Of a stretch of 64,000 nucleotides of DNA, positions 1 to 64,000 are shown one piece after another (positions within the stretch are counted from its first letter, which is position 1; the number at the start of each line of letters is the position of its first letter). The position numbers were made by a program, and so were the translations under genes. Location: positions 21,948,001 to 22,012,000 of the forward strand of contig NC_043002.1 of the NCBI RefSeq assembly GCF_006345805.1. Reading direction: 5' to 3'. Source of the DNA: Octopus sinensis. Taxonomy: Eukaryota. The notes beneath the pieces are model-generated. The model did no database searches. It was not told where the DNA came from and saw only the letters and a program-made list of their open reading frames with translations.

Positions 1-1390
1 GGTAAACCATTTACTGGGTCAGCAAGGAGATTACTCTAAGTAACATGATTTTCCTGTTCTACTGGGGCAGTAGGGATAGAAAGGATCACTGGGTAAAAAA
101 AGAATGGCTCCAAGAAATAGTTTGATGCCGGGTGACAAGAACATCATTAATGATCCTCTGATTGATAGTAAAAACATCATCTTCCTCTCACTGCACATAA
201 AACTTTGTGTGACTAAGCAATTCCTCAAAGCTCTTGGAGACTGCTTCAGATATATGTATATATGTACCACCATTACAGATCTCAGTAACAAGAAGAAGGT
301 AGGAATATTTGATGGTCTTCAAGTAAGAACACTTCCCATGGATACACATTTTGTCACTACAATGAGTGCAGCGGGGGTTAGAGCTTGGAATGCCTTCTCT
401 AATGTGTTGCGGAATTTCCTCGGGAATAGGAAAGATGACAACTATCAAGAAAATATGGAGGAGCTGTTCTTGAGTTTGCAAGCGCTTGGATGTAGAATGA
501 GCATTAAATTGCACTACTTACACAGTCACTTGGGTGAGTTTCTAGCGAAGAACAAGGAGAACGCTTTCATCAAGACGTAAAATTAATGGAAGAATGTTAC
601 CAAGGCCGATGGGACTCAAACATGATGGCAGATTACTGCTGGAGCTTGATGAGAAATATTCCAGAAACTGTGCACAGGAGGTTATCAGAAAAGAGGAAGT
701 TCTTGCAGAAATAAGATGATCAGAATAAATTACCATAATGAATAGAAAGTTTATATTCATATTTTGTTATCACCAAGCTTAATTCTTACATGCTAATGTG
801 CATTTGTGGAGGCACATGGCCTAGTGGTTAGAGCAGCGGACTCGCGGTCGAGGGATCACGTGTTCGAATCTCAGACCGGGTGATGTGTGTGTTTATGAGC
901 GAAACATCTAAGCTCCACGCGGCTCCGATAGAAGGTAATGGCGAACTTCTGCTGACTTTTTCGTCAGAACTTTCTCTCACTCTTTCCTCCTGCATCTTGT
1001 AGCTCATCTGTGACGGACCGGCGTCCCGTCCAGGTGGGGAACTGCTACTTCTGCCCTGTGAATGCAAAAGGAAACCGTGAAACCGGCCCTATGAGCCAGG
1101 CAAGGCTCGAGAAGGAACAAACAACAATGTGCATTTACACCCACAACCTTGTATTTTGATTTATTGGATAAAAGAAAAGAAGACATATTGTCTATTAAAA
1201 TTTGCATCTACATAAGTTGAATTCTTTCTTAATGAGCATCAAATAGCTCTTTCTAGCAAAATTAAGAAGTTTTACTTCTCAAAAATCTCATTTGATAGAC
1301 AAAATCTGATGCCGGATTTGGACTCAGCACTCCAAAATTAGCTAGAAACCGCTGATAAACCTTGTGCCAGAAAACACGAGTTGACCAGTG
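1..1390 (+). mobile_element. Decayed Chapaev3-like (CMC) DNA transposon, 3' part; interrupted by a SINE at 806-1125
   Basis: Frameshifted transposase PLHIKL..KQFLKAL, GIFDG.QVR.L, NFLGNRKDDNY, LGCRMSIKLHYLHSHL, EEQGERFHQD..MEECYQGRWDSNMMADYCWSL, stop near 712. Ends TTGACCAGTG (1381-1390) then TTA, fitting a CACTG terminus and TWA target. Family name is from recalled motifs. Confidence 0.7.
806..1125 (+). mobile_element. tRNA-derived SINE family A, full length
   Basis: A box TGGCCTAGTGG (817-827), B box GTTCGAATC (862-870), (AAC)n-like tail, perfect 11-bp TSD AATGTGCATTT at 795-805 and 1126-1136. Confidence 0.9.
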
Positions 1391-2574
1391 TTATTGCTCA
1401 TAACGAAGCCAACCCGCTTTAGGCAGCAAACTGGTAGAATCGATTGACAGTTGAATGCATAAAATGCTCCATCTTATTTGTTCTAGCTCTCTACTCTCGT
1501 GTTCAAATCCCGCTTTAAACTACTTATCAGATGGTCACTGATTCAACTTTTCTTTGGAAGAAGAGTAGTTTTACGACGTCTGTTTTACTTTTCTTAACCT
1601 ATTCCTGTCATTCAGAAGCAAAAAAAAAAAAAAAATCTTTCTCACATTCATTTTTTATCAAGTAAATCCAGGTTATGAAACTACAAATGTTGTCGTTTAC
1701 CGGTACGTGTTTAACAAGGAAAGTGGAAATTGCATCAAATATATCGAATGAATATAGAGACAGTTGCAAACGTACAGAAATCTAATCACGAGATGCCTAC
1801 TTTTATTTTATGCAAGTATCGTGGGGATCGAAAAAATGCCCCAACGCAGAACGATGGGTTGGTGGAACTGTTAGAAGTGCAGGAAAAGATGTTTTGCGGC
1901 TTCTATTCTGGCTCTCTACGTTCTGAGAACGACACCTGAGACGACACTGATACCAAGCTATATCGGATCAAGCTGGTGTTCTCTCTTCTGGATAAACATC
2001 GATGCTGTGGAGAAAAGGAGAAATTTACAACGAATTTCTTCCTCGAAATATCTTGCCAAGGCTTACACATACACGTGTAAAATTCAGGGTCAGCTTTGAC
2101 AAATGGATGCTCTATTAAGCTTATCAGCCCTATAAAGCATGTGGAACATAACCAGGTTTGTTAGATACACCCTATGGAACTTGTATGACGTAATATGTTT
2201 TTCCATCGATTACACACACGCAAACACTCACAAAAACACGCACACACACACATACACTCACACACACACACACACACATATATATATGCGGCGGGGGCAG
2301 CCTGACCCTCCCTCAGTTACGATGACGAAGGTTCCAGTCGATTCCATCAACAGAACAACCTGCTCGTGAAAGTAATGAACGAATAATTGAGCCCTCGACA
2401 GACACGCGTACTCTTAATGAAGTTCTCAGAGAGGTTCAGCGTGACACACATTACGGGTACAACACATTTTTGTCAGCTGTATGGACCAGAATAATCTGAA
2501 ATAATGTTTTATTTTTGTTGTTTTTTTACGAATGACGTTTACATTTACAAAAGCGTCGGACAAAATATTTATTT

Positions 2575-2987
2575 ATTTATTACTCACAGGGGGCTAAACA
2601 TTGAGGGGACAAACAAGGACAGACAAAGGGATTAAGTCGATTACATCGACCCCAGTGCATAAATGGTACTTATTTAATCGACCCCGAAAGGATGAAAAGC
2701 AAAGTCAACCTCGGCGGAATTTGAACTTAGAACGTAACGGCAGATGAAATACCCATTTCTTTACTACCCACAAGGGGCTAAACACAGAGATGACAAACAA
2801 GGAAAGACAAAGAGATTAAGTCGATTATATCGACCCTAGTGCGTAACTGGTACTTATTTAATCGACCCCGAAAGGATGAAAGGCAAAGTCAACCTCGGCG
2901 GAATTTGAACTCCGAACGTAGCGGCAGACGAAATACCGCTAAGCATTTCGCCCGGCGTGCTAACGATTCTGCCAGTTCACCGCCTTT
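2575..2987 (-). mobile_element. SINE family C, head plus two tandem body units
   Basis: Reverse complement of the 5632-5864 element; the ~180-bp B-box-to-tail unit is present twice. Confidence 0.85.
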
Positions 2988-3019
2988 AATATATATTTCT
3001 TTATTGCCCACAAGTGTGG

Positions 3020-5500
3020 CATTTATTTTTATTCACCATGAAGGTTAAGACACAGAAGGGACAATACATAACAGACAAAACTTGGGTGTCAAAATGGTGT
3101 ATGGATGTTTGTTCCTTCTCGAGCCACGCCTAGCTCATGAGGCCGGTTTCCCGGTTTCCTTGGCGTATAGGTTCCCCACTTGGACGGGACGCCGATCCGT
3201 CGCTGGTGAGCTGCAAGATGCAGGAGGGAAGAATGAGAGAAAGTTGTGGCGAAAGAGTCAGCAGAAGTTTGCCATTACCTTCTGCTCGAGCCGCGTGGAG
3301 CTTAGGTGTTTCGCTCATAAACACACACATCGCCCGGTCTGAGATTCGAACCCGCGATCCCTCGACTGCGAGTCCGCTGCTGTAACTACTAGGCCATGTG
3401 CCTCCACGTATGGATAATGAAAAGGTGGATACAGGGACGCCCACAATCATGCATTATCAATGATCTTTTAGAATCACTGGTACTTTCGTTCAAGTCATCT
3501 CACACATGTAGTAAAGCGTACACTCTTGTGCGAACAGGTGTTGTCCTCCATCCCATTTTGCCAAACGAAGGAAGACAAGAACCTGCCAGAGAATGAGGAA
3601 ACTTATCACATTCAATCATCTTACTTACACATGTAGCAATGCATACCCTCTTCATTCACAGTACGAGACAGACAAAATGGGTTGAAACAACTTATGATTA
3701 AATAACTGGTGAAAAAGGAACATTGTATTATCTTTTGAGTTCGCTGGTGTGAATTTGTCTGTATGTTTAGCTAGAGTGGTTTATTTTCCCTCGGTGTTGC
3801 TGCTGGTGAAATATCTTCTGTGAATGGATTATATGTGGCTTGTGGGGTGTTTCTTTTGAAATAAGTGTAAAAATGTTTAGTAAAAGTTTCCTGTAATGGT
3901 CCGATGTCTCTTCGGTATTATTCTCTTAAGTCTGTGTATGAGATATTGTCTATGTATATAAATTATATATTTTCCGGTATGTTTGGGTATGTTGGGGGTG
4001 CATATGGGGGTAATATGTTTATTTTTATTCATTAGTTCTACTAAGTTGTTGTTGTTTGTGTTATGTTTATTACTGTACCTCGGAGTAATGGGTTAGATGC
4101 TTGAGTTTTGTGTGTTTGTGTGGGGGGGGGGGGCTTCATGCGGGTGTTTCGGTTGTTTTGCATGTTGTGTGTGTGGGTGGGTGGGTGGGGGTGGGGCGGT
4201 ATTCATCCTCTTGCATCTTTTTTTGACCTCCCTCCAGTCGCTCTCCGCTTCTTCAGATGCGGCTGGAGTTTTTTTTCTGGGGCGTCTCACTTTTGTTGTT
4301 TTGTCTCTTCTCGCGCCATTATTGGTGTGTATTGTTTTGTCGCGGTATTGGTTGTCTCTTTTTAGGTTCCTGTGTCTTTGTCGGTTTGTGTGGGGTTACT
4401 GTAGCGGGTACTATGGGTGCTTTTTATTGTGGGCATGCGGTTTTAATATGCCCTTTCATGCCGCACTTGTAGTACCTTGGCTTTTGTCCTCCCACGAATA
4501 CTCTCAGTGTGGTTTCGCCTGGCAGTAAAATTTGATTTAGCAATTATTCCAGGTCATGCTAGGTGGCCTGGATTACCTGTTCCAAGCATTGGCCTCACCA
4601 TTTCTGCTGGTGCAGCTTGGTGACTTGATGGATGGTGATATTATCCTCCAAGTTTAGCAGTACAGCTGCCACCAGCTACACCACGTCGATCTCCGGTGGG
4701 ATCGCCCCTATTTTAATTTTTGACATCTGCTTGCCTAAATATATTGGCAGCAGCACTAGTTCTATTGACTTTAGGGGAGTTATCGAATACCTCTTGGCTT
4801 TTTTTTTTCGGAGGTGAACCGTGTTTCGACGGTTCCGAAGCGCTTTCCTCTGGCTATGTATGTAATATTTTGTCACATCGTCTGTAGGCATATTTCGATT
4901 GCCTTTTTAGTAGCCGTTTCAATTTTTTCATTTTGAGTGACACGGTTTTGTACACTATTGTTTGCCTCTTTGTGATGTGTATTACTTCTCCAGGTGGGGC
5001 TAGTTTTACATTTGGTTTCCTCTTTTTGTATTAAACTCTTGTATTTCTCTAGTTCGTCTGGACCAACCTGCACTATTTCGCTCGTGATACCACGCGTAGT
5101 TCATCCTTCTATTACCATTCCGTGCTTCAACTCGGAGATCAGTTTCCTCATTTTCTGGCATGTTCTTGTCTTCCTTCGTTTGGCAAAATGGGATAGAGGA
5201 CAACACCTGATCGCACAATTCCTCCAAGAAGAAGTCTGGATCTACATATTGGGAGGCGTCAAATTCCATGTTGTACTGCTCGTGTAAAACTTTCCACAAA
5301 AGAAAACAGCTCGCCCCCAAACAGAGGGAACTCGCACAAAAAATGAACCCGCCAAAGCAGGCAATACGTCCAAAAGATACAGAAAACAGCAAAAGTTGTT
5401 TAACAAAAAACAAAACAAAAACAACGGTATTCCCCCAATGGAAAACTTACAATTTAAACAAGAGCATTGAAAAAATACGTCCTGAATCTATATATATACT
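3020..5500 (-). mobile_element. Decayed L1/Tx1-type ORF1 (gag-like zinc knuckle) element with no visible ORF2
   Basis: Frameshifted reading MEFDASQY..., SITPLKSIELVLLPIYLGKQ..., VFVGGQKPR-YYKCGMKGHIKTAC (knuckle 4433-4474, first Cys lost). C/A-rich downstream region, and a Tx1-like tail near 3020-3090. Boundaries approximate. Confidence 0.6.
3107..3407 (-). mobile_element. SINE family A, full length
   Basis: Homologous to 806-1125; 8-bp TSD GTATGGAT at 3099-3106 and 3408-3415. Confidence 0.9.
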
Positions 5501-5631
5501 CAGACATATTCTTGACCACTAGACAGAAGATAAACTGTTTTTACTTCAAATTTTTCAAATTTTAAAAAATTTTTAGTGATATTTGTTAAGATGAAATACA
5601 TCGAAACCGGTAAAATTTTTGTTTATATGAA

Positions 5632-5864
5632 GGCGGCGAGCTGGCAGAAACGTTAGCACGCCAGCCGAAATGCGTAGCTGTATTTCGTCTGCTGTTACGT
5701 TCTGAGTTCAAATTCCGCCGAGGTTGACTTTGCCTTTCATCCTTTCGGGGTCGATTAAATAAGTTCCAGTTACGCACTGGGGTCGATATAATCGACTTAA
5801 TCCGTTTGTCTGTCCTTGTTTGTCCTCTCTGTGTTTAGCCCCTTGTGGGTAGTAAAGAAATAGG
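5632..5864 (+). mobile_element. tRNA-derived SINE family C, monomer
   Basis: Head GGCGGCGAGCTGGCAGAAACGTTAG, B-box-like GAGTTCAAATTCC, tail ...TTAGCCCCTTGTGGGTAGTAAAGAAA; many copies in the window. Confidence 0.85.
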
Positions 5865-6237
5865 TAATATTTTTGTTTATATAATATTTTATCAAATTCC
5901 CTCTTAAATTGAAATGTCTGAGACTAAATTCTGAGCCGTTTCCACCTCCGTCTTTTACACCATCTTTTATATTACTCTTTTACTCTTTTACTCTTTTACT
6001 TGTTTCAGTCATTGACTGCGGCCATGCTGGAGCACCGCCTTTAGTCGAGCAAATCAACCCCGGGACTTATTCTTTGTAAGCCCAGTACTTATTCTATCGG
6101 TCTCTTTTGATTTATTTTGATTTATTTAGATCTCTAATCTTTTTTCAACTAGATATATAGATTTAGAGACAGGTGTTCTCTGTATAGAATACACTTCGAA
6201 GTGCTCAAGTGATTTGAACTTGAGCAGCTAGAAGAGC

Positions 6238-6529
6238 AAATGTAATGTCAAGCAAGTTAAGCCAGCCGATTTACACAAAATATTAGATACATTTAATACA
6301 AAAAATGTACATGTGTAAAGATATAAAATAGTCCGACTTACACATAATAGAAATGGACTCTTTGGACTTTTAAATGGACTCTTAAAACTCAACCCATTCA
6401 ACTCCTGATATCATTTAGATTCCGTGTAAGTCAGACTGTTTCATATCCATACACATGTACATGTTTTGTATTAAATGTATCTAATATTCTGTGTAAATCG
6501 ACTTGCTTAACTGACTTGACATTAAATTT
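6238..6529. repeat. Fold-back element, ~105-bp inverted arms
   Basis: 6238-6343 is an imperfect reverse complement of 6424-6529 (shared GATTTACAC..AATATTAGATACATTTAATACAAAA..TGTACATGTGTA). Confidence 0.85.
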
Positions 6530-6530
6530 A

Positions 6531-6582
<52 letters not shown>

Positions 6583-6589
6583 AATACAA

Positions 6590-7060
6590 AATGGGACAAG
6601 AACGCAAAATATCCGGACAGCAAGGTGATACAAAAAAGGGACAGCAAAACATCCAGACAGACGATACAAAGAAAATAAGGACGGGTCATTCGAAGCCCTC
6701 TATCCTCAGTCAAGAACCAGATTATCCTCGCATTTTGGCTGATTATTCTTGAGATTGCTCCAATCTGGCCAGCATGAAGGAAAAACTAAGCTAAGAGCAT
6801 TAGATTCCTTGGAAGAAAGCAGCGAATGTATACGAAAACAAGGACGGAATAAACGGACAGTTACACAAATATAAATACAATAATAGATACAATAAAAATA
6901 ACAGGGCATAACAACAGGTGTCTTTCGACTAAGGACGAACTGAATTAAGCTGGCGAGTGTGAAAATGAAGCCTTACGGCAGAGATACAAAAGTTTCACAA
7001 ACACAGGGAAGAATATCGATGTTACACGGACGGCGGTCAGACCAAGAAAGAAATAACAGG
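6590..7060. mobile_element. Interspersed repeat family E, ~470 bp (possibly a Penelope-like terminal repeat)
   Basis: Clear homolog at 38975-39415 (shared GAGATTGCTCCAATCTGGCCAGC...TTAGATTCCTTGGAAGAAAGCAGCGAATGTATACGAAAACAAGG). Class is uncertain. Confidence 0.6.
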
Positions 7061-7837
7061 CTATATATATGTATAAAACACATACACACACACTGTGTGA
7101 TGTAGTATATGTGTGTGTGTGTACGCAGTTATTTTTTGCCCTTCTTTACCGAAGCGCTATGTTATGGGGACGTAAACAAACCAACATTGGTTGTCAAGTG
7201 CTGGTGGTATGGGGGCAGACACGAAGACAAACAGTATGCCTACATGTGACGGCCTCCACACAGTTTCTGTCAACGAAATTCACTCATAAGGCATTGGTCA
7301 CCACCAAGGCTATAGTGGAAAACACTAGCTCAAAGTACAATCTAGTGGAATTGATCCCGAAACTACATGGCTGCAAAGCGAACTTCTTAACTACACAGCC
7401 ACGCCTTCACTTTGTAATTTGACATTTTCTTCCTTATTGTATACTTTATGATAAATATAAGATCCCTGGTTCGATTCCATTGTTTGTCATCTTGGGTAAA
7501 TACCTTTTATAATAGATTCGAGGCGAGCCTAGGCCTTGTTAATAAAACTGGGTGGCCGGAAATAATATAGAAGCCGGTCGGCTAAATTGAACCTGTAATT
7601 CAAAGGTCCAACCATATCATATTGTGTTACTCTGATCCTACTACAATTCACATTAAGGATACACGTATCAGCGGGTTACTCAACCATTTCGCTCGCTAAT
7701 TCCATGTGGAGTTTGTTCAATTGATCGAAGAACTGTATGTTTGTATGTTGAAATCAACGGGAAACGCCATGATACATACATACATACATACATACATACA
7801 TACATACATAATACATACATACATACATACATATATA

Positions 7838-8165
7838 CTATTGCAGTCACTCTATCCAGACTACAAGTTCAGGTTTATACCTGTAATTATTGAGGCACTG
7901 GGATATGTAACACACTGCCGAAATACTAATTTTGAGAAATTAGGCTTCTTAAAATCAAAAATGAGAAAGATGATTCGAAGACTACAAATCCAATCCATCA
8001 CTGGAACTGTAAAAACCTGTAAAACTTTCCAAAAGTTTATCATTTAAGTATATATGAGCATATTTAGATATGCAAGTACATGATTGAGAATACATACTAT
8101 AAAACAAGAAATGCAAATTTGCATATATACATACATACAAAAATACCCTGTTTTTGATGTTGAAT
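7838..8165 (+). mobile_element. 5'-truncated RLE-type non-LTR retrotransposon (C-terminus plus 3' UTR) next to a (TACA)n array
   Basis: LLQSLYPDYKFRFIPVIIEALGYV...EKLGF...IRRLQIQSITGTVKTCKTF* (stop 8045-8047) resembles the end of restriction-like endonuclease domains; second copy at 26580-26902. Confidence 0.75.
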
Positions 8166-8307
8166 CTATATACATATGATACATACACGCACACAGACAG
8201 ACGTGTATGCATACATGCACATCCATATATACTCACATATACACACGTGTATGTATGTTTATTTATATGCACACATATCTGTATTTGTGAGTGTATATAT
8301 CTATATA

Positions 8308-8718
8308 GGCCCAAGAATGGTTGTGTGGTAAGTAGCTTGCTTACCAACCACATGGTTCCGGGTTCAGTCCCACTGCGTGGCACCTTGGGCAAGCGTCTTC
8401 TACTATAGCCTCGGGCAGACCAAAGCCTTGTGAGTGGATTTGGTAGACGGAAACTGAAAGAAGCACGTCGTATATATGTGTATATATGTGTATGTGTGTG
8501 TGTATATGTTTGTGTCTGTGTTTGTCCCCCCAACATCACTTGATAACCGATGACGGTGTGTTTACGTCCCCGTAACTTAGCGGTTCGGCAAAAGAGACCG
8601 ATAGAATAAGTACTAGGCTTCCAAAGAATAAATCTTGGGGTCGATTTGCTCGATTAAAGGCGGTACTCCTGCATGGTCGCAGTCAACTGGCTGAAACAAG
8701 TAAAAGAGTAAAAGAGTA
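8308..8718 (+). mobile_element. SINE family B (tRNA head, CCTTGGGCAAG central motif, internal microsatellite, AAAAGAGT tail)
   Basis: B-box-like GGTTCAGTCC; near-identical copy at 63460-63878. Partial copies near 5972-6110, 7140-7405, 33150-33360, 40505-40670, 41200-41420 and 48440-48720. Confidence 0.9.
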
Positions 8719-8868
8719 TATGTGTGTACGCGCGCGTGTGTGTATGCATACAATGTATTCGGTCTTTATTCGATAGCTTGCATAAAAGAGAAAGAAAACG
8801 TAAGGTCCCATCCCAAAAGAAAAGTATTGAAAAAAGTAACAACTAAATTGTAAGATAGGAGATACAGT

Positions 8869-9660
8869 TTACTCACAGTAGCAGTTTTCAGCATCCACCA
8901 CGTTTGCAGTGGAGTCACATGGCCTATTGGTTAGAGCAGCGGTCGAGGGATCGCGGATCCGAATCTCAGACCGGGCAATGTGTGTGTTTATGAGCGAAAC
9001 ACCTAAGCTCCACGGGGCTCCAGCAGAAGGTAGTGGCGAACTTCTGCTGACTCTTTCGCCACAACTTTCACTCTTTCCTCTTGTATCTTGCAGCTCACCT
9101 GCGACGGACCAGCGTCCCGTCCAGGTGGGGAACCTATAAGCCAAGGAAACCGGGAAACCGGCCCTATGAGCCAGGCATGCCTTGAGAAGGAACAAACAAC
9201 AATGTGCGTTTACAAGACGGTTCCGTAACTTGGCGCAGGCATTCCTCACCGTGTCCTTGAGAAGATCTTCGAATACCTCATCTATATATCGGCCCTTCGC
9301 TCGGGCTTGGTGTTACAGGCAGAGTGGGTGGTGCCTTTTTCAACCGCGCACACAAATAGTAATAAATGAGATTACAAGTGGAGGCCAGAAATTGGGGCTG
9401 GTTAAGTCATAGAAATTCTCTGACCACCACCTCTGACTCTTTCTGGAAGTATAGCAAGCAATCGAGTTCGGTCGTCACACATATGGCCTTCCACCTGCAA
9501 CCTTCTCCGGCCAGATATTGACCATCATCTCTAGCAGCATCCCATTGCCGTCTGAATTGAGCCTAAGGCCCTATTCAACGATGTGGGGAGTTGTGACATT
9601 AACTTCACTGGAGGCACATCTAAAGACCATCACAGTTTGGGCGAACTTGTTTTTCATGCT
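8869..9660 (-). mobile_element. Mariner-like (maT/DD37D-type) transposase remnant, interrupted by a SINE A
   Basis: MKNKFAQTVMVF...GLRLNSDG...GGRPYV*...YTSRKSQRW.SENFYDLTSPNFWPP...DTVRNACAKLRNRL [SINE] NVVDAENCYCE*. Confidence 0.8.
8909..9205 (+). mobile_element. SINE family A inside the mariner remnant
   Basis: Homologous to 806-1125; diverged 9-bp TSD ACGTTTGCA (8900-8908) / GCGTTTACA (9206-9214). Confidence 0.85.
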
Positions 9661-10169
9661 GTCTATGTCACGTTTTACAGCTTTTACAGTGAGCATTGAC
9701 CAGCAGCTTTTTGATAACCGGCGCGAATCATCATGATACAGGTAATTCATTTCCAATATTTAGATGGCTTCCAGTCCTCCATGCCAGGTAACTTTTTCTC
9801 AACTGTGACTGTCATCGTTATGCTCTCCAACGCCATTGACTGTTCACCATTACATCAAACTTTTACTGAAAAAAAAAGAGAAATAGGTGTCAAATTTTAA
9901 CCCTATATATATACACACACACGCATATATATATATATGTGTATATGTATATATTATATATATATGCGTGTGTGTGTATATATATATTTCATTACTAATA
10001 TAAGGGTAAATAATTATTAATTTTAAAATTAACAATTATTACCAGTATGAAAAGAGCACCATAATCAGTAGGAACTTTTAGAAAAAGTTTTTTTTATATA
10101 TAAAAAAACCTGTTGCTTAACTGTTATTATTTATATATATATATATATAATATATATATATATGTAATG

Positions 10170-10215
<46 letters not shown>

Positions 10216-10424
10216 GAGAAATAACCTCTATTAAGTAATTCAATTGATAGTGAACGTTATTATCTATATTAAATCATATAGAAAATATTTAAATATATTA
10301 TAATAAATATTATTCTAAAAATCACTAAATTAAATAGACATTAAATTGGCTGCGCGCGTTTCGTGACTATATCTTTAAATCGATAATAAAATCGATAATA
10401 TAAAATTAATTCGATTTACTATTA

Positions 10425-10469
<45 letters not shown>

Positions 10470-10511
<42 letters not shown>

Positions 10512-12246
10512 TCAATGTTTTTATGTGTGTTCGTGTGTTACTTGTAGACTCGTAAACTACTGGAGCGGTCCTAATGAAATTTGGAACACCAAATCCAAGC
10601 CTAGGGAGAAGGTTAATGCCGTATGTTTCATACAATTTTGAGGGGGCATAAGGAGGGGAGTGCAGAATTCTCCTGTGTAAATTCATATGCTTCGGATTTT
10701 GATGAAATTTGAATCATAGGTATTAGAAATAAATTAAAAAAATACGCCCAAAATTTCCGTTTCTTTGGATGATTCTAAGACCCGCTAATGGAGTCTTAAC
10801 CCCCGAATTTTAGTCATTTTTCATGGACAAAATTACTGAATGGACCCTTATGATATTTGGAACTTAGATCCAATGCATAAGGGTGGGTATAATGCAGTAT
10901 GTTTGGTTTGAATTTGAGGGGGCTTAAAGGAGGCTGAACCCCCCATGAAAATTCATAAATTTCCGATGTTGAGGAAATTTCAGCCATAGGTAATTGGCAC
11001 AAATCAAAAAGTATTCCCAAAGTTCCGCTTCTCACGAGGAATCTAAGACCCCACCCCTAATGGGAGCCTTAATTCCCAAATTTTAGCCATTTTTTATGTC
11101 CAAAACAAGGTCAAATGAAACAATATTCCTAAAATTTCAACTTCGTAGGAGGTTAGTAAGACTCCTTAATGAGGACTTAACCCCCACAATTTACTCATTT
11201 TTCCTAAGCCATGACGAATACAATTGTAGTCTTAGAAGCTGCAGAGTCATCCGAGGATACAAGATGAGCGTTATTTGTAATTCAATGGTACAACAGTGTA
11301 AGAGTTTGCTTTGAGATATACTTAAATTGTGATTTCTGCAATGTGGTGCATAAATTGTCAAAGAAGAGACATCTTTGCCTCCACTGATTCAGTTGCAAAG
11401 TATTATTTTGAGTAAAGTTATTTGGTTGCAAACCTCCTTTGAGTCTTTTTATTATCACTGGGTCAAAGATAGTATCCAGATGGTAACATTAATTTCAAGG
11501 CCTTTCCAGATAAGTGATTGGTCATTCAAAGAGATTTATAGATTGCAAATTTATTCTGTTCAGTTACCTATAGTGATCATTGGCAAACTCCAGAGGTGGC
11601 ACTTTCATCTCCCCTTACACCTCACGGCACACAGTTGTTAATGCTTATTTGAGTTGGTTCATGCATTCCTAATGCATCTTACGGCTGTGCCGGTCACCTG
11701 TGTGGTGAGGAATCCTACATTGGGGACTGGTAACGACTAGGGTAGGGTAGCTGACTGTTTATTGTGATCATTCGTTTTTTGGTTACCTCTAGCTTTGCTC
11801 TCTTTTACAAACCCTGTGAACATTCATATATTTCCGATTTCAAAGAAATTTGAACATTAGATATGACACAAGTTAAAAAAGATTCCCAACAATTCAACTT
11901 TTCTGGTTGACTTTAAGACCCCTCTAATAGGGGCCTTAACTCACACATTTTAGAGATCCATGTGCTCCATGTTCTCCATTTTTAAGGAGCATATACCTTT
12001 GAATGGGTTTTATAAGATTTAGATTTTGGAATCTGGGCATAAAGATGAGCAGTATGGGATAAATATTTCATGATTAGAATTTTTGTTAGGGTGCGTAAAG
12101 AGGGAAAGAACCCCCCCATTAAAATTCTGAATCTCCAATTTTGATGAAATTCGAATCATAGGTATTCCAGTTCATTAGAGAAAATATAAAAGAAAAGTCT
12201 AATTCTTCAATTCCATGTGATATGGGCGACGCCGGGTATCCCTGCT

Positions 12247-12248
<2 letters not shown>
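10470..12248 (+). mobile_element. Non-autonomous Helitron
   Basis: 5' TC-TATATA start then typical ...AAACTACTGGAGCGGTCCTAATGAAATTTGG; 3' GGGCGACGCCGGGTATCCCTG-CTAG followed by T. A ~70-bp TAAGACC..TAAT..CTTAA motif recurs near 10775, 11040, 11155 and 11915. Confidence 0.7.
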
Positions 12249-12321
<73 letters not shown>

Positions 12322-12327
12322 TCTTCT

Positions 12328-12758
12328 ATTCTTTTATTCTTTTATTATTTTATTCGTTTACTTGCTTCATGCTGGGGCACCGCTTTGAAGTGTTTTGCTT
12401 TTAGACGAACGAATCGACCCCAGTACACGGTTTTTAATATTAGTACTTATTCTATGGGTTTCTTTTACCGAACTGCTAAGTTACGGAGATGTAAACACAC
12501 AGACACCGGTTGTCAAGCGGTTGTGGGGGACAAACATAAGTACAAAGACACACACACACACACACACATACATACATACATACATACATACATAATACAT
12601 ACATACATACATACTACATACATACATACATGCATGTATACGACGGGCTTCGTTTAGTTTCCGCCTACCAAATTCACTCCCGGGGCCTTAGTAGAAGACA
12701 CTTGTCCAGGGTGCTGGAGCCATGTGGTCGGGAAGCAAGCTCCTGAACCACACAGCTA
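12328..12758 (-). mobile_element. SINE family B
   Basis: Reverse complement of 8308-8718, with a (CA)n/(TACA)n internal tract. Confidence 0.85.
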
Positions 12759-12930
12759 TCCATAAGGGTGCAGATGTAGTTGTGTGGTTCAGAAGCCTGC
12801 TTCCCAACCATATGGTTCCGGGACCCTCGGCAAGTGTCTTCTACTATGGCCTCGGGGGTGAATTTGGTAGGCGGAAACTAAAAGAAGCCCGTCGTATATA
12901 TGTATATATGTATTATGTATGCATGTATGT

Positions 12931-13628
12931 AAATTTCTGCTAGGATCAGATGGTGAACACATAGAACAACCGTGTCCCCAAAACATGTACCGAGAGTGAT
13001 AAAAATCAAACATCCATTTAACATCATGGTGTTTGGAGTTATCACTAGTAATAGCGACGTTATGCCTCCATTCATCTTTCCACACGGCCTCAAACTCAAC
13101 ACGGAGGCCGACACCAAGTGCCTGGAAGAGGTAGTGCTGCCCTAAGTCAAGTGGGTAGCTGCTGGAAGACTATGTCTGGCAACAGGACTCTGCTCATGCT
13201 ACACAAGCAGGAGAACCCAGTCATAACTGTCAGATAATTTCTGCGACCACATCACCCCTAATACCTGGTCACCTAACTCTTCAGACTGCTATCCACTTGA
13301 TTATTATGTGTAGGGCTCAGCTGAGCGAGAGACCAACAAAACTCCTTGTAACACCAAATATTAACTGAAGGCAAGGATTATGGCAGCTTTCACCAACTTA
13401 AACAAGAAGACGTCCAGAAGAATTACAGGAAATTCAAAAGTCATTTGGAGGCCATGGTTGAAGTCAATGACGATTTTATTGAATAAATTTACTTTAGTAT
13501 TTCAATATATTTTTATGTAATTAGTATTTCAAGATTTTATGTAATTTTGGTAAATATATCTGTTAAAATGTGATGTCAGTCTTATTTTCATTTTCGCGTA
13601 ATTTACACAATATATTCAACGCACCCTG

Positions 13629-13630
<2 letters not shown>
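12931..13630 (+). mobile_element. Mariner-like (maT/DD37D-type) transposon remnant with right terminus
   Basis: NFC*DQMVNT..., NIMVFGVITS..DVMPPFIFPHGLKLNT, YVWQQDSA, W.PNS.DC.PLDYYV, LKARIMAAF...LEAMVEVNDDFIE*; ends GCACCCTG + TA (13629-13630). Confidence 0.9.
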
Positions 13631-13672
<42 letters not shown>

Positions 13673-13682
13673 CACATACATA

Positions 13683-13906
13683 TTCTTATTCTTTTACTTG
13701 TTTCAGTCGTATAGCTGCTGCCATGCTGGAGCACCGCCTTGAAGGATTTTAGTCGAACAAATCAACGCCAGGACTTATCGTTTTTTAAGCCTAGTACTTA
13801 CTCTATTGGTCGCTTTTGCTGAACCGCTAACTTACGGGGACGTAAACACACAAACAACAGGGATCAAGTGGTGATGAGGTGGGGACAAACACAAAGACAC
13901 ATATAT

Positions 13907-13942
<36 letters not shown>

Positions 13943-14056
13943 ACACGCATATATATATATATACGACAGGCTTCTTTCAGTTTCCGTCTACCAAATCCAC
14001 TCATAAGGCTTTAGTCGACCCCGACGCTGTAGCAGGAAATACTTGCTCAAGGTGCC
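13683..14056 (-). mobile_element. SINE family B lacking its head
   Basis: Reverse-complement homology to 8308-8718. Confidence 0.8.
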
Positions 14057-14353
14057 TCATAATAGTAACAACCGCAGTAACAACAGTAACAACATCAAAC
14101 AGCAACATTAGTTGCAACAACGTCTGTAGGTAACGAATGCGCCTCTACATGGTCTCTACATTGACAAGATAGAAATAACAGCCGAAACAATCTTCCCCAG
14201 CAATTTGATGAGCGGGACTAAGTTGTTTTAGATACTTATTCTCTGGGAGAAGGAAGGGATTGTCATGGTTGAAGCGCCATTAAACGTATATGTCTTCGTT
14301 CTCAGTCAGAGCTCACCTGGGTCTACACAGCCACAGTTTCTGCAGCGCCAATA

Positions 14354-14440
14354 TTGATAACAGCAACATCAGCTGTTACAGCAGTCGCTTCACAACAACA
14401 ACAACGTGATGACGATGATGATGATGATGATGATGATGAC

Positions 14441-14472
<32 letters not shown>

Positions 14473-14761
14473 TGATGATGATAATGACGATGATGTTGAC
14501 GATGATGATGATGATGTTTACGATGATGTTGACGATGATGACGACGACGACGACGACGATGATCATGAAGATGATGATGATCATCATCAGCATCGCCCTC
14601 GTCGTCATCGTTATCTGTGCCGCCAAGGTCGCTGTCGTCGTTGCGTCATCATCGTCATCACCACCACCACCGCCACCACCACCACCACCACCGTCGTCGT
14701 CGTCGCCATCGATTTGGCTATCATCGTCGTCGCTGTCGTCGTCATCGTCATCAACATCATC

Positions 14762-14859
<98 letters not shown>

Positions 14860-14950
14860 TCTCATCGCGGCAATCATCCCCATCATCATCACCACCATCA
14901 TATCATCACCATCATCATCATCATCCACCATCATCATCATCATCATCATC

Positions 14951-14981
<31 letters not shown>

Positions 14982-14988
14982 CACATCG

Positions 14989-15019
<31 letters not shown>

Positions 15020-15188
15020 CATCATCATCATCATCATCTCATCATCATCATCATCGCGGTAATCATCACCATCATCATCACCATCATCATCACCATCATC
15101 ATCATCATATATCCTCATCATCATATCATCATCATCATCATCATCATATTCGCTCATCCCAGCAACAATCATCCCCATCATCATCCCA

Positions 15189-15242
<54 letters not shown>

Positions 15243-15497
15243 CATCATCATCGCGGTAATCATCACCATCATCATCACCATCACATCATCATCATCATCA
15301 TCATTATCATCATCATCATCGCGGCAATCATCCCCATCATCATCACCACCATCATCATCATCACCATCATCATCGTCGTCGTCATGTTCGTCATCAGGGG
15401 CAGCAGGAGTAGCCACAGCAGCAGCAGGCAGCGAAATCAGCTGTAACAAGCAACTGCTCCATAACCACAGTCCCAATAGCAGTAGAAGCTGCCGCCT

Positions 15498-15536
<39 letters not shown>

Positions 15537-15840
15537 GAACTGAGCGGCAGCAGCAGCAACAGCTGTCCCACGACGACAGCATCAACAGCAGCAGCAGCAA
15601 CCGTAGTAATAGCCGTTACAGAACTAGAACCTCAGCACCATCACCGCTACCGTTCCTAACACCAACACCACCACCATCATCACCATCATCGTCATCACTA
15701 TCCTCATCATCATAGTCGCCGCACCACCGCCGCCACCGTCATTGTCGTCGTCGTCGTCAGAAGCAGCAGGAGCGGCAGGTGCAGGCAGCAGCAGCAACAG
15801 CAGCAGCAACAATGTGGTGTGCAGAACTGTCTGGGCTGCT
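14354..15840. repeat. ~1.5-kb compound trinucleotide array (GAT/GAC, then CAT/CGT/CAC, then CAG)
   Basis: Seen directly; it produces the poly-D/I/H/S ORFs in the track. Confidence 0.95.
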
Positions 15841-16166
15841 GTCGTGTCCGCAAGTCCACTGAGCTGTGTGTGAGTGTATGTGTGTATATAAATATATATA
15901 TATAAATATATACACACACACATATATACACACACATATATACACATATACCCTGTGTGCGTGTGTATATACATATACATGTGTACACACCGTGTGTATG
16001 TACATCGAAATCCTACTACATGACACTATTAATTTTCTAGTAATACTATTACACCAAGGTGATACTCAGAGTAAATCAAATACGTGAAACGGTGAGTTGT
16101 ATTTCTTTCTACTACTACTGGCTTTCTTGTTTTTGTTGTTGTTGTTGTTATCATTGCTGTAGATAA

Positions 16167-16841
16167 GGCGGCGCGAGCTGGCGGAACAGTTAGCACGCCG
16201 GACGAAATGCACGGCACCATTTCGCCTGTCGTTGCGTTCTGAGTTCAAATGCCGTCGAGGTCGACTTTGCTTTTCATCCTTTCGGGATCAATTAATTATA
16301 AAGTACTAGCTGAGTACTGGGGCTCGATGTAATCGACTATCCCCCTCCCCCAAATTTCAGGCCTTGTGCCTATAGTAAAAAAAGATTATTATTATTATTT
16401 TCATAAGCACTCGTCCGTCGCTACGTCCTGAGTTCAAATTCCGCCGAGGTCGACTTTGCCTTTCATCCTTTTGGGGCCAATTTAATAAGTAACAGTTACG
16501 CTCTGGGGTCGATGCAATCGACTTAATCACTTCCCCTAAATTTGAGGCCTTCTGCTTCCAGTAGAAACAATTATTTTCCTATATATCTAACAGATTAGAC
16601 TTTTGGAAAAGAAATAAAGAATCCTAACAACGAGCTACAATTAACCTTTGATGCCAAGAACCCTTTTAAGTATCCTAGCTGCCCCTTTTAACACTGTTTT
16701 CCGGAGCTGTACTAAACTGGGTTTTATGCCCATTTCCTCAATTAATCTGTTCAGATCTTTAGGGATAGTTCCCAAACATTATTATTATTATTATTATTAT
16801 TATTTATTATTATTATTATTATTATTTTATTATTATTATCA

Positions 16842-16878
<37 letters not shown>

Positions 16879-17108
16879 CATCATTATTATTATTGTTATT
16901 TAATCAAAGCGTCGGACAAAATTACATAAAACCGTTTCGTCCGTCTCTACGTTCTGAGTTCAAATTCCACTGAGGTCGACTTTGTCTTTCATCCTTTCGG
17001 AGGTCAATAAGATAAGTACCAGCTGAGTACTGGGGGCCCGATGTAAGTGACTTACTCCCGCCCCGCAAAATTGCTGGCCTTGTACCAAGATTTGAATCCG
17101 TTATTATT
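16167..17108 (+). mobile_element. Three SINE C copies with the alternative (ATT)n-type tail (16167-16400, 16405-16577, 16932-17108)
   Basis: SINE C body followed by ...CCCCAAATTT(C/G)AGGCCTT..GTAGAAA..ATTATT instead of the Tx1-like tail. Confidence 0.8.
16580..16778 (-). mobile_element. 5'-truncated R4/Dong-like RLE LINE abutting an (AAT)n array
   Basis: 16641-16778 reads CLGTIPKDLNRLIEEMGIKPSLVQLRKTVLKGAARILKRVLGIKG*, a typical R4/Dong C-terminus; its 5' junction is the (ATT)n run at 16779-16900. Confidence 0.8.
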
Positions 17109-17616
17109 GATGTTGATGTCGTTGTTGTTGTTGTCGTTATTATTGTTGATGTTGTTTAAACCAATATTAACCTTAACCGAGTAGTACTTTATGCAAAATC
17201 ACTCCGGCCGTAACTATCATATGATATCAGGAATATCGTTACATACACACGCGCGCGTGCACGTATTAATATATTATTTTCTTCCCTGTTTCCCTGGGTG
17301 TATTTATGGTTTCGAGGGAGATTTCGTGTTTGGCTGTTATTTCTAGTAGGGCAACCGGGTTGCCATGTTTAGACCCTTCGCTGATATCTGCAAAAGATAA
17401 TGCGCATTCATCTCACAAGGTGTGTCACAGTGAGTGTGTGCGTGTGTATATGTATATGTGTACGTATGTATCTTTCTCTCTCTCTCTCTCTTTCTCTATG
17501 TTTATATACTTAAGCGCGCGCACACACATGCACACAGGCACATGTGGTATATATAGGCTTGCTAAGTTTGATAAATGCCATGCACGAAACTATCAGCACT
17601 TCAGACGCTTCTGTAG

Positions 17617-19353
17617 TTGACTATTGAACATACATACATACACACATACATACTACATACATACATACATACATACATACATACATTCATACATACATGC
17701 ATACATACATACATACATACGTACATACATACATACACATACATATATACATACATACATGCATGCATACATACATACATACATACATACGTACATACAT
17801 ACATACATACATACGTACATACATACATACGTACATACATACATGCGTACATACATACACATACATACATATATACATATTTATACCACCTTGGGCAAGT
17901 GTCTTCTGCTATAGCCTCGGGCCGACCAAAGCCTTGTGAGTGGATTTGGTAGACGGAAACTGAAAGAAGCCCGTCGTATATATGTATATGTATATATATA
18001 TGCGTGTGTGTGTTTGTGTGTCTGTGTTTGTCCCCCTAGCGTTGCTTGATAACCGATACTGGTGTGTTTATGTCCCCGCTACTTAGCGGTTCGGCAAAAG
18101 AGACCGATAGAATAAGTACTAGGCTTACAAAAGAATAAGTCCCGGGGTCGAGTTGCTCGATTAAAGGCGGTGCTCCAGCATGGCCGCAGTGAAATGACTG
18201 AAACAAGTAAAAGAGTATACATGTTTACATATATACGTATTCATGTACACATGTATGTATGTATGTATGTATGTATGTATATATATATGTATGTATGTAT
18301 ATGTATGTATATGTATGTATGTATGTATGCATGCATGCATATATGTATGAATGTGTATGTATGTATGTATGTATGTATGTATGCATGTATGTATGTATGT
18401 ATGTATGTATATGTATGTATGTATGTATGTGTGTGTATGTATGTATGGATGTATGTATGTATGTGTGTATGTATGTATATGTATGTATGTATGCATGTAT
18501 GTATGTATGCATGTATGTATGTATGCATGTATGTATGCATCTATGTATGGATGTATGTGTATGTATGTATGTATGTATGTATGTATGTATGTATGGATGT
18601 ATGTATGTATGCATGCATGTATATATGTATGTATGTGTATATATGTATGTATGCATGCATGCATGTATGTATGTATTTATGTACACATGTATGTATGTAT
18701 GTATGTATGCATGTATGTATGTATGTATGCATGTATGTATGTATGTATGTATGTATGCATGCATGTATGTATGTTTGTATGTATGTAAGTATGTATGTAT
18801 GTATGCATGTATGTATGTATGTATGCATGTATGTATGTATGTATGTATGTATGCATGCATGTATGTACGTATATGTATGCATGTATTATGGATGTATGTA
18901 TGTAAGTATGTTTGTATGTATGTAAGTATGTATGTATGTATATGTATGCATGCATTATGGATGTATGTATGTATGGTGTAGTAAGACGTTACCTCCCACT
19001 CACATGGTTCCGGGTTCAGTCGGCCGAGTATCTTCTACTATACCCTGGAGCCAACCAAAGGCTGGTGGGTCGATTTGGTAAACTTAGGATGAAAGAAGCA
19101 AGCCCGTCGTATACATATGTGAATGTGTGTGTGTGCGTCACACCACCGCTTGACAGTCGGTGTTGGTGTGTTTACTTCCCCGTAACCTAGCGGTTCGGAA
19201 AAAAAGAAATTGATTGAATAAGTACCAGGTTTAAAAGTTTAAAAAAAAATAATCTTCGGACCGATTCATTTAACTAAAAATCCTTCAAGCAAGGCAACAG
19301 TCAGACTGAAACAATTAAATGGTTAAAGGTGCATACATACATAGATACATACA

Positions 19354-19385
<32 letters not shown>

Positions 19386-19529
19386 CATACATACATACAT
19401 ATACATACATACATACATACATATACATACATATGTATACATACATATACATACATACATTCACATACATAAATAAATACATATACATACATATACACTC
19501 ATATATACATATATACATACATACATACA

Positions 19530-19561
<32 letters not shown>

Positions 19562-19610
19562 CAGACATATACATACATACATACATACATATACATATAC
19601 ATACATATAT

Positions 19611-19640
<30 letters not shown>
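17617..19640. repeat. Alternating (TACA)n 17617-17880, (TATG)n 18225-18975 and (TACA)n 19331-19640 arrays separated by SINE B copies
   Basis: Seen directly; SINE B at 17886-18217 and 18973-19320. Confidence 0.95.
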
Positions 19641-19645
<5 letters not shown>

Positions 19646-19764
19646 ATGTTACCTATAATCGGTTTGTTACCTAACATTCCATTGTATTCTTTACGCGAAA
19701 CCAATTGGTAAGACCAGGCCGTGATGGATATTCAATACTATACATTCCGGATAATACACACACA

Positions 19765-19842
<78 letters not shown>

Positions 19843-19905
19843 CACATCTATCTATCTACACACATACACACACGCACATATATACACATCTATCTATCTA
19901 TCTAT

Positions 19906-19951
<46 letters not shown>

Positions 19952-20794
19952 CCACATCTATCTATCTATACACACACACACACACACACAAAATATATAT
20001 AGCTTAAAACGCACTAAATTTCATATCTGTACCATCAAAAGATTTGATCTAATTATTATTGATAATACATTGGTCGTCATCGTTGTTATTCTTGTTTAAT
20101 TTGAAGCAGACCCAAAGCGAAAAAAAATAATCAAATGATGCTCCAGATGTGACCATCCCATCATAACGAAGACTTTACGTCGCTGGGCTCGGTGCTCGGT
20201 AATAAAAACAGCCTAACCTGACACGACTTCTTTAAATATTTGTCGTTGCTGTTATAATAAATATTCTATAATTCAAAATCAATTACGATAAAAGACATTC
20301 CAGCTGCGGCAATCCCATCGATATTTTCATCCTGATATATCTTGCTTCACGATCTGTGTAATCCAGTGTGACTTAGTGTCAAGAAAACCGGCTGTAATAT
20401 GAGAGATGCATTTGGCTGTTCTTTCTGGCAATGTAGTTCGACCGCATGAGAGAGTCTCACAACAGCTTATTGTGCTGTTGTTGTTGTTGTTGTTACCATT
20501 TTTGTTGTAGTTGTTGTTGTTGTTGATGTTGTTGTTGCAACCTGTGTTACACAAACATAGCGTGCTGCTGTTTCTCCGAACGGTAATCAGCCTCTTGTTA
20601 TGTTGTCTAAGTGCCTCTCTCGACAAAAATAGATGACTTCTGACAAACACATGCCCGACGTATTCTGTTACATAGATTCTTTTAGATGCACATAAACACA
20701 CACACACACCACACACACACACAACATGTACATGTGTTTGTATACGTGCATTTATGTACATATGTAGTAAGGTATGAATATGTGTGTGTGTGTA

Positions 20795-20829
<35 letters not shown>

Positions 20830-20830
<1 letters not shown>

Positions 20831-21332
20831 ACTTGAAGAGGAAAGTGAGAGTAGAGAGGCAAGTTTTGTCTAGTGAATGTTTTAAAAAAAGATGGGTGAA
20901 TGTAGCAAGGATGGCACGTATGAATGACGAAGCCACCTTGACTATGATTCTATGAACCGTAAAAATTAATACAGAGAGTTGATATTTGCAAAAAAAAAAG
21001 AAATATAACATGTGACATCATTGACCGAGGTTACCGTGGTCTTTTCCGTAGGCTTTTCTTTCCACGGGTAAACTTCACCTGTCCTCCTCTTTACACTTCA
21101 TATTGACATTTCTGTGATAACGATCCCTATTGATCAATTTTTTCTTTTCCCTTTTTTCTTCCCCCACCCACTTTTTAAAAAAAATTTTATTCCCCCCTTT
21201 TTTGTCCTCTTTCTTTCCCTTTACGATCCCTTTTGATCGAAAACCAAATCGCCTTTTTTTTACCCCCCAAAGAAAAGCTCTACCTTGTAATTTGTCCTGT
21301 CTGTGTGCAGCCCTGTGTGGCTAATAAAGAAA
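20830..21332 (+). mobile_element. 5'-truncated L1/Tx1-clade LINE 3' end flanked by (TATC)n
   Basis: YHLKRKVRVERQVLSSECFKKRWVNVARMARMNDEATLTMIL* (stop 20953-20955), ~380-bp 3' UTR ending AATAAAGAAA, TATC repeats on both sides. Clade call rests on the F..RW C-terminal pattern. Confidence 0.6.
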
Positions 21333-21334
21333 CA

Positions 21335-21430
<96 letters not shown>

Positions 21431-21435
21431 AGTCA

Positions 21436-21479
<44 letters not shown>

Positions 21480-21632
21480 TTTGTCTGTCTGTCTACCTAC
21501 CTACCTACATACCTACCTACCTACCTACCTACCCACCTACCCACCTACCTACCTACCTACCCACCTACCTACCTACCTACCTACCTACCTACCTACCTAC
21601 CTACCTACCTACCTACCTACCTTCCTACTTAC

Positions 21633-21685
<53 letters not shown>

Positions 21686-21686
21686 A

Positions 21687-21722
<36 letters not shown>

Positions 21723-21877
21723 TTTGTCTGTCTGTCTACCTGCCTACCTACCTACCTAATACCTACCTACCCACCCACATACCCGACCTACCTACCTACC
21801 TAACTACCTACCACCTACCTCCTTTTCCTACCATACCTTCCTACTACATCATCATCTATCTATCTCGTCTATATCTC

Positions 21878-21955
<78 letters not shown>

Positions 21956-21960
21956 TTACT
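21335..21960. repeat. Compound (TATC)n(TGTC)n(TACC)n microsatellite, block duplicated
   Basis: The diagnostic CTGTCTTTTGTCTGTCTGTCTACCT occurs twice, near 21475 and 21717. Confidence 0.9.
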
Positions 21961-22183
21961 TGCCCACATATATCTAAATGTATGTATGTATATGTTCGTA
22001 GAAAGTAGAAATATTTTCTTCTGACTGGATCAGGAATTTTTCCTAAAATATTATACATTCACACATGCATAAAGAAACACATGTTCAGTAAGATATGTTT
22101 GTCAAGTAACATGCTATTTTTGTGGTAATGACGACACTATGTAATACAATATCTATAAATAGTACATACCTAGTGTATGTGTG

Positions 22184-22234
<51 letters not shown>

Positions 22235-22272
22235 TATATAATATATATATATATATATAATATATATATATG

Positions 22273-22333
<61 letters not shown>

Positions 22334-22363
22334 TATACATACACACATACATATAGGGGGGGG

Positions 22364-22529
22364 TGACCACTACGTGGACATCCATTATGCTAGAAGTAGA
22401 TCCGCTATGGTCTTACCACTAAGAAGGAATGTTCTCAAGAAAAATTTAGCAAACGCCCAACATTCCTTTCTTAGTGGTAAGACCATAGTGGATCTACTTC
22501 TAGCATAATGGATGTCCACGTAGTGGTCA
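22364..22529. repeat. Near-perfect fold-back, 70-bp arms, 25-nt loop
   Basis: 22364-22433 versus 22459-22529 differ by one substitution and one indel. Confidence 0.95.
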
Positions 22530-23078
22530 TAAACACTTATATGTATGTAATGTAATTTTTTCTGAATCTTCAGATTTTAATATGCTAGACCACTGGTTTT
22601 AAATTGATATTGATCAAATTAATATTTAATTTTCACCCTTATTATTTTAAATTATATATATATATATATATTTCCAAATGTGCTTTTACAACCTATTATT
22701 TATTTAGTTTTATGTGCTTCCAAAGTCATTGTTCTCTCGAAAGTTCATAAATTCTTATATCTGCATATAAACGTGTGTGTGTGTGTAAGTGTGTGGTGTA
22801 TACATATATTCTAAAATAGCATCTGACGAATACAAACTGGATATACAGGTGACCCAGTTTACTCCTAGATCGGTGCTCTACATGCTAAAAATGGCAGCCA
22901 AATCTATACCTGACTGTCTCTTAATAACAAAAGATAACGTAGATATCGATGTGCAGTGTCAAGGCTTGAATTCTTTTGAAAATAGATTAGCTCACTCTAA
23001 CGCCACCTACATGCAAAAGAACCAATTATTTGTATATTTGGAAATGATACAACAGCACACACACACGCGCGCGCGCGT

Positions 23079-23120
<42 letters not shown>

Positions 23121-23127
23121 ATATATA

Positions 23128-23361
23128 TATCATCATCATCGTTTAACGTCCGTTCTCCATGCTAGCATGGGTTGGACTGGTGACCGGGGATCTGGGAAGC
23201 CAGAAGGCTGCACCAGGCTCCAGTCTTATCTGGCAATGTTTCTACAGCTGGATGCCCTTCCTAACGCCAACCACTCCGTGAGTGTAGTGGGTGCTTTTTA
23301 CGTGCCATCTAAAAAGCACCCACTACACTCACGGAGTGGTTGGCGTTAGGAAGGGCATCCA
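23128..23361 (-). mobile_element. 3' part of a SINE/RTE-like element with (ATG)n tail, carrying a perfect 52-bp inverted duplication
   Basis: Minus strand GGTTGGCGTTAGGAAGGGCATCCAGCTGTAGAAAC...GGACGTTAAACGATGATGATG; arms 23249-23300 and 23310-23361. Confidence 0.8.
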
Positions 23362-24339
23362 TATATATAGTAGAATAATAAAGTGAAAGTTCTTGGTAGA
23401 GTATTATATATATTTGAAAGAATGAGTAGAAATGGCTTTTTTGAGTGGATAAATTTTTTATTTTGATATTATTAGTAATAATAATGTTTACAGTGAATGT
23501 TTTTTTTCTTACAAATGAGAAAACAATCTTTTGCTATTTAAGCAGCCAGTAAAACATATATTTTTTAGTTTGAAAACGGCAACGAGATAATTGCAACTCA
23601 GACCTGAGTCTCTCATTGTAAACTTTATATATAAGATTAAAATAAAAATTATCCCCTCAAAAAAGCCATCTTATCTCATTCATTCAAATATATATATATA
23701 TATATATACATATATAAAAGAAGACAAAAGGAGTTTAAAATATATGACAGTTCTTTCAGAATTTTATCGATGTAGTCATGTTCTACTGAAACATTTGTCG
23801 TAAGCTTTTACGAAACAGCTGTCGTAATCCCAATTTGTGGTCTTTTTTATAAGTGCGCCGCATTTAGAACCACTCCTGAGTCGGATCTACAGTTTAAATT
23901 AGATTTGGTCTTACACATTAGCGATGTCTTAACGACATATCGTACCTTCATGGTTGTTTTGCCTCACTGAACCCTATGTTATTGCACCTAGCCACTTCTG
24001 GCGTTCTACATGTTGATGCGCCTTGGCTTTTAATGAATCTTATAATTAATACACACACACACACACACACACATACACACATACACACACACACACACAC
24101 AGACACAGACACACACACACACACACACACACAACACACACACACACACAACACGCGCATGCACACAGAAGTAGGCGCAGGCGTGTCTCTGTACGATGAA
24201 ACATCACTGTGTGGTTAAGAAGCTCGCTTTTAAACCACGTGGTTTCGGGTCCAGTCCTATAGATGTGTGTGTATATGTATATATATATATATAGGGAGCA
24301 TATGGCTTAGTCACTGTCAACATTCTAATACATAATGGC

Positions 24340-24889
24340 AATTTCTGTCTGTCTGTCTCTCTGATTGTTCTATCTGAATGTCTGTTACCATCTTGCTGCC
24401 TACACCAATGAACCAATCTTGAAACTTTGCATACATGTTAAACTAACACCCAGTTGAATTATAAGGCTAACTGGATTTCAATAAAAATCTATAATGGGCG
24501 GGGATGTAGCACATGTCCACAAGTCAATGACACATCTACTGATATGAATTAAGTAAGACTCAACCATGCACTCCTTGCACACAACGTGCGTCTTTTGTGA
24601 GAACAACTCAGCTTTCCAAGGGAAAACGATTCTGCATGCAGCGCCCGTACGTCACGCTAAGGTCACATTAAGGACACGGTCAGCTGCAGGATACGTGGAT
24701 AGGACATGGAACAATGTAATGACCAATGATCAGGAAGTTGGTTCACCATGAGATTAATTTGATGAATTAAATCCAAATCACCATAACATCTTAATTATTT
24801 TTATCGAACAACACGAGATACGGCCATGCTGTGATAAACTGCGACAATACCAGCTACAATACATGAAGTATTTGTCAATGTATTTGTAA

Positions 24890-24943
<54 letters not shown>

Positions 24944-25033
24944 ACCATGCATGTATGTGTGTATATGTGTTATATATACACACACATGCATATCATATGT
25001 GTGCGTGTTTATGTGTATATGTGTGTGTATTGA

Positions 25034-25129
<96 letters not shown>

Positions 25130-25695
25130 CATATATCTATCTAATTTATTTTACTCAGAGATGCATATTCGTTTGTTAAAATAATATAGAGACATTCCTT
25201 ATTCACCCACTAATCGTATTAATAGTTTGTAATACCTATTTTTAGCAATAAACTAGTACCATAAACGACCGGTTGGGCATAAAGACGGGAACTAACTGGA
25301 AATGGGATAGGACATGGAATAGGGTAATAGTAAACAGGAACTGGAAATAACCCCCGCTTTTCCAGTATTACCGGTCAACTCATTTATTTTCCTGAGACGA
25401 ATATTCGTTCGTCAAAATAATATCGGAACATTACTTATTCACCCACTAATCGTATTAATAGTTTGTAATACCTATTTTTAGCAATAAACTATTACCATGA
25501 AACTTAGTAAGATACTTAATGGCTTAATTATACCTAACTGATTTTAAAATTTATATATTGACATAGGATTGGGGACAGGAATGGGAGCGGAAGTAAAACA
25601 TGAACTGAACAGGGAGCGGGATAGGACATGAAACTATATAATGGGAATGGGAATGGGGACTGGAAATAACCCATGCTTTTCCGGGTAATTCAGCT
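24340..25695 (+). mobile_element. Possible second decayed Helitron with an internal ~115-bp direct duplication
   Basis: 5' TGTCTGTC...CCAATCTTGAAACTTTGCATAC, 3' CCCATGCTTTTCCGGGTAATTCAGCTA(T); 25150-25265 is duplicated at 25388-25500. Confidence 0.4.
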
Positions 25696-25928
25696 ATATA
25701 TATATATATATATTCTATATATATATATATATAATATATAATATATATATATATATATATTAATATACTTACATAATGCATACATACATAAATATACATA
25801 CACACATATACACACATACACACACGCATGCATACACACATACATACATACATAATACATACATACATACATACCTACATACATACATACATACATACAC
25901 ACACACAACACACACACACACACACACA

Positions 25929-25965
<37 letters not shown>

Positions 25966-25988
25966 TACTACACACACTCACCCACACA

Positions 25989-26031
<43 letters not shown>

Positions 26032-26192
26032 CTACTACCACACATCATATATATATATGTGTATGTATGTATGTACATTATATATATCATAAAAACGGAG
26101 AAAAAAGACAAAAAGAAAAAAAAACAACCACGCGAGGACATGATACATGCAAAGTATTAATAAGACGCTCAGAGAAAGAAGGAAAGAAAGGA

Positions 26193-26229
26193 TGTTTTAC
26201 GTTTCGAGCAGAGTTCTTCTTCAGAAACA
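26193..26229 (-). ncRNA. Minimal type I hammerhead ribozyme motif in a probable Penelope-like terminal repeat (~26090-26330)
   Basis: TGTTT CTGAAGA A GAAC TCT GCTC GAAA C GTA AAACA: 5-bp stem I, intact core, stem II with one mismatch, palindromic ACGT helix III, GUA cleavage triplet. Confidence 0.7.
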
Positions 26230-26579
26230 GGAGACAGAAGAAAGTCCAAAAGAAAAGGAAGACGGAGGAAACAAAATCGCCAACAATCGGCATGTAGTTA
26301 CATTTTGGAAATTATCGCGGACGGATAAAAATTCTTTATGGATAAGTTAACACTACCATTGGTTCATGTTAACAGAGAAATCTCTCAACAGTTATTTTGC
26401 CTGTCACATGGAATATTAGAATAAAAACAATTTTACATTAAACTCAAAATTTACTCAATATTTTTGTAGAGTACGAATTTATTTTTCTTTAGCAAGAATA
26501 TGCATGTATGTATATTTGTATGTATGTATGTATGTATGTATGTATGTATGTATGTATGTATGTATGTATGTATGTATGT

Positions 26580-26902
26580 CATTATTCAGTTTTATTTCAA
26601 GATTCTTTGCTAATAGAGATAGAGCCGGTTTCTAACCTAGATCCAAGGCTCCTTCATTGGAATTTTAACATCAATAACAGGGTATTTTTGTATGTGTATA
26701 TGTATGTTTATGTGCAGATTTGTATTTGTTTCATGTACGTATTCTCATGCATATTGTTGCATATACATTTAAATGATAAACTTCTGGAAAGTCTTACAGA
26801 TTTTTACAGTCCCAGTGATGGAATGGATCTGTAGTCTTCGAATTAGCTTTCTTCTTTCTGGTTTTGAGAAGCCTAATTTCTCAAGATTAGGATTCAAGCA
26901 TT
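26580..26902 (-). mobile_element. Second RLE LINE 3' fragment, flanked on both sides by (CATA)n
   Basis: NLEKLGFSKPERRKLIRRLQIHSITGTVKICKTFQKFII* plus a complete-looking 3' UTR ending ...AAAACTGAATAATGA; a further UTR fragment at ~26950-27020. Confidence 0.8.
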
Positions 26903-27027
26903 GTATGTATGTATGTATGTATGTATGTATGTATGTATGTATGTATGTGTAGATTTGTATGCTCTGTTTTACGTATGTATTCTCATGCATATAGCTGCAT
27001 GTCTAGACATGGCATTATCTATGTTTG

Positions 27028-27059
<32 letters not shown>

Positions 27060-27399
27060 TGTATGTATGTATGTATGTATGTATGTATGCATGTGTGTAT
27101 GTATGTATGTATGCATATATGTATATGTATGCATGAATGTATGTATGGTGGCTACAACTCGATTTCGGTTAATGCCATTGCTTGATTATTCTCTTAAGGT
27201 AGAATAGATGTAGGTTTTCATGGCAACGCCAGGTGTCTCTTGCATTAAGCGTTCAATGATTACTGTTCACACTGACACATGTCTTCATTCCATTATGGGA
27301 TTTTTCATTGTTTTGCCTTTTTCAACTATGCTCAGCTATATTATGCAACACATAATAGAGATGTTAAAAATCAAGTGATACTCGCGCCTGCAGCTTTGT

Positions 27400-27540
27400 A
27401 AAGTGAGATAAGGCCTTGCAAAGGGACAACCTTACAAAAAGAACTACCCTATATCACTGGATGCAAACGAAATCACAGATGTTACATCAGAATTTTCATT
27501 TGTTATTGTGAGATATCTAAACAAAAACTAGAGGTCTGTC
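27400..27540 (+). mobile_element. Possible hAT transposase scrap
   Basis: YPISLDANEITDVTSEFSFVIVRYLN weakly resembles the hAT 'SL.LDE.TD....L...VRY' motif. Confidence 0.3.
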
Positions 27541-28644
27541 ACTCACAGATGTTGGATGGCAGCTCTACCTGACAGGGGATCTAACAAAAACCATCCTCCT
27601 TACCTTGCTGGCTTGGTAGGGTTGCTGGTTCAGAGACAGTGAAAGCGAAAGAGGGCTTGGTAGAGTTGCTGGTTCAGAGACACTGAAGGTGAAAGAGATG
27701 GCCTGAGACGTGTCACAAAATGAAAGAAGGAACACTCACTATTTAAAATTAGACTGAAATATATATAACTATTGCATGGAATCTGTCTAAATATATTATT
27801 TCGAGGTTTTGGCAGCTGACTGGACTGGAGCAACGAGAAATAATGTGTTTTGCTCAAAAGCACATGCTGCTGGGTATTGAACTCACAACTTTAGGATCAT
27901 GAGCTTACCACTAAGCCATGCGCCTTCACAAATATATGTAATATAGTGTAATAAATACACATTCTTTCTAAATTTATCTTATGGTTTGTTGGCCACTCCT
28001 CAGGGAAGAGTAACCCAGTTTCCTTCTACAGTCAACAGCAGAGATGAACTGTTTATAAAACAGTTATGACTTAAGTTATTACTGTGATGGAGCTCGATCT
28101 GAAAGCGGAAGGGTATATATATTTATGAAAACATTTATATTCTATCGGCTTACATATGGAATTTTGGGCAAATACTATTTCTATAGCTTCGGGTCCATCC
28201 GTACGGTGTGAGGGAAAATGAGTTGGCAAAACCATATAGAAGCCGTTGGATGGACTGTATCTAATTCAAAGATACAACTTTGTCTCACACTGCGTAACGC
28301 TGATTCTGCTTGAATTACTCTAAGAGAGACCATATCTGTGAAGTACTCAGCCATTTTGACTTTGACGTTAAGTCTGTGGGTAATAAAGCGAGTTGATCGA
28401 ATAACTCAATTCTCATCCTTAGAATCGATGGAGGACCATCCATCCATCCATCCTCCTCACATACGTGTTTTTTTTTGTGCCATTTTCAAGCCTAGCCAGG
28501 CTCATGGGCCCGGTTTCCCGGTTTCTGTGGGGTATGTGTTCCTCCCAGCTGGACGGGACGCCAGTCCATCGCAGCGTTACTCAAGAAACAAGAAGAGAGA
28601 TTGAGAGAAAGTTGTGGCGAAAGAGTACAACTAGGGTCGCCCCT

Positions 28645-28799
28645 ACATGGTCCCTGGTTTATTCCCACTGCGTGGCACCTTGGGCAAGTGACTCCTTCTC
28701 TATATCTCGGGCCTTGTGAGTGGATTTGGTAGACGAAACTGAAAGAAGCCCGTCGTATGTATGTATGTATGTATGTATGTATGTATGTATGTATGTATG

Positions 28800-28867
<68 letters not shown>

Positions 28868-29246
28868 ATAAGGGGGTGGAATTCACGAAAAATACAAAAG
28901 ACGAAGACAGGTGGTGTACAAAACAAACAGATGTATTAGTATAACGCTCGGAATTGAAAAAGTCTTTACATTTCGAGCCTACGCTCTTCCACAGAAAGGA
29001 ACACAGAAAGAAACAAGGAGAGAAAAAAGTTGTATGTTTGTGTGTCTGTGTTTGTCCCCCAACATCGCTTGACACCCGATGCTGCTGTGTTTATGTCCCC
29101 GTAACTTAGCGGTTCGGCAAAAAAGATAGATAGAATAAGTACTAGGCTTCCAAAGAATAAGTCCTGGGGTCGATTTGCTCGACTAAAAGGCGGTGATTCA
29201 GCATGGCCGCTGTCAAATGACTGAAACAAGTAAAAGAGTAAAAGAA
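28645..29246 (+). mobile_element. SINE family B with a Penelope-like fragment (~28865-29030) inside its internal microsatellite
   Basis: SINE halves flank (TATG)n(TA)n and a 165-bp insert containing a degenerate hammerhead-like motif (28962-28999, minus strand). Confidence 0.75.
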
Positions 29247-29454
29247 TTAAACATTATGGATAATTTAGGCGTGAAACTATTGGGTTATGCCCAATATTTT
29301 CTCGATACCGGGCTGATAAAATTTTCATTTGTTTACGTTTCCTAGCGAGTCTGAAGATCTAAAACTATCGGTATGCCTATTTAAATTTCAGATTATCCAG
29401 TATAGTGTTGTGAGAAATTAATTAATATATCATCATATCTTTTATCTTTTAATT

Positions 29455-29894
29455 GTGCGCGTTATTGGTGACCTCATATCAAGATAAACAGCGCATGTAG
29501 TTGCAGGTGGGGCCCACTTATAATTTTCTTCGAATCGATCAGTCCATCTCACTGAAAAGGTCCCTGGATAAGGGTTGTTTAAGGATGATGGACGAAACAC
29601 CCATGTTTCCAGAGATAAAGTATTAAAATCCCAAAGAATCCATCTCAATACATGGCTACAATACTCCTCCAACACTCCCGCACGTGATCAGAGATACACA
29701 TATCGTCAGCCACTAAGGAACATGCTCAACTAGTTAAGGGCAAACAACTGACAATGAAATCTGTGGTATTGAGCAGAATATTTGCTGTAACCCACCTTCT
29801 TCACCAAGACAAAACATGTACACGTTAACACTCCCCATCAGTTTAGATCAGAAGCCATGGGAGCTACTGCCTTGTACTGCATCAGGGCAATTAT
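29455..29894 (-). mobile_element. Family D retroposon-like element, 3'-truncated
   Basis: Homologous to 51771-52311, with the same 5' start ATAATTGC(C/T)CTGATGCAGTAC. Confidence 0.8.
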
Positions 29895-29896
29895 CA

Positions 29897-30124
29897 TTCT
29901 TCTTCTTCTTCTTCTTCTTCTTCTTCTTCTTCTTCTTCTTCTTCTTCTCTTCTTCTTCTCTTCTTCTTCTTCTTCTTCTTCTTCTCTTCTCTTCTTCTTC
30001 TTCTTCTTCTTCTTCTTCTTCTTCTTCTTCTGCTTTTCTTTTTTTCTTTTTCTTCTCTTCTTCTTTCTTCTTCTTCTTCTTCTTCTTCTTCTTCTTCTTC
30101 TTCTTCTTCTTCTCTTCTTCTTCT

Positions 30125-30185
<61 letters not shown>
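29897..30185. repeat. (CTT)n pyrimidine tract (~230 bp) followed by (ATT)n
   Basis: Seen directly. Confidence 0.95.
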
Positions 30186-30692
30186 GTAAGAGAGCAGTGC
30201 ATGCCATCAAAGTGACACTGGAGTAAATACACGAAGCCCAGTATACCCATCATGACTACCTGTCTGATAAGAGTACACCAGGCACATGCATCACAACCAT
30301 ATGTGCGCAACATGGTGATCTCATATCAAAATAAACAGTGCATGACCTTGCAGGTGGGGCCCAGTTAGAATTTTCTTCTTGTCGGTAATCCATCCCGCTC
30401 AAAAGGTCCCTGAAGAGGGATTGTTTAAGGATGTTGAACGAACCCCCCATGCTTCCAAAGGTGAATTAACCAAACCTCTAAGAATTCCTTTCAACACACA
30501 GCTATGTTGCTCCCCACTACTTCTGTTCGTGATCAGAGATGTACATATTGTCAGCCATTAAGGGACATGGTCAACTGATTAAGGTCAAACTACTGACAAG
30601 CAAATCTGTGGTATTGAGCAGAATAATTGCTGCAGCCCATCTTTTATACCAAGACAAAACAATGTACACGATAACACTTCCAATCAGTTAAG
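30186..30692 (-). mobile_element. Family D element, 5'-truncated, between (AAT)n arrays; a 23-bp 3'-end-only copy lies at 30758-30780
   Basis: Shared 3' end GCATGCACTGCTCTCT(C/T)AC followed by (AAT)n. Confidence 0.85.
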
Positions 30693-30722
30693 TTATTATT
30701 GTTATTGTTGTTGTTGTTGTTG

Positions 30723-30757
<35 letters not shown>

Positions 30758-30778
30758 GAGTGAGAGAGCAGTGCATGC

Positions 30779-30810
<32 letters not shown>

Positions 30811-30844
30811 GTAGTAGTAGTAGTAGTAGTAGTAGTAGAAGTAG

Positions 30845-31900
30845 TCAATGTTCAGAGGCATTTTCTGTTGCCACTGGAACCAAACAGGGATGTGTTTTTA
30901 GCCCCTGCACTTTTTTTTTCCATTTTCTTTTCAATGATGTTCTAAAATGCTTTCAAGGATTCCCATGGCGTAAAATTACAGTTTCGCACAGATACTGGCC
31001 TACTAGACCTCAAAGAGTAAAGTTTCAGATCAAAGAAAAAGACCAAAGAAGAGATCCGACATGACTTTCTGTCTGCTGATTATAGCGCTTTGATTTCTCA
31101 TGCATTTGAGTAAATTTAGGAAACTGTCAAGTTCGCTGCGATAGCTCGTGCTTTTAGACTGACTACCAGCATTAAGAAGACTGAAGTTTTATTCCATCCA
31201 AGGTTAGGGGCATGACATACTCAAGATTCAAACGTGATAGTAGACAACAAGCTACTCGAATGCCATTTAAGTATCTTGGAAGTACAGTAAACTTTAAGGG
31301 TACTCTTGATGATTAAATCAATGTTAGAATATCTAACGCTACAAGTGCTTTTGGAAAACTTTCCCATCGTTTGTGGGATGAACACGGTGTCAGACTGAAA
31401 ACTAAAGTAAGTAAATCTTGTATTTTGAGCACAGTTTTGTATAGGGCAGAAGCAGGGACTCCTTACTTCAGACATATAAAGAAACTTGAAATTTTCCACA
31501 TGCTGTTTGCGTAATATATACAACATAAAATGGCAATATAAGATATCTAATGTCAAAATCTTAAAAAAATGTGATATCTCCAGTATCCAAAGCATGCTGG
31601 TGAGAATTCAGCGCTGATGAATAGGACATGTTGTTCGAATGAAGAATGACCACATTCCCAAAATTATTTTGTATGGCGAAGAAGTGGAGGGTTACCGTGG
31701 TAAAGGAAGACCTTTCCTTAGATATAAGGATAAGTTGAAACAATCAGTAAAATCTCTACAGCTTAGCTTGACATCTTGGGGAAAGTCATTGCCTAGATTG
31801 ATATGCATGGCGCTAAATGTGTCATGATGCATCCAGACAATTTGAGTTGAGGAAATAGAACAATAGAAGAACAATATCCAGCAACCAACAGACACACTTA
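30845..31900 (+). mobile_element. Decayed RTE-clade LINE, reverse transcriptase region
   Basis: SEAFSVATGTKQGCVLAP, IKKTEVLFHP, FKYLGST, GHVVRMKNDHIPKIILYGEEVEGYRGKGRPFLRYKDKLKQSVK across frameshifts. Confidence 0.9.
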
Positions 31901-32203
31901 TCCAATCCCAGGTAAAGTCAAAATCCTGGATGTCCCCATTGCGACTTCATAGCAAAATCCATTCCTGGACTCAAATTACATTCACGCATCCATTGCAAGT
32001 AGATGCAGCTTCTTAGTGATTTTTTTTTGTTTAAGTTACCTCTCTCTCTCTTTCACTCTCTCTCTCTCGTTTTTACTACTGTCTTTAACTTTAAATCCTC
32101 TCCTTCAACGACTCATACGTTGAAATCGACGGGAGCGACCATCATCATCATCATCAGCAGCAGCAGCAGCATTATAATTATCGTTATTATTATTATTATT
32201 ATA

Positions 32204-32254
<51 letters not shown>

Positions 32255-32674
32255 GTTATTATTATTATTATTGGTTGAACGTGTTTTCAGTTCACTCACA
32301 GTATTTTGGATGTTTTTACGATGTGAGCCAACGTGGAAAAATATTTTTTAAGAGGGCCCTCAACAGAAAGAGGTCGGAACTCATTTCTTGCGCATTTATT
32401 TGAGAGAGAGGGTGAGAGTGAGAGCGAGAGAGAGGGGCTGGAGAGAGAGAGGGGCTGGAGAGAGAGAGAGAAAGCGGTGAAGAAGAAGAAGAGTGAAAGA
32501 GCCAGAGAGAAAGAGAATAAGAGAAAGATCGTGGATAAGAGATAGGAAGAGATAGGACGAGAGAGACACAGAAAGAGTAGTAAGAAAGAGCGCGAGAATG
32601 AGAATGAGAATGAGAATGAATGAAATTAGCGAATGAGAGATAAGAGGAAATGTGTGTGTGTGTGTGTGTGTGTG

Positions 32675-32707
<33 letters not shown>

Positions 32708-33378
32708 GTATGTCACAAAATCACACTTTTCCAAGGCTGATGTAAAGCTATCGATTTTGGTGTATTGATAATATTGATTTCTTACATTGGCACACCGTTG
32801 TACGAAGTAGAGTTCTCTTGCAGTTATTTCAATCTGGTATTTACCTAATGTTTAGATGTTTGATTTGTATATGTGACACATACGGCTGTTACAGTCATAC
32901 ATCCTTCTTGTATGTCTGGCGCATACTCGTCTAGAACACGAAGGAATGTATATGTATGTGTATGTGTATGCATGTGTGTATATATGTGTGTACGTATGTA
33001 TGTACGTTGTGTGTGTGTGTGTATGTGTGTATGCATGTATGTGTATATGTATGCGTGTGTATATGTGTGTGCATATGTGTATGTATGTATGTATGTATGT
33101 ATGTATGTGTGTGTGTATGTGTGTATGTGTGTGTGTGTGTCTTTGTCTATATTTTTCCGTCTTCATATAGCTTGGCAATCGGTGTTGGTCTGTTTCGTCC
33201 CCATAAATTAGCGGTTCGGCAAAAGAGACCGATGGAATTAGCACCAGCTTCAAAAACGAAAGCAAAAACAAGAATCAAGAACTCGGGTCGATTCGTTCAA
33301 AGTAATGCCCCAGCATGGCCGCAGTCTAATGGGTGAAGCAAGTAAAAGATAAAAGATAAACGATTTGGGGCGCACACA

Positions 33379-33419
<41 letters not shown>

Positions 33420-33918
33420 CACATATGTGCGCATGTATATATTTAAGGCTGTTCAATCTGCTACGAAATAAGTAAACTTGACACGTATAATATAATAATA
33501 TATGTAAGCCTACGACGTACGTTTACATATATTAAATCCTATAATGAGATTGTGTAGATCGGGTTCCCCGTTGACAGTTCTCTGACATTAGATAAAGAGT
33601 TAAACACTTATGGCATGCAAATTAATAGTTTATGTGAGTACACAGTTTGAAGCGCTCCAAAAGAGTTTACTTCTAGTAATTTAGAGTGGTTTAATTACTG
33701 CACTTGTTAGTATTACCGGTTATGATATACAGAGTAAATAAATGCATTTGTTCTATGTTTACTAGTATTTTCACATGATGTATAGAAAGACTTACTCGGA
33801 ACAACCATGGTGGATCTGCATCCAAATGCACCTGGTGCAGAAGCTGCAAATAGCAACAATGGCGTAAAGTGCGTAGGTAACAAATGGTAGACGGTGCATA
33901 TTTTTTATCATCCCCACC

Positions 33919-33954
<36 letters not shown>

Positions 33955-34267
33955 TGTCTGTCTCTCTTACATATATATTTATATACATATGTATATATAT
34001 ATGCATATACACATATACGTATGTATATATGTTGAAACACTCCTGTCACAACCTGGGACCTTGAAGACTGCTTTAATGCAAGAACGTATATTAGTCCCTT
34101 AATATTTGATATTCAATATTTCATTTCATTTTACTACTTATACTATTTATACTATATATTCTATATTCTACATTAATATTATAAAGAATATAAATAAAAC
34201 ATAAAAAACAGAGTTGAAATTCCTTTGAATAATATATATATCCCTCTATACACAATCATACAAACCC

Positions 34268-34324
<57 letters not shown>

Positions 34325-34730
34325 TAAAAGGAATTCCAACCTTGTCTGATTTTCACGTTTTATTTACAATCTTATAATGATATAATATAAGATAATATAA
34401 TATAATAAAGTAATAGAATGTTAAATGTTCATTCTGATTGAACTAGTACTTTCATGCATTAAATTCTGCAATCTTCAGGTTCATGTAGTAGTGGTGACAG
34501 TCATGCTTCACAATTTTTTACTGTAGCGAGATGATTAAATCTGTGCCTTAAATACAGCTGTGTAGGCTTCAGATTGCTAGGTTTTGCAAACTGTATTCTG
34601 ACTGTATTCTGACTGTATTCAGAATACAGTTTGCAAAACCATTTCGTTGTTAAAAAAAGTCAGTTTCCTAGTTTGTTTTTATGTTTTCGTTTCTCGTTGT
34701 GTTCTACGTTTATTTGTGGTGTCCTGTACT

Positions 34731-34801
<71 letters not shown>

Positions 34802-35958
34802 GCATATATATATACATATAGATGTAGGTATGTACATATATGTATATATGTATGCATATGTTTTATTTGTTAAATTGTTATTATATGACTGAGCGCCTCA
34901 CGTCGTTTCTTATCCTCCAAGTAAGTTTTTATATATATATGTATATATACAAATATATATATATACAAGAGTTATAAAATGGGAAATCCGGGCTACATAT
35001 GTTCCATAGCGAGTGGAATCTCAGAAGTGGTAAAATCGAAGTGAGGTGTATATCACCGGCTGCTCTTTAGGCCAAGGATATGTTGATTAGATTAAAAGTT
35101 ATATAGTCGCAAGGAGATACACGTTGACGCAAAGATTCAGGATATTATATATATGTACACACACACACACATACATATCTGCTTCTGTTTCTGTGCATAT
35201 GTATCTGGCACATATATGCCTGACACACAAACACAGATTGTTTCGACTAAATGGATTTGTAGAACACATTAATTTTTATTTGCTAAGTTCATGGTAATAT
35301 CCTAAAGCTGAGGATGAAATTTGACAAAATTATATTAGTGGTTCTAAATTGGTCTCAGAATGAATGAGAATGCTGGTCAAGGCGTATTTTAAACGAGTTT
35401 AACGATAACAACCCAATATCAGATTTAGAAACATTATTAATATGCAGAGTCACGCAAAAAATAATTTTCTGTCCTATATCTGAGAAATCCCAAAGAAGCT
35501 GTAGTCAAATAAAAACGCTATGCTTCACCACACCATACGCACACAACACACACACAACTACGTGGATCTCTGTCATTGTATTGGCATGTAAGTGGCTGAA
35601 TATTCCACAGGCGCTTATATACCATTAACGTAACTCACATTCACAATCCTTGTGACACGTTGTGTGACGAAACTGTGTCTTTGAATTATTGGTTCAATCC
35701 ACTTACGAGTTATTATACTGTTTTGTCCTGCCCAGGAGATAGAAAACGATATTTAATCAAAATGTCACATAGTGGGATCGAATTCGGGAACTTATGACTG
35801 CGAAGTGAGTTGCCATTCAGCATGTGTCTGTGCATATGTGTGTCTCTATATTTAAGTTCATTACGTTTTCAATCAACAGAAAAATAGGTAAATTTGAAAC
35901 ATGATATAATATATGTAAGCCTACGACGTAGGTTTACGTATATATTAAACCATATAAT

Positions 35959-36745
35959 CTTTTCTACTCTATGCACAAGGTCCGAAATTTCTTGGGGAGG
36001 GAGCCATTCGATTAGATCAACCCCAGTACGCAACTGGTGCTTAATTTATCGACCCCGAAAGGATGAAAGGCAAAGTCGACCTCGGCGAAATTTGAGCTCA
36101 GAACGTAAAGTCAGACGAAATACCTATTTCTTTACTACCCACAAGGGGCTACACACAGAAGAGACAAACAGGGACAGACAAACAGATTAAGTCGATTATA
36201 TCGACTCCAGAGCGTAACTGGTACTTATTTAATCGACCCTGAAAGAATGAAAAGCAAAGTTCAAAGTTGACCTCGGCGGAATTTGAATTCAGAAGGTAGC
36301 GGCAGACGAAATGCCTATTTCTATTTTTTTACTACCTACAAGGGGCTAAACACAGAGAGGACAAACAAGGACAGACAAACGGATTAAGTCGATTATATCG
36401 ACCCCAGTGCGTAACTGGTACTTATTTAATCGACCCCGAAAGGATGAAAGGCAAAGTCGACCTCGGCGGAATTTGAACTGAGAACGTAGCGGCAGACGAA
36501 ATGCCTATTTCTATTTTTTAACTACCTACAAGGGGCTAAACACAGAGAGGACAAACAAGGACAGACAAACGGATTAAGTCGATTATATCGATCACAGAGC
36601 GTAACTGGTATTTATTTAATCGATTCCGAACGGATGAAAGGCAAAGTCGACCTCAGCGGAATTTGAACTCAGAACGTAGCGGCTGACGAAATACCGCTAA
36701 GCATTTTGCCCGGCGTGCTAACGTTTCTGCCAGCTCGCCGCCTTT
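35959..36745 (-). mobile_element. SINE C head plus four tandem body units, inside one 15-bp TSD
   Basis: TSD ATTAAACCATATAAT (35944-35958) / ATTAACCCATATAAT (36746-36760); units of ~180-190 bp. Confidence 0.9.
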
Positions 36746-37040
36746 ATTAACCCATATAATGAGACTGTGTGGTTCAGTTCTTTGATATTAGATGGAGTTA
36801 TACACTTATTGTACGCAAATTAGTAGTTCTGTGAAAGAACTATATTTGATATGTGTATAAACGAATTCCTCTGAGATTGGACAATTAATGTAGACACCTC
36901 GAATGAGACCACAATAACGACCGAAAATCGATTTCGATTTGCGCGTCTGTATCTATCTATTTGTCTGTCTGTTTGCTTATGCATGCTGTTTGTGCATGCG
37001 TGTGCGTTTGTATATGTATATGTATGTGTGTATATATCTA

Positions 37041-37089
<49 letters not shown>

Positions 37090-37449
37090 TTGCCCTAAGT
37101 AAACAGCTATCATTTGAAACTTTCAAGTACTTTGTGCTGGTTAGCAAAGGATGGCAGCCAAAGCGGTTTAGTATTGGCATTTAATACCGTCCACCGTATA
37201 TACATATCCTAACATATGCACACACACGCATGCGCGCACACGCAGGCATTCTCATAAACCTACATATTTCTATACTTACTTATCTACCCATGAATATATA
37301 TGTATATATATATATATATATATACATATACATACGTAGGTATGTGCTTTACTGCATTACTAAGCCGATTAACTAACACGCTGACCCTGCAGTTATGTAC
37401 GTTAATTCAGTGGTGTGTATGCATATGTTTGAGCATACGTGTGTGCCAG

Positions 37450-37485
<36 letters not shown>

Positions 37486-38277
37486 CTGTTTCTCTCTCTG
37501 TCTCTCTCTGTCTCTCTGTCCATACAATATGGCAAGTATCCTAACAATAAGATTAAATATATTTGCCAAGGTCTCTAAGAAAAGTTTACTTTGTCTAATG
37601 AGCAACCTTGGAAAGCCACGCACCATGCTTGCTTCATACTATACACACATAGAGAATATAAGTGTGTATATGTACGTATGTATATACATATATGTAAACA
37701 CACACACACATACACACACACAGACAAACACACACACACACGCACACACACACACACACACTCAAACACACACACATATATGCCAGTAAATAAAGATTTG
37801 GTGGTACACGCAGGAAAAATGTAACTCAGTAGCCACGAAACTCTTGGCACCCGAGAAACTCTGAATACGTGTGCTTGTATGTATGCGTGCGTGCATACGT
37901 GTGTGTATGTGTGTGTGTGTGTGTGCCTATATATATATACTCACATGCATACACGCACACACACATATACATACTGTAACACGCACACACACATATACAT
38001 ACTGTAACACGCACACACACATATACATACGGCTCTTGTATGTATTGTGCGGGTGTATATATGCACATGCACACGAGAAGTAATTCGAACAGATATAATC
38101 CCTTAATCTTGAAGCATTAATACATATTTTCTCCTCTTCCACAAAATCTCTTCCACTGTAGTCACCGTTGCCTCCTCCTCCTCCATCTCCTCCTCTGAAG
38201 CTGCCTAGCAAGGCGCACGCACGCGCACACACAAATATATACTGATATACATACACACACGCATGCTTAGATATGTA

Positions 38278-38310
<33 letters not shown>

Positions 38311-38317
38311 AACACAT

Positions 38318-38352
<35 letters not shown>

Positions 38353-38465
38353 CATGATCACCATGACCGACCAGGCTATCAGATGTTGTACACATCGCTG
38401 GTCACAATGTGCTTCGCATTCTTTTAGCCTTCAAATGATGCCACCCCGCTGGCTAAGCGAGCAGG

Positions 38466-38508
<43 letters not shown>

Positions 38509-38524
38509 TTATGAAGTTGCATCA

Positions 38525-38990
38525 ATGGAACGATTGAGTTACTGGGACAGGTTGAAAGAGCTGCAACTCTATTCCCTGGAACGAAGGCGGGGGAGGTATG
38601 CAGTGATATATATATATATAGAAGATACTGGAAGGACTGGTACCAAACTTTGGAATAAAGAGCTATACCAGACCACGAACAGGGCGTCACTGTACTGTCC
38701 CCATTGTGCCGACTGCTTCATCTTGGGCAAGGATGATGTACTACAATAGCTTGTGTTTCAAGGGTCCACAGCTGTTTAACTGTCTGCCGAAGCATCTGAG
38801 GAGCCTTCATGGATTGGATGTAGACGTTTTCAAACGTGAACTCGACCTCTGGCTCACCGAGATCCCATTTGAGCCAATATCTAAGCAAGAAACTCAAAAG
38901 AGGGCAGTAGCATCGAACTCGATCCTTCACCAGAAGCCGCTCCGACAAAGGTGGAAAGTGGAAAGATGATTACAATGGCGGTGCCCCAGC
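38525..38990 (+). mobile_element. CR1-group LINE 3' end
   Basis: MERLSYWDRLKELQLYSLERRRGRY..., NSLCFKGPQLFNCLPKHLR...FKRELDLWL.EIP.EP...RAVASNSIL. Confidence 0.85.
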
Positions 38991-39415
38991 ATGGTGCAAG
39001 AACGCAAAGCATCAGACAGATGATAAAAAACAGGACAACAAAACAGACGATACGAAGAAAGCAAGGTCGGCTCATTCGCAGTTTTCTTTCCTCAATCGAG
39101 TTCCAGATTATCTTTGCAATTTCGGCTGGTTATACTCGAGATTGCTCCAATCTGGCCAGCTCCAAGGAAAAACTAAGCTAAGAACACTAGATTCCTTGGA
39201 AGAAAGCAGCGAATGTATACGAAAACAAGGTCGGGGAAAAACGGAGAAATGGTACACAAATACAAATGCAAATAACAGGACATTAACAACGGGTGTCTTT
39301 CGACTAAGGACGAATCAAATTAAGCTGGCGTGTGTGGAAGTAAAGCTTTACGGCAGGGACATAGGATTAGACAGGCACAGGGAGGAATATAGATGGTAGT
39401 CGAACCAAGAAAGGT
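38975..39415. mobile_element. Family E repeat, second copy
   Basis: Homologous to 6590-7060. Confidence 0.6.
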
Positions 39416-39583
39416 CAGGCTTGGCCTAATACCGGTCACGTGGGGAGAGAAGAAAGAGAGGTAGAGGCAGAGGGATAGTAAGGAAAGGCGAGAAAAATGA
39501 ATGGGACACAGTGAAGTGAAAGAGGAGGGAAAGTGAGCATGAAGAGAAGGTCAAGAAATGTGAGAGTGAGGGAACGAAAGTAC

Positions 39584-39644
<61 letters not shown>

Positions 39645-39649
39645 ATAGC

Positions 39650-39683
<34 letters not shown>

Positions 39684-39781
39684 ATATATATATATATAAC
39701 AATTGCAGCGTGGAAGGTGTTTATAAGCCTTTTAAGAAACACACAAAAAACCGTTAGATTCACTTCAACATTTTAATTTAA

Positions 39782-39832
39782 TTTGTCAAAATATTTTTGT
39801 CGCTTTGAGACCGCGACCTGTTCACTGACAAA
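39782..39832 (-). ncRNA. Hammerhead-like motif with G3:C8 core swap (G12 mutated in this copy)
   Basis: TTTGTCA GTGAACA G GTCGC GGTCTCAAA GCGAC AAAA ATAT TT TGACAAA: 7-bp stem I, 5-bp stem II, palindromic helix III. Confidence 0.45.
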
Positions 39833-40196
39833 ATTCCGGGCTGCATCTCCAGCACACGACCTCAGATCAGGTCACTTGCTATGCAAGTACATCTCCGTAA
39901 TATATATATACATTAATGAGAACGAACTGCGATATAAGTACTAAAAACTGGAGGGTATAGTGTAAATAAGATTTAAATTGCAGTTTTCTTATCATCAATA
40001 GTTTCCTGATAGTGGCGTTAGTTTAGTGACATTTTTTTTAGTGTTTGATAAGTCTCTCTATAAACAAAGATAAGCAATCTCTCACGGACCGAATGAATGT
40101 CAGTGGAATAACTCCATTATCAGGAAAGCTAAGGTTCCGGGGATGAGATGTTGACTGCAGTTTACATAATAAATAACTAAATAAATAAATAAACGA

Positions 40197-40237
<41 letters not shown>

Positions 40238-40677
40238 TAAAGCAAAACTAGTTATGGTGTGCATTTGTCGACAATGATCTAATGCACAGTTTTTTAATTT
40301 GTTCAAATTGTTAATTTGTTGAAGTGTCAAATCAAATTTTACATCCCATAGAAAAGTGTTTCACACGCTGAAGAAATGCTCTCTCTATATGAAATATCAG
40401 AATTTTTGTTTCCCATTCCACGACATATAAAGTTATTCAAATTCATCAACTTCATTGAATAATTCTCAGTATAGCTGCGCCTGTTCACAATTAGAATAAG
40501 TACATACAGGCGTGTCTGTGTGGTAAGAAGCTTTCTTCCCAACCATTTGGTTCCGGGTTCAGTCCCACTGCATGACACTTTGGGCAAGTGTCTTCTACTG
40601 TAGCTGTGGTCCGACCAAAGACTTGAGAGACGATTTCCTAGACGGAAACTAAAAGAAGCTCGTCATATATATTCGTC

Positions 40678-41165
40678 GCCTAACCAGGCTCATGGGCCCG
40701 GTTTCCCGGTTTCTGTGTCGTATGTGTTACTCCCAGCTGGACGGGACGCCACTTCACCGCAGCATTACTCAAGAAATAGGAAGAGAGAGTGAGAGAAATC
40801 TGTGGTGAAAGAGTACAACAGGGTTCACCCCCCCCCCTGCCGGAGCCTCGTAGAACTTCTAAGTGATTTTGCTCAATAAACACACACAACGCCCGGTCTG
40901 GAAATCGAAACCCATCACACACACACATATACATATATGACGAGCTGGCAGAAACGTTAGCACGCCGGGCGAAATGCTTAGCGGTACTTCGTCTCCCATT
41001 ACGTTCTGAGTTCAAATTCCTCCGAGGTCGACTTTGCCTTTCATCCTTTCGGGGTCGATAAATTAAGTACCAGTTACGCACTGGGGTCGATGTAATCGAC
41101 TTAATCCGTTTGTCTATCCTTGTTTGTCCTCTCTATGTTTAGCCCCTTGTGGGCAATAAAGAAAT
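40678..41165. mobile_element. SINE A-related fragment (minus, 40678-40912) next to SINE C (plus, 40941-41165)
   Basis: Homology to the families above; another A-related fragment at 28491-28645. Confidence 0.8.
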
Positions 41166-41725
41166 AATATATATATATACATGTGTGCGCGCGCGTCTTT
41201 ATGGCTCTGTGTTTGTCTCCCACCAGCGTTTCACAACAAGTGTTGGTGTGTTTATGCCCCTGTAACCTAGCAGTTCGACAGAAGACACCGATAGAATAAG
41301 TACCATGATTAAAAAATATAAATAAACGGGTCGATTCATTCGACTAAGAATTAGCCAGGACGGTGCTCCAGCATAACCGGTGTCTAATGATTCAAGCAAA
41401 GAAGAAAGATAAACAAATGGAAGACATAAATAAACGAAGAATATAAAGTCGCTCGACCTTCTAGAAATACCAGCAGAGTTTCCTTCAAATTACAAACAAA
41501 AAAGAGCAGGGAAATTTTTAAATATAGTCTTAGAGGCACAGTGTTTGAAATATAAGGCCGCTTGGTTACGCCTGGGACGTATCTATTCTGATCATTCTCC
41601 TGTTCAATCAAGATTCATTACTGCTTAATAAAGCAATGGTGTTATGAACAGCTATAAAATTTCCTACGTGCTTTGAGGACACTTTCTACTGTAGATCCAA
41701 ACGTACGTGTGTGCGTGCGTGCGTG

Positions 41726-41758
<33 letters not shown>

Positions 41759-41965
41759 CAATATATATATACATTTACATATAGAGGTATTTGCTTTTCT
41801 CTTGGCGAACATTGGTGTCGTGGAGACGAGACACTTCCTTACATGGACAAGGGCAACTTTTCCAAGAAAATCTTTCGTAGGTCTGCGCTTTTAGAGGGGA
41901 AGTTTTAGTGAAAATATATTTCCTACTGTCTTTAACTGACGATAACGTAATCACACACACACACC

Positions 41966-42002
<37 letters not shown>

Positions 42003-42038
42003 GGGGAGAGTCATAGAGGATAGGAGATAGATAGATAA

Positions 42039-42111
<73 letters not shown>

Positions 42112-42700
42112 CATACATACTGCATCACCCATGTGGCGAAGCTTTACGTTTTTGCAAATCTTGAAATGTGGAATTCCGTAGCGCGAAAGATATTTTCCCA
42201 TCGATTTCCATATCGTAAATTAACAAGCGTCCCGACGGATATTTTCGAGAAAAAAACAACAACAAAAAAAGAACAAAAAACAAAAATAACAAACAAAAAC
42301 AAAAAAAATCGACAACTTTTATGCATGAAATCAATTTTTAAATATACGTAGTATGTCTGGAATATGCATTTGAAGACAACTCAGTTGGGAATAAATAAGG
42401 ATACAATAATATTCACCACACAAATGTCGACTGGTGTGTGACCGGGGGTGATGCAAATTGAGTAATTGGGAAGAAGAAAGGCACTATCTTCTGCCCTTTA
42501 GGTCATTATCATTAACATCTGCTACAGCAGTGAAGAACTTAATCAAAGATGTTTGAATTGAAGAGTACTACTATTTCTTATACAGTTCGCTGTAAAAACT
42601 GAGGTCATTCTGAACTCTTGTAAGTTTTTTTTATTCACTTTATGAAATGATTCTGAACAAAAATTTCCAGACCTTTGCCTATATTCTTTGCACTCAAGTC

Positions 42701-43125
42701 GGCGAGCTGGCAGAAACATTAGCACGCCGGGCGAAATGCTTAGCAATATTTCGTCTGCCGCTACGAGCTGAGTTGAAATTCCGCCGAGGTCGACTTTGCC
42801 TTTCATCCTTTCGGGGTCGATTAAATAAGTACCAGTTACGCACTGGGGTCGATATAATCGACTTAATCCATTTGTCTGTCCTTGTTTGTCCTCTCTATGT
42901 TAAGCCCCTTGTGGGCAATAAAGAAATAAGAAACGTTAGCATGCCGGGCGAAATTCTTAACAGTATTTCGTCTATCTTTACGTTCTGAGTTCAAATTCCG
43001 CCGAGGTGGACTTTGCCTTTCATCCTTTCGGGGTCGATTAAATAAGTACCAGTTGCGTACTGGGGTCGATCTAATCGACTGCGCTCCCCATCTCGTGCCT
43101 TGTGCTTAGAGTAGAAAACTATTTT
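42701..43125 (+). mobile_element. SINE C dimer (Tx1-type tail unit, then ATT-type tail unit)
   Basis: Junction ...AATAAAGAAATAAGAAA|CGTTAGCA uses AGAAA microhomology with the head. Confidence 0.85.
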
Positions 43126-43139
43126 CTATGCACTCAAAT

Positions 43140-44640
43140 AATTATAATGTATGGAACTTTTGTAGCCAATTCTTGTTCTGTTGCCGGTTCCTGTTGTTCT
43201 GAAATCATGAAATCCTTATTAGAGGATTTGAGGATTGTAGCACTCGGTTACATCATTTAAGACTTCTTCAGACGCTCCATTAATTGCCAGTGCCACAATG
43301 CCTTTAATGTAACCTTTTTGCAGAGTGAAAGCCTGTAAAATCACGAATACAGGCTAACCATATATTTTTCCAAACACTAATAATAACTGAGGGTTTCATT
43401 TTACCCCATAACTAAGGGTTTCACTTTGTCTAAGCGATGTTGTTCACAGCAACCCTAATGTTGAACCTTTTCAAGAAGTCTCCAATTGTAGGTCTGTTCC
43501 CACCAACTGCTTTTATCAGTTGTTTTAAAGTTTTCAGATAACATGCAATGGAATAATCTATCGCATCTTGATCTGTTGGTTGAAGCCATGAGGTTGTGTT
43601 CTTGGGGATATACTCAGCTCTCTCTTAACAGAAACACCATATAAATTCAATGGATGTCCATTGTCCATTGTCTAATCTGAGTAGTAGTTTGTTGGGTATA
43701 TTACACCTATCATTGTATCTTTCTGCTTCAGAACCAAAAGTGATTTTAAACAAGTTTACGAAAAGGATCGTAGTCATACAACACTTACTTTTTAAACATC
43801 AGTTTACATGTATATTAAACATAGTGTAGCCCTTAAGATCCCTTGAAGTTTCGAAGTGATATGCACTGAAGATAATTCCATGTCATTAGCAATTCCACAT
43901 TACAAGATTTGCAAGAACGTAAAGCTTCGCAACATGTGTGATGCAGTATGTCTCTCTCTCTCTCTCTCTCTCTATTTATCTATCTATCTCCTATCTCTCT
44001 CTGACTCTCCCCTCTCTTTCTCTCTCTCTCCCCATATATATATGGTGTGTGTGTTTGTGTGTGTGATTACGTTATCGTCAGTATAGACAGTTGAATATAT
44101 TCACATTAAAAGTTCCCCTCAAAAAGCGCAGACCTATGAAAGATTTTCTTGGAAAAGTTACTCTTGTGCACGCAAGGAAGTCTCTCGTCTCCACGACACC
44201 GATGTTTGCCAAGAGAAAAGCAATATTTCTTCCCACCAGAAGCGTTAGGCGATTTTTGGAATCTTTAATTACAGATGCTGATTCTTTTTGTCATTAGAAA
44301 TAAAAGAACTAGCAGCCATGCACTTTTATTATATCTGGTAAATAGCCTCATTTATCAATAATTTTCTTCAGCTCCTCGATATAAGTAATTAGCTGCAGCC
44401 TCAGTATCAACATCGGTTTCGCTGGTAATTTTAATGTTTTGTAAATCAAAGAGCTCCTTAAAAATCTCAAACCAGCTTTTACTAACCAAAACAGATTTTG
44501 CGTAAGAAGTTGCATCTTCCTTTCATCTTCAAAACGTCATAAAAACTTTTAACTTTCGTTTGAATAACTACTGTGTTTATCAGTGTATTACGCCTAGTCT
44601 CATCGTCAAGCCACACACGCAGTAGCCGTTTCAAATTAAG
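43140..44640 (-). mobile_element. Tigger/pogo transposase remnant, interrupted at 43891-44225
   Basis: LKRLLRVWLDD..., QNIKITSE...D.EAA, KDSKNRLTLLVG, and after the insert PKNTTSWLQPTDQ...F.KRFNI..AVNNI, CIRDFTGF. Confidence 0.8.
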
Positions 44641-45129
44641 CATCACATTAGATCTAGGGAAAATAACAAAAGTAAAACAATGCTTAGATAGATAACGAAG
44701 TAGCTATCTGAGCACATGATTTATTTTGCCTTTATTATCACATATTGTTCTTACAATAGAAGCTATAGGCTCTATTGTAAGAAGCTGTAGGCTCTATTAT
44801 CAATATAACTAAGGTCCCCTCACACTACATCCGCCGCTCCAAATCTTTGTAAAACATCAATTTTCATACTCCCCGTAATGCCTTTATGACTCCTTTTCAT
44901 ATTTCTGCCTTCATTTCTACTTGACAATGTCTTTCTAGTCATTTTGTATAAGGGTAATGAGCTATACTATAATATAGTACAATATAGCGACGCCTATAGC
45001 GACGCCTATAAGAAGTTTAACACCAAGCAGCAATACAATGGAGTCTTAGGAAATTAATGGTGTTCTGTGTCGGTAAGGTAAAAATTAATGGTCTTATTAC
45101 TCCAGATACAAGAATGGATGTGAAAAATG

Positions 45130-45660
45130 TGCGGGTCGGTGGAGTGATGTCAAACGACACAAAACTAAACCATTGCAACAATACAGCAAACGAGCCAACT
45201 TAGCAACACACCAACCGTACCAACGCATCGACACACTAACCCGTACTAGCCCCAGACTATGCTCAGACCTACCCAACACCAGATCACACAAACCACGCCA
45301 GCACTCACCAACGTGTCCAACCTACACAAAAAAAAAAAAAAAACTGCAGCCAACCCACGCTAACCCGGAAAAAAAACCCCACCACAAACCAATTATATCA
45401 ACAACAAACTGCCAGATAATCAAGCATGAAATCAAATCAAATCAAAATACCAATAAACAAATAAATCAAACAACAACAACAACAACAACAACAACAGCGA
45501 TGACGACGACGACGACGATGACGACGACCAGAGCAGGAACATTAAAGAAGCAGCAGAAGTTGTTATTGTTAATATCGATCGACTACTCTCTATGAAATGG
45601 TCGTTTCTACCAACAAATTGCTGGCTTTGCTATTTTTAAATATATATTTCAACATTCTTA
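45130..45660 (+). mobile_element. 3' C/A-rich portion of the ORF1-like element family
   Basis: Clear homology to the minus strand of 48830-49150 (AACTGCCA.AT.ATCAA.CAT.AAATCAAATCAAATCAAA; GTTGTTATTG.TAATATCGATC; AACAAATTGCTG). Confidence 0.7.
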
Positions 45661-45820
45661 TGTCTGTTGCCAAAATGGTTTTCTTAAGCGGATATTATGT
45701 TGTATGTGTGCCTATGTGCGTGTATGTATGTATGTATGTATGTATGTATGTATGTATGTGCATATATATATATATATATATGTTCATACATATATATACA
45801 TATGTGTTTGCACATATATA

Positions 45821-45879
<59 letters not shown>

Positions 45880-46409
45880 GCACACACAAATATATGTGTG
45901 TGCATGTACATACATATATATTATAATATGCGGGTGTGTGTATGTGTGCATGTCAATGTAACGGTTTGTAGGTATGTAACTATATGTGCATATTTATGCA
46001 TAATCGTATATGTGTGTGGCTGTTTAAGTATTTAGATGGAATTTTGATACATAAATGGTAGTTGTCGTCTCTCTGTCGATGATGTTCATATTCTGTTTTC
46101 CTTTCCTCCTTTCTTTAAAAGACTAGAATCTTTCTGTCATGGTCTCTCAGGATGATGAAATATGACAAGAGCAAGACCTCTCGCCTTCGATTCAACGACA
46201 GCTCTTCAAAATAATCCGGAGCCGTGCGAGTGACAGCAAAATCACTGCCGAGAATAACGTGGAAGTATGATAATTCTCTCAGTGAGGCAAAGAAAGGTTC
46301 GCTGCCCGTCTGTGATGCCAAGGCATTAGAATTTTGAATTGCACTGGGAAATATGTGGGGCAATAAATTTCGGCTCATCGAATTTGATAGAGAGAAACAC
46401 TCGTGCGAT

Positions 46410-46860
46410 ATGAGTGCCACTCGCTATACGCTTCTGTGACATGAGTATCACTCACTAAACGCTTGTGCAACATGAGTGCCATTCCTAAACGCATGCATGA
46501 CACGAATACCACTTGCTAAACGCTTGCGTGACATGAGGTGCCCTTCGTTAAATGCTTGTGTGTTATGAGCACCACTGGCTAAACGCTTGCATGACACGAG
46601 TCCCACTTGCTAAACGCTTATGTGACATGTGTGCCATTCCTAAACGCTTGCATGACACGAGTACCACTCACTAAACGCTTGTGACATGAGGTACCCCTCT
46701 TTAAATGCTTGTGATGTGAGCACTACTCGTTAAACGCTTCTGTGACAGGAGTACTACTCATGAGCAGAACTTCTGTAACATGAGCACTCGTTAAACGTTT
46801 GTATAATATGAGTGAGTGATACTTGCTAAACGCTTGTCTGACATGAGTGCCACTCGCTAC
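46410..46860. repeat. Minisatellite, ~31-bp unit (GACATGAGTGCCACTCGCTAAACGCTTGTGT), about 14 diverged copies
   Basis: Recurring CTAAACGCTT and GACATGAG anchors. Confidence 0.9.
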
Positions 46861-47137
46861 ATCCTCAAAATTTCTAGAACTGTTAGATTAGCGACAAGCA
46901 TAGCTAAAGACTACAAGCATCACATGATTACTTATACATGTAAATACTAACGTAAGTACATATAGTGGATTCTCTTGTCACTGTCCACGTATGAGGGTCC
47001 AACAGCCAAGTTGTTAGACTCCCCAATGTTGATTTGTATTCAGAGGTAAAAGCTTGTGTAGGATCAATCATGCTTTTTGGAAATGCTGATAGTAGAAAGT
47101 TGGCGCATATATATATACATACATGCGTATGTATGTG

Positions 47138-47169
<32 letters not shown>

Positions 47170-47473
47170 ATATATATATACCGAACAAATAATTCACGAG
47201 AAAATATTTGCGAAAATATCATTGACTCTGTTATTATCTAGTGTAACAATTTAAAAATGATAATAACAGAATCAATAATATAGGCGATTGCAGCCCCCTA
47301 ACAAGCATTAAATAGCTGAAGGATTAAAATTAGTTAAAAGACATACGAAATATGTCTACCTGCTGGAAAAAACAGTCAAAACTCTTATCTAAATAAGAGT
47401 TTTGGCTGTTATTTCCCGCAAGGTAGACATACTTAGTATGTCCTTTGATTAATTTTAAACGCACACACACACA

Positions 47474-47512
<39 letters not shown>

Positions 47513-47514
47513 CA

Positions 47515-47820
47515 GTGAAGGAACATGACTTAGTGGTTAAGGTGTTGCAGTCACGATTATAAGATCGTGGGTTCGATTCCCGGACCGGGCGTTTGCGTTG
47601 GGTTATTGAGTAAAGCACTTTATTTCACGTTGCTCTGCGATCATTTCGACGTTTGACATGTGTCACCCGTTGCACCTGTGCAGGTAATGTCGAACTGATG
47701 GAGGAAGCATTCTTATGTCTGCACAAACATTTGATCACTACAAACAAATCATGTGTGGTTGGTTGTTCGGTAAGAAATTGTCGAATCCTCGTACATCGTC
47801 TAAGGACGGTTCAGCCTGTC
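47515..47820 (+). mobile_element. Further tRNA-derived SINE family
   Basis: A box TGACTTAGTGG, B box GGTTCGATTCC, non-tRNA body. Confidence 0.7.
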
Positions 47821-48779
47821 GTATATACATACATACACACCTATAAATGCGTTCATGCATACGCACATACGTAAATGCTTATATGTGTAGATACACAAGC
47901 ACACACACACATACATACATACATACATACATACATACATACATACATACATACATACATACATACATACATACATACGTACGTACGTACATACACTAAA
48001 GTACATATATTTTTATATACATGCTGTGAATAAATGTCGAGTGACAAAAATTTACTACATCGAACTCCTTCGGAAGGATGGAAGTCAGTGCTTTACTCCT
48101 TTTACATCACTTTCAGAACACTTTTACCAGAACAGAGCTTGTGTGTACCATTTGGGATACCGGACTGGATACCTGAAGTGACCACATCTTAGATATCAAA
48201 ACAAGGAAAATTTTGCCCCTTCACTATCATGTCAGCAGTAAAACTAAGAGTGCCTCTTTTAGACAGCAGAGAAATAAGGTTAATCCAAATGGCCGTTGAG
48301 GACAACCATGTATGATTCAGACAAACGCTGTTAAAATAGTAAAGCAAAAATGAATATTAAGACTGTCACCTTGCTACCATTATCACCCTTTCCATTATCC
48401 CTAACGTCCCCACCATCACTATTACAATCCTCATCACTGACTGTATGGTGTGGCTGCATGGTTGAGACGTTCGCTTCGCAATTACGTAGTCCCACTGCGC
48501 GGCACCTTGGGCAAATTTCTCCTATTGTAGCTTTTGGTCTATCAATGCTTTGTGAATGAATTCAGGGGAAGCTCATCGTATGTGTGTGTGCACCTTGGTG
48601 TTTGTCACTACCACTGCTTGATTTGTTTATGTTCTTGTGTCATAACAGTTCGGCAAAATAGATCGATAGAATAAGTGCCATAAGTGCCAGTCTTTAAGGT
48701 AAAAACAGTAGTGGGCTGATTTGTCTTTAGAATATAAAGCTTGTCCACCTTCAGATTTCGCCCGGTGCTATCCAGCAGT

Positions 48780-50900
48780 AGTATTATATTTTGAACAAGT
48801 ACAAACATATATATAACAGATATGTCTGTTAAAATATACATTTGAAATATATTCAAAAATAGCGAAGTCAGCAATTTGTTCGAAGAAATGTTCACTTCGG
48901 AGAAAGTAACTGATCGATATTAGCAATAACAACAACTCCTCAACTTCTACTGCTTCTTCATGCTGTTGTTGTTGCTGTTGTTTTTGTTGTCGTTGTTGTT
49001 ATTGTTGCTACTGCGGTTGTTTTTTTTTATTTGTTCAATTATTTGTAAATTGATTCTTTGATTTGATTTGATTTTATGTTTGATAATTTGGCAGTTGTTG
49101 ATATGACTGGTTTATGTGGGTTTGCTGATTTTAATGTGGTTTGACTCTGTTGGTGTGGGTTGGTTGGTTGGTTGGTTGGTTAAGTTGGTGATTGGCGCAT
49201 TAGTATGATTGATGTATGTGATTTTGCTGGGAAAGTTGGTTGTGTTAGTGCTGGCTCTCAGTGGTTGTATGGGTTGGGTAGGTTGATGTGAGATTCCTGG
49301 GTTCTTTTGCTGCTGGTGAATTTGAATTTTGCCAGCTTCTTGAGTTACAGTATTGGTATATAGATGTCGGTTGTCTGGAATTGTAGTCTGTTGGCGCCTT
49401 GGCAAAGTTGGTGTATTGATTGGCAGGATTGCTTTCTTGGCAGGTTGACAGGTTGGCACGTTTGAAGTGTTGGTTGCATGATTGGTGTGTTGGTAGGGTC
49501 AGTTTTTTGTCCGTACTGCTGTATTGTTTAGTTGATAAGTTGACAGGATTTTTGTGTTAGCTTGGCTCGTAAGTTGGCAGAATTGGTGTGTTGGTAGTGT
49601 TGGTTTGTTGTCAGGAATGCTGTGTTGCTTAGTTGGTCAGCTGACAGATTGGTGTGTTGGCTTGGTTGGTGAGTTGGCAGGTTTTGTGCGTTGTTTTGAT
49701 GAATTGGTAGGATTAGTAAAATGGTTGGATTGCTGTGTTGGCAGATTTTGTGGTTTGGCTTGGTTGATGTACTATTTAAATTGTAATTGTTGCTCAGGCG
49801 AAGATCAATCCTGTTCCAGAAGACTTCTGACAGGAAGCTTTCCAAATGTGACGATCCTGAATTTTCATATAATTAAGAAACAACGCATAACAGAGTGTCT
49901 TTAATTTTTTTAGTGATTGGCGTGTGATTTGACAAGGATAGCGATGAACATTGTAATGGTGACTGAATTCTGGTTCTGTGTTCTTTTCTTCAACCCCTTA
50001 GCCAGTACATCATATTCATCATGTTCTTTAAACCCTTCACCATTTCTCTAACGAACTCGTTGTTTCTCCGTAGAACAGTGAATCTTAAGTTGCTCCAGGA
50101 AGGTCTTCTCTTCATATACCGTACACGCCTTCGGTTTAGGTTCATTTGTTTTCTTTTTAGTGTCTTTTTTTGCAATCCCGTCTACAGCTTCTGATTCTTC
50201 AGAAACTGTAAGACGATGGGGCGGTACAACAGGGAGGAGACCCTTCAACCTCCTGGTATTGAGGATTACGTGTGTTTTCCGACATGTTAGAACTGCCAAA
50301 CACTAATTTCTCGGTTTTGTTGTTGCTGATGTTACAGTCTCTGCTTTCCCATCTCCCTTGGGCTGGAGACCCTCATGTAGCACTTTCTTCCGCACTCATA
50401 GCAATTAGGCTTTTGGCCCAGCACCAGAAGTCTAATTCCTTTTCGCTCTGTACCCATACGAAAATACAACTACTAACAACCTTTTCGGTCTTCGAGTATT
50501 TCGCAGGATTCACATATTAATACAGATCCCACCCGAGCACATATTCTTATTACTACTGTGCCATAAAAGTGACAACGGACTAATGGTATAAACGTCTCTG
50601 CCAATATCTTTAGGCGCAACCACTGTATTCCGTTGCTCCATATATTGCGGCATCTTCTGCATATACTCAGGCGTTTGGTGCAACGGTTTAACTTGCTGGT
50701 TCTCCTCTATTTCAGTCTTGAAAACTACGCACACACTTCTATATATTCTGCCTCAGTGGATGGAATATCATCGTGCTATATATCAGCCAGAGATTCTAAT
50801 TGCTTTTTTCTATACATGCAAATATTCTCCCTCGTTTCTGAATACATGCTTCGGATAAAAAAGCTCTCCCGTGTTATTAATACGCTTGGAAGTAGGCCTA
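48780..50900 (-). mobile_element. Second decayed zinc-knuckle ORF1-like element with a long C/A-rich 3' region
   Basis: VFKTE...VKPL...MPQYMEQR, LLVLGQKPN-CYECGRKCYM (50374-50403); no endonuclease/RT motifs seen downstream. Confidence 0.55.
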
Positions 50901-51193
50901 AGTCCGTCGATTCTTTTTGATTGAACACGCTAGGAAAGCTAAAATTGAAACTTTCGCTTGCGATTACTCTATTTTCTTGACAAATTTGTCTGTCTTACTG
51001 TCTTGTGGTAACTTCCTTGCCGCTAATACATTGGGATTTTCTCAGAAAATTAGGTAAAATACACATAAACACGACACACGACACAAAATAAATGAATAAA
51101 TAAAAACAAAGCCCATCTATTTTCCAAAAGTGATCCGATATATTTCCCAAACTCACCTACCTGCAAACGATACGTTTACCAGTGGCAACTCGA

Positions 51194-51269
<76 letters not shown>

Positions 51270-51332
51270 GTAATAGTAATAATGATAAAGATAATAATGA
51301 TGATGATGATGATAATGATGATGATAATGATG

Positions 51333-51395
<63 letters not shown>

Positions 51396-51427
51396 CGATG
51401 ATGATGATGATGATGATGATAATATTA

Positions 51428-51613
51428 ATAATCCTTTCTACTAAAGGAACAAGGCCGGAAATTTGGTTCGAGGGGACTAGTCGATTACATCAACCTCCGA
51501 AAGGATGAAAGGCAAAGTCGACCTCGACAGAATTTGAACTCAGAACGTAGCAACGGGCGAAATACCGCTAATCGTTTCATCCAGCATGCTAACGATTCTG
51601 CCAGTTCGTCACC

Positions 51614-51615
<2 letters not shown>
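51428..51615 (-). mobile_element. SINE C, ATT-type tail (another copy at 52345-52553)
   Basis: Reverse-complement homology to 16167-16400. Confidence 0.8.
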
Positions 51616-51668
<53 letters not shown>

Positions 51669-51676
51669 TGATAATA

Positions 51677-51715
<39 letters not shown>

Positions 51716-51716
51716 C

Positions 51717-51748
<32 letters not shown>

Positions 51749-51770
51749 CTGATGATGATTGATCTAGAAA

Positions 51771-52311
51771 ATAATTGCTCTGATGCAGTACTAGGCAATG
51801 GCTCTCATGGATTCTAATCTTATCTGATTGGAAATATTATCATGTACATTGTTTTGTCTTGGTATAAAAGATGGGCTACAGCAAATATTCTGCTCAATAC
51901 CACAGATTTGCTTGTCAGTTGTTTGACCATAACCAGCAGAGCATATCCCTTAGTGGCTGACGATGTATGCATCTCTGATCACTAGCAGAAGTAGTGGGGG
52001 AGCATCATAGCCGTGTGTTGAGAGGGATTCTTTGGAGTTTGAATAATTCACCTCTGGAAACACGGGTGTTTCGTTCATCACCCTTAAACAACCCTTATTC
52101 AGGTCCCTTTTGAGCGGGTTGGGCTACTCAATCTCAAGAAAATTCTAACTGGACCCCACCTGCAAGGTTATGCACCGTTTATCAGCGCAGATGTGGTTGT
52201 GATGCTTGTGCCTGGTGTACCCTTATCAGGCGGGTAGTCATGATGGATATATTGGGCTTCGTATAATTGTACCCCAGTGTCACTTTGATGGCATGCGATG
52301 CTTTCTCACTC
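51771..52311 (+). mobile_element. Family D element, apparently full length (~540 bp), followed by (AAT)n
   Basis: Starts ATAATTGCTCTGATGCAGTAC, ends CTCACTC-AATAATAAT; no A/B box recognised. Confidence 0.85.
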
Positions 52312-52574
52312 AATAATAATACTAATAATTACCATTATTATTAAATTTTTTTTTGGTACATGGGCAGCTTGGAGGAGGTGAGGATGAGTCGATTACATTG
52401 ATCCCAGTGTTCAACTTGTACCTATTTTATCGATCCCAAAAGAATGAAAGGTAAAGTCGACCTCGGCGGAATTTGAACTCAGAACGTAGCGACGGGCGAA
52501 ATACTGCTAAGCATTTTGTCCGGCATGCTAATGATTCTGCCAGTTTGCAGCCTTAATAATAATAATAATAATAA

Positions 52575-52629
<55 letters not shown>

Positions 52630-52650
52630 TTGATGATAAGGATGATGATA

Positions 52651-52682
<32 letters not shown>

Positions 52683-52702
52683 AAAAATAGTTTATCGTGT
52701 TT

Positions 52703-53193
52703 CATGATCTTAACTGATTGGTAGTGTCTTCATGTACATGTTTTGACTTGTAAAAGATGGACTACAGCAAATATTCGGCTCATTATCTCAGATTTGCCTG
52801 TCGAATGCTTGATCTAAATCAGTTGGACATCTCCCTGAGTGGCTGACGATACGTGCATCTCTTTCCACGAGCTGGAGTAGCGGGGGAGGGGGAAGCATCA
52901 TAGTTATGTATTGAGATGGATTCTTATGGGGTTTGAATAATTCACCTCTGGAAACATGAGTGTTTCGTTTATCATACTCAAACAACCCTCATTCAGGGAC
53001 CTTTTGCGCGGGATGGGCTACTCGACCCGAAGAAAAAATTATGTGCCCTACTTGCAATGTCATGTACAGTTTATCTTGATATGAGGCCATCAATAACATA
53101 CACATATGACTGTGATGCATGTACCTAATCAAACGAGTAAGGTGTGCCCTAATCAGACGAGTAGTCACTTTGGTGGCATGTACTGCTCTCTCA
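52703..53193 (+). mobile_element. Family D element, 5'-truncated, followed by (TAC)n
   Basis: Homologous to 51771-52311. Confidence 0.85.
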
Positions 53194-53241
<48 letters not shown>

Positions 53242-53333
53242 CACCACCACCACCACCACCACCAAAACAACCACCACCACCACCACCATCACCACCACCA
53301 CCACCACCACCACCACTACTACTACTGCTGCTG

Positions 53334-53410
<77 letters not shown>

Positions 53411-54479
53411 ACGTTCTTATATACGACGAGGATAAAATAATGATGATAAATGCTCTAAAAACCCCAATAGTTGTTGTATAGTAAATGTCAGTAATTTGTC
53501 TTTTCTTTTTTACCAGGACATTTTTCTACCACCATCTTTAATCCCAAAATCCACATACCAGCAACAGGAGAAACAGAAGCAGAGAAAATAGAAACAAGTT
53601 TAAGTAACATTAAGTTTGATTAATAAAACTATATAACAACAAGGACGACGTCAACAACAGTAACAAACACAACGACAACGCCGAGAACCTGTTTACGTGC
53701 ACACTCGAATACGCATAGAGAAATAAGGGACTGATTAAAAAAAAAACAAAGGGGAGTTAATTTGACTTTAGTGGTCAAAAACATCTATAATAACTATACA
53801 ATAACAACACCAACAACCATAATGCCAATAAAAATTATGGTAGCAGTAATAACCACAAGTATACACAAGAGAAAATATTATAAAAAGGATTAAAAGTGAG
53901 AAATTGGCCGCAGGAAGAGCAATAATAGCAAAAGCAGCCAGCAATAACAGCATTGGTGATATTCATAACGACAACAATAAGTATTGTAGTGACAAAAATA
54001 TTAATAAATAAAACAGTAATTAAAATAAGGGGAAATAATTAACTCTGAGAGCAGCAACAAGAATAAGCAGAAAGAGCGGCGTGAAAAGCAGCAACGACAA
54101 GAGCAGCATCAGCCAGAACATCATCAACAGAGGTGTATCTTATTCACTGATATGGCTCTGTCCAGCTACACACGTTTCTGTGTGGATGGATACAAAAAAT
54201 AAAGGGAGATAATTAGACTCAAGATTTACAGAAGCTGCAACAATAAAAACAAAATTCAAAACAGTGGCGACGATAACGACGGTCAGGTTGCGAAACCTAG
54301 CTTCAGTACAAGTCATATATTACCACCAAGAACTACACACGCTTTGATGTGGCCATACTTTATAAAACAAGTGGAATAGTCATTTATATGAGCCGCAACA
54401 ACAGCTGAGCAACATATCGTATTTCAATTCTAACACGGTATTCCTAACTTGCACCGACTTTACAGATTTCTGTCTGGAA

Positions 54480-54527
<48 letters not shown>

Positions 54528-54534
54528 CATCGCC

Positions 54535-54779
54535 ATGGAAGCAGACAGCCACAATCTTACGTACGATCGACTCTCGGACGATTTAGACGAGAGCATTGGC
54601 GATTCGTCGTCACACTCAGCAGACATGCGCAGCTGGCGCTCAGTCCCACTTCTCGCTTCTTCCGAAAGACACCGCTTTCAAAACAACGATGAATTAGCTG
54701 ACCACCGATCAAAGTCCATGTCACATTTCCCTCTCGGATTTGAACTTCTCCAGACAAGTGATGATATGGATGAAATGAG
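54535..54779 (+). CDS. Probable first coding exon of an unidentified host gene (81 codons, acidic/Ser-rich N-terminus, phase-2 donor)
   Basis: Strong Kozak GCCATGG, non-repetitive GC-richer reading [23 protein letters not shown]...[13 protein letters not shown], donor AG|GTCTGT at 54779/54780, upstream acceptor TTTACAG| (54465) with CTAAC branch site (54444-54448). No downstream exon identified. Confidence 0.65.
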
Positions 54780-54797
54780 GTCTGTTAAACTGATAAA

Positions 54798-54863
<66 letters not shown>

Positions 54864-54893
54864 GTCTATCTGTCTGTCTGTCTGCCTGTCTGC

Positions 54894-55010
<117 letters not shown>

Positions 55011-55012
55011 GC

Positions 55013-55054
<42 letters not shown>

Positions 55055-56105
55055 TTCTATCTTTTATCACTGAATGCTTTTTATTCAAGAAAACCCTATA
55101 TAATTTCAGTCATTCTAAGATCTGTTAATTACGAGTAAAACTATGATTTTCAAGGCGATCAAATGAGATTGAAATATGTCTAGAGTAGTCTTCGTACACA
55201 TCAAAGCACTCCCCATTTCTTATCCTCCAACCAATTTTTAATCTAGTTGAATTTCGGAGTTGTTTCCATTCTCATTATTAACTGACGAGTTATCATTAAC
55301 ACTATTTAAAAAATATTTTTCATTATAGGGTATTTTAATAAACTGTTATATCGTTTTTTTTAATGAGTATATTTACTATGTTAGACTCTACTGATGTATA
55401 TGCTCTTCATATATGTATAAACCTGTATTGTTGAAAATGCTTAACCAATTTGTATATTGTATATTTGTTACCGGAGTGATTAAATAATTAACAAAAATTT
55501 TATATACAGTCGGCATATATTAAAAAATCTGAGATGAATTTAATGTTGTTAAACTTCAATTTATAACACCCGGCAGTGAACAGATATAGAGACATTTCGT
55601 TGTTCTCATATGTTAGTGAATCGGTAGAGTTGTTGGATAGAATGCCTTGCGGTATTTAGTCGCGTGCTTTTACGCTTCGAATTCAATCATGCTGTCGATT
55701 TTGGCGTTGATGTCTTTTGGAAGCGATAAAATATGTACTAGTTGAGTAATGGATTTGATATGTTCGTGTATACGACATCAAAATTGTCTTTGGCCTCGTC
55801 CGTGAATTAAAAATATGTTTGTTGGTATTGTGACACATGGTTATATCAAACATGTTTTGCATACAGCTGAAGCACATCTTTACGTTATTCCTGTTGACCA
55901 ACTGTAAGAATAACCGGCTGTTTCGGAAATGCTTGTTGGAAAAGAAGAAGGGATTTCTTGCAACATTACTTTTAAAATAAATGTCGAATGATAAATTGTT
56001 TCCATACTACATTTCTCTCTTATTTGTGTTTTAAGGCAGATTTGTTGCTGTTTATGATGTTAGAAATAACTATCTTTTTCAGACATAAAATTACATTGTC
56101 TAGAC

Positions 56106-56453
56106 CAGGGGTTCTCAATCATTTTTTTATCAATGGTCCCCTTTGATTACTATTTTATTCTGGTGGACCCCATCCTTTAGCCATTCGATATTTAAAAACT
56201 AGTTTTATAGAAATTTCTTTCAAAATTCCTGTTTTGTTTTTCACACATTCCCTTGAATAGGTTGATCTATGTAAAATGTTAGAGAAAAATCTGTTTCTTG
56301 CAATACATATCAATACATACATCAAAAGTAAAATTTTTTCAGGGTCCCTTAAAATGCTATTGTGGATCCCCAATTTACTATTTTGCTGCGTGGACCCCCA
56401 GAAATATTTTATGAACCCTAATGGGCTATATAAACCATGGTTGAGAACTACTG
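56106..56453. mobile_element. hAT (Charlie-like) MITE
   Basis: TIRs CAGGGGTTCTCAA / TTGAGAACTACTG; left flank GTCTAGAC matches the Charlie target preference, right TSD is degraded. Confidence 0.75.
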
Positions 56454-57059
56454 GCTGAGATGATAGGGTTAAATTGCAGGATATTTAGCGGCTGTCTCTA
56501 ACAGGCTGGAAAACCATTTAGCGGTACTCTTATTGGCTTCTATGGTCGGGCGGTAGTTGTTACTGCTGAATATTTGATGTTGTATTTGATAACAGTCATT
56601 TTTTAGCTCCTTCTTGTAGCACTCGGTAGCCATGTTAAAGATGTCAACTAAGAATGAAATTCATATTCTTTTTGTCTATCTTTTAAAGTAAATATTCGAT
56701 GGCGTTGGGTGGTTAGATTGTGTGTGAATGTAGAATGGAGTTATATGTAGTTAATTGAAAGGCTCGTATGATTTCAAAGATGTGTTAAATGTAAGCGACT
56801 TTGCTGTTAAAAGGTTCATTTCAATTTTTCATACTTACACCGAGTTTGTTGAATGTTCATTTATTCTGAGGGCTCCAGATTTCTATACTATCAAAATGAC
56901 CTATTTCAACTTTCTTAGACCTGTATGTACCCTTGCTATAAAAGAAAGATCCGGTCGCTCTCCATGGTCGCTCTTCATGATGTTCGTGCATATTTTGGTG
57001 AATTGGGAAGCTGTTAAAAGATCCATGCTTACAAAACTGTTCTTCGAAACGCGGAGTAG

Positions 57060-57330
57060 ATGAAACAGGGACAACTGTAGAAGGGGAATATTCTTTATGT
57101 TGTATGTCTCGTTTCTCTGTTTGTGTTCGAAAAATACTTCGTTTCTATGTTTTTGGTTTTATGCTTTCGTTTCTCATTGTGTTCAACGTTTTTTAATGTC
57201 CTGTATCCATATGCATGTATACATATATATGTAGGTATGTACATATATGTATGTATATATGCATATATCTATATATTATTTATATTATTATATGATTGAA
57301 CCCCACGCATCCTTTTCCAAGTTTTATCTA

Positions 57331-57417
<87 letters not shown>

Positions 57418-58080
57418 CAGTAATAACTTGACTACCGCGATAGTATATACACACATGCTTATATGGGTACAGGACGTCGCCAACAGTGCAGATAACATGA
57501 AATACGTAAACAACGAGAAAAAATGGAAAACTGGGCAAGTAAATACAGAGAAAGGACCCTTCATCAGTTGTCGGCTGAATATCTACTCCTCATTTCGAGC
57601 ATTCAGCGACAATATAAGTCTTCAAAGACAGTTGCTTCCATAAATTCTAAAATGAAAAAAAAAAAAGGATTTATAGAGGGTCAAAGATGGGAACGAAAAA
57701 ATGACTGTGGAGACATACAAGGAAACAGAACGAAATTAACATGGAAGGTCGTTAGATCAGAGCAAGAGGAAGATAGTGAACACTGGGAGAAACAGTTTTT
57801 GAGAAGAGAAAAGATAGAAGAGAGAGAGAGAGAGAGAAACACGTCAGTTCGTTTAAACATCTGGGCAGGAAAAGAAAGATGATCACATGAAGAAAAGAAG
57901 GATGGACGATGGTCAAGTGTGAGCAATGGCAGAGAGAGAGAGAGAGAAAGAGAGGAGAAGGGAATTAGGGAAGGATGGAGGAAGAAAACCGTATAGAGTA
58001 GAGAGTTGCATCAAAATGGGGAAGATAAACTTACTTGGAAATGGATGCGTCGCGTTCAATTAAATAATAAATAATACATA

Positions 58081-58157
<77 letters not shown>

Positions 58158-58380
58158 TATATGCGCACAGGACGTCACCTACGGTGCAAATAGCATAAAA
58201 TACGTAAACAAACGAAGAAAAAACGTAAACGACTAGAAGAAATGGAAAACAGAACAAGTTAACTCAGAGAAAGAACTCTTCATCAATTGACTTGTCCTGT
58301 TTTCCATTTTTCTCCTTTTTTACGTTTTTCCCTCCTTTGTTTACGTATTTCATGTTATTTTCACCGTTGGTGACATCCTG
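57060..58380. mobile_element. Cluster of family F repeats in inverted pairs (probable Penelope-like ends); another copy at ~34650-34925
   Basis: 57060-57325 (+), 57440-57620 (-), 58168-58259 (-) and 58290-58380 (+) share TTTACGTATTT/CATGTTA/TGTCCTGTA-type motifs. Confidence 0.6.
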
Positions 58381-58386
58381 TATCCA

Positions 58387-58464
<78 letters not shown>

Positions 58465-58481
58465 TATTATTTAATTAAACT

Positions 58482-58574
<93 letters not shown>

Positions 58575-58600
58575 TGTATGTATGTATGTATGTATCTATA

Positions 58601-59088
58601 CCGTAAATCCTTGAGTATAATTCGCATTTTTTCCCCAAAATTTAATGGTCAAAATCCCTAGTGCGTACTATATACGAGGTTTAAAATGAAAAATATTTTC
58701 TAAGTAATGTCCGAGTCTCTATTTGCTGTCCGGCAATGTTTATTCAGACGCATTTTGTGATGTCGGGCGCGAAAATACCTTAAGCTAAGCCTGAAAGCAA
58801 TGAAGAATCACCCATAACTTGCAGCAAGCAACATTTATTGAATAAAAGTATTCAGAACACAGAATAACATGTAACAAAAACAATTTGCAAACATATTTAC
58901 AATCCCATATAACAGTTAAGAACATCACCATTATTATTTGTTCGACCAGGTGCTGCTGGCTTATTACGCGCCACTCAAGTTAGAGAAGGGGTACGTATTA
59001 TACACAAGGTTTAGGTTTTTCAGAAGTACAGCCCCCTAAAAATCCCCTGCGTATTATACTCAAGGGCGTACTATACTCTAGGATTTAC

Positions 59089-59090
<2 letters not shown>
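58601..59090. mobile_element. Tc2/pogo-like MITE, copy 1
   Basis: TA-flanked TIRs CCGTAAATCCT(T/A)GAGTATA. Confidence 0.85.
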
Positions 59091-59173
<83 letters not shown>

Positions 59174-59199
59174 TGTATGTATGTATGTATGTATCTATA

Positions 59200-59689
59200 C
59201 CGTAAATCCTTGAGTATAATTCGCATTTTTTCCCCAAAATTTAATGGTCAAAATCCCTAGTGCGTACTATATACGAGGTTTAAAATGAAAAATATTTTCT
59301 AAGTAATGTCCGAGTCTCTATTTGCTGTCCGGCAATGTTTATTCAGACGCATTTTGTGATGTCGGGCGCGAAAATACCTTAAGCTAAGCCTGAAAGCAAT
59401 GAAGAATCACCCATAACTTGCAGCAAGCAACATTTATTGAAATAAAAGTATTCAGAACACAGAATAACATGTAACAAAAACAATTTGCAAACATATTTAC
59501 ATTCCCATATAACAGTTAAGAACATCACCATTATTATTTGTTCGACCAGGTGCTGCTGGCTTAATTACGCGCCACTCAAGTTAGAGAAGGGGTACGTATT
59601 ATACACAAGGTTTAGGTTTTTCAGAAGTACAGCCCCCTAAAAATCCCCTGCGTATTATACTCAAGGGCGTACTATACTCTAGGATTTAC

Positions 59690-59691
<2 letters not shown>
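59200..59691. mobile_element. Tc2/pogo-like MITE, copy 2
   Basis: Identical to copy 1 except two 1-nt A insertions and one substitution. Confidence 0.85.
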
Positions 59692-59740
<49 letters not shown>

Positions 59741-59954
59741 GTGTAGATAGATGGATAAAGATTATTTGCCAAGATAATGTGGCAGTCCCGGTTGAGACAA
59801 ATGTTACTGTTGTTTAGCTCCAGGAAACATCGTCCCCAGCTGACTATACGATACAATGTGTCCTTATATTTTCGAACAGGAGAGTTTAGCATCTCCACTC
59901 AGCACAAAGCAATATCTGTGGACCGCAGTTTCTGGGTTATTTCTGTTCCTCAGG

Positions 59955-60290
59955 CAGCTGGAGACGATGTTTCCTAGGGTCGAAAACCACACTTGGACTC
60001 AGGGAGGACGTCTCCCGCGAGGATGAGGTGATGATTGAGTAGGATACGGGCGAAGAGCTTGCTTGCAATACTCAGGTGTGAGATGCCCCGATAGTTGCTG
60101 CAACCCTCACGGTCTCCCTTCTTGTAGATGGTGATGATAGTTGCATCACGGAAGTCGTTCGGTGGGATTTTGCGTTCCCAGAACTTGAGGATAAGGAGTA
60201 TCAGATGATTTCTAAGCTCAGGATCTACGTGCGGGAAAAACTCAAAGACCCAAAAGCTTTACCCAGCTTCATGCGCCTGAATAGCTTGTT
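59955..60290 (-). mobile_element. RTE-clade LINE fragment, start of the RT domain
   Basis: PNDFRDATIITIYKKGDREGCSNYRGISHLSIASKLFARILLN...DVLPESKCGFRP. Confidence 0.9.
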
Positions 60291-61312
60291 GAAATCACAC
60301 ACACACACTAACACACACGCAGACGCATATATGTACATACATACATACACACATATACATACATACATATATAAGAGAGTAGAGTCACAAGTTTAATGAC
60401 ACCATCTTACAGGGTTTCAGTGGCGATAATGGTCGAATTAGGCAATCTAGAGTAGTTAAGGTTACTAAGTCTCACTTCGTCGGATACTGACTATGGGACC
60501 CAATAGAAGAAAATTTCGACTGAACTTCGTAGGTTTCTCCCTCTTCAATAGATAAAAATGCAGATAGAGTTCTAAATACTACTTATGTCATGTCCAAAAT
60601 AAAAGTAAACTACACACACACACACACACACAACACACACACACACACACACACACTTATTGGATGAAGGTTAGTTTTTAGCGGTGCATTTAAGTTTGTC
60701 TCGACTGCTTTATAGCTTAGTATTGCATGCTTCTGTGCAATTTTCACCGTGTGTAGGTTGTTATTTTTTTATAAGATTTTTGTTATGCTATTGTGTAAAA
60801 ACTATTGCTCTAAGAATCTTTGATTATTCTGTAAACAAAAGCTTATTGATTTGTCTGCGAATATTAATACGTTTTGAGGAGAAATTTTATAGATTTTAAA
60901 TTCGAGCCTAGTTTACGCAAGAATTGTTGTATCAATATGATTATAAATGCTGATACTGAATACATTAAGAAGAACATGTTTAAAAGCTTTCAAACTTTTG
61001 TTGCTCGCATCTCTATTACGTGAAAGTAAAACTACGTATCTTTTGTGTTCTATAAATGGTAAAAGTAAGCCTTCAATGAATGATTTTACGTAGATTTCTG
61101 GAGGGAGTTAGACTATATTTTTATCGACTTTTTCATTTCTGTTTAATGTTTGTAGTTCGTCTCCGTGTTTAAATATCACTGTACTTTGGGTATGATCAAC
61201 GGTGCGACGGCGATAGAATATTGGTTTTGCTTATTTGTGAGCACACATTTAGACACGCAGATGTATATATATATATATAGATTAACTTACGTGTATACTG
61301 TATATATATATA

Positions 61313-61360
<48 letters not shown>

Positions 61361-61389
61361 GTATGTATGTATGCGTGTGAGTGTGTATG

Positions 61390-61425
<36 letters not shown>

Positions 61426-61673
61426 GTTCGTGTGTGTGTATGTATATGTATATATATCTATATATATATATATACACTCATATATATATATACATAAACA
61501 TATATAAATATATATACAAATAAATGTATGCATGCATATACACGTACACACACACACGCATATGCATAATTGAATACATATATCTCTCATAATCTCTGCC
61601 CTCCATATATACTTGTATTGTGTGTGTGTGTGTGTGTGTGTGTGAGTATGTGTGTGTGTGTGTGTGCGTGTAC

Positions 61674-61716
<43 letters not shown>

Positions 61717-63189
61717 TTGAAACATCAAACAATAGTTACAAAACTAGGTTGAGCTGAATAATTAGTTTTCAATTCTGTGCCAATTGTCTGACTTTCGAAA
61801 TAGAAGTTTAGCTATAAACATATCATATTCTTCCTAAACTGGAAAAAATACCACATATATATTAATATACAAAAACAAAAAAACAAAACAAACAAAAACA
61901 AAACAAAACAAAACGAAAACAAAACAAAAATAACAAACAAACAACCTTTTATGACAATATAGTAAAAGCATACCAAATTCCCGCATCGCAGTACATCCAC
62001 CCGCAACACAGCACTAAAACGCAAACTACAGTGTATTTCAATACAGTATAATACAATGTATATATATAATATATATATTATATATATATATATATATACA
62101 TATACATACACATACACAAGCATACATTTGTTTTTATATTTATGCATATTTGTTTACGTACAAATGAGCGCTAACACGTTATCTTAAAGGTAGCGTATTT
62201 GGTAGTGACATTGGGTTTTTGATGGTGCCAGTTGATCTTTCCGATCGATACCAAGTAAATTGTGTTTCAACTGAGTTTTCTCCTGGTGGAAGTGTTATCG
62301 CTTGCCATTGACAAAGGGTGAATTGGTACTTAGAATGCAGTGAGTGACGACTGATGCTGCAAGGTATCTCGCCCATCATTCAAACAAATCTGCCAATCTG
62401 CCTCCTTGGATTGGTACCTTTCTTTATCAACTCCAAAAGAATGAAAAGCAAAGCTGGCCTCAGTGGGATTCTAAATCAGAACCTAGAGACAAGGAACAAA
62501 TACCTAAAGGTATTGTGTCTGAATCTCTAACGTGCCGGTCAATTTGCCGCCTTAAATGTATATGGTGATTATTTAGCGCATGCCTAAGTATATCTTGGAT
62601 TACTTTGTTCAACGTGTCATTAGTTTTTATAAGAATTTGAGATATGTGATTTGGTAGTTGCTTTCTTTGTTTAGTGATAATAATTCTTCTGCTTGGCAAA
62701 AATCCAAACACTGTTTCGGAAGAATCGATTAAAACAACTATAATCGACTTTTGTATTTCACCGGGGCTTGTGTTATTCACACAAATGTACACAGTCACAT
62801 ACGCACATGCTATATTTATGCATAAATATATACACATATTAATATTGTACATATGTGTCTCTCTCCTTGTATATGTGCATATATATATACACCCTATATA
62901 TATATATATACACTCTATTTATATACCCTATATATATATATATATTTATGCATAGGCATACGTATATTTACACGCATACCCACATATACATCTGTGTATA
63001 TCTAAATATATATATATATATATTATATATATTATATATATACGTAAATATATGTATATATATGTATGTATGAGTATGTATATATATATATGTATTTATG
63101 TATGTATATATATGTATATATATATATATATGTATATATGTATTTATGTACGTATAGATATGCACACACACACACACACACATAGTCTA

Positions 63190-63367
63190 CATTTAAACAC
63201 ATAAGAGATGGTATTAATCGGACATCTAAACCGCTAGAAGGAGTAGTTAAAATCCAAACTACAAGTAGAGGTAATTTCGAAATTACCCCTAATTATAGTT
63301 TTGATTTTAACTACTCCTTCTAGCAGTTTAGATGTCCAATTATAGCCATCTCTTATGTGTATAAATG
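63190..63367. mobile_element. TA-flanked, fully palindromic fold-back MITE
   Basis: TA|CATTTAAACACATAAGAGATGG...CCATCTCTTATGTGTATAAATG|TA, centre GTAATTTCGAAATTAC. Confidence 0.8.
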
Positions 63368-63459
63368 TACACTGTATATATAATGAATAATATATAGTCT
63401 ATTGACTAGTTTTTCTAAAGGCTAGGCGACAGTGGTAAAAAATTTCTAAATAATATTTT

Positions 63460-63878
63460 GTGGCTGTGTGGTAAGTAGCTTGCATACAAGCCACATTGTT
63501 CCGGGTTCAGTCCCACTGCGTGGCACCTTGGGCAAGTGTGTATTCTACTATAGCCTCGGGCTGACCAAAGCCTTGTGAGTGGATTTGGTAGACGGAAACT
63601 GAAAGAAGCCCGTCGTATATATGTATATATATGTATATGTATATGTATGTGTGTGTGTATATGTTTGTGTGTCTGTGTTTGTCCCCCCAACATCACTTGA
63701 CAACCGATGCTGGTGTGTTTACGTCTCCGTAACTTAGCGGTTCGGTAAAAGAGCCCGATAGAATAAGTACTAGGCTTTTCAAAGAATAAGTCCTGGGGTC
63801 GATTTGCTCGACTAAAGGCGGTGTTCCAGCATAGCCACAGTCAAATGACTGAAACAAGTAAAAGAGTATAAAAGAGTA
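63460..63878 (+). mobile_element. SINE family B, full length
   Basis: Close match to 8308-8718. Confidence 0.9.
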
Positions 63879-63892
63879 CCCTGAAATTTATG

Positions 63893-63932
<40 letters not shown>

Positions 63933-64000
63933 TCGCATGAATTACGGAATGGAGTAGATAAGATCCGGGCTACATATGTCATAGTGAGCGGAACCTCAGA

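What the first reader, a model, noticed from the sequence alone, without database searches (positions are those of the whole stretch)
16580..16900. Dong/R4-like fragment at (TAA)n: several retroelements partition different microsatellite motifs in one locus
Seen: a Dong-like end at AAT, an RLE family at TACA (7.8 kb, 26.6 kb), a Tx1-like end at TATC (20.8 kb) and family D at AAT/GAT/TAC. Known: Dong targets TAA repeats. Inference: a community of microsatellite-specialist retroelements, each using a different simple repeat as a safe harbour and possibly regenerating it. This is my best candidate for an undescribed system in the window.
Basis: inference. Interest (0 to 1): 0.75.

Follow-up and report, generated by a model that had tools for sequence, protein, structure and literature searches.

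The report
Dong-like retroelement stub in TAA repeat
The flagged stretch is the dead, cut-off tail end of an old and very abundant Dong-type jumping gene that landed in the (ATT)n tail of a SINE. Two other retroelement families nearby each stick to their own simple repeat, which is a real pattern but a kind already known from insects, fish and a snail.

Summary
Observation confirmed; interpretation partly supported; not a new system.

**The flagged fragment (family X).** Window 16576-16776, minus strand, holds the last 44 codons, the stop codon and a 65-nt 3'UTR of a roughly 3.3 kb non-LTR retrotransposon.
- X has thousands of decayed copies, about 84% alike.
- Its C-terminal domain is an R2-type CCHC plus restriction-like endonuclease. 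A profile hits R2 at E 7e-14, and the fold matches R2 structures at TM 0.70-0.73.
- This copy sits antisense in the (ATT)n tail of a SINE.
- (AAT)n follows the 3' end in 29 of 38 held copies, against a 0.7% background.
- (AAT)n precedes 11 of 27 truncated 5' ends, against a 1% background.
- (TAA)n precedes 21 of 31 exact full-length 5' ends genome-wide.
- This is Dong-like (TAA)n targeting.

**Family Y (7.8 and 26.6 kb).** Its C-terminus is homologous to X, and its copies sit in (ATAC)n repeats.

**Family Z (20.8 kb).** Its copies sit in (TATC)n repeats. The "Tx1-like" label could not be tested.

**Across families.** No family was seen on another's motif. The partition is not strict, though: X, another element (family E) and the SINE all share the TAA/TTA repeat.

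**Novelty.** Microsatellite-specific non-LTR elements are long known, including Dong in a snail, and Dong-R4 LINEs are already annotated in octopus. I rate this a new member of a known kind. The possibly new points are the ATAC and TATC targets and the use of SINE tails as landing sites.

The parts
16160..16399 (+). tRNA-like SINE copy 1 with its (ATT)5 tail (16385-16399)
   Evidence: Reads directly. 36 copies with intact 3' ends in held sequence end in GATTATT(ATT)n.
16400..16569 (+). SINE copy 2, 5'-truncated. Its (ATT)n tail is the target that X entered.
   Evidence: The SINE terminus runs straight into ATTATT and then the reverse complement of the X 3' end.
16570..16575 (-). Two AAT units: the 3' tail of X, which is also the proximal remnant of the SINE tail
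   Evidence: In other copies this position carries a long (AAT)n.
16576..16640 (-). 3'UTR of family X, about 65 nt
   Evidence: About 85% identical to 30 other copies, all ending at the same point.
16641..16776 (-). Last 44 codons plus stop of the X ORF (C-terminal end of the RLE domain), 5'-truncated here
   Evidence: Open frame. 80% identical to the C-terminus of L023:883-1623. In other copies the homology continues past this point.
16778..16900 (-). (AAT)41 on the X strand: target repeat at the 5' junction, the distal part of the SINE tail
   Evidence: TRF row. The same arrangement appears at 11 of 27 truncated copies.
16931..17160 (+). SINE copy 3 with a mixed GTT/ATT/GAT tail
7772..7838 (+). 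(ATAC)17 at the 5' junction of Y copy 1
7840..8150 (+). Family Y copy 1: last 68 codons (stop at 8045-8047) and part of the 3'UTR
   Evidence: Translation. Scores 17.6 bits against the X-type profile at positions 283-330; the best of 500 shuffles scores 3.1.
26499..26579 (-). (CATA)20 3' tail of Y copy 2
   Evidence: Genome-wide, the Y 3' 20-mer (3150 hits) is followed by ATAC-type repeat.
26580..26901 (-). Family Y copy 2, 5'-truncated, with a complete 3' end
   Evidence: (at least 2628 candidates, about 84% identical, alignments ending at the terminus).
26902..27147 (-). (TACA)n array at the 5' side of Y copy 2. It holds a third, about 90-bp Y 3'UTR scrap at 27005-26915.
20795..20830 (+). 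(TATC)9 at the 5' junction of Z
20831..21334 (+). Family Z, a 5'-truncated 3' end (short ORF end plus about 380-nt 3'UTR)
   Evidence: At least 3213 candidates, 90-95% identical. Most copies continue upstream, so the window copy is truncated at an internal TATC.
21335..21955 (+). (TATC)n 3' tail/target of Z, partly degenerated to ACCT
   Evidence: Genome-wide, the Z 3' 19-mer (5669 hits) is followed by TATC repeats in about 90 of 100 listed sites.

Best explanation
Window 16576-16776 (minus strand) is a dead, 5'-truncated copy of an old and very abundant non-LTR retrotransposon, family X, of the R2 group. X has a reverse transcriptase followed by a CCHC motif and a restriction-like endonuclease, and is most probably of the Dong/R4 clade. 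It integrates specifically into (TAA)n microsatellites.

**Likely history of this copy.**
1. A tRNA-like SINE inserted on the plus strand and carried an (ATT)n tail.
2. On the opposite strand that tail reads (AAT)n, which is X's target.
3. X's endonuclease nicked the array near the SINE body.
4. The (UAA)n end of the X RNA paired with the nicked strand and primed reverse transcription.
5. Synthesis stopped after about 200 nt, and the cDNA was joined to the rest of the array.

The result is SINE, then two repeat units, then the X stub in antisense, then 41 repeat units.

**Shown versus inferred.** The homology, the endonuclease type and the junction statistics are shown. The enzymatic steps are inferred from what is known of R2 and Dong.

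**Neighbouring families.**
- Family Y is related to X at its C-terminus and does the same in (ATAC)n.
- Family Z, of unknown clade, does the same in (TATC)n.
For: **Identity of X.**
- The window fragment is 80% identical over 41 residues to the C-terminus of a 247-aa ORF of copy L023.
- That ORF has 10,221 homologues. The full-length ones are 1100-1140 aa, with RVT_1 in the middle and no APE domain.
- An alignment of 36 homologues keeps C-x2-C...H-x4-C, RH, PD, D and K motifs.
- The alignment's profile hits R2 proteins over their CCHC and RLE region at E 7e-14.
- The AlphaFold model (pLDDT 94) matches R2Tg, R2Pm and R2Bm at TMq 0.70-0.73, and next PD-(D/E)XK cap-snatching nucleases.

**Target of X.**
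- (AAT)n is at the 3' junction in 29 of 38 copies, against 0.7% background.
- (AAT)n is at the 5' junction of truncated copies in 11 of 27, against 1.0%. The opposite-strand motif appears in only 1-2.
- All held full-length copies with a visible 5' terminus are preceded by (AAT)n.
- Genome-wide, 21 of 31 exact hits to the 5'-terminal motif are preceded by (TAA)n, most of them in the phase seen in the held copies.
- Four SINE tails in held sequence carry X in antisense.

**Y and Z.**. Same-strand 3' ends lie within 1-1.5 kb of each other far more often than expected: Y shows 3 pairs against about 0.06 expected, and Z shows 7 against about 0.15 (my tally of the coordinates).

**Literature.** Dong targets TAA, including in a snail. 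Dong-R4 is the abundant RLE-type LINE group in octopus.
Against: - Assignment to the Dong/R4 clade rather than another RLE clade (HERO, NeSL, R2) rests on architecture, target and published annotation. No RT tree with labelled references could be built.
- No intact copy of X was seen. The longest open frame was 279 aa, so no activity can be claimed.
- About 40% of apparent 5' breakpoints show no repeat. Some may be later rearrangements, but this was not resolved.
- The 5'-junction evidence for Y is limited to three copies in the window plus the coordinate clustering.
- The tallies for searches were made by eye on the first 100 listed places.
Confidence: 0.85

Rival explanations
1. The (AAT)n arrays are only RNA-templated 3' tails of X that later expanded. 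X inserts anywhere, and there is no target specificity.
For: Many non-LTR elements carry simple-repeat tails without target specificity. RTE elements of octopus and Lepidoptera are examples. 29 of 38 3' ends carry the repeat, which a tail alone would explain.
Against: - A tail cannot explain (AAT)n upstream of 5' ends: 11 of 27 truncated copies at varied truncation points, all held full-length copies with a visible 5' terminus, and 21 of 31 genome-wide 5' termini.
- In the window, the 5'-side array belongs to a pre-existing SINE tail on the other strand, and only two units lie at X's own 3' end.
Confidence: 0.07
2. Chance adjacency: the genome is so rich in simple repeats (15.7% of this window) that any repeat family will often lie next to one.
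For: The window holds 139 arrays of at least 30 bp. ACAT-type repeats alone cover about 1.4% of positions per strand.
Against: - Background probabilities of the specific, strand-specific motif within 30-45 nt are 0.7-3%. Observed rates are 40-90%.
- Each family shows its own motif and never the other two.
Confidence: 0.02
3. X is an RLE-type element of a clade other than Dong/R4 (for example HERO or NeSL) that acquired (TAA)n specificity independently.
For: Some HERO families and the NeSL-related Togen families are microsatellite-specific. No labelled Dong or R4 reference could be compared here.
Against: - Published octopus annotations list Dong-R4 as the abundant RLE-type group: 5 recently active families with 1129 insertions, against 13 insertions for Hero and 1 for R2.
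- TAA is the classic Dong target, also in a mollusc.
Confidence: 0.2

Closest known systems
Dong (Bombyx mori), DongAg (Anopheles gambiae), DongBg (Biomphalaria glabrata), of the R4 clade
   Same: RT followed by a CCHC motif and a restriction-like endonuclease. Insertion into (TAA)n with the repeat on both sides. Present in a mollusc (PMC3812793).
   Different: Membership by RT phylogeny was not tested. X is an old, decayed family of thousands of copies. Here it is seen using SINE tails as targets, which the papers I read do not report.
R2 (R2Bm, R2Tg, R2Pm; solved structures 8gh6, 9dou, 9nl2, 9nl3)
   Same: The C-terminal CCHC and RLE domain is homologous in sequence (E 7e-14) and in fold (TMq 0.70-0.73). 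R2's RT is the closest RT among solved structures.
   Different: R2 targets a single site in 28S rDNA, whereas X targets a microsatellite. Sequence identity is only about 15-18%.
Waldo (R1 clade), which targets ACAY microsatellites
   Same: Family Y sits in the same kind of repeat (ATAC/ACAT) with the repeat at both ends.
   Different: Waldo has an APE-type endonuclease. Y's C-terminus is homologous to the RLE-type family.
Kibi (TC)n and Koshi (TTC)n of the Tx1 clade; Togen (TG)n near NeSL
   Same: LINE families each tied to one microsatellite motif, as Z is to (TATC)n.
   Different: Z's clade is unknown. The papers I read do not list a TATC/GATA target.
RTE-derived microsatellite families (Lepidoptera; RTE-2_OV of octopus)
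   Same: Simple repeat directly at the element's 3' end, and shared flanks among microsatellite loci.
   Different: There the repeat is a tail, not a target. X, Y and Z also carry the repeat at their 5' junctions.

Membership tests
RLE-bearing non-LTR retrotransposons (R2 group) | Reverse transcriptase domain | tested here: met
   Decayed copies give weak RVT_1 hits. Full-length homologues of the X C-terminus carry RVT_1 at E 1e-21 to 1e-31. Their closest solved RT is that of R2.
RLE-bearing non-LTR retrotransposons (R2 group) | CCHC motif and PD-(D/E)XK restriction-like endonuclease C-terminal to the RT, with no APE domain | tested here: met
   Conserved C, C, H, C, RH, PD, D and K columns. 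Profile against R2 at E 7e-14. Fold match to R2 at TMq 0.70-0.73. No Exo_endo_phos hit in 1100-aa homologues.
Dong / R4 clade | RT-domain phylogeny grouping with Dong, R4 and Rex6 rather than R2, NeSL, HERO or CRE | not testable with these tools
   No labelled reference sequences were reachable. There is only indirect support from published octopus annotations.
Dong / R4 clade (Dong lineage) | Specific insertion into (TAA)n, with the repeat at both junctions | tested here: met
   3' junction 29 of 38 and 5' junction 11 of 27, against about 1% background. Held full-length 5' ends with a visible terminus are all preceded by the repeat, and 21 of 31 are genome-wide.
Same RLE-type superfamily, for family Y | C-terminal peptide homologous and colinear to the end of the RLE-bearing ORF | tested here: met
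   17.6 bits at profile positions 283-330, against at most 3.1 bits for 500 shuffles. Colinear phmmer hits to P0076 and P0077. Only 68 residues are available.
L1-Tx1 clade, for family Z | APE endonuclease plus RT in ORF2, and RT phylogeny with Tx1 | not testable with these tools
   The window copy holds only the ORF end and the 3'UTR. Most copies continue upstream, but no more genome letters could be fetched.
Microsatellite-specific non-LTR elements (sense of Kojima and Fujiwara 2004) | The same repeat motif, on the same strand, at both junctions of many independent copies | tested here: met
   X. Z: 3' about 90 of 100, and 7 of 8 copies truncated at the same internal TATC abut (TATC)n. Y: 3' tails, three window copies and clustered same-strand ends; its 5' evidence is the weakest.

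The most novel reading that the evidence does not exclude
In this SSR-rich cephalopod-type genome, simple repeats and repeat-specific retroelements may feed each other.
- SINE, and possibly RTE-type, (ATT)n tails create thousands of arrays.
- Dong-like LINEs use those arrays on the opposite strand. Each insertion splits an array and adds a new templated tail.
- Sister RLE families have switched to ATAC, and an unrelated or unknown LINE to TATC.
- If so, a large share of the genome's unusual microsatellite load is made and maintained by these elements, and the RLE families offer a natural series of target switches within one protein family.
Probability: 0.3. Interest if true: 0.55.

Novelty: new member of a known kind. 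Interest (0 to 1): 0.3.

Why it matters
The finding explains one piece of a very repeat-rich locus and shows that much of the simple-repeat content here is tied to retroelement ends.

**Value for annotation.**
- Microsatellite flanks in this genome are often transposon termini. This matters for marker design and for repeat masking.
- X, Y and Z can be recognised from their terminal sequences and repeat motif.

**Value for mechanism.** X and Y are two related restriction-like-endonuclease families with different repeat targets (TAA and ATAC). They would be a convenient pair for asking which residues set target choice.

It does not open a new class of system.

Tried and rejected
- **Single-sequence PDB searches** with decayed ORF pieces found nothing meaningful. 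Only the profile and the fold search worked.
- **Pfam on fragments** gave only sub-threshold RVT_1 and zf-RVT hits.
- **Pairwise BLASTP of Y against X** mis-aligned. The profile was needed.
I did not try other routes to cut loci. I used whole-genome pattern counts and the listed matches instead.
- **The look-up of sequencing runs** gave only small shares with coded organisms. Nothing was learned.
- **The search of earlier findings** returned nothing for this window.
- **Cluster names** of homologues were empty, so no clade label came from databases.
- **Ten larger window ORFs** gave no Pfam family, so no gene context was found.
- **The reading that the element lies on the plus strand** with (ATT)n as its tail was rejected. 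Other copies continue past 16776 and carry the repeat on the other side.

Full report
**What is at the coordinates**

The window is piece C6:21948001-22012000 of a 2.72 Gb genome. The genome is very rich in simple repeats: 139 arrays of at least 30 bp cover 15.7% of the window. The repeat families and the literature point to an octopus-type genome; I did not confirm the species.

At 16778-16900 there is a 41-unit ATT array. To its left lies about 200 bp of unique-looking sequence. That sequence is a repeat family, here called X, with more than 2000 first-look candidates that are about 84% identical to the window copy.

**Orientation and anatomy**

- In 28 of 30 other copies the ATT repeat lies on the opposite side of the shared sequence, at window position 16570.
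- Homology in those copies continues past window position 16776, for up to about 3 kb.
- The element therefore lies on the minus strand and the window copy is 5'-truncated.
- On that strand, 16644-16775 is an open frame of 44 codons ending in a stop at 16641-16643.
- A 65-nt 3'UTR and two AAT units follow.
- Directly beyond those units is the body of a tRNA-like SINE on the plus strand. That SINE's normal terminus is GATTATT followed by (ATT)n.

The simplest history is that X entered the (ATT)n tail of that SINE close to the SINE body, in antisense. This left two units on one side and 41 on the other. Three further SINE tails in the held loci carry X in the same antisense way.

**What X is**

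- Decayed copies contain pieces of a reverse transcriptase.
- Copy L023 contains a 247-aa open frame covering the C-terminal region. The window peptide is 80% identical to its end.
- That ORF finds 10,221 homologues among 1.84 billion representatives.
- The full-length homologues are 1100-1140 aa, with RVT_1 in the middle, a zinc-binding motif after it and no APE domain.
- An alignment of 36 homologues conserves a C-x2-C...H-x4-C motif and RH, PD, D and K positions.
- The alignment's profile matches the CCHC and endonuclease region of solved R2 proteins at E 7e-14.
- An AlphaFold model (pLDDT 94) matches R2Tg, R2Pm and R2Bm at TMq 0.70-0.73. The next best matches are PD-(D/E)XK cap-snatching endonucleases.

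X is therefore an RLE-bearing non-LTR element of the R2 group. No copy seen was intact; the longest open frame was 279 aa among 150 scored places, out of 39,611 first-look candidates.

**Is it Dong/R4?**

I could not build a tree with labelled references, so clade membership is not proven. Three things point there:
- the architecture;
- the TAA target, which is the classic Dong target and is also found in the snail element DongBg (PMC3812793);
- published octopus annotations, in which Dong-R4 is the abundant RLE-type LINE group while Hero and R2 are rare (PMC13282606; PMC8967140). A full-ORF Dong consensus is also reported from the O. bimaculoides repeat library (PMC9115989).

**Target specificity of X**

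I used a strand-specific classifier of 15-mers.

| Junction | Sample | With (AAT)n/(TAA)n | Background |
|---|---|---|---|
| 3' end, within 30 nt | 38 non-redundant held copies | 29 | 0.7% |
| 5' breakpoint of truncated copies | 27 | 11 | 1.0% |
| 5' terminus, held full-length copies with a visible terminus | 4 (L047, L048, L049, L051) | all | – |
| 5' terminus, genome-wide exact pattern hits | 31 | 21 | – |

- At the truncated 5' breakpoints the opposite-strand motif appears only once or twice.
- The held full-length copies begin with TTAAC..GAACCCATAAC (L047 is about 25 nt shorter at its 5' end).
- Most of the 21 genome-wide hits show the same phase as the held copies.
- Eight of the other ten genome-wide hits share a different upstream sequence, so they are a subfamily with a longer leader.
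- The pattern's own control (the pattern read backwards) gave 30 hits against 118 at one mismatch, so only exact matches are used here.

A tail-only model cannot explain repeats at 5' ends, and chance cannot explain rates of 40-75% against 1%.

**The other families**

Family Y:
- Three pieces lie in the window: 7840-8150 on the plus strand, 26901-26580 on the minus strand, and a 90-bp scrap at 27005-26915 inside the same array.
- All are bordered on both sides by ACAT-type repeats reading ATAC/TACA on the element's strand.
- Its last 68 codons align colinearly with the extreme C-terminus of the X-type protein family, at 17.6 bits against at most 3.1 for 500 shuffles.
- Genome-wide, its 3' terminal 20-mer occurs 3150 times (control 3). 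It is followed by ATAC-type repeat: 33 of the first 100 read exactly ATACATAC, and most others are degenerate versions (my tally).

Family Z:
- Z is the 504 bp at 20831-21334, between (TATC)9 and a 620-bp TATC array.
- It has at least 3213 candidates at 90-95% identity.
- Its 3' 19-mer occurs 5669 times. In the first 100 places, 52 are followed by exactly ATATCTATCTATCTAT, and about 90 by TATC-like repeat.
- Upstream of the window copy's first base, about 90 of 100 copies continue with a common sequence ending in AAGTATC. The window copy is therefore truncated at an internal TATC.
- Of 8 other copies that break at that spot, 7 have TATC repeats there. This looks like microhomology joining to the target array.
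- Z's clade is unknown. The window copy has only the end of an ORF and a long 3'UTR, and I could not fetch full copies.

Clustering of 3' ends, for both Y and Z:
- Same-strand 3' ends lie within 1-1.5 kb of each other far more often than copy density predicts.
- Y shows 3 pairs against about 0.06 expected. Z shows 7 against about 0.15 (coordinates, my tally).
- This fits repeated entry into the same array, as seen in the window at 26.9-27.0 kb.

**How strict is the partition?**

In the samples, X was never at ACAT or TATC, Y never at AAT or TATC, and Z never at AAT or ACAT. But the TAA/TTA repeat is shared:
- A further family, E, ends in ..CTCTCACTCAAT followed by (AAT)n on the same strand as X. 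It includes a 25-bp scrap inside an array at about 30.8 kb.
- The SINE has (ATT)n at its 3' end and often at its 5' end, on the other strand.
- The SINE's tails also vary (ATT, ATC, GTT, ACT, CTT).

Many ACAT- and AT-type arrays in the window are internal to another SINE-like family, F. Not every array is a target or a tail.

**Comparison with what is known**

- Most RLE-bearing clades are target-specific, and some target microsatellites (PMC4640811).
- A review lists Dong on TAA, Waldo on ACAY, Mino on AC, Kibi on TC and Koshi on TTC (PMC3812793).
- Togen targets TG.
- Several specialists, each with its own repeat, is therefore an established pattern, first laid out in the 2004 cross-genome screen that these papers cite.

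What I did not find in the papers I read:
- an RLE-type family on ATAC;
- any family on TATC;
- the use of SINE tails as Dong targets;
- any statement on microsatellite targeting in cephalopods.

These are modest additions, and Repbase may already hold them.

**Verdict**

The 'Tx1-like' and 'regenerating' parts remain untested. I rate it a new member of a known kind, with interest 0.3.

Noticed in passing
window 16160-17160: Three copies of the same tRNA-like SINE lie head to tail on the plus strand, each followed by an ATT-type array. SINE 5' ends elsewhere also abut (ATT)n (for example window 51.6 and 52.5 kb, read on the other strand). The SINE itself may therefore enter ATT arrays.
   Followed up: partly
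window 30188-30390 (-), 52130-52330 (+), 30800-30825: Family E: an element ending ..GCATGCACTGCTCTCTCACTCAAT followed by (AAT)n, on the same strand and repeat as X. It includes a 25-bp scrap embedded in an array. It may be another TAA specialist or a non-autonomous partner of X.
   Followed up: partly
window 30490-30692 (+); L034:4980-5241 and 5447-5700: Family G ends ..CACTTCCAATCAGTTAAG directly followed by a (TTA)n/(TTG)n tail, with an open frame running to the end. This resembles the published description of octopus RTE elements, whose ORF runs into a microsatellite. It may be the SINE's LINE partner and a source of ATT arrays.
   Followed up: no
window 63400-63860, 17890-18200, 28560-28760, 12640-12800, 13950-14050: An abundant SINE-like family F has an internal AT/GT/ATGT microsatellite between two conserved halves. 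Many ACAT-type arrays in the window are expansions of this internal repeat.
   Followed up: partly
window 22359-22530: A near-perfect palindrome of about 170 bp (arms about 80 bp) next to an (AT)n array, looking like a MITE or hairpin element.
   Followed up: no
window 2571-2937: A tandem duplication of a 184-bp unit (89% match). The unit contains a SINE-like 3' end whose terminal motif (..CCCTTGTGGGTAGTAAAGAAATA on the other strand) resembles the 3' end of family Z. This suggests a LINE-SINE pair sharing a tail region.
   Followed up: no
window 14407-15396: About 1 kb of TGA/TCA trinucleotide repeat (221 units in one TRF row). Its flanks matched no repeat family in the held sequence.
   Followed up: no
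genome C1:159.91-160.01 Mb and C9487: Five X 5' ends with identical 18-nt upstream sequence lie within 100 kb in alternating orientation, plus one on an unplaced contig. This is a recent segmental duplication or an assembly duplicate. Loci L002 and L003 (C8443 and C2:150.7 Mb) likewise have identical flanks.
   Followed up: no
genome-wide: About a quarter of exact hits to the X 5' motif are preceded not by (TAA)n but by a shared AGTAAACGCTGTAAAAAC. This is a subfamily with a longer 5' leader whose own 5' junction was not seen.
   Followed up: no
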